From: Octopus vulgaris | Lineage: Eukaryota | Direction of reading: 5' to 3' | DNA: 64,000 nt | NCBI GenBank assembly: GCA_951406725.2 | Contig: OX597821.1 | Coordinates: 5,146,001 to 5,210,000 of the forward strand | Shown: piece after piece, positions 1 through 64,000 of the stretch | Numbering within the stretch: the first letter of the stretch is position 1 | How the letters are laid out: every line of letters starts with the position of its first letter | Program-made: the position numbers and the translations under genes | Notes under the pieces: generated by a model | What the model was told of the DNA's origin: nothing | Seen by the model: the letters and a program-made list of their open reading frames with translations, nothing else | Databases searched by the model: none

Positions 1-182
1 AAGTTTGTGTCACCAGCCCCCTTCCACCCGCGTGTAGCCAAGACAAAATGCTGCGGTCATTTACTGGGATAAAATATGGTTATCAGTAATAATAAAGGGT
101 GAAATTAATTAATTTGGAATAATTATCAATTACACCAAGTAGATTTCGGCATGTAAAAGCCCCATTCGAGGAAAATTTAAGT

Positions 183-416
183 AATACTAATTAATTAAGG
201 GTTTAGCAACGAATTGCCTCACCAACACACCGAATTTAGAAATAGCAGTCAAAGAGATATAGCTATTCCTTCTACTTGTCTGTGTTTGCCTTTTAAGTGC
301 TGTGTTTTTACTGAGATCCCCCTTTTAGTAGAAGGAATAGCTATATCTCTTTGACTGCTATTTCTAAATTCGGTGTGTTGGTGAGGCAATTCGTTGCTAA
401 ACCCTTAATTAATTAG

Positions 417-420
<4 letters not shown>
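183..420. repeat. Perfect fold-back (94-bp arms 183-276 / 327-420, 50-nt spacer) ending in (TA)n; probable Penelope-like inverted terminus
   Basis: aatactaattaattaaggg...ttccttctact is mirrored by agtagaaggaa...cccttaattaattagtatt, followed directly by a (TA)n tract. Confidence 0.85.
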
Positions 421-481
<61 letters not shown>

Positions 482-1362
482 CAAACTACAAATAAAACTA
501 AAATAGCAGCACATATTTGCATATATGTGTGTGTGTGTGCGTGTATGTATAACTATGTTTATCTACATATATGTAGTCATATATGTGTATGTATATATAT
601 GCATCTATGTATATGTGTATGTATATACATATGTACACATATATATTTATATATGTGTATATGTACATGTAAGAACATTTACATGTCATGTATATGTGTG
701 TGTATACGTATGTATGTATGCATGCCTATATATAAACTCACACGTACTCACCATCATACAACCACGTAGACAAAATATGAAACACATACAACCATACCCT
801 TCCAACAACAAATTACCATTACTACCCTCACCTTTCACCTTAATCTTGCCCATCTACTACCTCTCAGTTAATAATAATTGTCAATTCCCAAAACTCAAAA
901 CAATCCCGAATACATAATATTTATAGAATATTCCTATACTATTTCTAGAATTCTTAAACATCCATATAATGACAATCCTGTCAATTCCAAATACTGCCAC
1001 AATATAGAGAATGGTTAAATTGTCTGGCTACCAACCCCGTCCCGTATATCTTCCACAGATCTTTTCTTGTATAAATGCCGACAAATTCTGTTTATTAAAC
1101 TATTGTTGGAACAAACATCGAGAATGGCGTAACTAGAAATCACAGACAAACAGACAATTTTTAATAATAAATTTGACCTCTACATTTTATGTACGGACAC
1201 CATTCATCAGTAAAGTTTTCTTATTAGATATTTATCAGTAACACTAACGAGAAGATATATGGAGAGATACACACAAAAAAAACACACTCACATTTATACA
1301 CACACACACATATATGTTGGTATACATTCGCATAAAATACACGATTAGATGCGTATGTATGT

Positions 1363-1437
<75 letters not shown>

Positions 1438-1706
1438 GTATGTATATTTGAGAATGAATGAATGAATGTATATATGTATATACATGTGTATGTGTGTGTG
1501 TATTTGTATATATATTTATACACACATATATATACATAGAGAGAGAGAGTGAGAGAGGGGTTGAGAGACAGATAACTATGTATATGTACGTATGCGTATA
1601 TAGACGCATAACTATATATAGGTACGTGTAATATGCATATATGTATGGAGGTGGATATTTTTATGTATACATATATGTGTATATATATATATATATTTAT
1701 ACACAC

Positions 1707-1830
<124 letters not shown>

Positions 1831-1874
1831 ATATATATATATAAAGACAAAACTAACTACAGTTTCTAGACTTC

Positions 1875-2085
1875 AAATAATTATATTTCGTTTCCGAAGA
1901 GCATCATTTATCAAACTAGTGGCCACCGGAATCTATTCATTTTCCCAAGTAGAAGCATTCAGCTTATTCCTGTTGGAATTCTTCGAAGGCAGTGCGGACT
2001 GTTGCTTGGCTTAGAAAAACCTTTTCCAAGAAGTTGTCGAAAGCTTGACAGAATTGTATTCAACCAAAGAGACATGGGTTAAGGT
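1875..2085 (-). pseudogene. Degraded mariner transposase C-terminus
   Basis: Minus-strand translation ..AFDNFLEKVFLSQATVRTAFEEF.. resembles the mariner LDNFLQGK.F.NQ..ENAFQEF tail; stops present. Confidence 0.5.
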
Positions 2086-2512
2086 ATAAGCTACGGAAGA
2101 CGGTGTTAGATTTTTTTTTTAGATATATTTTGTTCCTTTTTATCAATTCCTAAGGTAACTTACGAGCCTTGTGACGGTTAAAGAATTATCTTTCCCAGTT
2201 GAATTTGGCGGACGTTCTTCGTGCCTTTCCACAAATTTCAAACGGTGAAAGATATTTTTCGGTAGGGATGGGTGTTGGTACTGCAGCTGATGCTGGCGAA
2301 TATTGTGTTTTTTGTAGTGTTGGTGTTGATGCTCATGGATTTGGAGATGTTGAAATATATGCCCCATTAAATAGTTCAATGTGGATGTGATATATCTCGA
2401 CATAGTGGGGAGGATAAGTTCTAGATACGATACCGGCAAACAGACTCATCACCCATAATCATAAACTTTTACATATTTGAATACTTACGCACAAGCATTT
2501 ACGCACCCCCAT

Positions 2513-2856
<344 letters not shown>

Positions 2857-3105
2857 TGATTCCGCAGTAGGTCTTATTTCGAAGGAAATGTTTTCCTCAA
2901 TATGGAATTACATGAAAATAGTAAAATAAAAGTTTATTCCACAAGTAGTAACAAAATTCAAACTTTCAAATGCGGGAATTATATTTGCATCACCCTACAG
3001 TCTATTATTTATCTGCAAACACACACGCACGCACGCACACACCTGACACACGCATCTATAAATATACCCATACACATAAAACATTAATATGTATTTGTGT
3101 GTGTG

Positions 3106-3154
<49 letters not shown>

Positions 3155-3233
3155 GTGTATATATATATATGCATATAAATACACACATATATACACATAC
3201 ATTCACACTACACACACACACATACATACACAC

Positions 3234-3308
<75 letters not shown>

Positions 3309-4084
3309 TTGGAGGTGTACTTGTATGTACATACGCAAATATTCAATTGTCTAGGAGCATGTGAGTATGACATACGAGTCTGCTTGTATCGTATCTAGAT
3401 CATAGAATTTCCACTATGTTGAAAATCAACGTAACAAATGAATAATTTAATGGCGCATATATTTCACCACCAACACCAGCAACAACAAGAACATCCATCA
3501 CAAACGATAATGCCACCATTGCTGCTACTACCGGTAGCAACTCTAACATCACATCAACACCTCCACCTAACACCGAAAAATCTCTTTCATCATATGAAAT
3601 TATGCAAACATCAAGTATAAGGAAAACGGTTGAACCTTGAATATATCTGTCAACAATGACAACAAGGCGAACTGCCCAATAATTTCAACATGCAATGAAT
3701 TACTTAATTTCCCCATTCTTCTATCTTCTCTACGATCATAGAGTGAACAAAATGACGACACTTGTGTAATCTGGCAACTCTCCTATTTGGTTTCATCATA
3801 GCTTCTCACGTCTCTTGCTTTCTTTTTCTCACTTCTTTTTCTTTCATTCCACTCTCTCTCTCTCACTCTCTCTCTCTCTCTCTCTCTCTCTCGCTCACAC
3901 TCCCTCTCTAGCTCTGTCTCTCTCAATCTATCTGTGTTTATCTCTCTCTCCCTAACTCTCTCTCTCTCTCTCTCTCACGCTTACTCTGATCTCTCAGTAT
4001 TTGGTATACTTTACATAACACCATAAGGCATGTAAGCTTCGTTTTACGATTTGGCATCCTGCCCTTATATAATCTTGTGTGAGT

Positions 4085-4183
4085 TATGAATATGTATATA
4101 TATCTACATTTGCATACATACACACACAAATATATATATATATATTTATATATATACAGATATATATATATATATATATAGAC

Positions 4184-4238
<55 letters not shown>

Positions 4239-4271
4239 ATATATATATATATATATATAATATATATATAT

Positions 4272-4302
<31 letters not shown>

Positions 4303-4519
4303 CTATAATATGTATATACATATACGTGTACACACGTAAGCACATCAGTAAAGACGGAAATATACAGGTGTACGTTAACACATTTATATATCAATGCTAG
4401 CATTCTACGCCAACATACAAACTTTAGTATAGATACATAAAGGCACACACACACACACGTAGAAACGCACCAACACAAACGCTGACAGAAAAAAACAACG
4501 TATATATATATTATAAATA

Positions 4520-4569
<50 letters not shown>

Positions 4570-4572
4570 TAT

Positions 4573-4631
<59 letters not shown>

Positions 4632-4737
4632 GAGAGATAAATACATACACACATACACATATATATACATATACATACGTACAGATATATATATATATAC
4701 ATATAAATATATATACATATATATATATATACATATA

Positions 4738-4770
<33 letters not shown>

Positions 4771-4871
4771 GCATACATATATCTATTCATACATATGTAT
4801 ATATACATATTTATATACATATATATATATGGCTACATATATATACATAGGTGTATATATATAGATGTAGG

Positions 4872-4909
<38 letters not shown>

Positions 4910-5004
4910 CATACATATATGCATATACATATATATACATATATATATACATATATACATATAAATACATATATACATATATACACATACATATAGATAT
5001 ATAC

Positions 5005-5053
<49 letters not shown>

Positions 5054-5068
5054 TACATACATATATAC

Positions 5069-5105
<37 letters not shown>

Positions 5106-5120
5106 CATACATATATATGT
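4085..5120. repeat. Long degenerate (TA)n/(TACA)n/(GATA)n microsatellite field
   Basis: Read directly; source of many YIYI ORFs. Confidence 0.9.
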
Positions 5121-5694
5121 AAGCATGTATCGCTATACATTCTCAAACAAGCATAGGCATGCAAACACACACACACACGCATATTCTGATATCGCTTCTT
5201 TGCCAGTTCCTTCATGTATAAGACAGTAAAAATGAAAAATAGTTGTAGGCAAAGTTATCGACCCCTGATGGTCTGTAATTAATGGTTACTTTTGACAGGT
5301 AGACTTCTTGGCTACTTTTAATTTTATGGTAAAATAGCGATTGGGCATATCATGCCTTATCAAGATACACCGGGGACTTCTCTTACCTCGTTGTTCTCTT
5401 TCTCTTCTCTCTGTTTCTCTCCCTTCCTCTCTCTACCACTCTTTATTCCCTCTCTTTTTCTCTCGTGTCTGTCTCTTCTTTTTTCCCCTCTCTATCTCTA
5501 TAACCCCTCTTTCTCTCCCTCTCTCAATCCCTGTAGCTTAATGTTCCGAATCTACAGGCGTTACTGAAAGCGGACCTTCGTGTCCTAATGTAAAGAACCA
5601 AGATTCGTGTTTTTCTTTAGAAAAGCTACAACAGTGGTTTGCCTGTTACCATTTTCTTGTTTATTTACAGATAATTCTGAAAATCTCCTGCTAT

Positions 5695-5831
5695 TTTGAG
5701 ACATCTTTAAGGCACCTATCTGAGACATCCTTAAGGCACCTATTTGAGACATTCTTGAGACACCTATTTAGATATCCTCGAGGCACCTATTTAGATATCC
5801 TTAAGGCAGCTATTTAAACTTCACCTATTTA
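5695..5831. repeat. Minisatellite, about 23-24 bp unit (gagacatccttaaggcacctattt), 5-6 copies
   Basis: Repeated ggcacctattt / gacatcctt motifs. Confidence 0.85.
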
Positions 5832-5878
5832 AATCCCAAAACGAAGAGAGACTATTTCGTGTGATATGAGGGGCTTAC

Positions 5879-5954
5879 GTTGCAAATGTCTTTGGATTAA
5901 CATTCGCTAGACTTTTGTTCATCTTAGCAACAGGATAAACTCCTGAAATTTCAC
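5879..5954 (-). CDS. Candidate internal exon of an unknown host gene (EISGVYPVAKMNKSLANVNPKTFA)
   Basis: Acceptor ctttttacag, donor AC|gtaagc, one open frame, non-repetitive sequence; no homology recognised. Confidence 0.3.
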
Positions 5955-6275
5955 CTGTAAAAAGAGACCTTCAAAATTACAGATCAAAAACATGTTGCGA
6001 ACCTGAGTAGGCTTGGGAGTTTTGGTAACTCAGAAGGCAACAAAACTTATGCCCAAACTCCTGAGTTTGAATCTTACCACCGGATGGTATTTTATGTCTT
6101 CCTGAGGACCGGCAAATTAGTTTGCAGTGAATACTCTCGAAGGATATCAGTATCGCACTTGGTACTCTTTGAGGATTTAGTACACGATTCATGAATTTTT
6201 GACTTTAGGGAATTATTGTCATTATAATCAGTTGTTATCGTTTAACCTCGTTTGAGACATGATCAAACATGTGCA

Positions 6276-6387
<112 letters not shown>

Positions 6388-6598
6388 CGTGTGTATGTAT
6401 ACATAAGTATACAGATATATGAAGAATATGTGTGATTGTGTGTGTGTGTGTGTGATTGCGTATATGTGAGTGTTTGTATCCATTTATGTACGTATACATA
6501 CCTAAAAGAGGGGGATGCATGGAGACAGAAAAGAATTAGAAATATAACAGATATCTGTTAAACGTGAATACATTTGTATGAACATAGTACATTCGCAC

Positions 6599-6631
<33 letters not shown>

Positions 6632-8233
6632 AGCATACATGATTAGACACTCTTACACACAAGTAAAGTGTGATATGTGTTGAGAGTTACACAGTGAGGT
6701 GAACACACGGAGGATCATAGGCCGAGAAACACAAATACTAACAGGGAGAAAGAGCAGAGGGGTGTCTCAATATTTATATACAAACATACATGATATAGTT
6801 ATGGATGTATGTATATGGGCATAATTATATATGGTATGTGTATATGTTTGTGCATATATACAAACATACGCACATACACACATCCGTGTCTGTGAAAAGC
6901 TTTATGCTTGCAGCCGTAACTATAAAGTTCTTTTATCAAATATTTTACCCGTTGAGTCATATATCTATTGTCCAAAAATAGTAGACAATATCAAATAAAA
7001 CATACATAAAAAGAAATAAAACTAATCAGGAAAAAAAAACATATGAAAGAAAAAATAAACATTAGACAAATATAAAACACTCTGATCATTCGTTTTTACC
7101 AATTTTTATTATTGTTTTTGCCGCCAATGGAAAATCGAAGACTTAATTTCAAACTTGAGCAATTTCATTACCCATAGTTCAATATTCTTTGCCATGGAAT
7201 TATATATTCTTCAAACTTCGTATTTTTTTCTATAAGTTTTTTCTAAAGCATTATAAATTTTCTTTCGCTGGGAAAAAATTAACTGGATGTTTTGAGAAAT
7301 TTCTCCCTCAAAAGAGTAAGGGAATACAATTTTTCCATAAATTTATATTTTATTATACTCTATTTTATTTTTATTTATCTTTATAATTTATTTATATTTA
7401 ATATTATTATTCTTGCATTCAAGAAATTTTACATCCCATAACCTGAGAAAAAAAAGCATTTAACATAAGATTATATTGAATTCTCTCAGAATAGAAAAAA
7501 TGCATAATTCATGCTTTTAAGAAATTTATGGATTTTAGGAGAATTTAGTATTATATTATGGGAATTATAGATGAATATGATCATAATGCATCTTACTGGC
7601 TGCTGTCATGTTTAGTTTGATAATGCTAGCGTGTGCTGTTTGCTTTCAATATACTATATTGAATACGGAACTATATTTTCAAAAGAAAGTGAAGTATAGA
7701 AAACTATACACTTAGTGAGTTGTGATTATTTTCAATACTCACTGTTCAGAGGAGCAGATTTCTCCAGCAGGGAATGATTCACATAGAAAGTCATCAGTTT
7801 TATAAAGGAATATATGCTGCAATTACGTTAAAAAGCAGGGAACGCTACAATGAATGGACGATTTTCATAAATGCTGTTTAATGTAGTATAGCTGTTCGTT
7901 GGCAGGAGTTTTACAAACAATCATTAAACTTACAAGTCTCCAGCATACAGAACATTTTAAAGTATTTTTAGATAAAATAAATACAGTTCGATAAGGTGAT
8001 GACACTGAGGGAGGTAATAGCAATGATCCAGCACAATAGATGTTCAAATACAAGCAAATCCAACTGAATTAAGGGTCTATTGTTCATAGACGTTCACCGC
8101 AGGTACACTTAAGTAGTTAGGTTCACAGACTTCGATCGAAAGTAACCGAGGTTGTCTCAGTACCGCCCCACAGCTCTCTGTCCCTTACAAGCTATTGGGT
8201 TCTCGGTTTCTTGTCTAACTTTGCCAATAGCAT

Positions 8234-8291
8234 TAATGCAGTTTTTGTCCTATTTTAGGCTGCAGCCTAAAATAGGACAAAAGCTGCATTA
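8234..8291. repeat. 58-bp near-perfect palindrome
   Basis: taatgcagtttttgtcctattttaggc-tgca-gcctaaaataggacaaaagctgcatta; one mismatched pair. Confidence 0.9.
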
Positions 8292-8809
8292 TTGTTTTTC
8301 CTGATTAGTTTTATTTCTTTTTATACATTTTTAATTTGATATTGTCTACTATTTTGAGACAATAGATATATGACTCAGCGGGTAAAATATAATTAATTGA
8401 TAACATCTTTTGTTCAATGTGATAGAAATGGCCAGCAAATTCTTGATTAATGTTAACAGTGATGGGTTGTATGTGGCCATAAATCTTTTCTTTCATCTTT
8501 TTTCACGCCATGAGATATTTTTGTCGTCATAAACAGCCCGTTCAATGATCATAATGGCAGGCTTCAAACTCGTACTTTATAATCCATGCTCTGTTCGATA
8601 AAAAAATGGTGACGTTGTCTAGTACACTTGTGTAACTAGAAAAAAACTAGTCTCTGATAAGAAAAGGATTTCTAAAGACTTCTCTTTCCGGCTTAAACAC
8701 CAACCACACATAACCTCCGTCATTGTTCCTTGAAATTATTTTTCTTATAAATGTTTCAGTAATTAGACTGCGCCTAAGCTGGAGCACTACCGTCAGGAAT
8801 TTGTAGTCT

Positions 8810-9295
8810 AATGAATAGACCCCGAAACGATGAAAGGCAAAGTCGACCTCGACGGAATTTGAACTCAGAACGTAGCGGCAGACGAAATACCTATTTCTTT
8901 ACTATCCACAAGGGGCTAAACACAGAGAGGACAAATGAGGACAGAAAAACGGATTAAGTCGATTATATCGACCCCAGTGCGTAACTGGTACTTATTTAAT
9001 TTACCCTGAAAGAATGAAAGGCAAAGTCGACCTCGACGGAATTTGAACTCGGATCGAAGCGGCAGACGAAATACCTATTTCTTTACTACCCACAAGGGGC
9101 TAAAAATAGAGAAGACAAACGGATTAAGTCGATTACATCGACCCCAGTGCGTAACTGGTACTTAATTTATCGACACCGAAAAGATGAAAGGTAAAGTCGA
9201 CCTCGGCGGAATTTGAACTCAGAACGTAACGGCACACGAAATACGACTACGCATTTCGCCCGGCGTGCTTACACTTCTGCCAGCTCGCCGACTTA
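8810..9295 (-). mobile_element. tRNA-derived SINE (family B, Nin/Deu-like core), tandemly reiterated about 3 times
   Basis: gaaaggcaaagtcgacctc recurs at about 8832, 9015 and 9186; minus strand shows a head ggcgagctggcag, a B-box gagttcaaattcc and a core gcctttcatcctttcggggtcgataaa. Confidence 0.8.
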
Positions 9296-10014
9296 CAGGT
9301 TATTCACTATATCGATTTCAAATTTCGGCACAAGACCAGTATCTTGGGGGTAGGAGTAAGTGGCTGACATCGAGCCCAGCATTCAACTGGTTCTTATTTT
9401 ATCGACCTCAAAACATTAATGGGTAAATTCGACCCCAGCGGTGTTTCAAGTCAAAGCGAAAAAGTTCTCAGAAATACTGCTGGTCATTTTTGTCCAGCGG
9501 GGTAATAATTGTGCCAGCATTCCAACTTATTATTCATTACATTAAGATTACATTTCACGAGTCGACATTCACATGTATTATAATCATAGGGAATATAGAA
9601 TCCCATGAAAGGAACTATTGTTCATTCTACATGAGTGGAAAGATGTTCCAGTAACTAAAGGTTCGGATTGCATACATTAAAATAGCAGGGAAGAATTATC
9701 GATTTCATCTATAGAAGATTTAATGTTGGACGTACTTTAGAATTTTGGATGGTGTCCATATCTCGGCAGCTTCAATGGAGGTAGTATTTAAATAATGACT
9801 TCTACTTGACTAATTAAACTTGGATTGTCAAATAACGAAATGCAAATCTATTTACAAAAGCGTTATATTCACACAGTTTCTTTTCTCTCCCACACTCTGT
9901 TTTGTTAATATTTAATACTCATGAGACGCACTCCTTAAAGGGGCACGTACTTATACGTTGAATGTGTATTAATTATGAATAGGGTAAGAGTGGACTTATA
10001 TGAAGTTTCGGTTC

Positions 10015-10189
10015 TCAGTTTAAGCTATTTGCATTAATCATAAATTTCATCGTAGCTCTTGTTTGACAGTGATACCATTGTCCTTTCATATCTTTCGCGG
10101 ATTCCAGTCTATTGCAAGAATTTATGTCAAGACTATTGTCTGAACTAGAAGACTTGTTTTTCTCCTCTGGCTCATCGGTGTATGAGAAC
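10015..10189 (-). CDS. Candidate coding exon (FSYTDEPEEKNKSSSSDNSLDINSCNRLESAKDMKGQW...)
   Basis: Strong acceptor gcctttttgcag, open frame to a stop at 10015, unique sequence; no homology recognised. Confidence 0.3.
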
Positions 10190-11196
10190 CTGCAAAAAGG
10201 CAATCGGTTCTGTCTTTCTTTCGTTGACTAAACCAAAGAAAATTTACGATGGTATTAAGAATATCATATGCGGTATACATGTGCGTGTGATGATAGGGAC
10301 TGGAAAGCAGACGCAAGACCGACGGAATGTATTCGTATATATACATATATATATTTATATATATATATTAATTATGATAATAATAATATTAGGGAACACA
10401 CACACACGCACATACACACATGTATATATATACGTGTATGCGTACGTATAATTTTAATGTATTCCCCCTGTACATACTAACTCACATAAACAGACATGCA
10501 TACGTACCTATATAAATTTCTAACATAAAATACGCATTCAGAGAATCGTGTAGCTCTCACATTTTATGGACTCGGCTAACAGTCCACATAGTAATCCAAT
10601 GCTGATAAATGTAGATACATACAATTTGTTTGGTTAGTTGGCTGACAGGCTGGTTGGACCGATCGATATATTGATTGATTGACTTGGGTGGATGTATAGA
10701 TGCACCTTCAGGCCCAATGCAAGATTTTGGTGTGTGGGGTTGCTTCAGAATATTCTGGGTGGGCACTAATTTGTGGTAATGCTAAAGTGGAGATTCAAAA
10801 TGACTGTATCACTGTAAATCTGAGGGTGCACCATTGAATAGCGAGGGGGAAGTGCCCTCCAGTGCAACCCCGTTAGCGATGGGCATGTGTTCGTTTCAGA
10901 TATGTTTGAATTATTCGCAAAATTCAAGCTTGTCACTAAGGAAAGACAAGTTTTACTTTTATGCTCGAGAGTATGTGCGTATAATTATGTGCGAATGAGT
11001 TTTGTGCGTGCATGTATTAAGATGCATTTGCGGACGTAGTAGTGGACTTTTGCAGAGATGTAAATACTTCAAATGCCGTTAAATGCACGTGACTTTTGCT
11101 CCCAACAAAGCAATTTCTTGGATGCTATCATTTTAAATGTCCAAAATTCAGTGAATTCATTTCATTGTATTTGTTTTAGGAATTAAAAATAAACTC

Positions 11197-11570
11197 AGGC
11201 GTGGTGGTGTGGTAATAAGTTTGCTTCTCAACCACGTCGTTCCGGGTTCAGTCCCGCTGCGTGGCACTTCGGGCAAGTGTATTTCTACTACAACCTGGAG
11301 TCGAATAAAGCTCTGTATGTATTTATGTTTTTGGGGCGTATATATATATAAGGGTAAGTCTGTGTGTCTATGTTTCACCCCTACCATGACTTGACTAAGG
11401 GTGTTGGTGTGTTTATGTCCACGTATGTTAGCTGTTAGGCAAAAGAGGCTGATGGAATAAGTACAGGCTTAAAAAAAGAGTATTGAGATTGATTTATCCG
11501 ACAAATAACTCTTCAAGGTGATGCACTAGCATGGCCGCTGTCTAATGACTGAAACAAGAAATAGATAAGG
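11197..11570 (+). mobile_element. tRNA-derived octopus SINE (family A, OR/OK-like), diverged copy
   Basis: tgtggtaa..ccgggttcagtcccgctgcgtggcac head and ..aatgactgaaacaag tail. Confidence 0.8.
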
Positions 11571-12059
11571 TGAGACACTAATGCTACCTTTCACGGTTAC
11601 ATGTAAAGAGAGACGGCGAGCGAGACCGCATCTTCTGCTGCCTGCATTTGCTCCATATAGCGATGCGATGATATCTCATATTTTGTATGTAATGTCACCC
11701 CTATGTCCTAGATAATGGGTCCTTGGCGCACGTGTGCCACGGACTGAGGAGTGTTGAATACAATCTTCACCACTATTGTTGGTAGATCTACTCTGATCTG
11801 AAGTTGTAGCATCTGTTGAGTTTACAGCTTTAGATGGATTAGTATTTCACCAAATTCCATCCGGAAAATATTCGCTTAGGGACTCTCTAACGAATAGGAG
11901 CAGATGAGTCCTTTTAGCTGCTTAGCTGTTCATCTAAAAGAATGTAACTTAATACAATCCTGCATCCTAAAAACTACAGGATATGGGGCTCAACACAATC
12001 GATTCCCACTATAATAATAATTTCAACGTATGACACAGGGCCAGCAGGTTTGGAGGAGG

Positions 12060-12400
12060 AGCTAAGTAGATTAACTGGTACTTATTTTATCAACAAAGAG
12101 AATATGAAATCAAGCTCAACCTCTGCGAAATGATTTAAACTCAGAGCGTAAAGACAGACGAAATACCTATTTCTTTACTACTCACAAGGGGCTAAACAGA
12201 GCGGACAAACAAGGAGAGACAAACGGATGAAGTCGATTACATCGACCCCAGTGCGTTACTGGTACTTATTTAATCAACCCCGAAAGGATGAAAGGCAAAG
12301 TCGACCTCGGCGGAATTTGAACTCAGAACGTAACGGTAAACGAAATACCACTAAGCATTTTGGTCGACGTGCTAAGAATCTTACCAACTCGCTGCCTTAA
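12060..12400 (-). mobile_element. SINE family B, partial tandem
   Basis: Same motifs as 8810-9295. Confidence 0.75.
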
Positions 12401-12689
12401 TGTCCAGTATAATAATAGTTATCGTGGAGCTTGTGCAGCTATTCAAGATTCAGAACCAACAATATCACACTTCGTCATAAGTCTATTGGCAATAAGAAAA
12501 AGGAGATAGATGGTCATAGAACGATAATCGACCTTTAGCTGTGTAATTTTGAGCCTCCGTTCGTCAAAGTCAAGTACTACACCATCACGATACCACTATA
12601 ACTACCAAATAACAACTCTGGCTGACACAATCTACTAAACGCTTTTTAATGTATTTGGGCTTTGTGTCTATTTTGGTTTCCAATTTTTG

Positions 12690-13035
12690 CACAAGGCCAA
12701 CAATTTTCGGGAGCCGGCGTTTCGATTTCATCGACTCCGGTATCCAATAAGTATTTATTATTTTTTATCCTGGAAGGGTGAAAGGCAAACCGTCCTCAGC
12801 GAATTTGAACTTAGAATGTAAAGACAGACGAAATGTGGAGCATTCTTCCCGGCGTGCTAACGACTCTGCCAGCTCTCCGCTTTTATAATGATTTTAAATG
12901 TAGTTACAGGACCCCAACTGGCACTTATTATATCGACCCGAGAAGGGTGATATTCGAAGTCAACCTCGGCGGCATTTGAACTCAGAACTTAAAGACTTTT
13001 CCCGGCGTGCTAACAATTCAGTCAGCTCACCATCT
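12690..13035 (-). mobile_element. SINE family B, two diverged copies
   Basis: gaatttgaact..cccggcgtgctaac..ccagctc motifs occur twice. Confidence 0.65.
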
Positions 13036-13044
13036 TGAGTTTTG

Positions 13045-13083
<39 letters not shown>

Positions 13084-13239
13084 GGCTGTGTGGTAAGTAA
13101 CTTGCTTACCAACTACATGGTTCCGGGTTCAGTCCCACAGCGTGACACCCTGGGCAAGTGTCTTCTACTATAGCCTCGGGTTGACCAAAGCCTTGTGAGT
13201 GGATTTGGTAGAAGGAAACTGAAAGAAGTCCGTCGTATG

Positions 13240-13327
<88 letters not shown>

Positions 13328-13531
13328 CTTCTGTGCCTGTGCCCCCCCCCCCTACAATATCGCTTGACAACCGCTGCTGGTGTGTTTATGTCACCGTAAC
13401 TTAGCGGTTCGGCAAAACAGACCGATAGAATAAGTACTAAGCTTACAAAGAATAAGTTCTGGAGTCGATTTCCTCGACTAAAGGCGGTGCTCCAGCATGG
13501 CCACAATCAAATGATTGAAACAAGTAAAAGA
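13084..13531 (+). mobile_element. SINE family A, full length with internal (TA)n(TG)n
   Basis: ggctgtgtggtaag A-box-like, ggttcagtcc B-box-like, 3' gaaacaagtaaaagag. Confidence 0.9.
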
Positions 13532-14664
13532 GTGACCGAGTAAAGAGTATTAGGAATTAAATAAACCCTTATTTTGGGTTTTGGTGCGATTTGAACTCAG
13601 ATCAGGATGAGCTAAGCATTTTATCCAATACAACAAATGCGACATTGAGTAAGCTCTGTGTGACATCTCTTATTATGATTGTCATGAAAGGCATTTATAA
13701 TATTGGATATATAAAATGTCGATTTTAACCATTCCGTTTTCCTTCTGTTTCTTATAGTCTTTCGAAACATCTGTGAATTTATCCTGATGTTACATAATCA
13801 ATACGATTACAAGCAAAGTAAGAATAAACGCGATGAGTCTACCACGAAGACATTGTTTACAAATAACCGGCTTAGTGGAACTTAGAGGACGTCAATGTTG
13901 TAGTTGTTAATGCGATAAATGTCATTTCTATTCGGTCAGCTTACCCGAAGTCTCAAGCTGGTAAAATATATCTTTATTTATGGAATTTAAACTAAGCACT
14001 GAAATATCTTAGTTAAAAGCATTTGAAATCATGTAAGTGAAAATACATTGGTTAGTGACAAAGTGATGTAGACGTGTAGTTTGAGATTAAGGAAGAAAGT
14101 TCAATCCGTTGTATTCTTCTTGTCACAATAATGTAATTACAAACCCTTATTTCTCGACAGACCTTTATTTCTCGAACTTAACTAAACTCTCAGATGTCGA
14201 AGGTAAAAATGTTTAAATCCATGTCAGTGAAAACACATATAGTGAATAAGTGGTGTAGTCGCTTAAGTCGAGACTAAGGAATAAAGCTCGAAATGTTCCG
14301 GCCTTGTACCTACAGTGGAAAGGATCATTTATCAACCGCATGAGGATGAGCAGTAAGGTCGCTGAACCTATTATCTGAGAGACATTGAAAATTACCGCAT
14401 GCAATGCATAAGAAAATATGCAATTTGATTAAGAAATGAAAATGCCTGATACATTAGTCTTTTAACCCTTTCAGGCCGGATATGAGTAGCATGTCTTTTC
14501 GTGCAGGATGCAAAAAAGAGAAAACAATACAAGATGATTATCAATCAAATAGATTATGACGCAAATACGGCTTATATACCACACCCGTTTCCTTCACAAT
14601 TTAACAGTGCGTCAATAAGCCATGCCCGTCCTTAAAGCGTTAAGTGTAGAAAATGTTATATTCA

Positions 14665-15040
14665 TATTTCTTTATTGCCCACAAGCGGCTAAACATAGAG
14701 GGGACAAACAAAGACAGACAAACGGATGAAGTCGATTACATCGACCTCTGGTATATAATTTATCGATCCCGAAACGATGAAAGTCGACCTCGGCGGAATT
14801 TGAACTCAGAAAGTAACGGCAGACGAAATACCTATTTCTTTACTACCCACAAAGGGCCTAAACACAGAGAGGGCAAACAAGGACAGACAAAAGGATTAAG
14901 TCGATTACATCGACTCCAGTGCGTAACTGGTCCTTAATTTATCGACCCCGAAAGGATGAAAGGCAAAGTCGACCTCGGCGGAATTTGAACTCAGAACGAA
15001 ACGGCAGACGTGCTAACGATTCTGCCAGCTCACCGCCTTT
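14665..15040 (-). mobile_element. SINE family B, tandem dimer
   Basis: Two units of tatttctttactacccacaag...gaactcagaa. Confidence 0.8.
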
Positions 15041-15659
15041 TTATATTCTGCCTACCCGTAAACGGCAGTGAATTGTCAGTGTTGTTAACGTCTACAGTTT
15101 GACATCGTTAGGATACTTTTCTGACTCCTTTCGCTTTGTACTCAGAACCCCAACCGTACTTTACTTCTTTTTGTAACTGATAAAGCATTAATTCAGTATT
15201 TTATTACGATTCGTCTCGCTCAAGCATTCGTACGCTTAAACTTGTTTTCTCTCTCTTTGGAAGATATCGGCTATGGTCGGGCTCGGAGCGAGGAAGAACT
15301 CCGTCAGAATAACAAGTCGAACTCAGGACATACGTCATACCAACACTACTGAAGCTGCATCAATGATTGAAGGTTCAAGACAGGGAAAGAAAGACACAAG
15401 TACTTCAACAATTTTCTTGAATTCCGGGTTTTATCGAAGGAATATTTATTTGTGCGTCATCCTCAGTATTAATGACGTTCTAAGATGAAAATGTCTCTCT
15501 TCCTCTCTCTCGCGCGTTTTCATTCTCTTTATATGCTTGTGAGTTTGTAGTTATAGATATAGATAGTTTGTACACACACACGCACATACACACACACATA
15601 TATGTATGTATACATACATAGAAGCATACATAAATACATACATAAATACATGCATACAT

Positions 15660-16909
15660 TACTATGGCTGCCCCCTCGTTATCGAGTATGGCCATTGCAC
15701 GAAGCTTAACTGTTACTGGTACTGTGATCGAATGTGACTTTTTAGCCCAGCCAAAGATCTACAATGTCTTGTACAAAATTGGCAACTAAAACCTTTACTG
15801 GTAATAGCCGGCTGCAGTTGTAACTGGGCTTCATGTACCTTTGCATGTCGTTTAAGTCCTCCTGCCGAATTACACTCTCTTCCACATGCCCGACACATAT
15901 GATTAATATGGTGTGTTACGCCACAACCAATGGCCAGGTTGTCACTCATCTGTCTCGTTTTATGACCACGAAGATGACTCATGAGTCCAGCTTTACTGAG
16001 GTAGGGTCTTGCACGGACATTGCATGTCAGAATCAAAGGAAGACCCTTCCATTCTGAAATTGTAACAGCGATGCCCTTCCTAATATCCCTCCTTACTTTC
16101 TCATGTACAACTCGATATTTCTCAAACGTGGCTGTCCCCTCATGCACAATCCTTCTCCAACTGCTACGATCAATAGCTATGTCTTCCCATGTGTCTGGAG
16201 AGATGCAAGCATCTCTTAAGGAAGCCTTCAGCAAGTCCTTATACCTCTTTTTTGGTTTATGTGGAGGTCGTTCTCCTTTAGCTAACTCTCCATAAAAGAG
16301 TTATTTTGGCATCCTTGAATCCTTCATTCTGACCAGATGACCACTCCATCTGGGCCTTTGCTTTAAGACGAGAGCTTCTATACTTTCACAACGAGAGCCT
16401 TCGAGTATTTCAAAATCACTGATGCGGTTCTTCCACTTAATGCCATAGATCCTTCTGAGGCACATCTGATGTAAACGTTCTAGTTGTTTAAGGTAGTATC
16501 GATATGTGACCCACGTCTCGCAGGCATAGAGAAGAGAAGGGAGCACACATGCCTTTTACACCTTTATCTTTGTCTTTCTGCATATGTCTCGCCGACTCCA
16601 GAGGCGCTTTTCTAGCCTTCCGAAAGTAACACTTGCTTTCCTAATTCTATATGGAATTTCATCATCCACATTGCCATATCTATTAATATTGCTTCCCAGG
16701 TAGACAAACCGATCGACTACATCAAGTCGTTTACCATTCACATAGATATTTGGTACACTATACTGCTTACTAGGGGCAGGTTGATGGATGACAACAGTTT
16801 TCTTGAGATTGACTGTCAATCCTAAGGCAGTGCAATCATCAGAGAATGAATTCAAAATGTGTTGCATATCAATCTCCGTGTGCGCTACTAGCTCACAATC
16901 ATCAGCATA
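15660..16909 (-). mobile_element. 5'-truncated RTE-like LINE: RT C-terminal part plus three C2H2 zinc fingers (pseudogenised)
   Basis: YADD, FVYLGS, LLYACETW and RWSGHLVRM motifs; fingers CNVRARPYLSKAGLMSHLRGH, CRACGRECNSAGGLKRHAKVH, CQFCTRHCRSLAGLKSHIRS; in-frame stops. Confidence 0.9.
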
Positions 16910-16971
16910 CATGCATACATGCATACATACATACATGCATACACACATACATACATACATACATACATACA

Positions 16972-17002
<31 letters not shown>

Positions 17003-17880
17003 GTGCATATATACATACAGAGAAGTGGGGACATTGATGTCCAAGACTTGATACTGTCACTTGTTACAGACTTCGACCTATCATTTCCCTGCGACCCTCT
17101 ACGAATACAGTTTATCCATTAAATGCTTCCTCAGTGCCAATTATGCAACATTAGATGAACATGAAACAAATCTGATCTTTGAAAAAACCTTTTACTCCAA
17201 GACCTGGTCTTTTTTCTTTAAACATAACTAAACAGAAACATATGGAATCAGTATTTTCGTTCGAGATCTAACAAAATGTCTATAGGCAATCTGTACTTAA
17301 CATGCATCACCCATTAATCCAATTCTATATCTTTTGAAATATTAGGTCTTCCATTTTTTTTTCATAAAACTACAGTAAAAGGAATATTGAAATGTTTCAG
17401 GTTTGCTAGTGAGCATGTTTTTCTGAGGTTTGCTTTCTGTACTTCCACTAACCTAGTTAAACATGCTCTTACGCCTCATTTCTCTAATGCCATAGTCATA
17501 AGAAAATAGCGCCAAAGACTATTGTCGTGCTCTCCATAGCAACTGTGAGGAAATGAAGACGTTAACCCTTAATCTTTGTATTTGATCCCTATGCTGGCGA
17601 CTGTATGGATGCCATAAAAGCACTCAAGTATTAGATTGTGGTGGAACACCGCAACACAGATTACTGGGGATCGTGCCTGCCAACCATTTTCGCCTACTCA
17701 ACGTTTCCGCACATTATTCTGTACTCATTAGCGGTTTAGAGTGTTTCCCACAAATATTCATTCAAGTCTAATATATATAATTATACACATATAGAAACAT
17801 GTAAACACACACACACATATATCTTCATACATGTATGCATACATATATATATGTACATATATATATATATACATGTATAT

Positions 17881-18942
17881 AAGCAGAGAGAAGAGAGCTT
17901 CATTTGATCCGATGTGTTCATCAAGGTCAGATGACGAGATGGGAATAACATGTTGTTGATAGGAAGATAAGTTGGGATGAGATGTGGAAGTGAACGACAT
18001 CTCGGCTGAGTTTCCTGATTCGTTCATCTTATGATGTTTTGCCATCATCTAGTAAGATGGAACGTCTTAGAGAATGACATCTGCAAATGTGGAAAAGTCG
18101 GTACACTAAAACATATTCTTTCAAACTGTTCATTAGCATTGAACAGGTACACATGGAGGCACAACTTGGTCCTTAAGGTTATCTTCAATGCTATAAAGAA
18201 CCAAATTCATCTCAACAACACTGAGGAAAAATCGTTAAAAGTACCATCAAGAGAGTTCATTACCTTCGTGCGACCAGGTCAGCAGATCCGTTTCAAGAAG
18301 AAGACCAAGAAACTTCCTGAGAAAAATGAAAAGTGGAACGGCTATTGGGAGGTAACTGCAGATTTACTTGGGTGCCAGGTTTTCTTTCCCATCCCAGTTT
18401 CGGAAAAACCAGATATTTTGATGTGGTTTGAAAGAAAGAAAGTTGTAAATATAGTCGAGCTAACGGTTCCTCACGAAGATAATATGGACGCCGCTCGAGC
18501 TCGAAAATTAAACCGTTATGAAAACCTCCTCGAGGAATGTGAAGACGCAGGCTGGAAAGCGGAACATTTTCCTATCGAAGTCGGATGTAGAGGGTTTGTA
18601 GGACACAGCGTGAGACGACTGTTGTTATCGTTAGGCCTAACTCATCGTAAAGTCAATACCACCATGACTGATATCCAATCTACAGTGGAGAAGGCTAGCC
18701 ACTGGATTTGGTTAAAAAGAGACGATGAGCGATGGCTAGAAGTATATTGAGTTCTTCATAACCAGCTGATCTAGCAAGCGGGGCCTCATATCAGTGTGGG
18801 GGGCCGGTGCGCATTGATGCCGTCGAGAGGTAGGCCCCGTAACGGCGCACATTCTCTCCTGATGACCCCATACACTTGCTAGCTTCCGATATACGGAGCT
18901 TTTAACTGGTAGCACTTGCATGTGCAAGTTGTTGGCAAGACA
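17881..18942 (+). mobile_element. 5'-truncated HERO-type LINE (zinc knuckle plus restriction-like endonuclease) in (TA)n
   Basis: ORF 18031-18750: CKCG..LKHILSNC, YTWRHNLVL, KPDI, IVELTVPHE, K..RY, FPIEVGCRG, WIWLKR; TA repeats on both sides. Confidence 0.88.
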
Positions 18943-19036
<94 letters not shown>

Positions 19037-19048
19037 ACATACATATTC

Positions 19049-19383
19049 ACTGAAGCTCCGGCGTCTGGCGACGGACTTGGTAAACACCCACAAGGTTATC
19101 AACCACCTCACCAACAACAACACTGAACACCTTTTTGATCTCCATGTGTCTAACACACGTGGACATGCCTACAAAGTCAGAAAACAGCACAGCTCCCATG
19201 ACTTTCGGAAACATCTTTTCACGCTCGGGGTTGCTGAAGCGTGGAATAAACTGCCTGCATCAGTTGTTGACTGCCATGACACGGCATCCTTTAAGGCCCT
19301 CATGCTTCCCGAAATCCGTCGAAACTACACCTGATTATATATACACTTTAGATGAGTTGTAGTGCACCTGAGCACTGTACACA

Positions 19384-19408
<25 letters not shown>
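19049..19408 (+). mobile_element. CR1-clade LINE 3' fragment with (ATT)n tail
   Basis: NTRGHAYKV..FRKHLFT..AEAWNKLP motif; second copy at 25390. Confidence 0.85.
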
Positions 19409-19417
<9 letters not shown>

Positions 19418-19506
19418 GGAGAATTCATGAAGAAAACAAAAGACGAAGACAGGTGGTGTAGAAAACAAACAGATATATTAATATAACGCTCGGGAATTGA
19501 AAAAAT

Positions 19507-19542
19507 CTTTAACGTTTCGAGCCTACGTTCTTACACAGAAAG
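19507..19542 (-). ncRNA. Degenerate minimal hammerhead ribozyme in a short PLE-like insert (about 19415-19585)
   Basis: Minus strand cttt-ctgtgta-agaacgtaggctc-GAAACGT-T-aaag; stem I cttt/aaag, palindromic AACGTT, mutated core. Confidence 0.45.
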
Positions 19543-19641
19543 GAACACAGAAAGAAACAAGGAGAGAAACAGGGAGAGAGAAAAATATATATATAGACAT
19601 GCATACATGCACACATATATACATGCATACATATATATAGA

Positions 19642-20277
19642 CTAGCAGTATCGCCCGGCGTTGCTCGGGTTTGTAAGGGAAATAACTATATAAGCATTTT
19701 TAGAGAGTTATAGCCAAAAAATAGCAAAAAATGCATTCAAAATGGAAAAAATATGATGGTAAATTTTTTTAGAAATCGTTGACTCATCGTAGACATTTTA
19801 GAGAGTTACTTCCCTTATATAATAGCGAAAAAATGCATTAAAATGGAAAAAAAACGATGGTAAATTTTTTTTTAAATCGTAGACTCATGTAGACGCTTTC
19901 TTAGCCATTTCTGTTTTGGTGTCTTCAAGCCATGAAGTCGTTGTTCTAAAAGAACGCTGGTCTCCTTGACAACGCATTACGACGTTGATTTCCTTACACT
20001 CCCTTCCCCACAGGTGCAGGTGTGAGCGTGGACGCCAACTCCGCCGCCATCGACACACGAAAAATTATGCATTAAAATGGAATAAAAAATTATGTTAAAT
20101 TATTTTTAAAATCGTAGACTCATCGTAGATGCACGCTAATACTCAGACGGGCTCGATATGAATCACGACTATAAGCTACCCGAATTTGGTTAAACTGCAC
20201 CGCAAAATGTGGGAGTAGTTAGGAATCTAAATCGAAGGGGACAGACACTCACACAACTACAGTTTTATATATATAGA
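19642..20277 (-). mobile_element. Non-autonomous Helitron
   Basis: Minus strand has 5'-TC, 3'-CTAG and subterminal hairpin cccgagcaacgccggg; inserted between A and T; homologous to 41022-41418. Confidence 0.85.
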
Positions 20278-20329
20278 TATACATAGCGCAGTAGTGGTGA
20301 GATGTGACAGCAAAGAAAAGCATACATTC

Positions 20330-20890
20330 ACTCTCTGCATGCAATTAGACTCGGAAAGTTCGTGAGGAACCCATTGACCCAATTTGCTGACTTTTCCGAT
20401 AGCACACAGGTCTCAATGAATGGTTGAATGACCAAATCCAAGCTTCTCTGCTAGTTCCTCAACAGTTACGATGAGATTTTGTTCCACCAGGGTTTTCAGT
20501 ATGTCCTTGTCGAGTTCTACAGATCTTTCAGGATGAGGCTCGTCTTCTAGGCTGTAGTTTATGGCTCGGAATTTCTGGAACCACCATTGACACTGCCATA
20601 CGCTTATTGTCCAATCCCCATATACTGCATTAATATTTCTTGTACTTTCCGTTGCGTTGTTGTCTTTATTGAACTCATAAAGCAAAATATGCCAAATATG
20701 CTCCTTTGTTACTTCCAATATAGCTTTGAAAAAAATAGCTGTTAAAATCGAAATGCACTCTTCAAAACTTGCACTATGAATAAGGACAAGATAAAATTAC
20801 TACCTGCTTTTATAGCAAGTTAATATAAGTAGTTTATCCCATTCCCCTCTGACTTTTAGTTCAAGCTGTTGAAAAAACCGCATTATTATA
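20330..20890 (-). mobile_element. Mariner 5' fragment (transposase N-terminal HTH; ORF 20413-20718)
   Basis: EHIWHILLYEF..WFQKFRAINYSLEDEP..TVEELAEKLG. Confidence 0.85.
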
Positions 20891-21166
20891 TATATATACA
20901 TACATACATACATACATATACACACACACACTCTCTCTCTCACACACATGCACACATTTATATTCTGTTATTCTTTTATATGTTTCAGCCTTGAGGTTGT
21001 GGCCATGCTGGATCATGTGTGTGTGTGTCTATCTGTCTGTCTGTCTGTATGTATATATGTATATGTATGTGTGTGAACAATAATATTTTCAACAGATGTG
21101 TTGCAAATGTATCTGATTGTTCTCAAGCTTCAATACTGTGTGTATGTGTGTGTGTATGTATGTATG

Positions 21167-21198
<32 letters not shown>

Positions 21199-21989
21199 TG
21201 TATGTGTGTATGTATATATGTGTGTGTGTATGTATGTATGTATGTAGGTATGTATGTATGTATGTATGTATGTATGTATGTATGTATGTATGAGTGTATG
21301 TTTACTTTATTACTAACACAAGCCACTACGGTTATTTAATGTAAAGTCTTCGTCAAATCACTATCTCTGGCTATTTACTCTCTTCCAAGAACATTTTCAC
21401 TCACACTTATGTGTTAGCTTCCCATACATTTTACTCATGTATCTATCAGCGTGATAGAGAGAAACAAATATTACATCTAGTTTCACTTTATTCGTTGCCC
21501 ACTGTGTGTGTGCGTTTGCGTGTGGTGTAAACCAGACTAAGAAAAGCATTTGACACACACACCAGAATGTGAGTTTTCTGTAAATTTTGCTTAATTGGAG
21601 TTTAAATTTTAAAAACTGGACCTGGCATGACGCGATGCATTGTACTCTCAAAAATGCTAGGTAAATTGTAATTGAAGAAATCCTATATTGTAGATTTGTA
21701 TAACTCCCAAAGGGAGGCAGATAAAATCTGCCTTTTATAATAAGAGATATATGCAAATATAAATGTATGCAGGAATGCATACATGCATAGTGTGGGTCTC
21801 TGTATGCGAACATAATGCGTTCCGGAGACCTGTTCGCTAACAACAAGTTCGTTACATGAGTAATTATAATACTTATAAATAGAAGTAATCCATACCAGAG
21901 CTGCGCCCAAACTCCACAGAAGGACATGAAATGATGTTTATTCGTCCATCCATGAATATCAAATGCATAATTATATATGTGAGCGCGTG

Positions 21990-22215
21990 TCTGTGTGGTA
22001 AGAAGCTTTCTTCACAACTAAATGCTTCCGGCGTCAGTCCAACAGCGTAGCACATTGGGCAAGTGTGTTCTCCTATAACCTCTGGACAACCAAAGCTTCG
22101 TGAGTGGATTTGGTAGATGAAAACCGAAAGAAGCCCGTCGTATATGTATATACATATACGTGTGTGTGTGTGTATGTGTGTGTCCCCCACTACTTGACAA
22201 CCGTGAAAGCCATGT
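21990..22215 (+). mobile_element. SINE family A, 5' part
   Basis: gtgtggtaagaagc..gtgagtggatttggtag..aagaagcccgtcg. Confidence 0.75.
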
Positions 22216-22254
22216 AAGTGTGTTTGCAGTCTACTCGTGACTTTTTCCTCTCCT

Positions 22255-22291
<37 letters not shown>

Positions 22292-23819
22292 CATATATAT
22301 CCATATCCTATGGTTTTCTGCTTGCTTTAGTTGTGTGCCGCTCTATACTTTGCTAATAGGATCAGAGGAACATGGTGTTTGTTTACATTTAAGCTCATGG
22401 AAAACAATTATAAATACTTTGTGATATTTTGCTGTGTAATGTTTGCCTATAACTTCTGACGTACCTTTGCCGGAATTTGCTTTATATAGACAAATACTGA
22501 ACATTTAATAATTAATCTATAGACACTGAAAAGCCATAGCATTACTGTCGCGAAAAACGGAAGGGATTGGCAAATAACCAGTAGCGTGTTTATTCATAGG
22601 TTTTAATAATATGACTCTTACAAAATATAAACATATTGTTTACAATATACGGTTCCGGATCAAACACCTTGTAAAAACAACAAAACAAATGATCAAAGAA
22701 AAGATATCCTAGACTTTATGCTAATGGAGCGAAAATATTCTTCATTTGAAATATTGAGGTAAGGCTTTGGAATTCTATCATCTGACCAAGCATGAAATTT
22801 AATAAAATATTTTGTAAGATTCTAACCCTATTACTGTTATCTGAAGTTTAATAAAATACTGTTTATTACTAAACTACTTATCTCCATTTTAAATATGAAG
22901 TTTAATAAAATAGTTTGTTATCACAATTCAGAGAACAACAGAAAACAATATGCTTTCGAAGAATAGAACTTAAAAGATGGAAGCAATTCAAAAATTGTAC
23001 TCACCAAGATAATATTTGTCAATGAGTCAGTTCTGCATTTTTTGTGCTCAACAGTTAACATCCTTGCTCACACGGAGCTGTTGACTTTACAACGGTGTGG
23101 CGTCTGAGTAATTAATGCCTAAAGGGTTTGGCTGCTGATGCCTAATACGCCATCTTTTCATGAATACTCTAGTTATTATATTGTCATAACTACACTGACA
23201 CGTAGATGAATTAAATGTTTTGTGTTATGAGGTTTCTAAGACTGAAACATGTCTGAAGTTGACTTCGGTGAGTCAAATTTCTGAAAATAATTGAGCGACT
23301 GCTTACTTTTTGTCGCTGTATTTATTTCCTATTTATATGTTTTGTCTTAGACTTTTCCTTAAAATATCTCTCTTAAAAATCAATAATTTTGCTTCTACTA
23401 ATTCTAGAAATAATGAAGAATTTCGTTAATTAAATTCATCAACTATTTGGAACATCAAATAATATGAAGTTTTGATGGAAGGTTTACGTTTATTTCGCGT
23501 TAGAATCGTGAGTTACCATTATGGGTTGGTTTCAAAGAGATTTTATTATGTTTTTCCCGCGACTAAAGAAAGTAGTCAATATCTTCTATGATACTATTAA
23601 ATTCCAAAATATGTTGTGTTGCGCTAAGAACATATTGAAAATATTTTAGTTTGGAACATTTCAGATGATAATAATAATGAGGTCATGCTGTGAAACAATA
23701 TTGAGGTGGCGATGTGATGACATGATTATGTCTGGACGAGGTTTCAGCGCAGGTATTTCATATATTGATTGATTCATTCTTACATAGATATAAGTGGAAG
23801 AAAATTTAATTGTATATTG

Positions 23820-24045
23820 ATAGATAGATGATAGATAGATAGATAGATAGATAGACAAGTACGTAGGTAGGTCGATAGGTAGGTAGGTAGGTAGGTAGGT
23901 AGATATGTAGATAGGTAGGTAGGTAGATATGTAGATAGATAGGTAGGTAGGTAGGTAGATATGTAGATAGGTAGGTAGGTAGGTAGGTAGGTAGGTAGGT
24001 AGGTAGGTAGGTAGGTAGGTAGGTAGGTAGGTAGGCAGGTAGATA
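23820..24045. repeat. (GATA)n/(GGTA)n microsatellite
   Basis: Read directly. Confidence 0.95.
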
Positions 24046-24926
24046 TAGATCTATATAAATATTATATATATATATGAGTAGGTATATATAGCCATATATC
24101 TATGTATGTACACGCAAACACATACATACATGTATACATATATGTGTGTATGTATCTGTGTATGTATCATAAATACACATTAGCAGAGGTGAAAGTAAAA
24201 CTGGACGCAACCGAGAATAGAACAAGGACATTGGTGCGGTTCGTTAAGATTTCACCTTCAAATCTGTGTGGCTTGCCATTTCAAACATCTAAACGTTAAC
24301 ACTTTTGTCTACGGGTCACTGATAAACGACAATATGTAAACCTTTCCATGTATGTGCTTATATATATCTACATATATATATATATATCTACATATTTATA
24401 TATATATATACATAAACATATGTGTATGTAAGTGTGAAAGACGTTGATGACTGATTAAAGACAATATTTTATTGCAATAACTTCTTATCGGCCGATCGAA
24501 TTATTTGGAAATATTTCAGTGTCACGTCATACATGGTGCCAAACACTTCGAATTTTAAAGATACGCGACCTGTTTCATGACCCCATGAAATGAAATGCTC
24601 AATGATCTCGAATAGTGATAATGAGTTTCCGAATTGGAAAACATTACTCCTATATAATGTATGTTTTCTGTATGGTTTTGTTGATTTCATCTATTGATCT
24701 GCTCCTATAATATAGATCTATGATTGATAGATAGTTTCCTTATTGTATTTCTCTTTCATGAATGATCGGTTGATTTATATAAAATATATAACACAGTAAA
24801 TGTAACGCTTTGTTAATGACCTCATTAATTACATTATTGAACGAAAGGCCGAATATATACATATATGTATATACATGCATAAAATGCTTGTATGTATGTA
24901 TGTATGTATGTATGTATGTATGTATG

Positions 24927-24958
<32 letters not shown>

Positions 24959-25389
24959 GGGGGAGAGTGCAGGTGTGTGCGTCTGTCCGGCTGTGTGTCA
25001 TATATAGAATTTATATAAAATTTAATGAAGGAAATGAAATATCATATTATTATGGCTAATATGAAGCATTTACATTTGACAAATATAGGAGTTTCTTAAA
25101 TTATACACTAGTTTTCATGACATCTTTTGACATCTCAAAGTTATATATATCATATTTCACGCTATACTATAATAAAATATGACTCACAAATATTGAACTT
25201 CTAGATACCGATATAATCAATTCTCTTTTCATTGCCCACCATTGCATCAGCCAATTATCAAAGCATTTGATTACGCCATCATATGCCTCTTTGCTTCACA
25301 TCTACTGGGTAGTTGGAGAGCATAGGTCTCCTCGTTCAAATTTCCTGCATCTGCACAGGCTGTTCTCATGGGTGCTACTTTACATTGAA

Positions 25390-25832
25390 ACTCCGACGTC
25401 GGGCAGTTGACTTGGCAGGCACCCATAAAATTATTAACCATCTTACAAACAATAACTCTGAGCACCTTTTCAAATTCCACCTGTCTAACACCCGTGGACA
25501 TGTTTACAAAATCAGAAAACAGCACAGCTCCCATGACTTTCGGAAACATTTTTTCACGCTGAGAGTTGCTGAAGCATGGAACAAACTGCCGGCATCAGTT
25601 GTTAGTTGTCGGAGCACTGGATCCTTCAAATCATCCATGCTTCCTGAGATTCGCCAACACTACACCTGATTTTCTCCCCTCCATACACACGCAAGCATGT
25701 ATCTGACTCATACACTGTTCGCTTTCCAGACATTTGTACATTACTGCATATACTTTATGCGCACTTTCTGACAAGTTGTAGTGCACCTGACCACTGTATA
25801 CAATAATTTCATTATTATTATTATTATTATAT
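25390..25832 (+). mobile_element. CR1-clade LINE 3' fragment with (ATT)n tail
   Basis: HKIINHL..NTRGHVYKIRKQ..FRKHFFTLRVAEAWNKLP; gtagtgcacctga 3' UTR shared with the 19049 copy. Confidence 0.88.
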
Positions 25833-26325
25833 TCATAATCTCAAGAGAGTTCATATATTTCTCTGTTACCTTTATTGCCATCCATTGTCGGAGTATTAAG
25901 CTTCGAATGGGTAGAACAAATGACATAATCATTGGAATACGCAGCCAGTTATTCCTTAATTCAAGAGTATGGAATTGAGTTGAACACAGAACTGAATTTC
26001 CATCGAGGAAACCGATGACAGATCCATCCATCGATTAGGTAAATAAACTCTTCGATTAGATCGATCTCTCCATGTATTCATAAATTCTTTTATCTTTTAC
26101 TTTATGCATTCATTGAATTGTGGCCTTGATGGAGCATCGCCTTCAGGTATTTAGACAAACAAGTCTATCCCAGTACTAATTTTAAAATTTTGGTACTTAC
26201 TCTCACGATCGCTTTTGTCGAATTGCTAATGTTACAGGGAGGTAAACAAAACAATACAGGTTGTCAAGCGTTTGGTGGGGACAAAGGTAAAACTACTAAA
26301 GCACACATACGAATATACATATTTA

Positions 26326-26369
<44 letters not shown>

Positions 26370-26372
<3 letters not shown>

Positions 26373-26733
26373 CATAAGGGACTAAAGCCATCTGAATATG
26401 GCTAGGGACAGGGCAGGGTGGTGGGGGTGTTACTGTTGCATTTAGCCCCAGGCGAACATCGACGTCACCAGAAAGGCTCGACACCGTCACGGTGCCCTAA
26501 ACCTGCAAAGGGAGGTAATTCCCCGATGATAGGCAATACACCTTGAAACCATGGTCCGTGTGTGGTTTCCGCTTCATCGGGGAATTACCTCCCTTTGCAG
26601 GTTTAGGGTACCGTGACGGTGTCGAGCCTTTCTGGTGACGTCGATGTTCGCCTGGGGCTAAATGCAACAGTAACACCCCCACCACCCTGCCCTGTCCCTA
26701 GCCATATTCAGATGGCTTTAGTCCCTTATGTTA
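26370..26733. mobile_element. Fold-back element (160-bp arms, 44-nt loop) in (TA)n with a hammerhead core in the loop (26523-26556 +)
   Basis: Arms 26370-26529 / 26574-26733 are nearly identical inverted; CCGATGA-taggcaatacacctt-GAAACCATGGT-C. Confidence 0.8.
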
Positions 26734-26776
26734 TCGAGCAGTTACTGTCTATATCCCTTTTAGAGAATTATTATTG

Positions 26777-26826
<50 letters not shown>

Positions 26827-26828
<2 letters not shown>

Positions 26829-27117
26829 TAAAACGGTAAGATAACAAAAGAAAGAAAGAGACCTCAATATTATGTAAATAGAGGAAATTTATCTATACAA
26901 TAATATGTTACGTTACTCGATAGTGACGATAAACCTCTGAGTTTCAGATATGCCGAAGTGGGAATCCACGACATCTCTTCGGTTATCTGGCTATTTGAAA
27001 ACGCTATGAAAAAATAGCGTCTTCAAATAGGCAGATAACCGAAGAGATGTCGTGGATTCCCACTTCGGCATCTGAAACTCAGAGTTTTATCTTGACTATC
27101 GAGTAATGTAACATATT

Positions 27118-27122
<5 letters not shown>
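26827..27122. mobile_element. Fold-back element in (TA)n carrying a hammerhead-like motif in each arm
   Basis: Arms about 26895-27007 / 27015-27124 are inverted. Confidence 0.8.
27034..27091 (+). ncRNA. Type I hammerhead ribozyme variant (CCGAAGA core)
   Basis: gataa-CCGAAGA-gatgtcg..cggcatct-GAAACTCAGAGT-T-ttatc; stems I, II and III can all form. Confidence 0.65.
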
Positions 27123-27173
<51 letters not shown>

Positions 27174-27188
27174 CAGATATATGGACTC

Positions 27189-27248
<60 letters not shown>

Positions 27249-27610
27249 ATGTTTGTGTGTCTGTGTCTGTGTCTGTATATATATATATACATACGTGTGT
27301 GTGTGTGCGCAGCGCGTGTATACACACACACATATATGTATTTATATACACGGTTTCGCCCTTCAAAATTTACTGAAAAAGGTGTTCGCCGGCGAGGGCC
27401 TATAGTAAAAGACAGTTACGCAAGTGGCCATGCAGTGGCTATGCAGGGTAACTGAACTCGAGAAGAAGTGGTAACAAATATACTTTACTTGTAGTAAAAT
27501 ATATTCCTATGATTAAAGTAAGTAGCTTTCGCGAAAGAGTTTTATGAATAACTGGAAATCTGTGTAGTTAGCAGCCGAGCCGGAGTTTCTGGCTCGTTAA
27601 TCTCCCACAG

Positions 27611-27653
27611 TTTCCGTTTAGAAGTCGGTGAAATCCGGTATCCGAGGAAACTG
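27611..27653 (+). CDS. Candidate small exon (FRLEVGEIRYPRKL)
   Basis: Acceptor tctcccacag and donor CTG|gtgagt in GC-richer unique sequence; no homology recognised. Confidence 0.25.
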
Positions 27654-28009
27654 GTGAGTTTCCGTTCAAGCTTTCCTTTTCAACGAGGTTTCTTAGCTTA
27701 TAGACATATAATACAAGGTGATTTATTTTATAACCGCCAAATATTAGTTACTTCGATCACAAATGTTGTGAAATTAATCATGGTTTAAATACTATAAGCA
27801 ATTGTCGCTTTCTCAAAAACTTCTTTATTGCTCATTATACAACTTGATTGTTTTTATTTTACAAAAAGTCTTCAATATAGCATTTATTATATAAATAATT
27901 TAGTACCCAGAATATCGATACATATTTATTTATCTATCCATCTATCCAAACACCCACTCACATACATACATACGTACATACATACATATATACATATATA
28001 CATATATAT

Positions 28010-28265
28010 ACTCTTTTACTCTTTTAATTGCTTCAGTTATTTGACAGTGGTCATACTGGAGCACGGCCTTTAGTCGGGGAAATCTACACCAGGACTTATT
28101 CTTTGTAAGCCTAGTACTTATTTTATCGGCCTCTCTTGCCGAACCGCTAAGTTGCAGGTCGTAAACTCACCAGCATCGGTTGTCAAGCGATGTTAGGGGG
28201 ACAAACACAGACACAGAAACATATAGCACACACACACACACATACATATAAATATTTATGTATAA

Positions 28266-28296
<31 letters not shown>

Positions 28297-28438
28297 CGAC
28301 GGGACTCTTTCAGTTTCCGTCTACCAACTCCACTGTGAAGGTTTTGGTCGGCCCGAGGCTATAGTAGAAGACACTTCACGCAGTGGGACTGAATCCGGAA
28401 CCATTTGGTTCGTAAGCAAGCTACTTACCACACAGTCA
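28010..28438 (-). mobile_element. SINE family A
   Basis: Reverse complement of the 13084 family. Confidence 0.85.
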
Positions 28439-28452
28439 CTCATATATATATC

Positions 28453-29728
28453 TAGGGTTGGCAAGAAAGTAATTTTGTTTTTCACAAATACATACATTTA
28501 TGATTTTGCTAAATGACTTATGTTAATATCAGGCTTCTTTCCTTTTGACATTTGATAGCCGTCACTTTTAACTTAGTCTAGAAGCAAATTGCGCGTAATT
28601 TTGCGTAAAGCTGTTCGTTCAGTGTCACTTTTAACATGGAGTGAAAAAAAGTGAATATTTTCGCCTTATTTTACTTTTTATTTCCGTAAAGGCAAGAAAA
28701 CTGCTGAGGCTCATAAAGAGATATGTGTAGTTAATGGTGTCGATTGTTTAACAGAACACATATGTCAGAAAAGGTGTAAAATACTCCGTTCTGGAGATTT
28801 TTTCACTCAAAGTTGTCGAACGCTGTGGTCAACCTACTGGAGTTGAGGATGACCGAATCAAAGCGATAATTGAATCTGATTGTCATATAACTGGGCGAGA
28901 AGTTGTAGAGAGTTAAATGTATCACGCAACAATTGAAAATCACTTAAAATGTCTTGGATTCGATAAGAAGCTCGATATTTCGGTTCCACATACATTGAAA
29001 GAGATTCACTTAACACAACGAGTCATTATTTGCGATATGCATCTAAAACGCAATAGAATCGACCTGTTTTTGAAACGAATCATCACTGGAGTTGAAAATG
29101 GGTTGTCTACGATAATATCAATCGAAACTAATGTTCGAAGCGTAATGAACCAGCACAAACCACATAGAAAGCTGAATTACATCAACAAAAGGTGATGCTG
29201 TCAATGTGGTGAGATTACAATGGTGTTGTGTATTTTGAGCTGCTTCCAAGGAACCAAACGATCAATTCAAATGTTTAGAGTCAATAGCTAATGAAATTGG
29301 AGGAAGGAATCAAAGAGAAACCGCCAAAAGTGGCAAATCGTAAAGGAGTCGTGTTCTATCATGACAACGCTAGAAAAACATACGTCTTTGCCAACTAGTA
29401 GAAAAGTATTGGAGTCGTTGGGAAGTGATGTCACATCCACCAAATAGTTTTGGCATTGCACCATCAGACTGCCACTTCTTACGAAGTTTGTAAAATATTT
29501 TGGATGGTAAAACTTTCAATAATGATGACCTGAAATCGCACTTTCTTCAGTTTTTTTCTCATAAGGACCAGAAGTTCTTTGAACACGAAATCATAAAGTT
29601 GCCAGAAAAATGGCAAAATGTCATTAAACAAAATAGAAAATATATAAATGATTGAAGTTCATTCTTTTTATGAAAATATGACTTATATTTCACACTCAAA
29701 AACCGAAATTACTTTCTTGCCCACCCAA
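28453..29728 (+). mobile_element. Full-length (about 1.28 kb) mariner element with decayed transposase
   Basis: TIRs tagggttggcaagaaagtaattt / aaattactttcttgcccacccaa; motifs KKLDISVPH, RIITG, HDNAR, APSD.H; many frameshifts. Confidence 0.9.
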
Positions 29729-29779
29729 TATATAAAACGGTAAAGAAGCCCTACCGTCGGTCATGAATAACTACGGAAT

Positions 29780-29825
<46 letters not shown>

Positions 29826-30117
29826 CTATCTATATATATATATATATATATACAAACATGTATACATAGAAAAATAGCCTGTTGTTCATGTTGAAATTCC
29901 TATGAATAAGTCTTTCTCTGCATCTTGAAATAAGATTGAATAATGACATACATACATCTAACAAACGTTTAGGCAATCGAAGATGTAGGTCAGAGTGAGA
30001 AATAAAGATATGCTTGCAAATATGGATTATTTGTTTCATTAAAGAAGGTGGCATGCACTATTTAATGATATATATATTGGAATTTCTTCTGCTGTTGCTG
30101 TTGCTGTTCCTGTTCAC

Positions 30118-30152
<35 letters not shown>

Positions 30153-30155
<3 letters not shown>

Positions 30156-30790
30156 AATTAGTAAATAAATGGCACAACTAAGTACCGATATTTACTGGAA
30201 ATAGCGAACGTAAAAATACGACGCTAATGTGTAGCTTCACCGCGTATGTATTAGTAAAAATGCGTGTGTGCAACAAAATAGAGAAAAAAAACCGTCTTAC
30301 CTCCAGGGAGAACATCTGAAAGATGAAACACCCGGAAAATGGATAATGTGGTACCTGCAGGTTTCAGGTTTTGCAAGATATGTCTCTCACCCATATTTTG
30401 CTTTACCTTCTTCAGCCAAACATATACCAAGACGAAATCTACGATGTTACCACATTAATACTAACACACTCGACTGAAATACGGAACGCTAACAGTACGA
30501 GAAACGGTGAAGAAGTTTCAAAATATCAGTAATGCAATACAAAGTATTGCCTTCCAGTAAAAAGTAGCCCGTGAGGGAAAAATACACAAATTAGTAAATA
30601 AATGGCACAACTAAGTACCGATATTTACTGGAAATAGCGAACGTAAACATACGACGCTAATGTGTAGCTTCACCGCGTATGTATTAGTAAAAATGCGTGT
30701 GTGCAACAAAATAGAGAAAAAAAACCGTCTTACCTCCAGGGAGAACATCTGAAAGATGAAACACCTGGAAAAGGATAATGTGGTACCTGG
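30153..30790 (-). mobile_element. Retrozyme/PLE-like partial tandem (433-bp unit, about 1.5 copies) in (TA)n
   Basis: 30153-30358 is repeated at 30586-30790; contains a hammerhead; no meaningful ORF. Confidence 0.8.
30347..30422 (-). ncRNA. Type I hammerhead ribozyme
   Basis: tgg-CTGAAGA-aggt..gcaa..atatg..catat..ttgc..acct-GAAACCTGCAGGT-A-cca; palindromic stem III, GUA site. Confidence 0.8.
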
Positions 30791-30793
30791 AAG

Positions 30794-30827
<34 letters not shown>

Positions 30828-30993
30828 GTTTTTATATTGGGTGACCATAGCTGAGAGCAGTAATCCAGGCGGCTGAGGACGAATGTATATATATTATTTA
30901 TAATACATATATTATATATTTAATATTATATATTATATATTATATATATTATATATTATATATATTAAATATATAATATATATACTTAATACG

Positions 30994-31042
<49 letters not shown>

Positions 31043-31109
31043 CCATATATAATATATATATATATATATATCCGCATATAATATATATATCTTTTTTTTA
31101 TCTTTCTTT

Positions 31110-31510
31110 TATCTTTTACTTGTTTCAGTCATTTGACTGCGGCCATGCTGGAGCACCGCCTTTAGTCGAGCAAATCGACCCCGGGACTTATTCTTTGTAA
31201 GCCCAGTACTTATTCTATCGGTCTCTTTTGCCGAACCGCTAAGTGACGGGGACGAATACACACCAGCATCGGTTGTCAAGCAATGCTAGGGGGACAAACA
31301 CAGACACACAAACACACACACATATATATATATATATTATATATACGTATATACGACAGACTTCTTTCAGTTTCCGTCTACCAAATTCACTCACAAGGCA
31401 TTGGTCGGCCATTGGTTGGTCTGTATATATTATGTATGTATTTAGTATACTCTTTTACTCTTTTACTTGTTTCAGTCATTTGACTGTGGCCATGCTGGAG
31501 CACTGCCTTT
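31110..31510 (-). mobile_element. SINE family A (5'-truncated) plus an extra tail fragment
   Basis: ttttacttgtttcagtcatttgactg occurs twice. Confidence 0.85.
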
Positions 31511-32283
31511 ATATATTATATAAATACATATATATGTATTATATACATATATATATATTAATATATATAAATAAGGATAAGATTGTTATTTAAAATACCG
31601 ATCATATCAAGTGGCTCGCATGGGAATAGAAACCTCCAAAGGTAATAATTATTATTAAAGTTATAATTAAGGGTATCTAAAAGATACCACCATGCTAGAT
31701 ATAGCAACTAAAGCTTAACTCCGAAACCGCATTAAATGTTCATATAGCACCAGGAGAGAAGACAAAATTGACCAAATAAACTAGCAAAATTTACTGGTTA
31801 ATTCCAGATCCAGGATTTCTGACTTTCTGATTTCTGATACATACACATATATATATGTACATATTTACATATATTGTATATATATATATATATGTTTGTG
31901 TGTATGTATATATATATATGTATGTATATATATATATATACATATTTATATACATTGTATATATATATATATATACATATTTATATATATTGTATATACA
32001 TAGACGTGTGTGAGGGGGAGTACAATATACATGCAAATATGGCATTCGGAGCTAAAATTGTGCTAATATAGGATTCTAAAAATACTTTCAATGTGTTACT
32101 TCGAATTTATTTTCAATTATTTGGGAAAATAATATTCGAGGTGTTGCCACAAATTTAATGTGAGTTTTGGAAACAATTATGCGCTTATCATAACTACTGA
32201 GTACACAGTCGTTCTATGCGGCTGTTTGCGAAGGTTTGTGCGTGTATGCTTGTGTTATACACACACACACATATATATATATG

Positions 32284-32339
<56 letters not shown>

Positions 32340-33003
32340 CATACATACATACGTATATATGTGTGTTTCACTATGTATATATGTAGATAGATATGTGGGC
32401 ATACGTAATTAAATATAGATATATATAAAATATATAAGTGTATATGTGTGTGTGTATGTGTGTGTGTGTGTTTCTATGTGTATGTATACGTCGATATATA
32501 TAAATTTACCTATATATACATATGCACACATGAATATATGTATGTAGATATGTATTTATGTGGCACGTTTCTTTAAGTATATTTAATTTGCTTATACGAA
32601 TTTAATTCCGTTATGATCACGCCTAGCCTATCCCACAACACGTTTCAAATAACTCTCATAATGTCTATTATTCCTACCTTCAAATACTTTTCTCTAAACA
32701 CCTAGACACGCACTAAAAATTATCCCTCTGTATGTACGCGCATGTGTTTATTATTGATATACGGTGTATATATTTATGTGTGCTTCATATTATATATATA
32801 TGTGTGCGGAGGGGATTTGGGTGTGTACATATATTTATGTACGTCCATACATATATTGGTAATGATGCACAAATATACATATTGATACGTAGTATACACA
32901 CACACATGTATATATATTACATATATGCACTCATGCAAACAGATGTACACACATACTCATATGTATGTATAGTTGAATACATATGCATGTATTTATAATT
33001 ACT

Positions 33004-33043
<40 letters not shown>

Positions 33044-33069
33044 CATACATACATACAAACATACATACA

Positions 33070-33101
<32 letters not shown>

Positions 33102-33205
33102 ATTATATATCTACCTATACATAGTTGACACTCATATACACAAGCACATTCGAGTTTCCGTGTCTTTTGGATATTTCCCATATATGCAGAGTAAAGTATG
33201 ATGTG

Positions 33206-33240
<35 letters not shown>

Positions 33241-33313
33241 CTGTGTGTGTGTGTTTGTGTGTGTGTTTGTATGTATGTGTGTATATACATATATATATGT
33301 GCGTGTGTGTATA

Positions 33314-33347
<34 letters not shown>

Positions 33348-33918
33348 CATGTCTATGTGTGTGTATATGTGTGTTTGTGTGTGCACACTCACATACTTAT
33401 GAGGGCAAGCGTGCTTTTCCTTATTGGCAAATAATCAGTAAATAAAATAAAATCGTGTACCCTTGATATCACATTCCACTCATAAATTGAATCTATATCT
33501 CACGTCCTCTCAACAATATTATTATTGGGCTCCAATTTATGAAGAACAGTAAAGATAAAAAAAGGAAACAAAATAAAAATATATATAGATTAAAAAAAGC
33601 ATATCGGAAAACAAATTAAATTTTTTTTCAAGACACCGCTAAAATATATATTATTTAATGAGGGAATCCATGGAGAAGTTATTAATATTATTATGGTGAA
33701 TTGGAAAATATAAATTTTATGGAGGTATGCAAAAAGTTGAAATGTAATCACAAATAATTCTACATACACAAAGATATACGTGTGTACACACATACACATA
33801 CACACAGACAGAGACACACACACAAAGATATATTTGTAATACATATATCTACACACACACACACATATATATATAGATATGTATTTGTGTGTTTGCGTAT
33901 GTTTGTATACATATATAC

Positions 33919-33974
<56 letters not shown>

Positions 33975-34091
33975 GTTTAAATATTTGTGGTGCAAGATTT
34001 TTTATGACCATTTTGTACCGGACTGGCGCTTTGTTTTCAATTATATTATATATAAAAAAATATATACATAATTGTGTGTGTTTGTGTGTGA

Positions 34092-34169
<78 letters not shown>

Positions 34170-35247
34170 ACGGAGAGTTTGACTGAATGGGTAGATGTTT
34201 GCGCCGCTAGAATAAGGTACAGGTTCGAGCCGTATGCGTAGAATCTTTGACAAATGAATTTTTGTATAGACTCCGGTCGACTCCGGTGAATGAGATTGTA
34301 TGAAGAGCAGCGTTGGAAATTACATCCAAGGCCCGTGTGTACCTGTGATTCCAAAATTTTAAATCAAATGATACAAGTATGCCATACATTATGCTCCGTA
34401 GAGCCACTCTAAAGGATAACGCTAAAGTTCCGCTTGTGTATGCTGTGTTCTGCTACTTATACGTTAATATTTGGCTGTATTTTAATCGGTTGCCGAAAGA
34501 ACTGAATATATATATATATAAATATATATATATATAAATATATATATATATGTAAATATATATATATATATTAAAACTGAATATATATATAAAATGAAGG
34601 ATATCTCGAATGCAAGACAATAGCTGTAAAAACAGCCTTGGAAAGTCGAGTAGGGGTACCTTCTTTCGTTTCTAATCGGAGTCTCGACTTTTGTCTATTT
34701 GTAAAAAAATATTCTCACATTTCAAAAGTATTTAGCGTTACAAAAGAGCGTATCTGTTTTCAGAGGCCATTTAACTCAATGGCACATATCTTGAAGCCGG
34801 ATTTCAAGAGATACAGATTTCGATTCTATATATACCGACTGCCAGCCCTATGTTCGTCTGGAGGGAAATTTTACCCGTTGTTCTAAAGCTTCTTTCACAG
34901 CGTTGGAGCTTTCTTTCATTTTTGAATGTGTACATATATTATTTCTCGGTGACAGTATGCAACAAGATGTTCACTGACGATCTGTTGTAGTCAGGTCCCC
35001 AAATGCACATGCAACATTCAGTACAAATTTTCATCGACTACAATGTTAAAACGTGCGTAAGAACAAATAATATAACTCCTAAATCGCCCTGTATATCTAA
35101 TCTAGATAGTAGTTACTTAATCAATACACTTGAAGCAAACTGGATTATGATGATCGACGTGGAGTTCGAAAGTTGATAGTAACGGTCGTTCGTACATCGA
35201 GTTGTACACACCAGATTATATATATGTATATAAATATATATATATAT

Positions 35248-35756
35248 AAAATTAATTAAGGGTAGAAATTGATATTAGTCAATTAAAACCAGTGGTCTAG
35301 CATATTAAAAAGAATCCGAAGATTAAAATATTTATATATACCAATTAAGGACTGAATACGAAAAGTGGACAGTCAACATGCTAGATATAGACGTCAAATC
35401 GCCATTCTCCAAAAAGATTATGTTCTCAAATAAAACTTAGCACAAAACCGAAGCAATAAACAAGACAAATGAAAATATACGAAATAAAATAATTACCCAT
35501 GTTTTTGCATCTAGTCCAGCAAATTGTATTCATAACAGACCATGGTGATGAAGTTACAGTTATCCTTGCGGATAATAATAACCGAAACTGATCAGTACAT
35601 GGGTAATTATTTTATTTCGTATATTTTCATTTGTCTTGTTTATTGCTTCGGTTTTGTGCTGAGTTTTATTTGAGAACATAATCTTTGTGGAGAATGACGA
35701 TTTGACGTCTATATCTAGCATGTTGACTGTCCACTTTTCGTGTTCAGTCCTTAATT
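35248..35756. mobile_element. Hammerhead-bearing fold-back element in (TA)n (same family as 46738-47250)
   Basis: 35343-35502 is inverted relative to 35597-35756. Confidence 0.8.
35540..35602 (+). ncRNA. Type I hammerhead ribozyme (C3G variant)
   Basis: ccatg-GTGATGA-stem II-GAAACTGATCAGT-A-catgg. Confidence 0.7.
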
Positions 35757-36126
35757 CGTATATATATATATATATATATTCAATTTTCAAAGAAAAATGC
35801 GGAGAAATAGTAAGCAGGATAGCCAAATGTCACAGAAGCACTTTAAGATATTGGTAACCACACTAACATGGGTAATAATTTCAGGGAGATGAGACGTGTT
35901 TTGGAGGATTTAGGATTTATAATATCCACCGTGATAAGACTGAAACATTAGTCCACCTTATATTTCCTCCCGGATTAATTTTAATGCATCCATGAAAACA
36001 TATATGTTGGTTATATAAATGATTTAAATAACAATTCTCTTCTATATTTATTTATATATATATATATGTGTCTGTGTCTGTGTGTATATGTATGTATGTA
36101 TGTATGTATAAGTATGTATGTACATA

Positions 36127-36350
36127 TGTCTTGCAAACAACTTGCACATGCACGTGCTACCAGTCGAGAACTCCGCATACCGGAAGGCAGCCTGAGTATG
36201 GGGTCATCAAGAGAGAATGTGCGCCGTTTCGGGACCTACCTCTTGCACACCGGCCCCGCTCACTGGTATGAGGCTCCGCTTTCTAGATCAACTGGTTATT
36301 AAATAAAACTCACTATTTCCAGCCATTGCTCCTTGTCTCTTTTTAACCAA
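36127..36350 (-). mobile_element. Second HERO LINE 3' fragment
   Basis: Reverse-complement homology to 18708-18942; encodes WLKRDKEQWLEI. Confidence 0.85.
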
Positions 36351-36366
36351 GTCTTTAAATATGTAA

Positions 36367-37320
36367 CTATTTCCATAGTCTTCAGATAGACTTCTCTCCC
36401 TCTATTCGTTTGTGAAAGCCTTGTAGGTGGCTTGTATGTGTGTGTGTGTGGGGGGGGGGGTAGAAAGTAGAAAGGTAATACACGAGTTGATATGTATTGG
36501 GAAAATAAGACAAGGTAGAAAATGCTAAAATAATTATATCATGAAGCACATTTTAGTACCGGTTTCCGACTTTTAGACTTTTTCAACGGAGGGTAAAATA
36601 AGGAAAACAATTAAAATGGAGAAAATTAGTAGATATTTCCATAGTCCCTGAATTTATAGTGGAGGAAAATTATATATTTCTTTACTACCCACAAGGGGCT
36701 AAACACAGAGGGGACAAACAAGGACAGACAAAGCGATTAAGTCGATTCCATCGACCCCAGTGCGTAACTGGTAATTAATTTATCGACCCCGAAAGGATGA
36801 AAGGGAGGAAAATTATAAAGTTGGGTTGTTCGTTACTGGCGCAAATATTGATGTGCTCGCTTAATCCTATTTTACTGTATTTTCGGATTTTAATCTGGGA
36901 TCTATGTACCGTCATCCTCTGGCGTAGACTGTTTTTGGTGACAGCACTCCTGAAGTTTTCTTTCTTTCCCCCTATCCCTCTCATTTCCTTACTCCTACTT
37001 CTCTTCCCCCTACATCTTCTTCTCCTCCTGCTCCTCCTTTTTCTTTTTCCTCTGCTTCAACCATCAATTCTCTGTACCCAGACTATTCCTTCAGATTTAC
37101 TACTAGCCACCTACGAGGCTTTCACGAAGGAATAGAGACAGAGAAGTCTATCTCAAGACTATGGAAATATCTATAAAAATTTTCACTTAATTTTTTTCCT
37201 CCAATTTAATTGTTTTTCTTATTTTACTCTTCGCTGAAAAAGTCTAAAAGTCGGAAACCAGTACTAAAATGTACTTCATGATAAAATGATTTTACCATTT
37301 TCTACCATGTCTTATTTTCC
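36367..37320. mobile_element. Rearranged PLE-like element with inverted segments and a degenerate hammerhead-like motif, interrupted by SINE B (36677-36800)
   Basis: 36367-36431 vs 37105-37170 and 36498-36650 vs 37159-37320 are inverted; ccgttga..GAAACCGGT-A motif on the minus strand at about 36548-36598. Confidence 0.55.
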
Positions 37321-37601
37321 TCTTTTACACGCACACACACACACACATACACACACACATACACACACATACACACACACACACATATATATATAAAAAT
37401 ATTTTCATACCTTTATTTATATATGTATGCATATGTGTGTGTGAGTGTGTTTTTGTAAGTGTGAATATCTGACGATACGGTAGAGTCCTGCACCTTCAAA
37501 ACTTTGTAATTTGGTGTTCAGTCAAGCTATTAAATGGATGCTGGTCCAAGCAGATATATCAAATTTTACTTTCGTTTCTTCATTGAACACACGCACACAC
37601 G

Positions 37602-37687
<86 letters not shown>

Positions 37688-37775
37688 GAGAGAGAAAGAG
37701 AGAGAGACATATACCTACAAGTTATTTTATTTACTACAATAAAGAAAAATGTGTAATGACCATTAACTTTTGCCT

Positions 37776-37834
<59 letters not shown>

Positions 37835-37835
<1 letters not shown>

Positions 37836-38168
37836 TAGATAAAACTTAGATATGTTTTTCGACCAAAGATTGGTCCAGGCCATGTCTAACTTAATAGCAC
37901 CACCTGATAGGATTATTCGAATCCTGTTTAAGTCAAGTTTTGTTCAAGTAGTGAGTTCTTGTTGGATGAGTTGTATCCAGTTTTGTTCAAGTAGTGAGTT
38001 CTTGTTGGGTGAGTTGTATCCAATTATGGGTGGCTTATCTGGTATTCTTTGAAGGAATCTATCCAGACTCCGTTTAAAGTTGATGGGATCCTTTTCCTCT
38101 TTGATCTCCCTCGGGACAATGTTAAATAGGGCAGGGCCTGTTGTGGAAAAGAAATGATGTTGCAGTGT
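37835..38168 (-). mobile_element. CR1-group LINE 3' end with a 46-bp tandem duplication
   Basis: Minus strand [39 protein letters not shown]. Confidence 0.75.
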
Positions 38169-38194
38169 ACATGTATATATAGATAGATAGATAA

Positions 38195-38329
<135 letters not shown>

Positions 38330-39009
38330 TATACTCCTGTGTGTGCCTGTGCTTATGTATGTATGTATATTCATCGAGAGGAATAAAAAGAGGAGTAGCA
38401 GTGTAATAATAGTATTTGTATTGTCACAATAAAGGTTAACGCGACCAATCGTATCCGAACCCTATTATGATGCTACCCGTTGGTTGAAATTATCTCAGCG
38501 TATTCAGATTACAAAATAAAGTTTATGCTGGTAACATAGGTAATGATTTGAATTTATACAAACATCTTTTAGTTTAGCAGACATTGCCACCGGTTCTCTT
38601 GCTATGTTGTGTGAAGATAAATTCATGTTATCTTGCTGCAGACTGCATCTAATTAATGTCATTTGTTAGAATCTACCAATTGGCAATCGTTAATCATCAT
38701 ACTACCGAAAAGATAAAGAATTTGTTTCGCAAAACTTCTGTTCTAGACGAATACGACGAAAACTCGATGCAGTTAGAAGTATAAACATCCTCATAAAAAT
38801 ACATAGATACATAGAAACTATCGTGTGTACTTTCATAAATACATATGTTCATATGTGTGTGTGTGTGTATTAGTAATTCATATAACGCTGGGCAGTAAAA
38901 ATGAAGGAATTGCATCTGTACTAAATTACAAGCACAGGAAATCTTCAAATTTTTCAACGAAAGGAAATAAAATTTAACGAAATTAAAGTAATCATTTCTA
39001 AGATAGGCT

Positions 39010-39198
39010 CATGGCCTGAAATTTTGTGGGAGAGGACTGGTCGGTTTAATCGACCCCATTGATTCACTGGTACTTAATTTATCGATCCTGAAATCAAAGT
39101 CGACTTCGGCTCAATTAGAACTCAGAACGTAGTGGCAGACGAAATGCTGCTCAGTATTTCGCCCGGCGTTCTACCGATTCAGCCAGCTCGCCGTCTTA
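39010..39198 (-). mobile_element. SINE family B
   Basis: aaagtcgac..gaactcagaacgtagtggcagacgaaat..ccagctcgcc. Confidence 0.75.
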
Positions 39199-39969
39199 GA
39201 AAAAAATAATAATACAAAAAATAAACTAGAATAGTTATATTATAGCTGGTTGATTTTTATTTTTCTGAAAACCCTAGCTTATCTTCATGGACATCTACGT
39301 AGTTATCCACATAATCAAGTTCACCGCTAATTATCAGTATAAATATGAATTTATAATCTGCGTGCGGTAACTAGAAGTTCCGAAGCAGTTTTCAGGGGAT
39401 ATCATCTTTCTCTTTGATTTTTCAAAGCGATATTGACTTTTGACATCAGCAGGGAATCTGGCCTCTACAAAATTGCGTTCAACCTCCAGGTTTTCTTTGA
39501 AGTAAGCTAGTCCGGCTTTTTCGAGAGTTGTATGGAAGACCCCTCAGAAGTTAGTGAATCCAGACGAGATCACTACTGACACCTACGATGTTGTTTTCTT
39601 CGCTTTACAGCACTATGTTTACGTATTTCTTTTTTTTTTTCTGTTGTCGTTTAGCAGTTGCTTACTGAAAGAGACTATACGACGTTCAGAGGCTGCCTAC
39701 GTTGATCTCGAGCCTGTACCGCCTCTGCCTCTTTCATTTCTTCTTAGGTAGAACCTTTCGATATCATAGATTTTTGTGGCCTTTTTCATTTGATGTTAGG
39801 ATATCTCGTGTTAAACACTAGAGTGGAGTGGATTATCTGTATGGATTGGTCAATTATCCCAATTAGAACTGAGATATTATCTTGTAAGGGGAGAGTTGCG
39901 GCTGCCATTCTTTCGAGATCTGGTATTATATTGTTGGTATTTATATACAGTCTATTAATATTTATGGCA

Positions 39970-40400
39970 GGTGAGTCAGTTGTTGTTTGCTGATGATACA
40001 TCACTGGTGGCGGATTCGGAAGAGCAATTGATGAGACTGGTTGTAGAGTTGGAAGAGTGTGTGAGAAAAGAAACTGAAAGTGAATGAAGCTAAGTGTAAG
40101 GTGATGAGATGTTCGAGAGATGAAAGGGCTGGTAGGATGGATGTGAGTATAAATGGTGAAATATTAGAGGAGGTGAGTGTTTTTAAGTATCTGGGATCAC
40201 ATGTGACGGCGGATGTGGGGTTGATTGAGGAAGTGGGATATAGCATGAAGGAGGGAAGTAAGATACTTGGTGTTGTGAAAGGTTGAGTATGAAAGCGAAA
40301 AGAAGTGTGTATGAGGGCGCTGTTGTGCCGACAGTGTTATATGGTGCAGAGACGTGAGGGCTGACTGAGTCGGAAAGATGGCGACTAGATAGGTTTGTCA
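39970..40400 (+). pseudogene. RTE-clade reverse transcriptase fragment
   Basis: LLFADDT, VNEAKCKVM, FKYLGS, VYEGAVVPTVLYGAET; frameshifts and stops. Confidence 0.85.
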
Positions 40401-40514
40401 ACATTTATTTACAACCAGGACGATGGATGAGGGGAACAATACAAAGACAGACATAAAATGGGGGGTAATACAGTTCTAAATTTAAGAGAAGAGGAATTAT
40501 GTAGAAAATATTTA

Positions 40515-40660
40515 GTTTATTTACATTCAACGAATATTTATCCTCATCTTGTTTGTTGTTAACACAATGTTTCGGCTGATATACTCTCCAGCCTTCATCA
40601 GGTGTCTTAGGAAAATTTTGAACCTGGGTTCTCATTCCAAAGGTATTTTCAATGTTGTTG

Positions 40661-40719
<59 letters not shown>

Positions 40720-40910
40720 TCACTTCTTGGAATGGGACTTGGAATTTTGGGGTTAGTAGTAATAATAATAACATTGAAAAATACCTTAGGAGTGAGAACC
40801 CAGGTTCTAAATTTCACCAAGACACCTGATGAAGGCTGGAGGGTATATCATCCGAAACGTGTTAACAACAAACAAGATTAGGAAAAATATCCGTCGAATG
40901 TAAATAATAT
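40515..40910. mobile_element. Inverted pair of PLE-like units around (ATT)n, each with a minimal hammerhead (40561-40606 -, 40821-40863 +)
   Basis: gacac-CTGATGA-aggctg..cagcc-GAAAC(a/g)T-T-gtgtt; each copy has a small lesion. Confidence 0.75.
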
Positions 40911-41021
40911 AAATAATGTATGAAGTGTGGGGGTTTGTATATAACTAAACAAGTAAATAAGTAACAAACAAAGAAACAAAAAATTTATTCACGGTATACA
41001 ATGAAAAGGAAAGGAAATATA

Positions 41022-41418
41022 TCTTTATATTTAAAAATGAAGTTGTGTGTCTGTCTCCTACGATTTAGATTCCTAACTACTCCCACATTTTGCGGTGCAG
41101 TTTAACCAAAAGCGGGTATCTTATAGTCGTGATTCATATCGAGCCCTTCTGGGTATTAGCGCGCGTCTACGATGACTCTACGATTTAAAAAAAATTTACC
41201 ATCATTTTCCCCCATTTTTAATGCATTTTTTTGCTATTATATAAGGGAAGTAACTCTCTAAAAATGTATTATTAAATCTCAGAACATAAAAAGCTACAGT
41301 AACACCCTCCCCCTTTGTGGTTAGCCATATTGAGATGGCTATTATACTTTACATCTTTAAAAATGCTTATATAGTTATTTCCCTTACAAACCCGAGCAAC
41401 GCCGGGCGATACTGCTAG
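41022..41418 (+). mobile_element. Non-autonomous Helitron
   Basis: A|TC start, cccgagcaacgccggg hairpin, CTAG|T end. Confidence 0.88.
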
Positions 41419-42427
41419 TATAGTATATAAAGCTTTAAAGAAAATTTTAAAAAGCGAGAGGATGATAGAGAGGTAGACTTCCTGATAAAGGATCACCTCT
41501 AGAGATAATCGAGGAACCCCACTGTCCGAGATTTCTTTGAACACCAAGAACAAGTGCCCTCTCCAATTCCTTCTCTCTGACGTACAAGTCTCCACTTGCT
41601 ATCTTGGCAATTTTCACCCATTTTTCAGTAAACTCGTGCGAGGGCAACACTTGCCTTTCCACCCTCGTAAATGAGATCCCTGCCCAAGAGGAAATTACCT
41701 GTCCTCATACCTTTCAGCCTTCTTCAACAAACAACCTCTTTCGCCACAGTTGCAAAGTAAGGGAAAACTACCTTCCATGAAGAAGAGCAGCGGGAGAATC
41801 ATGGATACAGACTCGGCCGATAGACAGATCCGTTCCACAGTTGAAACGAAAAGATTGAATGGTGCCGTAGGCTGCAGGCAACAAGCCTGCTACGAATGGA
41901 AAACTCCAAGAGTTAGAACAAAACCTGAGATAAAAACAATGATAATTATAATATATTGATAGATATACACGAGCATACATGCAGAAATATATTCGTGTTT
42001 GTGTGTGTGGGTGCAGGACTCATATATACATTTACAAACATATAGCATCTGTATCAGAGAAATATCCCCCATCCCTGAGATTGCTATAATTTTATGTTTT
42101 AAGTTTGTATCACGCCCTTCACTGCTAAGAAAAACAATTTATAAAACAATAAAGTTCTAAAAGATATAAAAATAGTGTGTGGAAAGAGAATCATACCATA
42201 TGCCGAAGAACTTGAGAAAGTTTTCTCCATTAATATACAATTACTTTGACAGAATTTAATTGTCATTTCAGTGCCAAAGCAGAGAATGTCCAATCACAAA
42301 TATGCATATTAAATAAAGTTTGGGCGTTGTGTATCTTATTCTGTCAGCGAATCATTTTACTTGGGACTCTCTCATTTTAGATTACGTAATAGACCGGTTA
42401 CGTAAAAGCAGACATGTGCATCTATGA

Positions 42428-42484
<57 letters not shown>

Positions 42485-42622
42485 CAGAGAGAGAGAGAGG
42501 TATGGGTGTGTCCGTGTTTGTATGTATGTATATATATATATATGTGTGTGTGTGTGTATGTATGTATATGTATGTATGTATATGTATGTATATATATTTA
42601 TGTATGTATATATGTATATATT

Positions 42623-42678
<56 letters not shown>

Positions 42679-42810
42679 TATATATATATAGAGAGAGAGA
42701 GTATAGGGAGATAGATTGATAGGTAGAAACAAAGATAGACAGATACATGCTAGTATATATGTACATATGTATAGGTAGAAACAAAGATAGACAGATACAT
42801 GTAGTATATA

Positions 42811-42863
<53 letters not shown>

Positions 42864-43452
42864 TGAAGTAGATGATAGTGTCTTTCTGTGTATCACCATA
42901 CTTTCACATACACACATGGAAGTGAATGTAAACTTACCTATGTACATCTGTGTGTGTGAGGGAGAGAGAAAGAGAGTGCGTCTTTGAGTGTGATAGGAGG
43001 TCTGCGTGTTCTTCTTGATGTATGTATGTATTTTGTTCTCCTCATCTATATATGTGTGTAACTAGCCACATAGAGTGTCTGCGAAAGCATTAAATGAGAC
43101 AGTAAACGGAATAAGACCTGGAATATATTGGCAATATGCTATTCACTAAATACACAACAGTGACGCTTCCCTTGCTCGATGCCAACGTAAAGATATCTGA
43201 GCGTTGTAACACAGCCAAATGAATACAAATAGCAACAACAACAAGTTCACCAACAACGACAACAACAATAACAAAAGCAAGGGTAAGTGTAACAATAATT
43301 ACAACTACGATACCAAATACGGCCATTATTGTATTACGAAATGTAGCGGGAGCTAAGTGTGGTTGCGGACACTTTCCAATTCCTCAACGTTTAACTTGTG
43401 ATCAATTAATAATTGCAGGTTGTCACAAGTTAACCTGAAAGAATTACATACA

Positions 43453-43518
<66 letters not shown>

Positions 43519-43519
43519 C

Positions 43520-44002
43520 GAGACTGATAGAATAAGTACTAGGCTTACAAAGAAAAAGTCCTGGGGTCGATTTGCTCGACTAAAGGCGGTGCTGCAACAT
43601 GGCCACAGTCAAATGACTGAAACAAATTAATAGAGTAAAAGCGTATACTCTTTTATTTGTTTCAGTCATTTGACTGTGGCCATGCTGCAGCACCGCCTTT
43701 AGTCGAGCAAATCAACCCCAGGACTTATTATTTGTAAGCCTAGTACTTATTCTATTGGTCTCTTTTGCTGAACCGCTAAATTACGGGTACGTAAACACAG
43801 CAGCATCGGTTGTCGAGCGATGTTGGGGTTACAAACACAGACACACAAACATATATACACACATACATATATATACATATACATATATACGACGGGCTTC
43901 TTTCAGGTTCCGCCTACCAAATCCATAGCTTGCCCAAGGTGCCACGCAGTGGGACTGAACCCGGAACTATGTGGTTCGTAAGCAAGCTATTTACCACACA
44001 GC

Positions 44003-44003
<1 letters not shown>
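43520..44003. mobile_element. Two SINE A copies tail-to-tail (3' fragment on +, near-full copy on -)
   Basis: 43520-43642 is the reverse complement of about 43647-43762. Confidence 0.85.
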
Positions 44004-44082
<79 letters not shown>

Positions 44083-44369
44083 TTGTATGTATGTATGTAT
44101 GTATGTATGCATATATAAAAGTACAGGAGTATAGATATATATGGACGTTCGTAGGTAGAGAATTTTAAAAGCTCATATGTTGTATTAAATAAAAACCCTT
44201 GAACAGAAATGTTCAGAAACCCAATTGTGGAATAACAGACACGTACCTACCATAACCTGGTCTGTCGTCGCATACATACGACAGGGCAACTTTTTCAGCT
44301 CCCTTCTTAGACATTTTAATGTTGTGAGCGAGAAAGATATGTGTATGTTAGTTTCTAAAACGAAAGAAT

Positions 44370-44641
44370 AATAATAAATAAATAAATAAATAAATGCGCC
44401 CTTTTAAAGCCTAGCCAGGCTCATGAGCCCGGTTTCTCGGGTTCTATGGCGTATGTGTTCCCCAGCTGGACGGGACGTCGGTCCACCGCAGTGTTACTCA
44501 TTTTTGCCAGCTGAGTGGACTGGAGCAACGTGAAATGAAGTGTTTTGCTCAAGAACACAACACGTCGCCTGGCCCAGGAATCGAAACCACAATCTTACGA
44601 TCATGGTGCTGACACCCTAACCACTAAGCCAGGCGCCTCCA
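44370..44641 (-). mobile_element. tRNA-derived SINE family C (CORE/V-like central domain) with (TTTA)n tail
   Basis: Head ggaggcgcctggcttagtggttag..gtttcgattcc, followed by ttgagcaaaacacttca. Confidence 0.8.
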
Positions 44642-44724
44642 CACACGAAAGAATACTTCAACTGTATTAAAGAATATGTACCAAATTAGTACATATTCCA
44701 TATATATATATATATATATATATA

Positions 44725-45084
<360 letters not shown>

Positions 45085-45768
45085 TTCTTTTTTCTAGTTT
45101 ATTTGAAGATAGATAAATAATAAACTCTGCCTTCTATGATTGGTCTCTTAGCCTTTGATGTGTAACTATGTAAGCGAATTTCCAAGAGAAAAGTATTTAT
45201 TTCTGTTTCGGTGTTTTCCAAAGGTCCTACGGGTTTCCATATCTTTTTCGACAGGGCAGTAACCAATATTTCACTAAAGCCAGTTACTGGATACTGTCTA
45301 AAGGAGAATTTTATGTTGAATCGTATACCCTCTATTATATCTCTATATATAAAATATATATATATAACTTACTTGGAAGAGGACGCGTGGCGTTCAATCA
45401 TATAATAACAGTTTAATAAATAAAACATATGCATACATACATACATACATACATATATGTACATACCTACATCTATATGCTTTGCGGGAAGGACTGTTTC
45501 GACTACGTCGTGTCCTGCCCTTACCTTCGAAACACGCAATAAGTCCAAACGGGCAGCTGAAGAAGGGGAATGTTCCTTGTGTTGCATGTCTTGTACTCTG
45601 TTTTTTCGTTGTTAAAAAAAAGTCCGTTGCCATGTCTTTTTTTATGTTCTCATTTCTCGTTGTGTTCTACGTTTTTATGTGGTGTCCTGTACCCATATAT
45701 GCATGTATATATACATATAGATGTAGGTATGTACATATATATATGCATGCATATGTTTTATTTATTAA

Positions 45769-45824
<56 letters not shown>

Positions 45825-45889
45825 GTATGTATGTATGTATATATGTGTCTACGTACGTATGAATGCATATATGTATGTATGTATGTTTA

Positions 45890-45931
<42 letters not shown>

Positions 45932-45933
45932 AT

Positions 45934-45972
<39 letters not shown>

Positions 45973-46700
45973 CGGCTTCCCATACAGTTTCCGTCTACGA
46001 AATTCACTCACATGGCAGTTGTTCTGGTCCGCCATAGTAGAGGGTTCGTCGTGCAGTTTGATTGAACCCCAAAGTACAGACTGCATAGCGAGGTTCTTAA
46101 CCGCAACAGCATGTCTGCGTCTTTGGGAAGCGAATTGTTATATCCCATCAATTGAGATCGGGTAATTCATGGCAATCAATTAAGGGGAAACTACCTCGAA
46201 ATCATACTTTTCAAGTGGCTGCTTCTGTATAGTTGTTTTACTGTATTGTTCATCATGTTACCCACGCATAGCTTTTGTACGGTAAGTCGGAGGTTAGTTA
46301 GGTCTTGTCTTCGTATTTATAAGAGAAAACAGTAGAATTGTTATTCCGTTGTTCCAAAATTTTGGGATTTCTCTGGATGAGGCAAACCTTGCAATATTTG
46401 TCGATTTGCTTTAATAGAGATCCTTCTGTGTAAAAATCGGTATTTGTCTTCTTCTCATATTTGTTCTCTTCACCAACTTGATTGTGTGTGCAAACTGAAA
46501 TGGTGTACATTCAAAAGAAGACAGTTTTCTGGCTTCATGATATTGGTTTAAGATATGTGTGTGCATAGAGAGAAAGATAGATAGATCAATATGTAGGCAG
46601 GTGTAGATATACATATACGTATATATACACTTAGGAATGTATATATGTATATATATGAATATATGCATATATATATGTATATATATATATATGTATATAC

Positions 46701-46735
<35 letters not shown>

Positions 46736-46737
46736 TA

Positions 46738-47250
46738 CCAATTAAGGACTGAACACGAAAAAGTGGACAGTCAACATGCTAGATATAGACGTCAAATCGT
46801 CATTCTCCACAAAGATTTTGTTCTCAAATAAAAATAAAATTCAGCACGACCTAAAGCAATGGATGAGACAAAAGAAATATACTAAATGGAATAATCACCT
46901 ACGTACCGTACAGTTTCAGCTATTAATATCACAAGGATATCTGTAGCTTCGTCAGCGTAGTTTGTTATGAGCATAATATGTTGTACTAGATGAAAAACGG
47001 TACCGGAGTCCCGCATGCAAAAAGTACGACCTATTACGTTCGGATGTATCTTTCAAATGCCTCTACTTTTGGCGCGCTGATAATCGAAAAACCAGCCTGC
47101 AGCTAATAATTAGCAGCAGTCAATTTATCGGTTTGAGAACATATATTTCATATTTAAAAATTAAGGGTAAAAATTGATATTAGTCAATTAAAACCAGTGG
47201 TCTAGCACATTAAAAAGAATCCGAAGATTAAAATATTTATATATACCAAT
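46738..47250 (-). mobile_element. Circularly permuted monomer (about 508 nt) of the 35248 family
   Basis: Starts ccaattaaggactg and ends tatatataccaat, a junction that is internal and contiguous at about 35341. Confidence 0.8.
46899..46960 (-). ncRNA. Type I hammerhead ribozyme, apparently intact
   Basis: ctacg-CTGACGA-agcta..gatatc..gatatt..tagct-GAAACTGTACGGT-A-cgtag. Confidence 0.85.
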
Positions 47251-47339
47251 ACATAGATAAGCACAAGTTGCGATGTGTACATTGTCGAGATTTTTAATAT
47301 TAATTTCGTGCATGCACTTTATTTTTGATGTCATTGATT

Positions 47340-48120
47340 ACAGTGTACAGAAGAGTTAGTTGGGCACCGTCTATAAGAAGAGAAGCACCGTGGCGCAATT
47401 TACTGTGCCAGGAGTTTGTAAACGACATGCTGCTCCGCTTGGCATTGGAGCCGAAGGCTCCAATACTTACAATTCAGAGTGCGTGAGTGTCAATCTAAGT
47501 ACAATTTGAGGACATGTACCCAGAGTGATAAACATCAAACATCTAGTCAACACCATGGTGTTTAGACTGATCACTAGTGATGGCGACGTTATGTCTCCTG
47601 CTGCCCTGGGTCAAGAGTGTGGATGCTGAGATACTCGATGTCAGACAATATGTCTGAACTGTGCACCATGCCACACAAACAGGAGAACCCAGTCATGGTT
47701 TTCAGACAATTTTTGTGACCACATTACGCCTAACATCTGGCTACCTAACTCCCGAAACTGCAATCCCCTCGAGTTTTATGTGTGGGGCGGAGTTGAGAGA
47801 GACAATCAAATCTCCTAGTAAGACTAAAGATGCTGAGAGAGATAAACAAATCACTTTGTAACACCAAAGATGAAGCGCTGGCAAGGATTTTGGCAGCATT
47901 CACAAACTTAAACATGGAGACCGTCCAGAAGAGTTGCAGGAGATCCCGAAATCGTCTGGAGACTGTGGTTGAAGCCAGTGGCGATTTTATTGTATAAATT
48001 AACTCTTCAGTATTTCAAGATATTTTCATGTAATTTTGGTGAATATATATTAAAATGATTTGTCAGTGTTATTTTAATTTTTGCATAATTTAGGCGGCAG
48101 TTTATTCACCGCACCCTGTA
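47340..48120 (+). mobile_element. Tc1/mariner-superfamily relic with 3' TIR
   Basis: WLPNSRNCNPLEFYVWG motif; ends ttattcaccgcaccctg-ta. Confidence 0.7.
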
Positions 48121-48243
48121 CATATATATATGTGTGTGTGTGAATGTGTGTGTGCGTGTGTATGTGTGTGTGTGTGTGTGTGCGTATGTGTGTGTATGTG
48201 TGTGTGTGCGTATGTGTGTGTGCGCGCGTGTGTGTGTGTGTGT

Positions 48244-48283
<40 letters not shown>

Positions 48284-48284
48284 C

Positions 48285-48410
48285 GCGGCGCGTTGGTCGA
48301 ATCCTTACCGAGCAGAAAAAGGTTTGCAACATTTCTCCCTACTTTAGGGTTTGTGTTCAAATTGCCGCCAGAGTCGACTTTGCCCTTTACTCTTTCGAGG
48401 TCGATAAAAT
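48285..48410 (+). mobile_element. SINE family B, diverged
   Basis: gttcaaattgccgccagagtcgactttgcc..gtcgataaaat. Confidence 0.6.
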
Positions 48411-48589
48411 AACACATATAACTGCCAGTTGAGCATTGGAGTCTATATGATTCACTTTTCCCCTTGTTCGAAATTGTTGGAATTTTGCCAAACTGTGAAT
48501 CCCCTCTGAATTTTTTATAATTGTAGTTGTAGTAAACGCCATACCAGCAATACTGATGGAATAAACGCTAGTAATGAAAGTAAATTTGG

Positions 48590-49600
48590 CACGTCTAGTG
48601 TACAAGGAGTAACAAACCATGTCACATCCCAACTTCTTCAATGTACACAGACATGCAGGAAGTAAATAGACAAATTTGAAAATTTCTGATCTGAGCGTCT
48701 TAATATATTTTCAGCGGTGTAGAATTTACAATGTAATTATTCTTTTTCATGCCCGGTACAATTATATTAGACATTTGCGAAGAGTAACCATGCCACGCAC
48801 AAAAAAATTCAGCAGAACTGTCAGATTTTCAAAGAGGACCTATTGTTGGGTAATCTGAGGCTGGTCTTAGCCAGCAAAAAATTGCCAAAAATCTTCAAAC
48901 TCCTCTTACTATTGTAAATAGAATTATAGAGCAATTCAAAAGCCAAGGAAAAGAATCAACTGATTCTTATCCCAGCTGACCTGGGCCCTCGGAAAGAAAG
49001 CTTCGCTGTTTGAAGAGAATTCTGGAAAACGAACCCCGTTCGAAGGCTTCTGACATTGCCAAACAGCTAGAAGTTAGTCCAAGAATTGTGTTGCATATCT
49101 GCATAAGCTTGGGTACTATGGACGAGCAACGAGAAGAAAACCTCTCCTTCAATCAATTTATATCACAAAAAGAAAGAAAAGGGATAAGGAGATGTCAGAA
49201 AAATCCAGTTCAGTTTGGGATAGAGTGATTTTCTCAGATGAATCCAGATTTGCATCATTTTCTGACAGTGGACGAGTTTGGTTTTGGAGGTTTCCCAATC
49301 ATGAATTTGATTTGAAACGACTCCAACTAAGTGTGAAACATTGCATTATCTCTGTAATTGTATGGGAGCTGTCACTAGCAATGGTCGTCCTGAGCTGATT
49401 GAATGCGTTGGAACCATAAACTCTGAAAAATACATCGAAATACTTAAGCAAGGAATACCTCCGATGTATTCACATGATAACATAATGAAAAATGAGTTTT
49501 TATTCGTGGAAGATGGGGCTCCATGCCACACAGCGAAAAGAAATCAACAATAGGTGACTGAAAATGGGATCAAAAAGCTTCCTTGGCCGGGCCAAGGAAG
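48590..49600 (+). mobile_element. Tc1-like transposon with decayed transposase
   Basis: MPRTKKFS start, WDRVIFSDESRF, GTINSEKYIEIL, EDGAPCHTAK, LPWPGQ. Confidence 0.88.
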
Positions 49601-50046
49601 CTTCGCATTGGTTACTGAAATGCAATTCGAAAAAGCCCGCCGTTAACATACATGTATAAATGGTGAACATTTCTATATGCTACGTTGGATACGATGGTTG
49701 TTCGTCTGGTATGTTGATTTTGTTCATTCGTTATCAATCTTGAATTATGCTTCCACTGATGATTAAAAAGTGCATTACTGCACTAATTATGAAATCACGG
49801 TGATATGCAGCTAAATTCTATTTTTAAGTGACTTGCTTCGAGAGTTGCATTCGGTACTATTTATTTTGGTAGTTTTGACTTTAAGAGTCCTTCCTAGTGT
49901 GTGGCATTTATGTATAGTAATGCCCTCTATATAATACAAATAAATACATTTTAAGTGAAAAAATTGGTGAAATGTTTCTCTTATGAGGTTTTTCACGCTA
50001 ACTACTTGATAAATCTTATAAAGATTTTATCCTATTTTTAAATTAT

Positions 50047-50082
<36 letters not shown>

Positions 50083-50084
50083 AT

Positions 50085-50970
50085 ATAATATAATTCGAGA
50101 CAAAACCACTATTTTGCAAAACAAACGAGGAAAGACTTAATCAATAAATAGATAGGTTGAAGAGGTCCTTTGAATGACCACCGAGGCCAACCAAACTCAC
50201 AACTCTGGATTATTATCTGTGGGGTCATTTGAAATTAGTTGTTTATCAGACACACCCTAGAAATATCGAGGAACTTAAAGAAAGAATTGAAAATAAAGAC
50301 TTAATCAATACATAAAAATATATGCAGGGTGAGGCAAGAGTCACATAGGAGTTAATTTATATTGTTTTAGACGTCAAATTTGTTCTAATATTTTCTTACT
50401 TGCAGGAACAATTTGGACGATGTAACATGAGTGGAAATCTAGCAAATAGATAGGTTGAAGAGGTCCTTTGAATGACCACCGAGGCCAACCAAACTCACAA
50501 CTCTGGATTATTATCTGTGGGGTCATTTGAAATTAGTTGTTTATCAGACACACCCTAGAAATATCGAGGAACTTAAAGAAAGAATTGAAAATAAAGACTT
50601 AATCAATACATAAAAATATATGCAGGGTGAGGCAAGAGTCACATAGGAGTTAATTTATATTGTTTTAGACGTCAAATTTGTTCTAATATTTTCTTACTTG
50701 CAGGAACAATTTGGACGATGTAACATGAGTGGAAATCATGGGAGTAATTTTATAACATGAACATTTAATTTATTAGTTATTTAATTGTTAAATGTGCTGT
50801 TCAGGGTCCTCTCCTTCTTTTTCATAACATATTTCAATTAAGTCTTTCCTTGTTTGTTTTGCAAAATAGTGGTTTTGTCTCGAATTATATTATATAATAT
50901 TTTACTATAAAATTGGATTTAATCCTAAATCTGATTTTCTCCTGTAAATTTGCATTTATTCCCTAATATT

Positions 50971-50975
<5 letters not shown>
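50085..50975. mobile_element. Chimeric insert: PLE-like inverted ends enclosing a tandem (298-bp) inverted copy of the neighbouring Tc1-derived element
   Basis: 50085-50142 is inverted vs about 50837-50895; 50151.. repeats at 50449..; pieces match 51059-51160 (direct) and 51215-51495 (inverted). Confidence 0.75.
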
Positions 50976-51015
<40 letters not shown>

Positions 51016-51034
51016 GGATATATATATATATATG

Positions 51035-51488
51035 CAGGGTGAGGGAAATGTCGAACACCATGGGAGTAATTTTATAACATGAACATTTAATTTATTAGTT
51101 ATTTAATTGTTAACTGTGCTGTTCAGGGTGCTCTCCTTCTTTTTCATAACATATTTCAATTTTTTGCCAGCGTGATTCGTTCACACGTCGGACGGTTTCC
51201 TCTGCTATTTTACTGAATTTATTTTCAATTCTTTCTTTAAGTCCCTCGATATTTCTAGGGTGTGCCTGATAAACAACTAATTTCAAATGACCCCACAGAT
51301 AATAATCCAGAGTTGTGAGTTTGGTTGGCCTCGGTGGTCATTCAAAGGACCTCTTCAACCTATCTATTTGCTAGATTTCCACTCATGTTACATCGTCCAA
51401 ATTGTTCCAGCAAGTAAGAAAATATTAGAACAAATTTGACGTCTAAAACAATATAAATTAACTCCTATGTGACTCCTGCCTCACCCTG
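51035..51488 (-). mobile_element. Non-autonomous Tc1/mariner deletion derivative
   Basis: TIRs cagggtgagg / cctcaccctg; minus strand encodes PPRPTKLTTLDYYLWGHLKLVVYQ..PRNIE. Confidence 0.8.
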
Positions 51489-53467
51489 CATATATTTCTA
51501 AGTTGTTCGCTTCAAAACAACATAGTTTCTTTTCTATTTGTTCTGACTGCACAAGTTACTGATGAATTGTTTTATACAATCTTATCTGATGGTCTCGGTG
51601 CTAGAGATGTGGCTGGGGAATTTATCACTCTATTGGTGATATAAACAAAAATTAATTTTGCTCCAAAATCAAATATGAATCTAACTCTCATGTGATCTAC
51701 CGCAGTATAATTTGTTCTAATACAACATCAACGTCTAAGTGGGTATAAATCTGTTCTACTATAAGCTCATATAAATCAAAGTTGTGTCAGCTAAATACCG
51801 TAGACTGAAACTGTATCGAAGACAAACGACTAAGACATTCCTGATTTTGTGTGGTAAACTTAATGCATTGCACATTTTCTTACCACCACTTCGGTTGTGG
51901 AAGCATTTTAGCGTCGTCCATTTTGCAAGAAGTATATGCTTCACTTCGTTTTGAGATCAACTTCCTTTATCTTTCTGACAAGTCAACAAAGCGATGTATA
52001 AAAAACATGGCTGCTGTTCTACATCAAATAACAATGTCACTAAAAGCTACAATAATACCTATGTGGCATTTACTTTTATTGCTTCGCGACAGGTTGTTCT
52101 TTTCCATTCTACACGAGGTGTTTCAATGGCAACAAAAGATGGTTAGGAATATAAAACTAGCACATATATATCGAGACAGAAAATGAAACAGAATAGTGGA
52201 ATACAAGCCGTCAAGTATTATGCAAAATATTCTGTTCGTTTTCTTTTCCTTTTCAAATGCGATAAACTTGTGAAACATTGCTACGCGTCTGTATTCTATT
52301 CCTACTTTAAATGCAGATAAGACTTGAAGAGATAAGAGTCGTTAGAATTCCTACATATGATTTCATTGTTGCCATTTGTAGTCTCTTCGAAAATATCCTT
52401 TGTTAATCGTTAATTCAGCCAACAATAGAAGAGTCTGTCAAGGAAGGAAGTGATATGAATGTATTCTCTCTGATTGGATGCCAGTCCGGATTAACATTAT
52501 CAATATACTTTAATGTACACACATTAATAGATATCATGATTGATACACAGGCGGAAGGGGTGAACTAGGACCTACAAGTGAGAAATTAATTATTTGGCAA
52601 TGCCCCAATAGATGTCACTAAGTTTATCTTGACTCACCTATCATGTGCCAAAATGTGACTTTCACGTAGCAGGAAAACTAATCTCCCTTTTAAAGACAAA
52701 ATTAAGAAGCCAACCACCGACATACTGCTGTGTGCATTGTATTGACTAATGTGGTTTCTGAGTTATATGAGGTCATCACCAACAAAGACACAGCAAATAC
52801 ATGAATATGCTTAAATAACGAGGCTTTAATATTTGAACAGCAAATTAGCTGACACAAAACTGCAAACTAAGAAGCTGCAGATAACGTATGAAGAATGAGA
52901 TTTGTACTTATATAGAAGGATAAGTCAGTGAAGATCATTGGTGAAGCGTGTTCAGCTCATTATCATTAAATAGTGGATTCAATTCCTGGACAGAGTAGCG
53001 CGCTATGACCTTCAGCAAGCGTGGTGTTTCTTTTCACGTCTACTCGATTGTATATCATTATCAGACGGATGCTGATACAGCCATTCTTTCCTCTAGTTGT
53101 AAGCAGCCGGATGTACAGCTGGATCATAAATGAGGGAAGTAAGGCAATGTGTTTGTCTGCTAGAAGCTATATAGACAGGAAATGTATTTCAAAAGCCGTA
53201 CTCGATTACTGGCCGATGAATAAATGAAATAAAAAGTAATGCGCGAATATAAGTTGCTTCTCTATACGCGAGTAAATGGAAGCAATGTGAAGTCGTCTGA
53301 CTGTGTGTCTCAATATATATATATATATATATATAATGGGCTCTCCCATCGAAGACGACGTATGAGCGTTCAGTATCTGCCAAACGACGTGTACAAATGA
53401 TTTGCTTATAGTGACAATATATTTGGCGTACACACACACAAACACACACACACACACACATATATTT

Positions 53468-53544
<77 letters not shown>

Positions 53545-53924
53545 CATATATACATACATACATATACACAGGTGGGTGGTCAAACAAAAGTGATCTGTCT
53601 TCAATATTCGGCAGACAAGTTGCCTTGTGTCTCCAAGCAAACTTTTTTCAGAACACATAGTTAATCCCAGTTGGAGATCAAGAAGCTGGTCTATAAGGAG
53701 AGACTAACTAGGTGCTCGGATCCCGAAAGATTGCTTTCCATGGAATCAAACTATTAGCAAATCTTATTTACATAAAGTATATAATAGACGATATTTATTC
53801 CTTACGGGACGGAGTAGATTCCTTGTTGATCCTATCTATAATTGAACAGTAAACTATAATTACATACGTACACGCTTACATACATGCATATAATTATACA
53901 TATATATATATATATCTATATCTA

Positions 53925-53982
<58 letters not shown>

Positions 53983-54194
53983 TATATATATATATATGTA
54001 TACCCACACACATATATACACCCACATAAATGCATACGCTTGTAAATATTTGCGTACACACCTCTATATAAATGCATGTATGTTTATATGTGTGTATATA
54101 TGTCTTCATGTGTGTGTCTGTGAGTGTATAAGTAATTGTCATATATGTGTACAGATTTTAAATCACATACGTACATGTATACTCACATATGCAT

Positions 54195-54256
<62 letters not shown>

Positions 54257-54768
54257 TGTTGCTAATGAGTCTGGGTGATTATTTATGTGTACCATTCTAG
54301 ATTGCACAATTTCTAACTTTATATATGAAATTATCAGACATCGTAATCAGTAGATTGTAAATTCTGGAAGATTTTTGCTGGTATTTCTAACATTCTAAGT
54401 GACAACATGAAGGCTCCCATGTTCGCCTGTTATTAATTAAGTAGGTATTGCTGATGTTATTGCTGTAGTTGTTAATCTCTTCATCATCACTAATAGAGAA
54501 TCCTAAGATCAAAGATCCTTTAGATGATTTTGTATTGATTCCGAGTTTTCATTTATCAAACTCTAAAGATTCCATTGCAAACTTCTTCACACGCACAGGC
54601 ACAAGCATATGATCACACACACAAAACCACAAGCACACACAAACGCACTGACACACACACACGCAATATATTTATACACACAAAAATATATATATACACA
54701 TATGTATATATTATAAATATATGTATAGATAGATAGCTATATATATTTAAATAAAATATATATGTGTG

Positions 54769-54850
<82 letters not shown>

Positions 54851-56984
54851 CATAATCTTCCGAGTTCTTGTACAGTGCTTAAAAATGGAAGGACCAGTGC
54901 AATAAATGTGTGAATTTGAAAGGGGAATTATGTTGAATAAAATCTTAACCTTTTGTATTCAACACAAAGTCAAGAACATTTCAGCAGACACTCATGTGCG
55001 TATATATGCATACATACATATATATATATACATATATATATTCCGAATTTGTGTAAACGTGTATAGAATAATATATCAGTTGAATGAAGTTAAAACATGG
55101 TCTGTTTTTACGTTCTTTTATCGTATCTTTTTAAATTTTTTTACAATGTTGAAGTTAGTTAAACATTAAACAAATATTTTGAAATGTTCATAACCTTCAA
55201 TTAGAGCTTTCATACATTCGTAGTAGTCATCAGATTTCAAAATATATTTAACTGACAGTTAAGTTCTTGACAACTGTAGTAAAATGACTGAATTCTTCCT
55301 TTTTATACCTATTAGAAGGTTCCAACAAGCAGAATTTATGGAATACGGTTTTGACCAATCCATATGCAGCTTAAGCATCACGGTTTGCCAGGTGTGCCTA
55401 TATTACTGGTATAGATCCTGCCTTTATTTTAACCAATCAACTTGCCGTTTACATGTAATCTGTTTATGAATTTATGAGTGAGCAAACTTAGTTGGTTTCG
55501 AACGTTCTTTATTTCAATTGGTGGGAGTCTTCTGTAATTTTTTTATATTCATATGTTGAACATATTTTTTAATCCGCATCATTAACTGGTTGCTATATAA
55601 TTGTCGTTATATTATTCTGTTCAGAACACTGTTTGAACATTTTAATAAACCGTCTTCCTTTTAACTTTCTTCGAGCCTCACTTGTTTCATGTAGTTTTTG
55701 CAAAGGAGAAATTAGAAATATTTTCTGACCACATGTTTCTATATGTTCGCTGAATGGAATTTGGAGGTGAGTAGAATCGTGGATGGTGATGACTCCATGG
55801 CTTGTGCACAGGTGAGATTTAGTGGGGCTGCGATGTTAGTAGATGAATTCTTGGACTGAGATGGTGAAGAAGAATGATTTCCTCTTGCTGGTGAACATAG
55901 TAGTAATAGCGGCAGTAAATGATGATTAAGGTGACCACGACGCCAATCTGATGACGGTTGCCACAACAGTGGGTGCGGTGCAGTGGAGAGAATGTGTCAG
56001 ATAAGCACAGGAGGAAGGGATGGACAACCACAAAATATTTGAGATCAATGGTAGCGTTTCAGTGGAATTTCTTGCTGCAGTTGTTCATTCTGCTGTGGTT
56101 GCCATTGCTGACAAAAACCTGTCTTGGTATCTGTGTTAGTTCGTTTTCAGTTCGTCTTGCAATTTTTGCAGCAACGTCATTCGAACATGTGTGAGCGATG
56201 TATTGACGCCAATCTTTGTCCAGTTGCGTTTATAGTAGACATTAGCCTTTTTGATCCGGATATAGGATTAGTGAAGTAATAACCGATAAACATTTTGTGT
56301 GCATGCATATATATATATATTGGATAATGAGACCATATTGTGTCTTTCTCTTCAGGAAGAAATAGGAAATCCGTTGGAAAAAACAAAAACAGAACAGAGG
56401 CGGAGCAAAACAAATCGAACTAGGCTCCTAAGAGCCCATGGCAAAACTGTTTATCAGTGTATGTTGAGAACCGGTGGCTGAAGAATTTAACGGGTCAGGC
56501 AGCGGTCAATCATGTGGGTGAGGGTGTGTAGATGTTCTTTGTGACCGAGAATAAAGTTCTGACTATTTAAGGAATATTGGATGTTTTATAAGGGACGAGA
56601 AAAAATCTACTTAGAGACATGTGTGTGTATACTGATCTATATATGTGTGTGCTTGCGTAGGTTGGCAAGACCTCCGTCAAGGGGTAGAAAACATTTTTTG
56701 TGTACGTGTGTGCGTTTGATCGCTCGGCTGTCAGTGGCTAAGCCGCTCTACACAATGGCTACTGCAGTAAGAGCCGTTGGGTGGCAGAAAAAAATATATT
56801 ATGTTTTATGTGTGTGTGTGTTCGTCTGAACCTGCCTTGTCAAGGTAACCCCCCGTTGTCAAAAAACCAAGCCCCGTATATCTTACAGGAGTAATTCCCC
56901 TTGCAGTGGTTAATCGTAATTATCTTAAAGGCTATTTCAGAATTTGTTACCAAGGGTTATGTGTGCAGGTATTATTTATAAACG

Positions 56985-57360
56985 CTATTTAAAAGCCAGA
57001 TAAGTGTAACGCCGCCAATGGGGGCATCGAAAAGCCGACTGTAAAAGTCCGTTTACCATCCGGCCTCTGGCAAACAAAATATGGAAGAGTTCGGAGACAC
57101 AAAGGTTGCACTGCCTTCTGCCCCTATCAAATGGGAGGGCCACCGACAAAATTGACCATTCCAGCCTGTAGCTTAAGTTCGTATCCTTCAATCGCCATAT
57201 TAGCTTGCTGAGTCCCGTGGTCTGGCGCTTGTTCATGTCCCGAAAAGTTGCGTAATGATTGGAGACTCGCAAAGCCAATCTTGACGATGAGGCCCCTACA
57301 TAAGTGTAGACATCTGAGTCCGTGTAAACCTTGCATTGGTAGACGGCGTTTTCGATCTTG
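56985..57360 (-). mobile_element. Penelope-like element GIY-YIG endonuclease domain (5'-truncated)
   Basis: KIENAVYQCKV..TYVGAS..R..NH..F..TGLSKLIWRLK..LEWSIL..CNLC..E..CPH; the frame stays open upstream of the listed ORF start. Confidence 0.8.
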
Positions 57361-57684
57361 GAGTTCGCCGACGTGAATCTTATTCTGCTAGGATTAGTTT
57401 CTGAAATTAGAACTGCATCTCATTATTCAATCGGATTTTGGTAAATTGTGCCTTTCGAAACACGTGTAGAATGAAATAAAACGATTTCTGTTCAATCTTC
57501 GTTCAGCTCCATTTCTTCAATTCACCAATAATATTTTAATTTCAATTATCCGCACCAACGCACGGTTGCAACACCATATGGTTGTACCTCCAACGGTGCT
57601 GTCTTCTGCTGTGATTTTTGCTACCAAGGTATCGGTTAAACTTTTGATTAATCTGCTACAAGATTATTCATCTTTCTATTTCAC

Positions 57685-57754
<70 letters not shown>

Positions 57755-57757
<3 letters not shown>

Positions 57758-58480
57758 GAAATACGAAATACGAAAATATAGAAGAATACAAACTCTTTCG
57801 AACAACGTAAGAAACGAATGAAAAATAAGACAAGTAACATAACAATTGACCCTTCATCAGTTGTCGGCTGTTTTATTTACTCTACATTTCGAGCAATTAC
57901 GACAAGATGCGCCTTCGTCAAAATAGTTGCTCCCGCAAGGCAAACTAAATGCAATTTGAGATTTGCGGAGGATGAAAGTTGGTAACAAAAACAGGACAGT
58001 GAAAACAAACAGAAAGTGCTTCTAATCCATAACGAGGTACGGTGGCGAATGCTGGAGGGACAAGCTTTGACAGGAGAGAGACAAGAATGTGTCTTATCTC
58101 TAATTGATTGAAAACAAAGAAACTCAAGTTAGGAAAAGAAAGATGGTTGATGGTCACGTGCAGGCAACGAGTAAAGTAAGAAGCATGAGGAAGAGTGAGG
58201 GACGGATACAGAATGGTGAAAGGGAGAGGAAAAGAATTAGAGAATGGATGAGACAGATAAAAAGGTAACGGGGCGAAGGGGAGATAAAAGGAATTACAGA
58301 AAAGATGAGAGAGGAAACGAAAGGGGAGAAGGAAAGGGAAATAGAATAAAAGACGCAACTGATGAAGGATCGTTTTATGTTACTTGTCTTGTTTTCCATT
58401 TGCTTCTTTCGTTCGCATACAAGTTCGTATTCCATTTTTGCGTGTTTCGTGATCCATGTTGTTTATTTCTATAAGGTTCT
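57755..58480. mobile_element. PLE-like non-coding element in (TA)n with diverged inverted ends bearing CTGATGA
   Basis: 57790-57865 (-) resembles 58355-58430 (+): caactgatgaagg..tatgttacttgtctt; related to 45550-45600. Confidence 0.55.
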
Positions 58481-58527
58481 ATAGCCATATATGCATATGT
58501 ATATTCATATATATTACATATATGTAA

Positions 58528-58563
<36 letters not shown>

Positions 58564-58580
58564 GCATATATATATGTGTT

Positions 58581-58653
<73 letters not shown>

Positions 58654-58716
58654 ATATTATTTATATTATTATAAGATTGAACGCCACGCATCCATTTCCA
58701 AGTAAGTTTTATCTAG

Positions 58717-58764
<48 letters not shown>

Positions 58765-58819
58765 TTATATATCACATGCTTTGCATGTAGCGTAAACGAT
58801 GCAGGTCTTTGACACTTAA

Positions 58820-59330
58820 GTGTGGTTAACCATTGGCCCTTGCTTCAAGTACACCCCACAAAAAGTAATCAAGAACGAGGAGATCTCTGCTATTACAAGG
58901 CCAGATGCTAGCTCTTACCAAAAAATGGCACCTTTTCACAAGGAAAGGCCTGGGTTTCTTTTGACGTGTGGCATGGTGCAGAATCCTGGATAAGCATCAC
59001 ATTGTCAAGCCCAAACTTCTACTCCATCCGAGGTAACAGAGAGTTCATCGGGATGTCCAGATACTCCTTTTTGCCGATCTTCCAACAGGATTCAATGAAG
59101 TGTGGATCCATGACACTTCCATCATTCAGGACGGCTCCAAATACTACCACAGAGGCAGGATTCTTAGTTTCAAACACATCGGGTATGTCAGAAGGGTTTT
59201 ATGCAATCACTCGAGTAATCAACCGTACGTATATATAATATGGAACAATGAGAATCTTCGCTCGACACCGCACTGGTGGATAAAGATTTTATATTTTTGT
59301 TTTAAGTGTACCATTGACTTCATGTTAAGG
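58820..59330 (-). pseudogene. Tc1-like transposase fragment
   Basis: Minus strand LIQDSAPCH and WPCNS-like motifs. Confidence 0.7.
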
Positions 59331-59369
59331 AAATTCTCAACAATTATTCAAGCCAGTTGCATACACACA

Positions 59370-59448
<79 letters not shown>

Positions 59449-60063
59449 TACATCCTTGAATACATTCATTTTGATAGAATAAAGCATAAAAATCTGCAAT
59501 ATATTTTTGGGTGTTTTATAAATGCTATGAACCAACATATATGCATTAATACTTATATAAATGTAAGCATGAATGTATATATGTTTACGTTGTCTGCTAT
59601 TTTATAGTACAAACTACTCAAAATGTATCTAGCAGTTATGAAAAACTCCTTAGCAAGGGTTAAAAGGTCGAACATATGAAAAAATCTGACGTCTTAATAG
59701 CGATGGCAAACGTTTGGCGAATTCCGAGAATGAAACGCGATATAGCTTTACAAACAGTGAAAAACACACACAGTGTCACTTCACATTAGTTAAGTGTATC
59801 TGATAAATGGCTCTTAATTGACGTCAAATATATTAATTCGTTAATAAATCTAAGTGTAAGATTTCAACATACCTCCCGTCACATTCGACTATAAGAAAGA
59901 AAACAACAAAACATTCTTTCTTATACATTCATATTCTTATAAGATTAATACGTACATACATAAAGCAGAAAAAGTCTATCCCTCACGCGGCAGTTATATT
60001 TCATAATAAATGGAAACATAAGTTATTAAGATTCCATCAGTTTTGAATGTCTGCACGTGTATG

Positions 60064-60175
<112 letters not shown>

Positions 60176-60176
60176 C

Positions 60177-60208
<32 letters not shown>

Positions 60209-60339
60209 GCATATATATATATGCATATATATATACATATATATATATACGTATACACATACATGTGTATATATGTATATATGTGCGTGTATGTATGTAT
60301 ACACATATCAGTATGTATATATATGTAGGTGTTTATATG

Positions 60340-60375
<36 letters not shown>

Positions 60376-60493
60376 TACATATATATATATGTATACATAT
60401 ATATATATACATATATATATATAAACATATATATATCCATATATATACATATATATATACACACATATATATCCTTATATATACATATATACA

Positions 60494-60547
<54 letters not shown>

Positions 60548-60964
60548 CATACATACATACATACGTATGTATGCTGGGTGGGATGTTCAAGCAGATATGC
60601 GAAATATCTCGCTCTGTCTGTAAATATGCGAGAACGAGGGAATGCAGGGGAAGACAGACAGAGATTGTACGTATCTATGTACGTGCGGAACGTAATGAAG
60701 AGATAGTTCTCTGTAACAGAGCCCCGTATGAAACTAACTTTTAGATAAAGAACTGTTTTAACTATAAAACACTAATTACTTTAAAGAAGTGATACTGAAG
60801 CTAATCACTTCAAAGTAAGTAAGAAACATGTGCTGTATATATGAACACCTAGATATCTATGTGTGTAGGTGTACACAGACGTGCGTGTAAGTGCACACAC
60901 ACACACGCTCCTATGTATGTGTGTGTATGCGTGTGTGTGCATACGTGGATAGATGGATGAAAGG

Positions 60965-61345
60965 ACTGCGAGGAAAATGCTTAGCGGCATTTAGTCCGTT
61001 TTTATGTTCTGCGTTCAAATTCAGCCGAGGTCGGCTTTGCTTTTCATACTTTCGAAGCTGATAAATTCAGTACCAGTTAATGACTGGGACGCGATATAAA
61101 CGACTTAACCCCGCCCCTCCCCACAAAATTAAATTCAGGCCTTGTGCCTATAGTGGAAAGGATTATTACGGTTTAACACGTCGTGCAAAATGCTCTGCGC
61201 TTTTCGTCCGTATTTACGTTCAAATCCCACCAGTGACGACTTTGCATTTCTTACTTTCGTGGTCGATAACAAATTACCATTTGAGCCCAAGGGTCGAGGA
61301 AATCGCCTAAATCCTTCACCCACAATTTCAGGCCTTGAGCCTATA
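60965..61345 (+). mobile_element. SINE family B, two diverged copies
   Basis: gttcaaattcagccgaggtcggctttgc..gataaa..gtaccag. Confidence 0.6.
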
Positions 61346-61355
61346 TCAGAAACCT

Positions 61356-61440
<85 letters not shown>

Positions 61441-61736
61441 CATTATTATTATTATTATTATTGTTATTATTCTATCTTTGACTTTTGCTTTACATTTGTA
61501 CAAGTTGGCTCCAAGTCTCACCCAGAGACCTCAAGAGACAACATGTTTGAAGTTCATGTTGTTGTTATGCCTAGTGTGCCATATAGTTAGTTTTGTATTT
61601 AGTGTTGTACTAGTGAATGTCAAAATAAATTATATTTGTTTGTTTGTTTGTTTGAAAACTTGAGATTATATCGATTCCATCATCATCATTATTATTATTA
61701 TTATTATTATTATCATTATTATTATTATTATTATTA

Positions 61737-61812
<76 letters not shown>

Positions 61813-61834
61813 CATCATCATCATCATTATTATT

Positions 61835-61882
<48 letters not shown>

Positions 61883-61896
61883 GTTGTTATTATTAT

Positions 61897-62657
61897 TCCT
61901 TCGTAACATAGTGTAGGTAAAAATGCACAGGAGTTTTTAGTCACCTACCAAGGACCTTAGATAGATAATACTTTCCTTAAGATGTGGGATGTACCCAATA
62001 AGGCTGCTTTTTGCAAGACGTCTATCTTGCATGGGATTTCCAGTTACCTTAAGAAGTTTTGAAGCTTCAATGGGATTGAACCCAGCATTCTGATCACCAC
62101 TGGTATCACTTTTACATTACCCTCTCGCATTCCATACAATCTTGTCGTTTCTACTTTCATTTCGGAGTACTTGGTGATTTTCCCAACCTCTTTACTCACA
62201 ACATTCATGTCACTTGGCATGGCTACATCAATGATCTGACAGTATTTGTCTCTCTTATTCAGTTTGACAATATCCGGCCCATTGTGTTCGATTACACGAC
62301 CCGTCTGAAAATCCCGGGATATCGTTACCTTTCCATCCACCTGCATAACTTTACTTGCTACAGGCTCATACTAGTTCTCTTTACTGCATATTGGTATTTA
62401 CAGCATAAGAGCCAATGAAGATACACACACATTATCGTGGCGGCACTTGTATTCTTTTTGTGCAAGACTCTCACATCCACACACACTAAGTGTGTCACAT
62501 TTTCCACCCTTTTTCCACAGAGTCTGCATTTCTGGCTGTCAGAAGTTTTATAGATCTTGTACTTCACTGAGTTGTTAGCGAGAGCCTGGTCTTGTGCAGC
62601 AATGATCAGGCTTTCGGTGGTACGCTTCAAATCACCTCGTTCGAGCCATGCCCACGA
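61897..62657 (-). mobile_element. R4/Dong-clade LINE 3' fragment (CCHC plus restriction-like endonuclease) between trinucleotide arrays
   Basis: TTESLIIAAQDQAL, CRLCG..ENVTHL, RHDN, PDIV, IIDVAMP, KY, VIPVVI..LGSIP; (TAA)n-rich flanks. Confidence 0.88.
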
Positions 62658-62995
<338 letters not shown>

Positions 62996-63380
62996 GGCTG
63001 TGTGGTAAGTAGCTTGTTTACCAACAACATGGTTCCGGGTTCAGTCCCACTGCGTGGCACCTTGAGCGTGTGTCCTCTACTATAGCCTCGGCCCGACCAA
63101 AGCTTTGTGAGTGGATTTGGTAGAGGGAAACTAAAAGAAGCCCGTCGTATATATATATATTTGTATGTGTGCGTGTGTTTATGTGTTTATGTTTGTCTCT
63201 CCATCATCGCTTGACAACCGACAGTAGTGTGTTTACGTCCCGTAACTTAGCGGTTCGGTAAAAGAGACCGATGAAATAGGTACTAGGCTTACAAAGAATA
63301 AGTCCTGGGGTCGATTTGCGCGACTAAAGGCAGTACTCCAGCAAGGCCGCAGTCAAATGACTGAAACAAGTAAAAGAGTA
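62996..63380 (+). mobile_element. SINE family A, full length
   Basis: ggctgtgtggtaagtagc...aaatgactgaaacaagtaaaagag. Confidence 0.9.
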
Positions 63381-64000
63381 TTAGTATTAAGCATCCTTGT
63401 ATTGCGGTGTGGTGGTAGAGTCCTTTTTTCTTTTGGCTCTTGTCAACTTATGCTTCATTTTACTTCGACCGTTATAATAAAGTACTGACTGAGTATTACT
63501 GTCGATGGTATCAACAGACTAAGTTCCTTCAAAATTAATGACCTTGAGGCTAAACTATTAGCATGTATTTTTCATTACTATATTAACATAAGAGTATTTT
63601 CGGGCCAGGGAAATGTTGGTCACGGATTATATACGTTAAAATATATAGGTGTATCTACTTCCATATATCTTTACATCTAGCGTAAGCTGTCAAACTTCTT
63701 AATATTAATTTATTATTTCTGACTAAGTGGCTCTGTACGAAAACAGTGGAATATGCATATGGTACTATTAAAGATAGCTGAATATGAGATTCTGTTTCAC
63801 TTTCCAGTTGTAATTCGTATCACATCAACTAAGCAACGAATGCCTCGAAGTAAAACAAAACTGAAACAACCTTCAGTTATATCATTATCTACTTTAAGGC
63901 AGATTACACAACTTTGCCTCGTTTAAGAATAACGACTCCACCCACAAAAATTAGCAATTGAATCTCCCTCATATCACGTTGTATCTCCTTAAATTTAAAA

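What the first reader, a model, noticed from the sequence alone, without database searches (positions are those of the whole stretch)
46738..47250. Exactly circularly permuted ~508-nt monomer with an intact hammerhead
This copy begins ccaattaaggactg and ends ..aaatatttatatataccaat. In the 35248 copy these two sequences are contiguous (about 35341). One unit therefore starts and ends at the same point, as expected from reverse transcription of a circular RNA or a tandem multimer. It contains the best-looking ribozyme in the window (46899-46960 -, CUGACGA core, GUA site).
Basis: partly seen in the sequence, partly recalled or inferred. Interest (0 to 1): 0.75.

Follow-up and report, generated by a model that had tools for sequence, protein, structure and literature searches.

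The report
Small Penelope-type hammerhead retroelement copy
This is one full-length copy of a small, non-coding jumping element that carries a self-cleaving hammerhead ribozyme and probably borrows the enzymes of Penelope-type retrotransposons; a circular RNA stage is possible but is not shown, and two related insertions nearby begin almost exactly at the ribozyme's predicted cut.

Summary
The sequence facts hold. 46738-47250 is one 508-nt period with 13 nt of terminal redundancy, its two ends are contiguous at 35341, and a type I hammerhead (HHR) lies at 46899-46960 (-), with compensatory changes against two other HHRs in the window. The permutation argument is weaker than stated. The '35248 copy' is not a permuted monomer but an inverted two-arm insertion. 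All 6 determinable 3' ends of this and three related families fall at two fixed sites beside TA repeats, the Penelope-like element (PLE) signature. A related element at 30149-30789 is a ~433-nt unit plus a 209-nt direct repeat starting 6 nt from its HHR cut; the 35-kb inverted arm starts 0-1 nt from the cut. These fit a linear, longer-than-unit RNA whose 5' end is made by the HHR. Best reading: a non-autonomous, TA-targeting derivative of Hydra-clade PLEs (retrozyme-like monomer). One lap round a circle remains possible for this copy (~0.3). It is a new member of a known kind. Its value is a possible genomic footprint of in vivo HHR cleavage and a conserved helix round the reverse-transcription start.

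The parts
46738..47250 (-). Copy A: one 508-nt non-coding unit plus 5 nt; RNA sense is the minus strand; fixed 3' end at 46738 abutting (TA)n
   Evidence: longest ATG ORF 56 aa even when read as a circle, GC 0.34
46899..46960 (-). Type I hammerhead: stem I 5 bp, core CUGACGA, stem II 5+5 bp with internal loop, GAAA, 10-nt near-palindromic stem III, GUA cut between 46904 and 46903
   Evidence: covariation
46730..46742 (.). Left copy of the 13-nt terminal redundancy (8 nt TA repeat + CCAAT)
47238..47250 (.). Right copy of the 13-nt terminal redundancy; A's 5' end. The flank beyond it has no other match in the window
46640..46737 (.). (TA)n microsatellite at the 3' end of A (inferred target)
46773..46783 (-). 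5' strand of helix P1, which encloses the fixed 3' end (inferred RT start) in junction-spanning RNA
47201..47211 (-). 3' strand of helix P1
35250..35502 (-). Arm X of locus B: starts 0-1 nt from the HHR cut, spans the unit junction (35341), ends at a second fixed site about 89 nt past the first, in (TA)n
35501..35756 (+). Arm Y of locus B: reads through an HHR (35540-35602, core position 3 is G, cut 35597|35598) and ends at the same 3' site as A
30149..30789 (-). Element J (related family): ~433-nt unit plus 209-nt direct terminal repeat (30582-30789 = 30149-30357); HHR core at 30415, cut 30352|30351; 5' end 6 nt upstream of the cut; TA repeats on both sides
1..420 (.). Locus G (distant relative): inverted two-arm insertion with identical 94-bp arms; plus arm ends at the first fixed site in (TA)n; minus arm spans the junction and runs off the window
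31570..31835 (-). Locus H (probable distant relative, weaker evidence): spans the junction, ends at a site-2-like motif in TA repeats; possible 3' half of an HHR at 31807-31819
56985..57419 (-). Context: relic C-terminal GIY-YIG endonuclease of a Hydra-type PLE, the kind of element inferred to mobilise A; no demonstrated sequence link to A

Best explanation
A is one insertion of a small non-autonomous retroelement derived from, and moved by, a Hydra-clade Penelope-like element. Mechanism: (1) a donor with more than one unit is transcribed (inferred). (2) The upstream HHR cuts, probably as a dimer through its palindromic stem III, and gives the RNA its 5' end (structure shown by covariation; cutting inferred from where X and J begin). 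(3) The helper protein binds a conserved multi-branch fold closed by helix P1, nicks a (TA)n target, and primes reverse transcription internally at one of two fixed sites about 90 nt apart (fixed ends shown; binding inferred). (4) The RT reads through the downstream, uncut HHR (shown by A, Y and J). (5) Synthesis ends at the RNA 5' end (J, X), earlier (Y, G), or, for A, at the upstream copy of the start site, most likely because its TA/CCAAT tract matched the target end (inferred). A second priming on the other strand gives the inverted two-arm loci B and G (inferred). No circle is needed.
For: Fixed 3' ends beside TA repeats in 6 of 6 determinable cases: site 1 for A, Y, G-plus and J; site 2 for X and H. 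Inverted two-arm loci at 35 kb and 1-420 match the PLE structure described in PMC8557442. J is exactly 'cut site - unit - repeat to start site', with repeats about 98% identical. 5' ends lie within 6 nt of the predicted cut in 2 of 7 cases, P about 0.015 under a uniform null with a window chosen after the fact. HHR selection: 4 of 20 pairs changed on both sides between A and Y; 7 of 14 among A, Y and J, with 0 of 500 shuffles as high. Stem III is 10 nt from AC to GU; all 26 Hydra-clade rows of File S2 in PMC8557442 have 9-10 nt, and that clade targets (TA)n. The ~190 nt round the start site are 189/194 identical between A and B, against 126/162 for the HHR side (Fisher p 5e-9). P1 sits at similar offsets in X, G and J despite different sequence, with pair probability about 0.9 and background 3, 6 and 7 of 400. 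A Hydra-type endonuclease relic lies in the window. Internal initiation at two sites and AT-rich targets are shown in vitro for another PLE (PMC11167929).
Against: A linear template gives the RT no obvious reason to stop at exactly one unit; the homology explanation needs CCAAT to pre-exist beside the TA target, which is untested. 5 of 7 5' ends are not at the cut (A, Y, both G arms; H lies about 28 nt upstream of a doubtful cut). J starts 6 nt upstream of the cut, not at it. The site 1 to site 2 spacing (89-95 nt) is longer than the 30-40-bp PLE tail, and the HHR lies further from the 3' end than in most listed Hydra consensi. No firm sequence link between A and an autonomous element: tblastn of 150 relatives gave nothing in A, and the decayed HHR-like stretch behind the endonuclease relic is weak (model E 0.4; 2 of 200 shuffles against Y, no signal against A or J). 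P1 in H is not above background (52 of 400), and RNAalifold found no consensus pairs on the MAFFT alignment of the four junctions. In the anole PLE, no RNA-seq reads ended at the HHR cut and cleavage was dispensable in vitro.
Confidence: 0.6

Rival explanations
1. One reading: HHR-cut monomers are ligated to a 508-nt circle (retrozyme cycle). The PLE RT primes at the fixed site, makes one lap, displaces a few bases of its own product and stops, giving A. X would come from the cut linear monomer.
For: A ends 5 nt past the TA tract of its own start, as one lap predicts. The unit folds well as a circle: z -3.7, 0 of 60 shuffles, 63% paired, HHR stems free; J z about -5. The A-only part pairs with the post-cut region (0 of 200 shuffles; 2 of 211 window controls). 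Animal retrozymes make circles in vivo (PMC7229834), and circular PLE templates were proposed in PMC4209133.
Against: The linear fold is equally stable (z -3.7), and 3 of 7 background windows reached z -2.1 to -2.8. J goes past the start site and stops near the cut, where a circle has no end. There is no tandem array of A in the window. [quoted passage not shown] No RNA data.
Confidence: 0.28
2. A is a one-off internal deletion or template switch of a long coding PLE, so 508 nt is not a natural unit.
For: 46999-47140 has no close second copy, and B does not bridge it.
Against: G's continuation aligns to 47250-47090, into the A-only part (score 60, 0 of 300 shuffles; the distal part alone is not significant, 29 of 300). 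The A-only part pairs with both the A and the Y version of the post-cut region (0 and 6 of 200). J shows that short units exist here. No coding remnant was found.
Confidence: 0.08
3. Concerning only the 5' ends: X and J stop near the HHR because the RT stalls at the folded ribozyme, not because the RNA was cut.
For: J starts 6 nt upstream of the cut, at the centre of the stem III palindrome. H may start inside an HHR. Stem III is unstable in the monomer, and PLE HHRs are weak in vitro.
Against: X starts within 0-1 nt of the scissile bond. The RT read through whole HHRs in A, Y and J.
Confidence: 0.3
4. Chance motif or assembly artefact in microsatellite-rich DNA.
For: 8 of the 13 redundant bases are TA repeat; Rfam is silent.
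Against: A relaxed descriptor, fitted to these HHRs, hits A and Y only and 0 of 200 shuffles. Covariation. A and B differ at about 15% of aligned sites, so they are not a duplicated contig.
Confidence: 0.02

Closest known systems
Hydra-clade Penelope-like elements (Craig et al. 2021, PMC8557442)
   Same: (TA)n targeting, HHR near the 3' end with a 9-10-nt stem III, inverted 5'-truncated copies, fixed ends.
   Different: No RT or GIY-YIG ORF; unit about 0.43-0.51 kb rather than 2-3 kb; optional 3' extension of about 90 nt rather than 30-40; no firm sequence match to an autonomous partner.
Animal non-LTR retrozymes (Cervera and de la Pena 2020, PMC7229834; Li et al. 2026, bioRxiv 10.64898/2026.07.22.740005)
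   Same: Small non-coding unit, type I HHR, low GC, self-paired fold, PLE origin proposed; dispersed monomers are common.
   Different: No tandem array of two complete HHR units in the window; 508 nt is above the 170-400 nt of the 2020 paper though inside the 51-972 bp of the 2026 preprint; circles not shown here.
Poseidon element PAc of the green anole (Frangieh et al. 2024, PMC11167929)
   Same: Internal RT initiation at two sites downstream of the HHR in a stem-loop; AT-rich targets; both strands extended.
   Different: PAc is autonomous and its ORF starts in the HHR; its authors saw no RNA ends at the cut, whereas two insertions here begin at or near it.

Membership tests
Type I hammerhead ribozyme | Conserved core CUGANGA / GAAA / UH | tested here: met
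   (A); J also; Y has G at position 3
Type I hammerhead ribozyme | Helices I and II with covariation | tested here: met
Type I hammerhead ribozyme | Helix III formed | tested here: inconclusive
   Probability 0.01 in the monomer; 10-bp self-duplex of -12 kcal/mol as a dimer; all cells paired across three copies
Type I hammerhead ribozyme | Match to an Rfam hammerhead model | tested here: not met
   none among the 150 of 386 rows shown
Type I hammerhead ribozyme | Self-cleavage | not testable with these tools
   indirect only: X and J 5' ends
Non-LTR retrozyme | Tandem array with at least two complete HHR units | tested here: not met
   Within this window only: A is solo, J has 1.5 units with one whole HHR. 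The rest of the genome was not available.
Non-LTR retrozyme | Small, non-coding, GC below 50%, self-paired | tested here: met
Non-LTR retrozyme | Expressed as circular RNA | not testable with these tools
   no RNA data
Non-LTR retrozyme | Loop 1-loop 2 tertiary contacts of canonical HHRs | not tested
   not examined
Autonomous PLE | RT plus GIY-YIG ORF | tested here: not met
Non-autonomous PLE derivative (Hydra type) | Fixed 3' ends with an optional extension | tested here: met
   6 of 6 determinable ends at two sites; extension about 90 nt, longer than the published tail
Non-autonomous PLE derivative (Hydra type) | Direct pLTR or inverted 5'-truncated copy | tested here: met
   J direct; B and G inverted; A itself has only 13 nt
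Non-autonomous PLE derivative (Hydra type) | (TA)n insertion and 9-10-nt stem III | tested here: met
   compared by eye with File S2 of PMC8557442
Non-autonomous PLE derivative (Hydra type) | Sequence shared with the pLTR of an autonomous partner | tested here: inconclusive
   56890-56967 behind the endonuclease relic: E 0.4, 2 of 200 against Y only

The most novel reading that the evidence does not exclude
A is a one-lap cDNA of a 508-nt hammerhead-made circular RNA, and A, B, G, H and J are an undescribed group of TA-targeting mini-elements whose insertions record all stages of a retrozyme cycle run by a Hydra-clade PLE: cut monomer (X), longer-than-unit RNA (J) and circle (A). They would share a conserved RNA junction that fixes where the RT starts. 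That would be direct genomic evidence that PLE hammerheads cut in vivo and that circles are transposition templates.
Probability: 0.28. Interest if true: 0.75.

Novelty: new member of a known kind. Interest (0 to 1): 0.48.

Why it matters
HHR function in PLEs is called unclear (PMC8557442), and no RNA ends at the cut were seen for the one PLE studied in vitro (PMC11167929). Circles as transposition templates are so far a proposal. Here 2 of 7 5' ends fall within 6 nt of the predicted cut, and a covarying helix encloses a fixed start site. With the whole genome, mapping copy ends would test both questions cheaply, and these ~0.5-kb units would be compact substrates for PLE biochemistry. The element class itself is known.

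Tried and rejected
Rfam: no match at gathering score; the E-value scan was swamped by microsatellite hits (150 of 386 rows seen); focused scans of A and J gave only chance rows. Phage collection: no match to A. Coding reading of A: no ORF over 56 aa and no tblastn hit from 150 PLE relatives. Y has an ATG in the HHR core as in PAc, but its frame closes after about 40 codons and A lacks the ATG (read). Retained intron: A, X and Y have a donor-like site at the 3' edge of stem I (46898) and acceptor-like sites at 46749 or about 47202. A pattern fitted to them hit only these 3 copies, but J lacks the donor at that place, so it is a lead only. RNAalifold on X, G, H and J gave no pairs, and the alignment put the P1 strands out of register. 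Outside the HHR, A versus B is too similar to show covariation: of 56 testable pairs, 53 same, 1 kept, 2 broken. The first pair count on the three-HHR alignment used a structure string off by one and is void; one search is the corrected count. A word-index search for longer relatives of the endonuclease relic found none; Pfam did not recognise it or 12 relatives; PDB gave nothing for the longest relative. Names for those relatives could not be looked up. The CUGAUGA-bearing repeats at 40.5-40.9 kb and 57.7-58.5 kb look like other families and were not counted. Unchecked: the rest of this genome, any eukaryotic genome collection, RNA-seq, viral and metagenome contigs. The prokaryotic genome collection was not searched as it is not relevant.

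Full report
Observation. The window is AT-rich, microsatellite-saturated animal-type DNA with retrotransposon and mariner relics. An invertebrate, octopus-like source is my impression from recall and was not tested. Copy A (46738-47250) has a period of 508 nt and 13 nt of terminal redundancy: 8 nt of TA repeat and CCAAT. Its two ends are contiguous at 35341. A strict type I hammerhead (HHR) descriptor gives one hit in the window: minus strand, core at 46955, cut between 46904 and 46903; strong hits averaged 0.01 per shuffle over 100 shuffles.

The ribozyme. A second HHR lies in arm Y at 35540-35602, and a model built from these two found a third at 30338-30434 (rough E 0.006). Between A and Y, 4 of 20 pairs change on both sides and 38 of 39 cells pair (24 of 500 shuffles as high, the limit for two sequences). 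Among A, Y and J, 7 of 14 pairs do so, with 0 of 500 shuffles as high. The fold was therefore under selection in the donors. Stems I and II are stable, but stem III is not in the monomer (probability 0.01); its 10-nt palindrome forms a 10-bp self-duplex of -12 kcal/mol. That fits dimer-dependent cleavage as described for animal PLE HHRs (PMC4209133, parts 1-2 of 4 read). Y has G at core position 3, a change that abolished cleavage in the anole element. Rfam does not recognise these HHRs. Activity is untested.

The 35-kb locus is not a permuted monomer. It is an inverted two-arm insertion between TA repeats. Arm Y is sense on the plus strand, reads through its HHR and ends at the same site as A. 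Arm X is sense on the minus strand, begins at 35501-35502, which is 0-1 nt from the predicted cut (2 nt are shared with Y), crosses the unit junction, and ends about 89 nt further on after a second CCTTAATT motif. The stretch 46999-47140 has no close copy, so the 508-nt unit rests mainly on A. Two indirect supports: a distant relative (G) aligns into that stretch (score 60, 0 of 300 shuffles, though the distal part alone is not significant), and the stretch pairs with the post-cut region of both A and Y (0 and 6 of 200 shuffles).

Related families in the window. J (30149-30789, minus) is a ~433-nt non-coding unit plus a 209-nt direct repeat. It starts 6 nt upstream of its predicted cut, at the centre of the stem III palindrome, and ends 199 nt after the downstream cut in (TA)n. 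Its similarity to A is architectural; the sequence score is marginal (2 of 200 shuffles, out of register). G (1-420) is another inverted two-arm insertion with identical 94-bp arms; neither arm reaches an HHR. H (31570-31835) spans the junction and ends at a site-2-like motif; its kinship is weaker. Counting all seven arms or copies (A, X, Y, G-plus, G-minus, H, J): 6 of 6 determinable 3' ends fall at two fixed sites beside TA repeats, and G-minus runs off the window. Of the 5' ends, 2 of 7 fall within 6 nt of the cut (P about 0.015, uniform null, window chosen afterwards), 1 at the unit boundary (A), 3 elsewhere, and 1 is unclear (H, about 28 nt upstream of a doubtful cut).

A conserved element round the start site. 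The ~190 nt flanking the junction are 189/194 identical between A and B, against 126/162 for the HHR side (p 5e-9). Selection for protein binding is my reading; recombination between subfamilies could also give this. In X, G and J a 10-13-bp helix (P1) encloses the start site at similar offsets with different sequences, pair probability about 0.9; background windows did as well in 3, 6 and 7 of 400. H did not stand out (52 of 400). Inside P1 lie an upstream hairpin, a TAATT motif, the AU-rich start and a short downstream hairpin. RNAalifold did not recover this from a MAFFT alignment, so the claim rests on separate folds. P1 needs RNA downstream of the start site, so priming is internal, as shown in vitro for the anole PLE (PMC11167929, parts 1-2 of 4 read; its text supplements gave no hits for four terms and its figures are not held).

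Likely helper. The ORF at 56985-57419 is a C-terminal GIY-YIG relic (2670 relatives at E up to 0.001). Its longer relatives carry an RT, a DKT motif, a CxCx5C linker and CxxC/CxH motifs. These are the marks given for the Hydra clade, which inserts in (TA)n and carries HHRs (PMC8557442: passages, sections 11 and 15, and parts of supplementary Files S1, S2, S7 seen). All 26 Hydra rows of File S2 have a 9-10-nt stem III from AC to GU, like A, Y and J (by eye). The link of A to this clade rests on architecture. A decayed HHR-like stretch just behind the relic resembles Y only weakly.

Mechanism. Shown: selected HHR fold, fixed 3' ends, TA targets, read-through of the cut site, inverted two-arm loci, a unit-plus-repeat copy. 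Inferred: cutting in vivo, protein binding at P1, identity of the helper, template topology. J and X are what a linear RNA with a cut 5' end and an uncut downstream HHR predicts. A needs a template that continues past one unit, and either topology supplies that. Stopping 5 nt past its own start is natural for one lap round a circle; on a linear template it needs the 13-mer to match the target. I put the linear model at 0.6 and the circle at 0.28.

Comparison and novelty. It works like a PLE-mobilised non-LTR retrozyme (PMC7229834, parts 2-4 of 6 read; bioRxiv 10.64898/2026.07.22.740005, parts 1-3 of 5 read, supplements closed and possibly relevant). It fails the tandem-array criterion within this window, so I file it as a non-autonomous PLE derivative, retrozyme-like monomer. 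Dispersed monomers are reported as common. Seven paper searches led to no report, among the six papers I opened, of PLE 5' ends mapped to the HHR cut or of this junction fold; most listed papers were seen as titles and abstract openings only, and PMC13282606 as four passages. Verdict: real, partly reinterpreted, new member of a known kind, interest 0.48.

Noticed in passing
window 30149-30789 (-): Cleaner example than the finding: ~433-nt unit plus 209-nt direct repeat, with an HHR and a 5' end 6 nt from the cut; recent-looking (repeats about 98% identical).
   Followed up: yes
window 1-420: Inverted two-arm insertion with identical 94-bp arms, a distant relative of A; the minus arm continues beyond the window start and may reach an HHR there.
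   Followed up: partly
window 31570-31835 (-): Probable further relative with a tripled 7-nt motif at its 5' end and a possible 3' half of an HHR at 31807-31819.
   Followed up: partly
window 56985-57419 (-) and 56890-56967 (-): Hydra-type PLE GIY-YIG relic followed about 20 nt later by a decayed HHR-like stretch with an intact 5-bp stem I; weak similarity to Y.
   Followed up: partly
window 40470-40660 (-) and 40760-40910 (+): Two divergently oriented copies of another repeat with decayed minimal-HHR motifs, flanking an (ATT)n tract; likely pLTR relics of a different PLE family.
   Followed up: partly
window 57689-57877 (-) and 58345-58526 (+): Inverted pair, 72% identical, each with a CUGAUGA half core but no GAAA partner and ending in TA repeats; half-core motifs are noted for Naiad PLEs in PMC8557442 File S1.
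   Followed up: partly
window 46749-46898 (-): Possible retained spliceosomal intron starting at the 3' edge of HHR stem I in A, X and Y; not seen in J.
   Followed up: partly
window 50070-51503: Young complex repeat: a 298-nt exact tandem duplication with several 95-98% inverted segments.
   Followed up: no
window 15713-17056 (-), 18019-18750 (+), 20413-20796 (-): Relics of a non-LTR retrotransposon (RT and C2H2 fingers), a probable restriction-like endonuclease domain (my reading; no Pfam hit), and a mariner transposase HTH.
   Followed up: no
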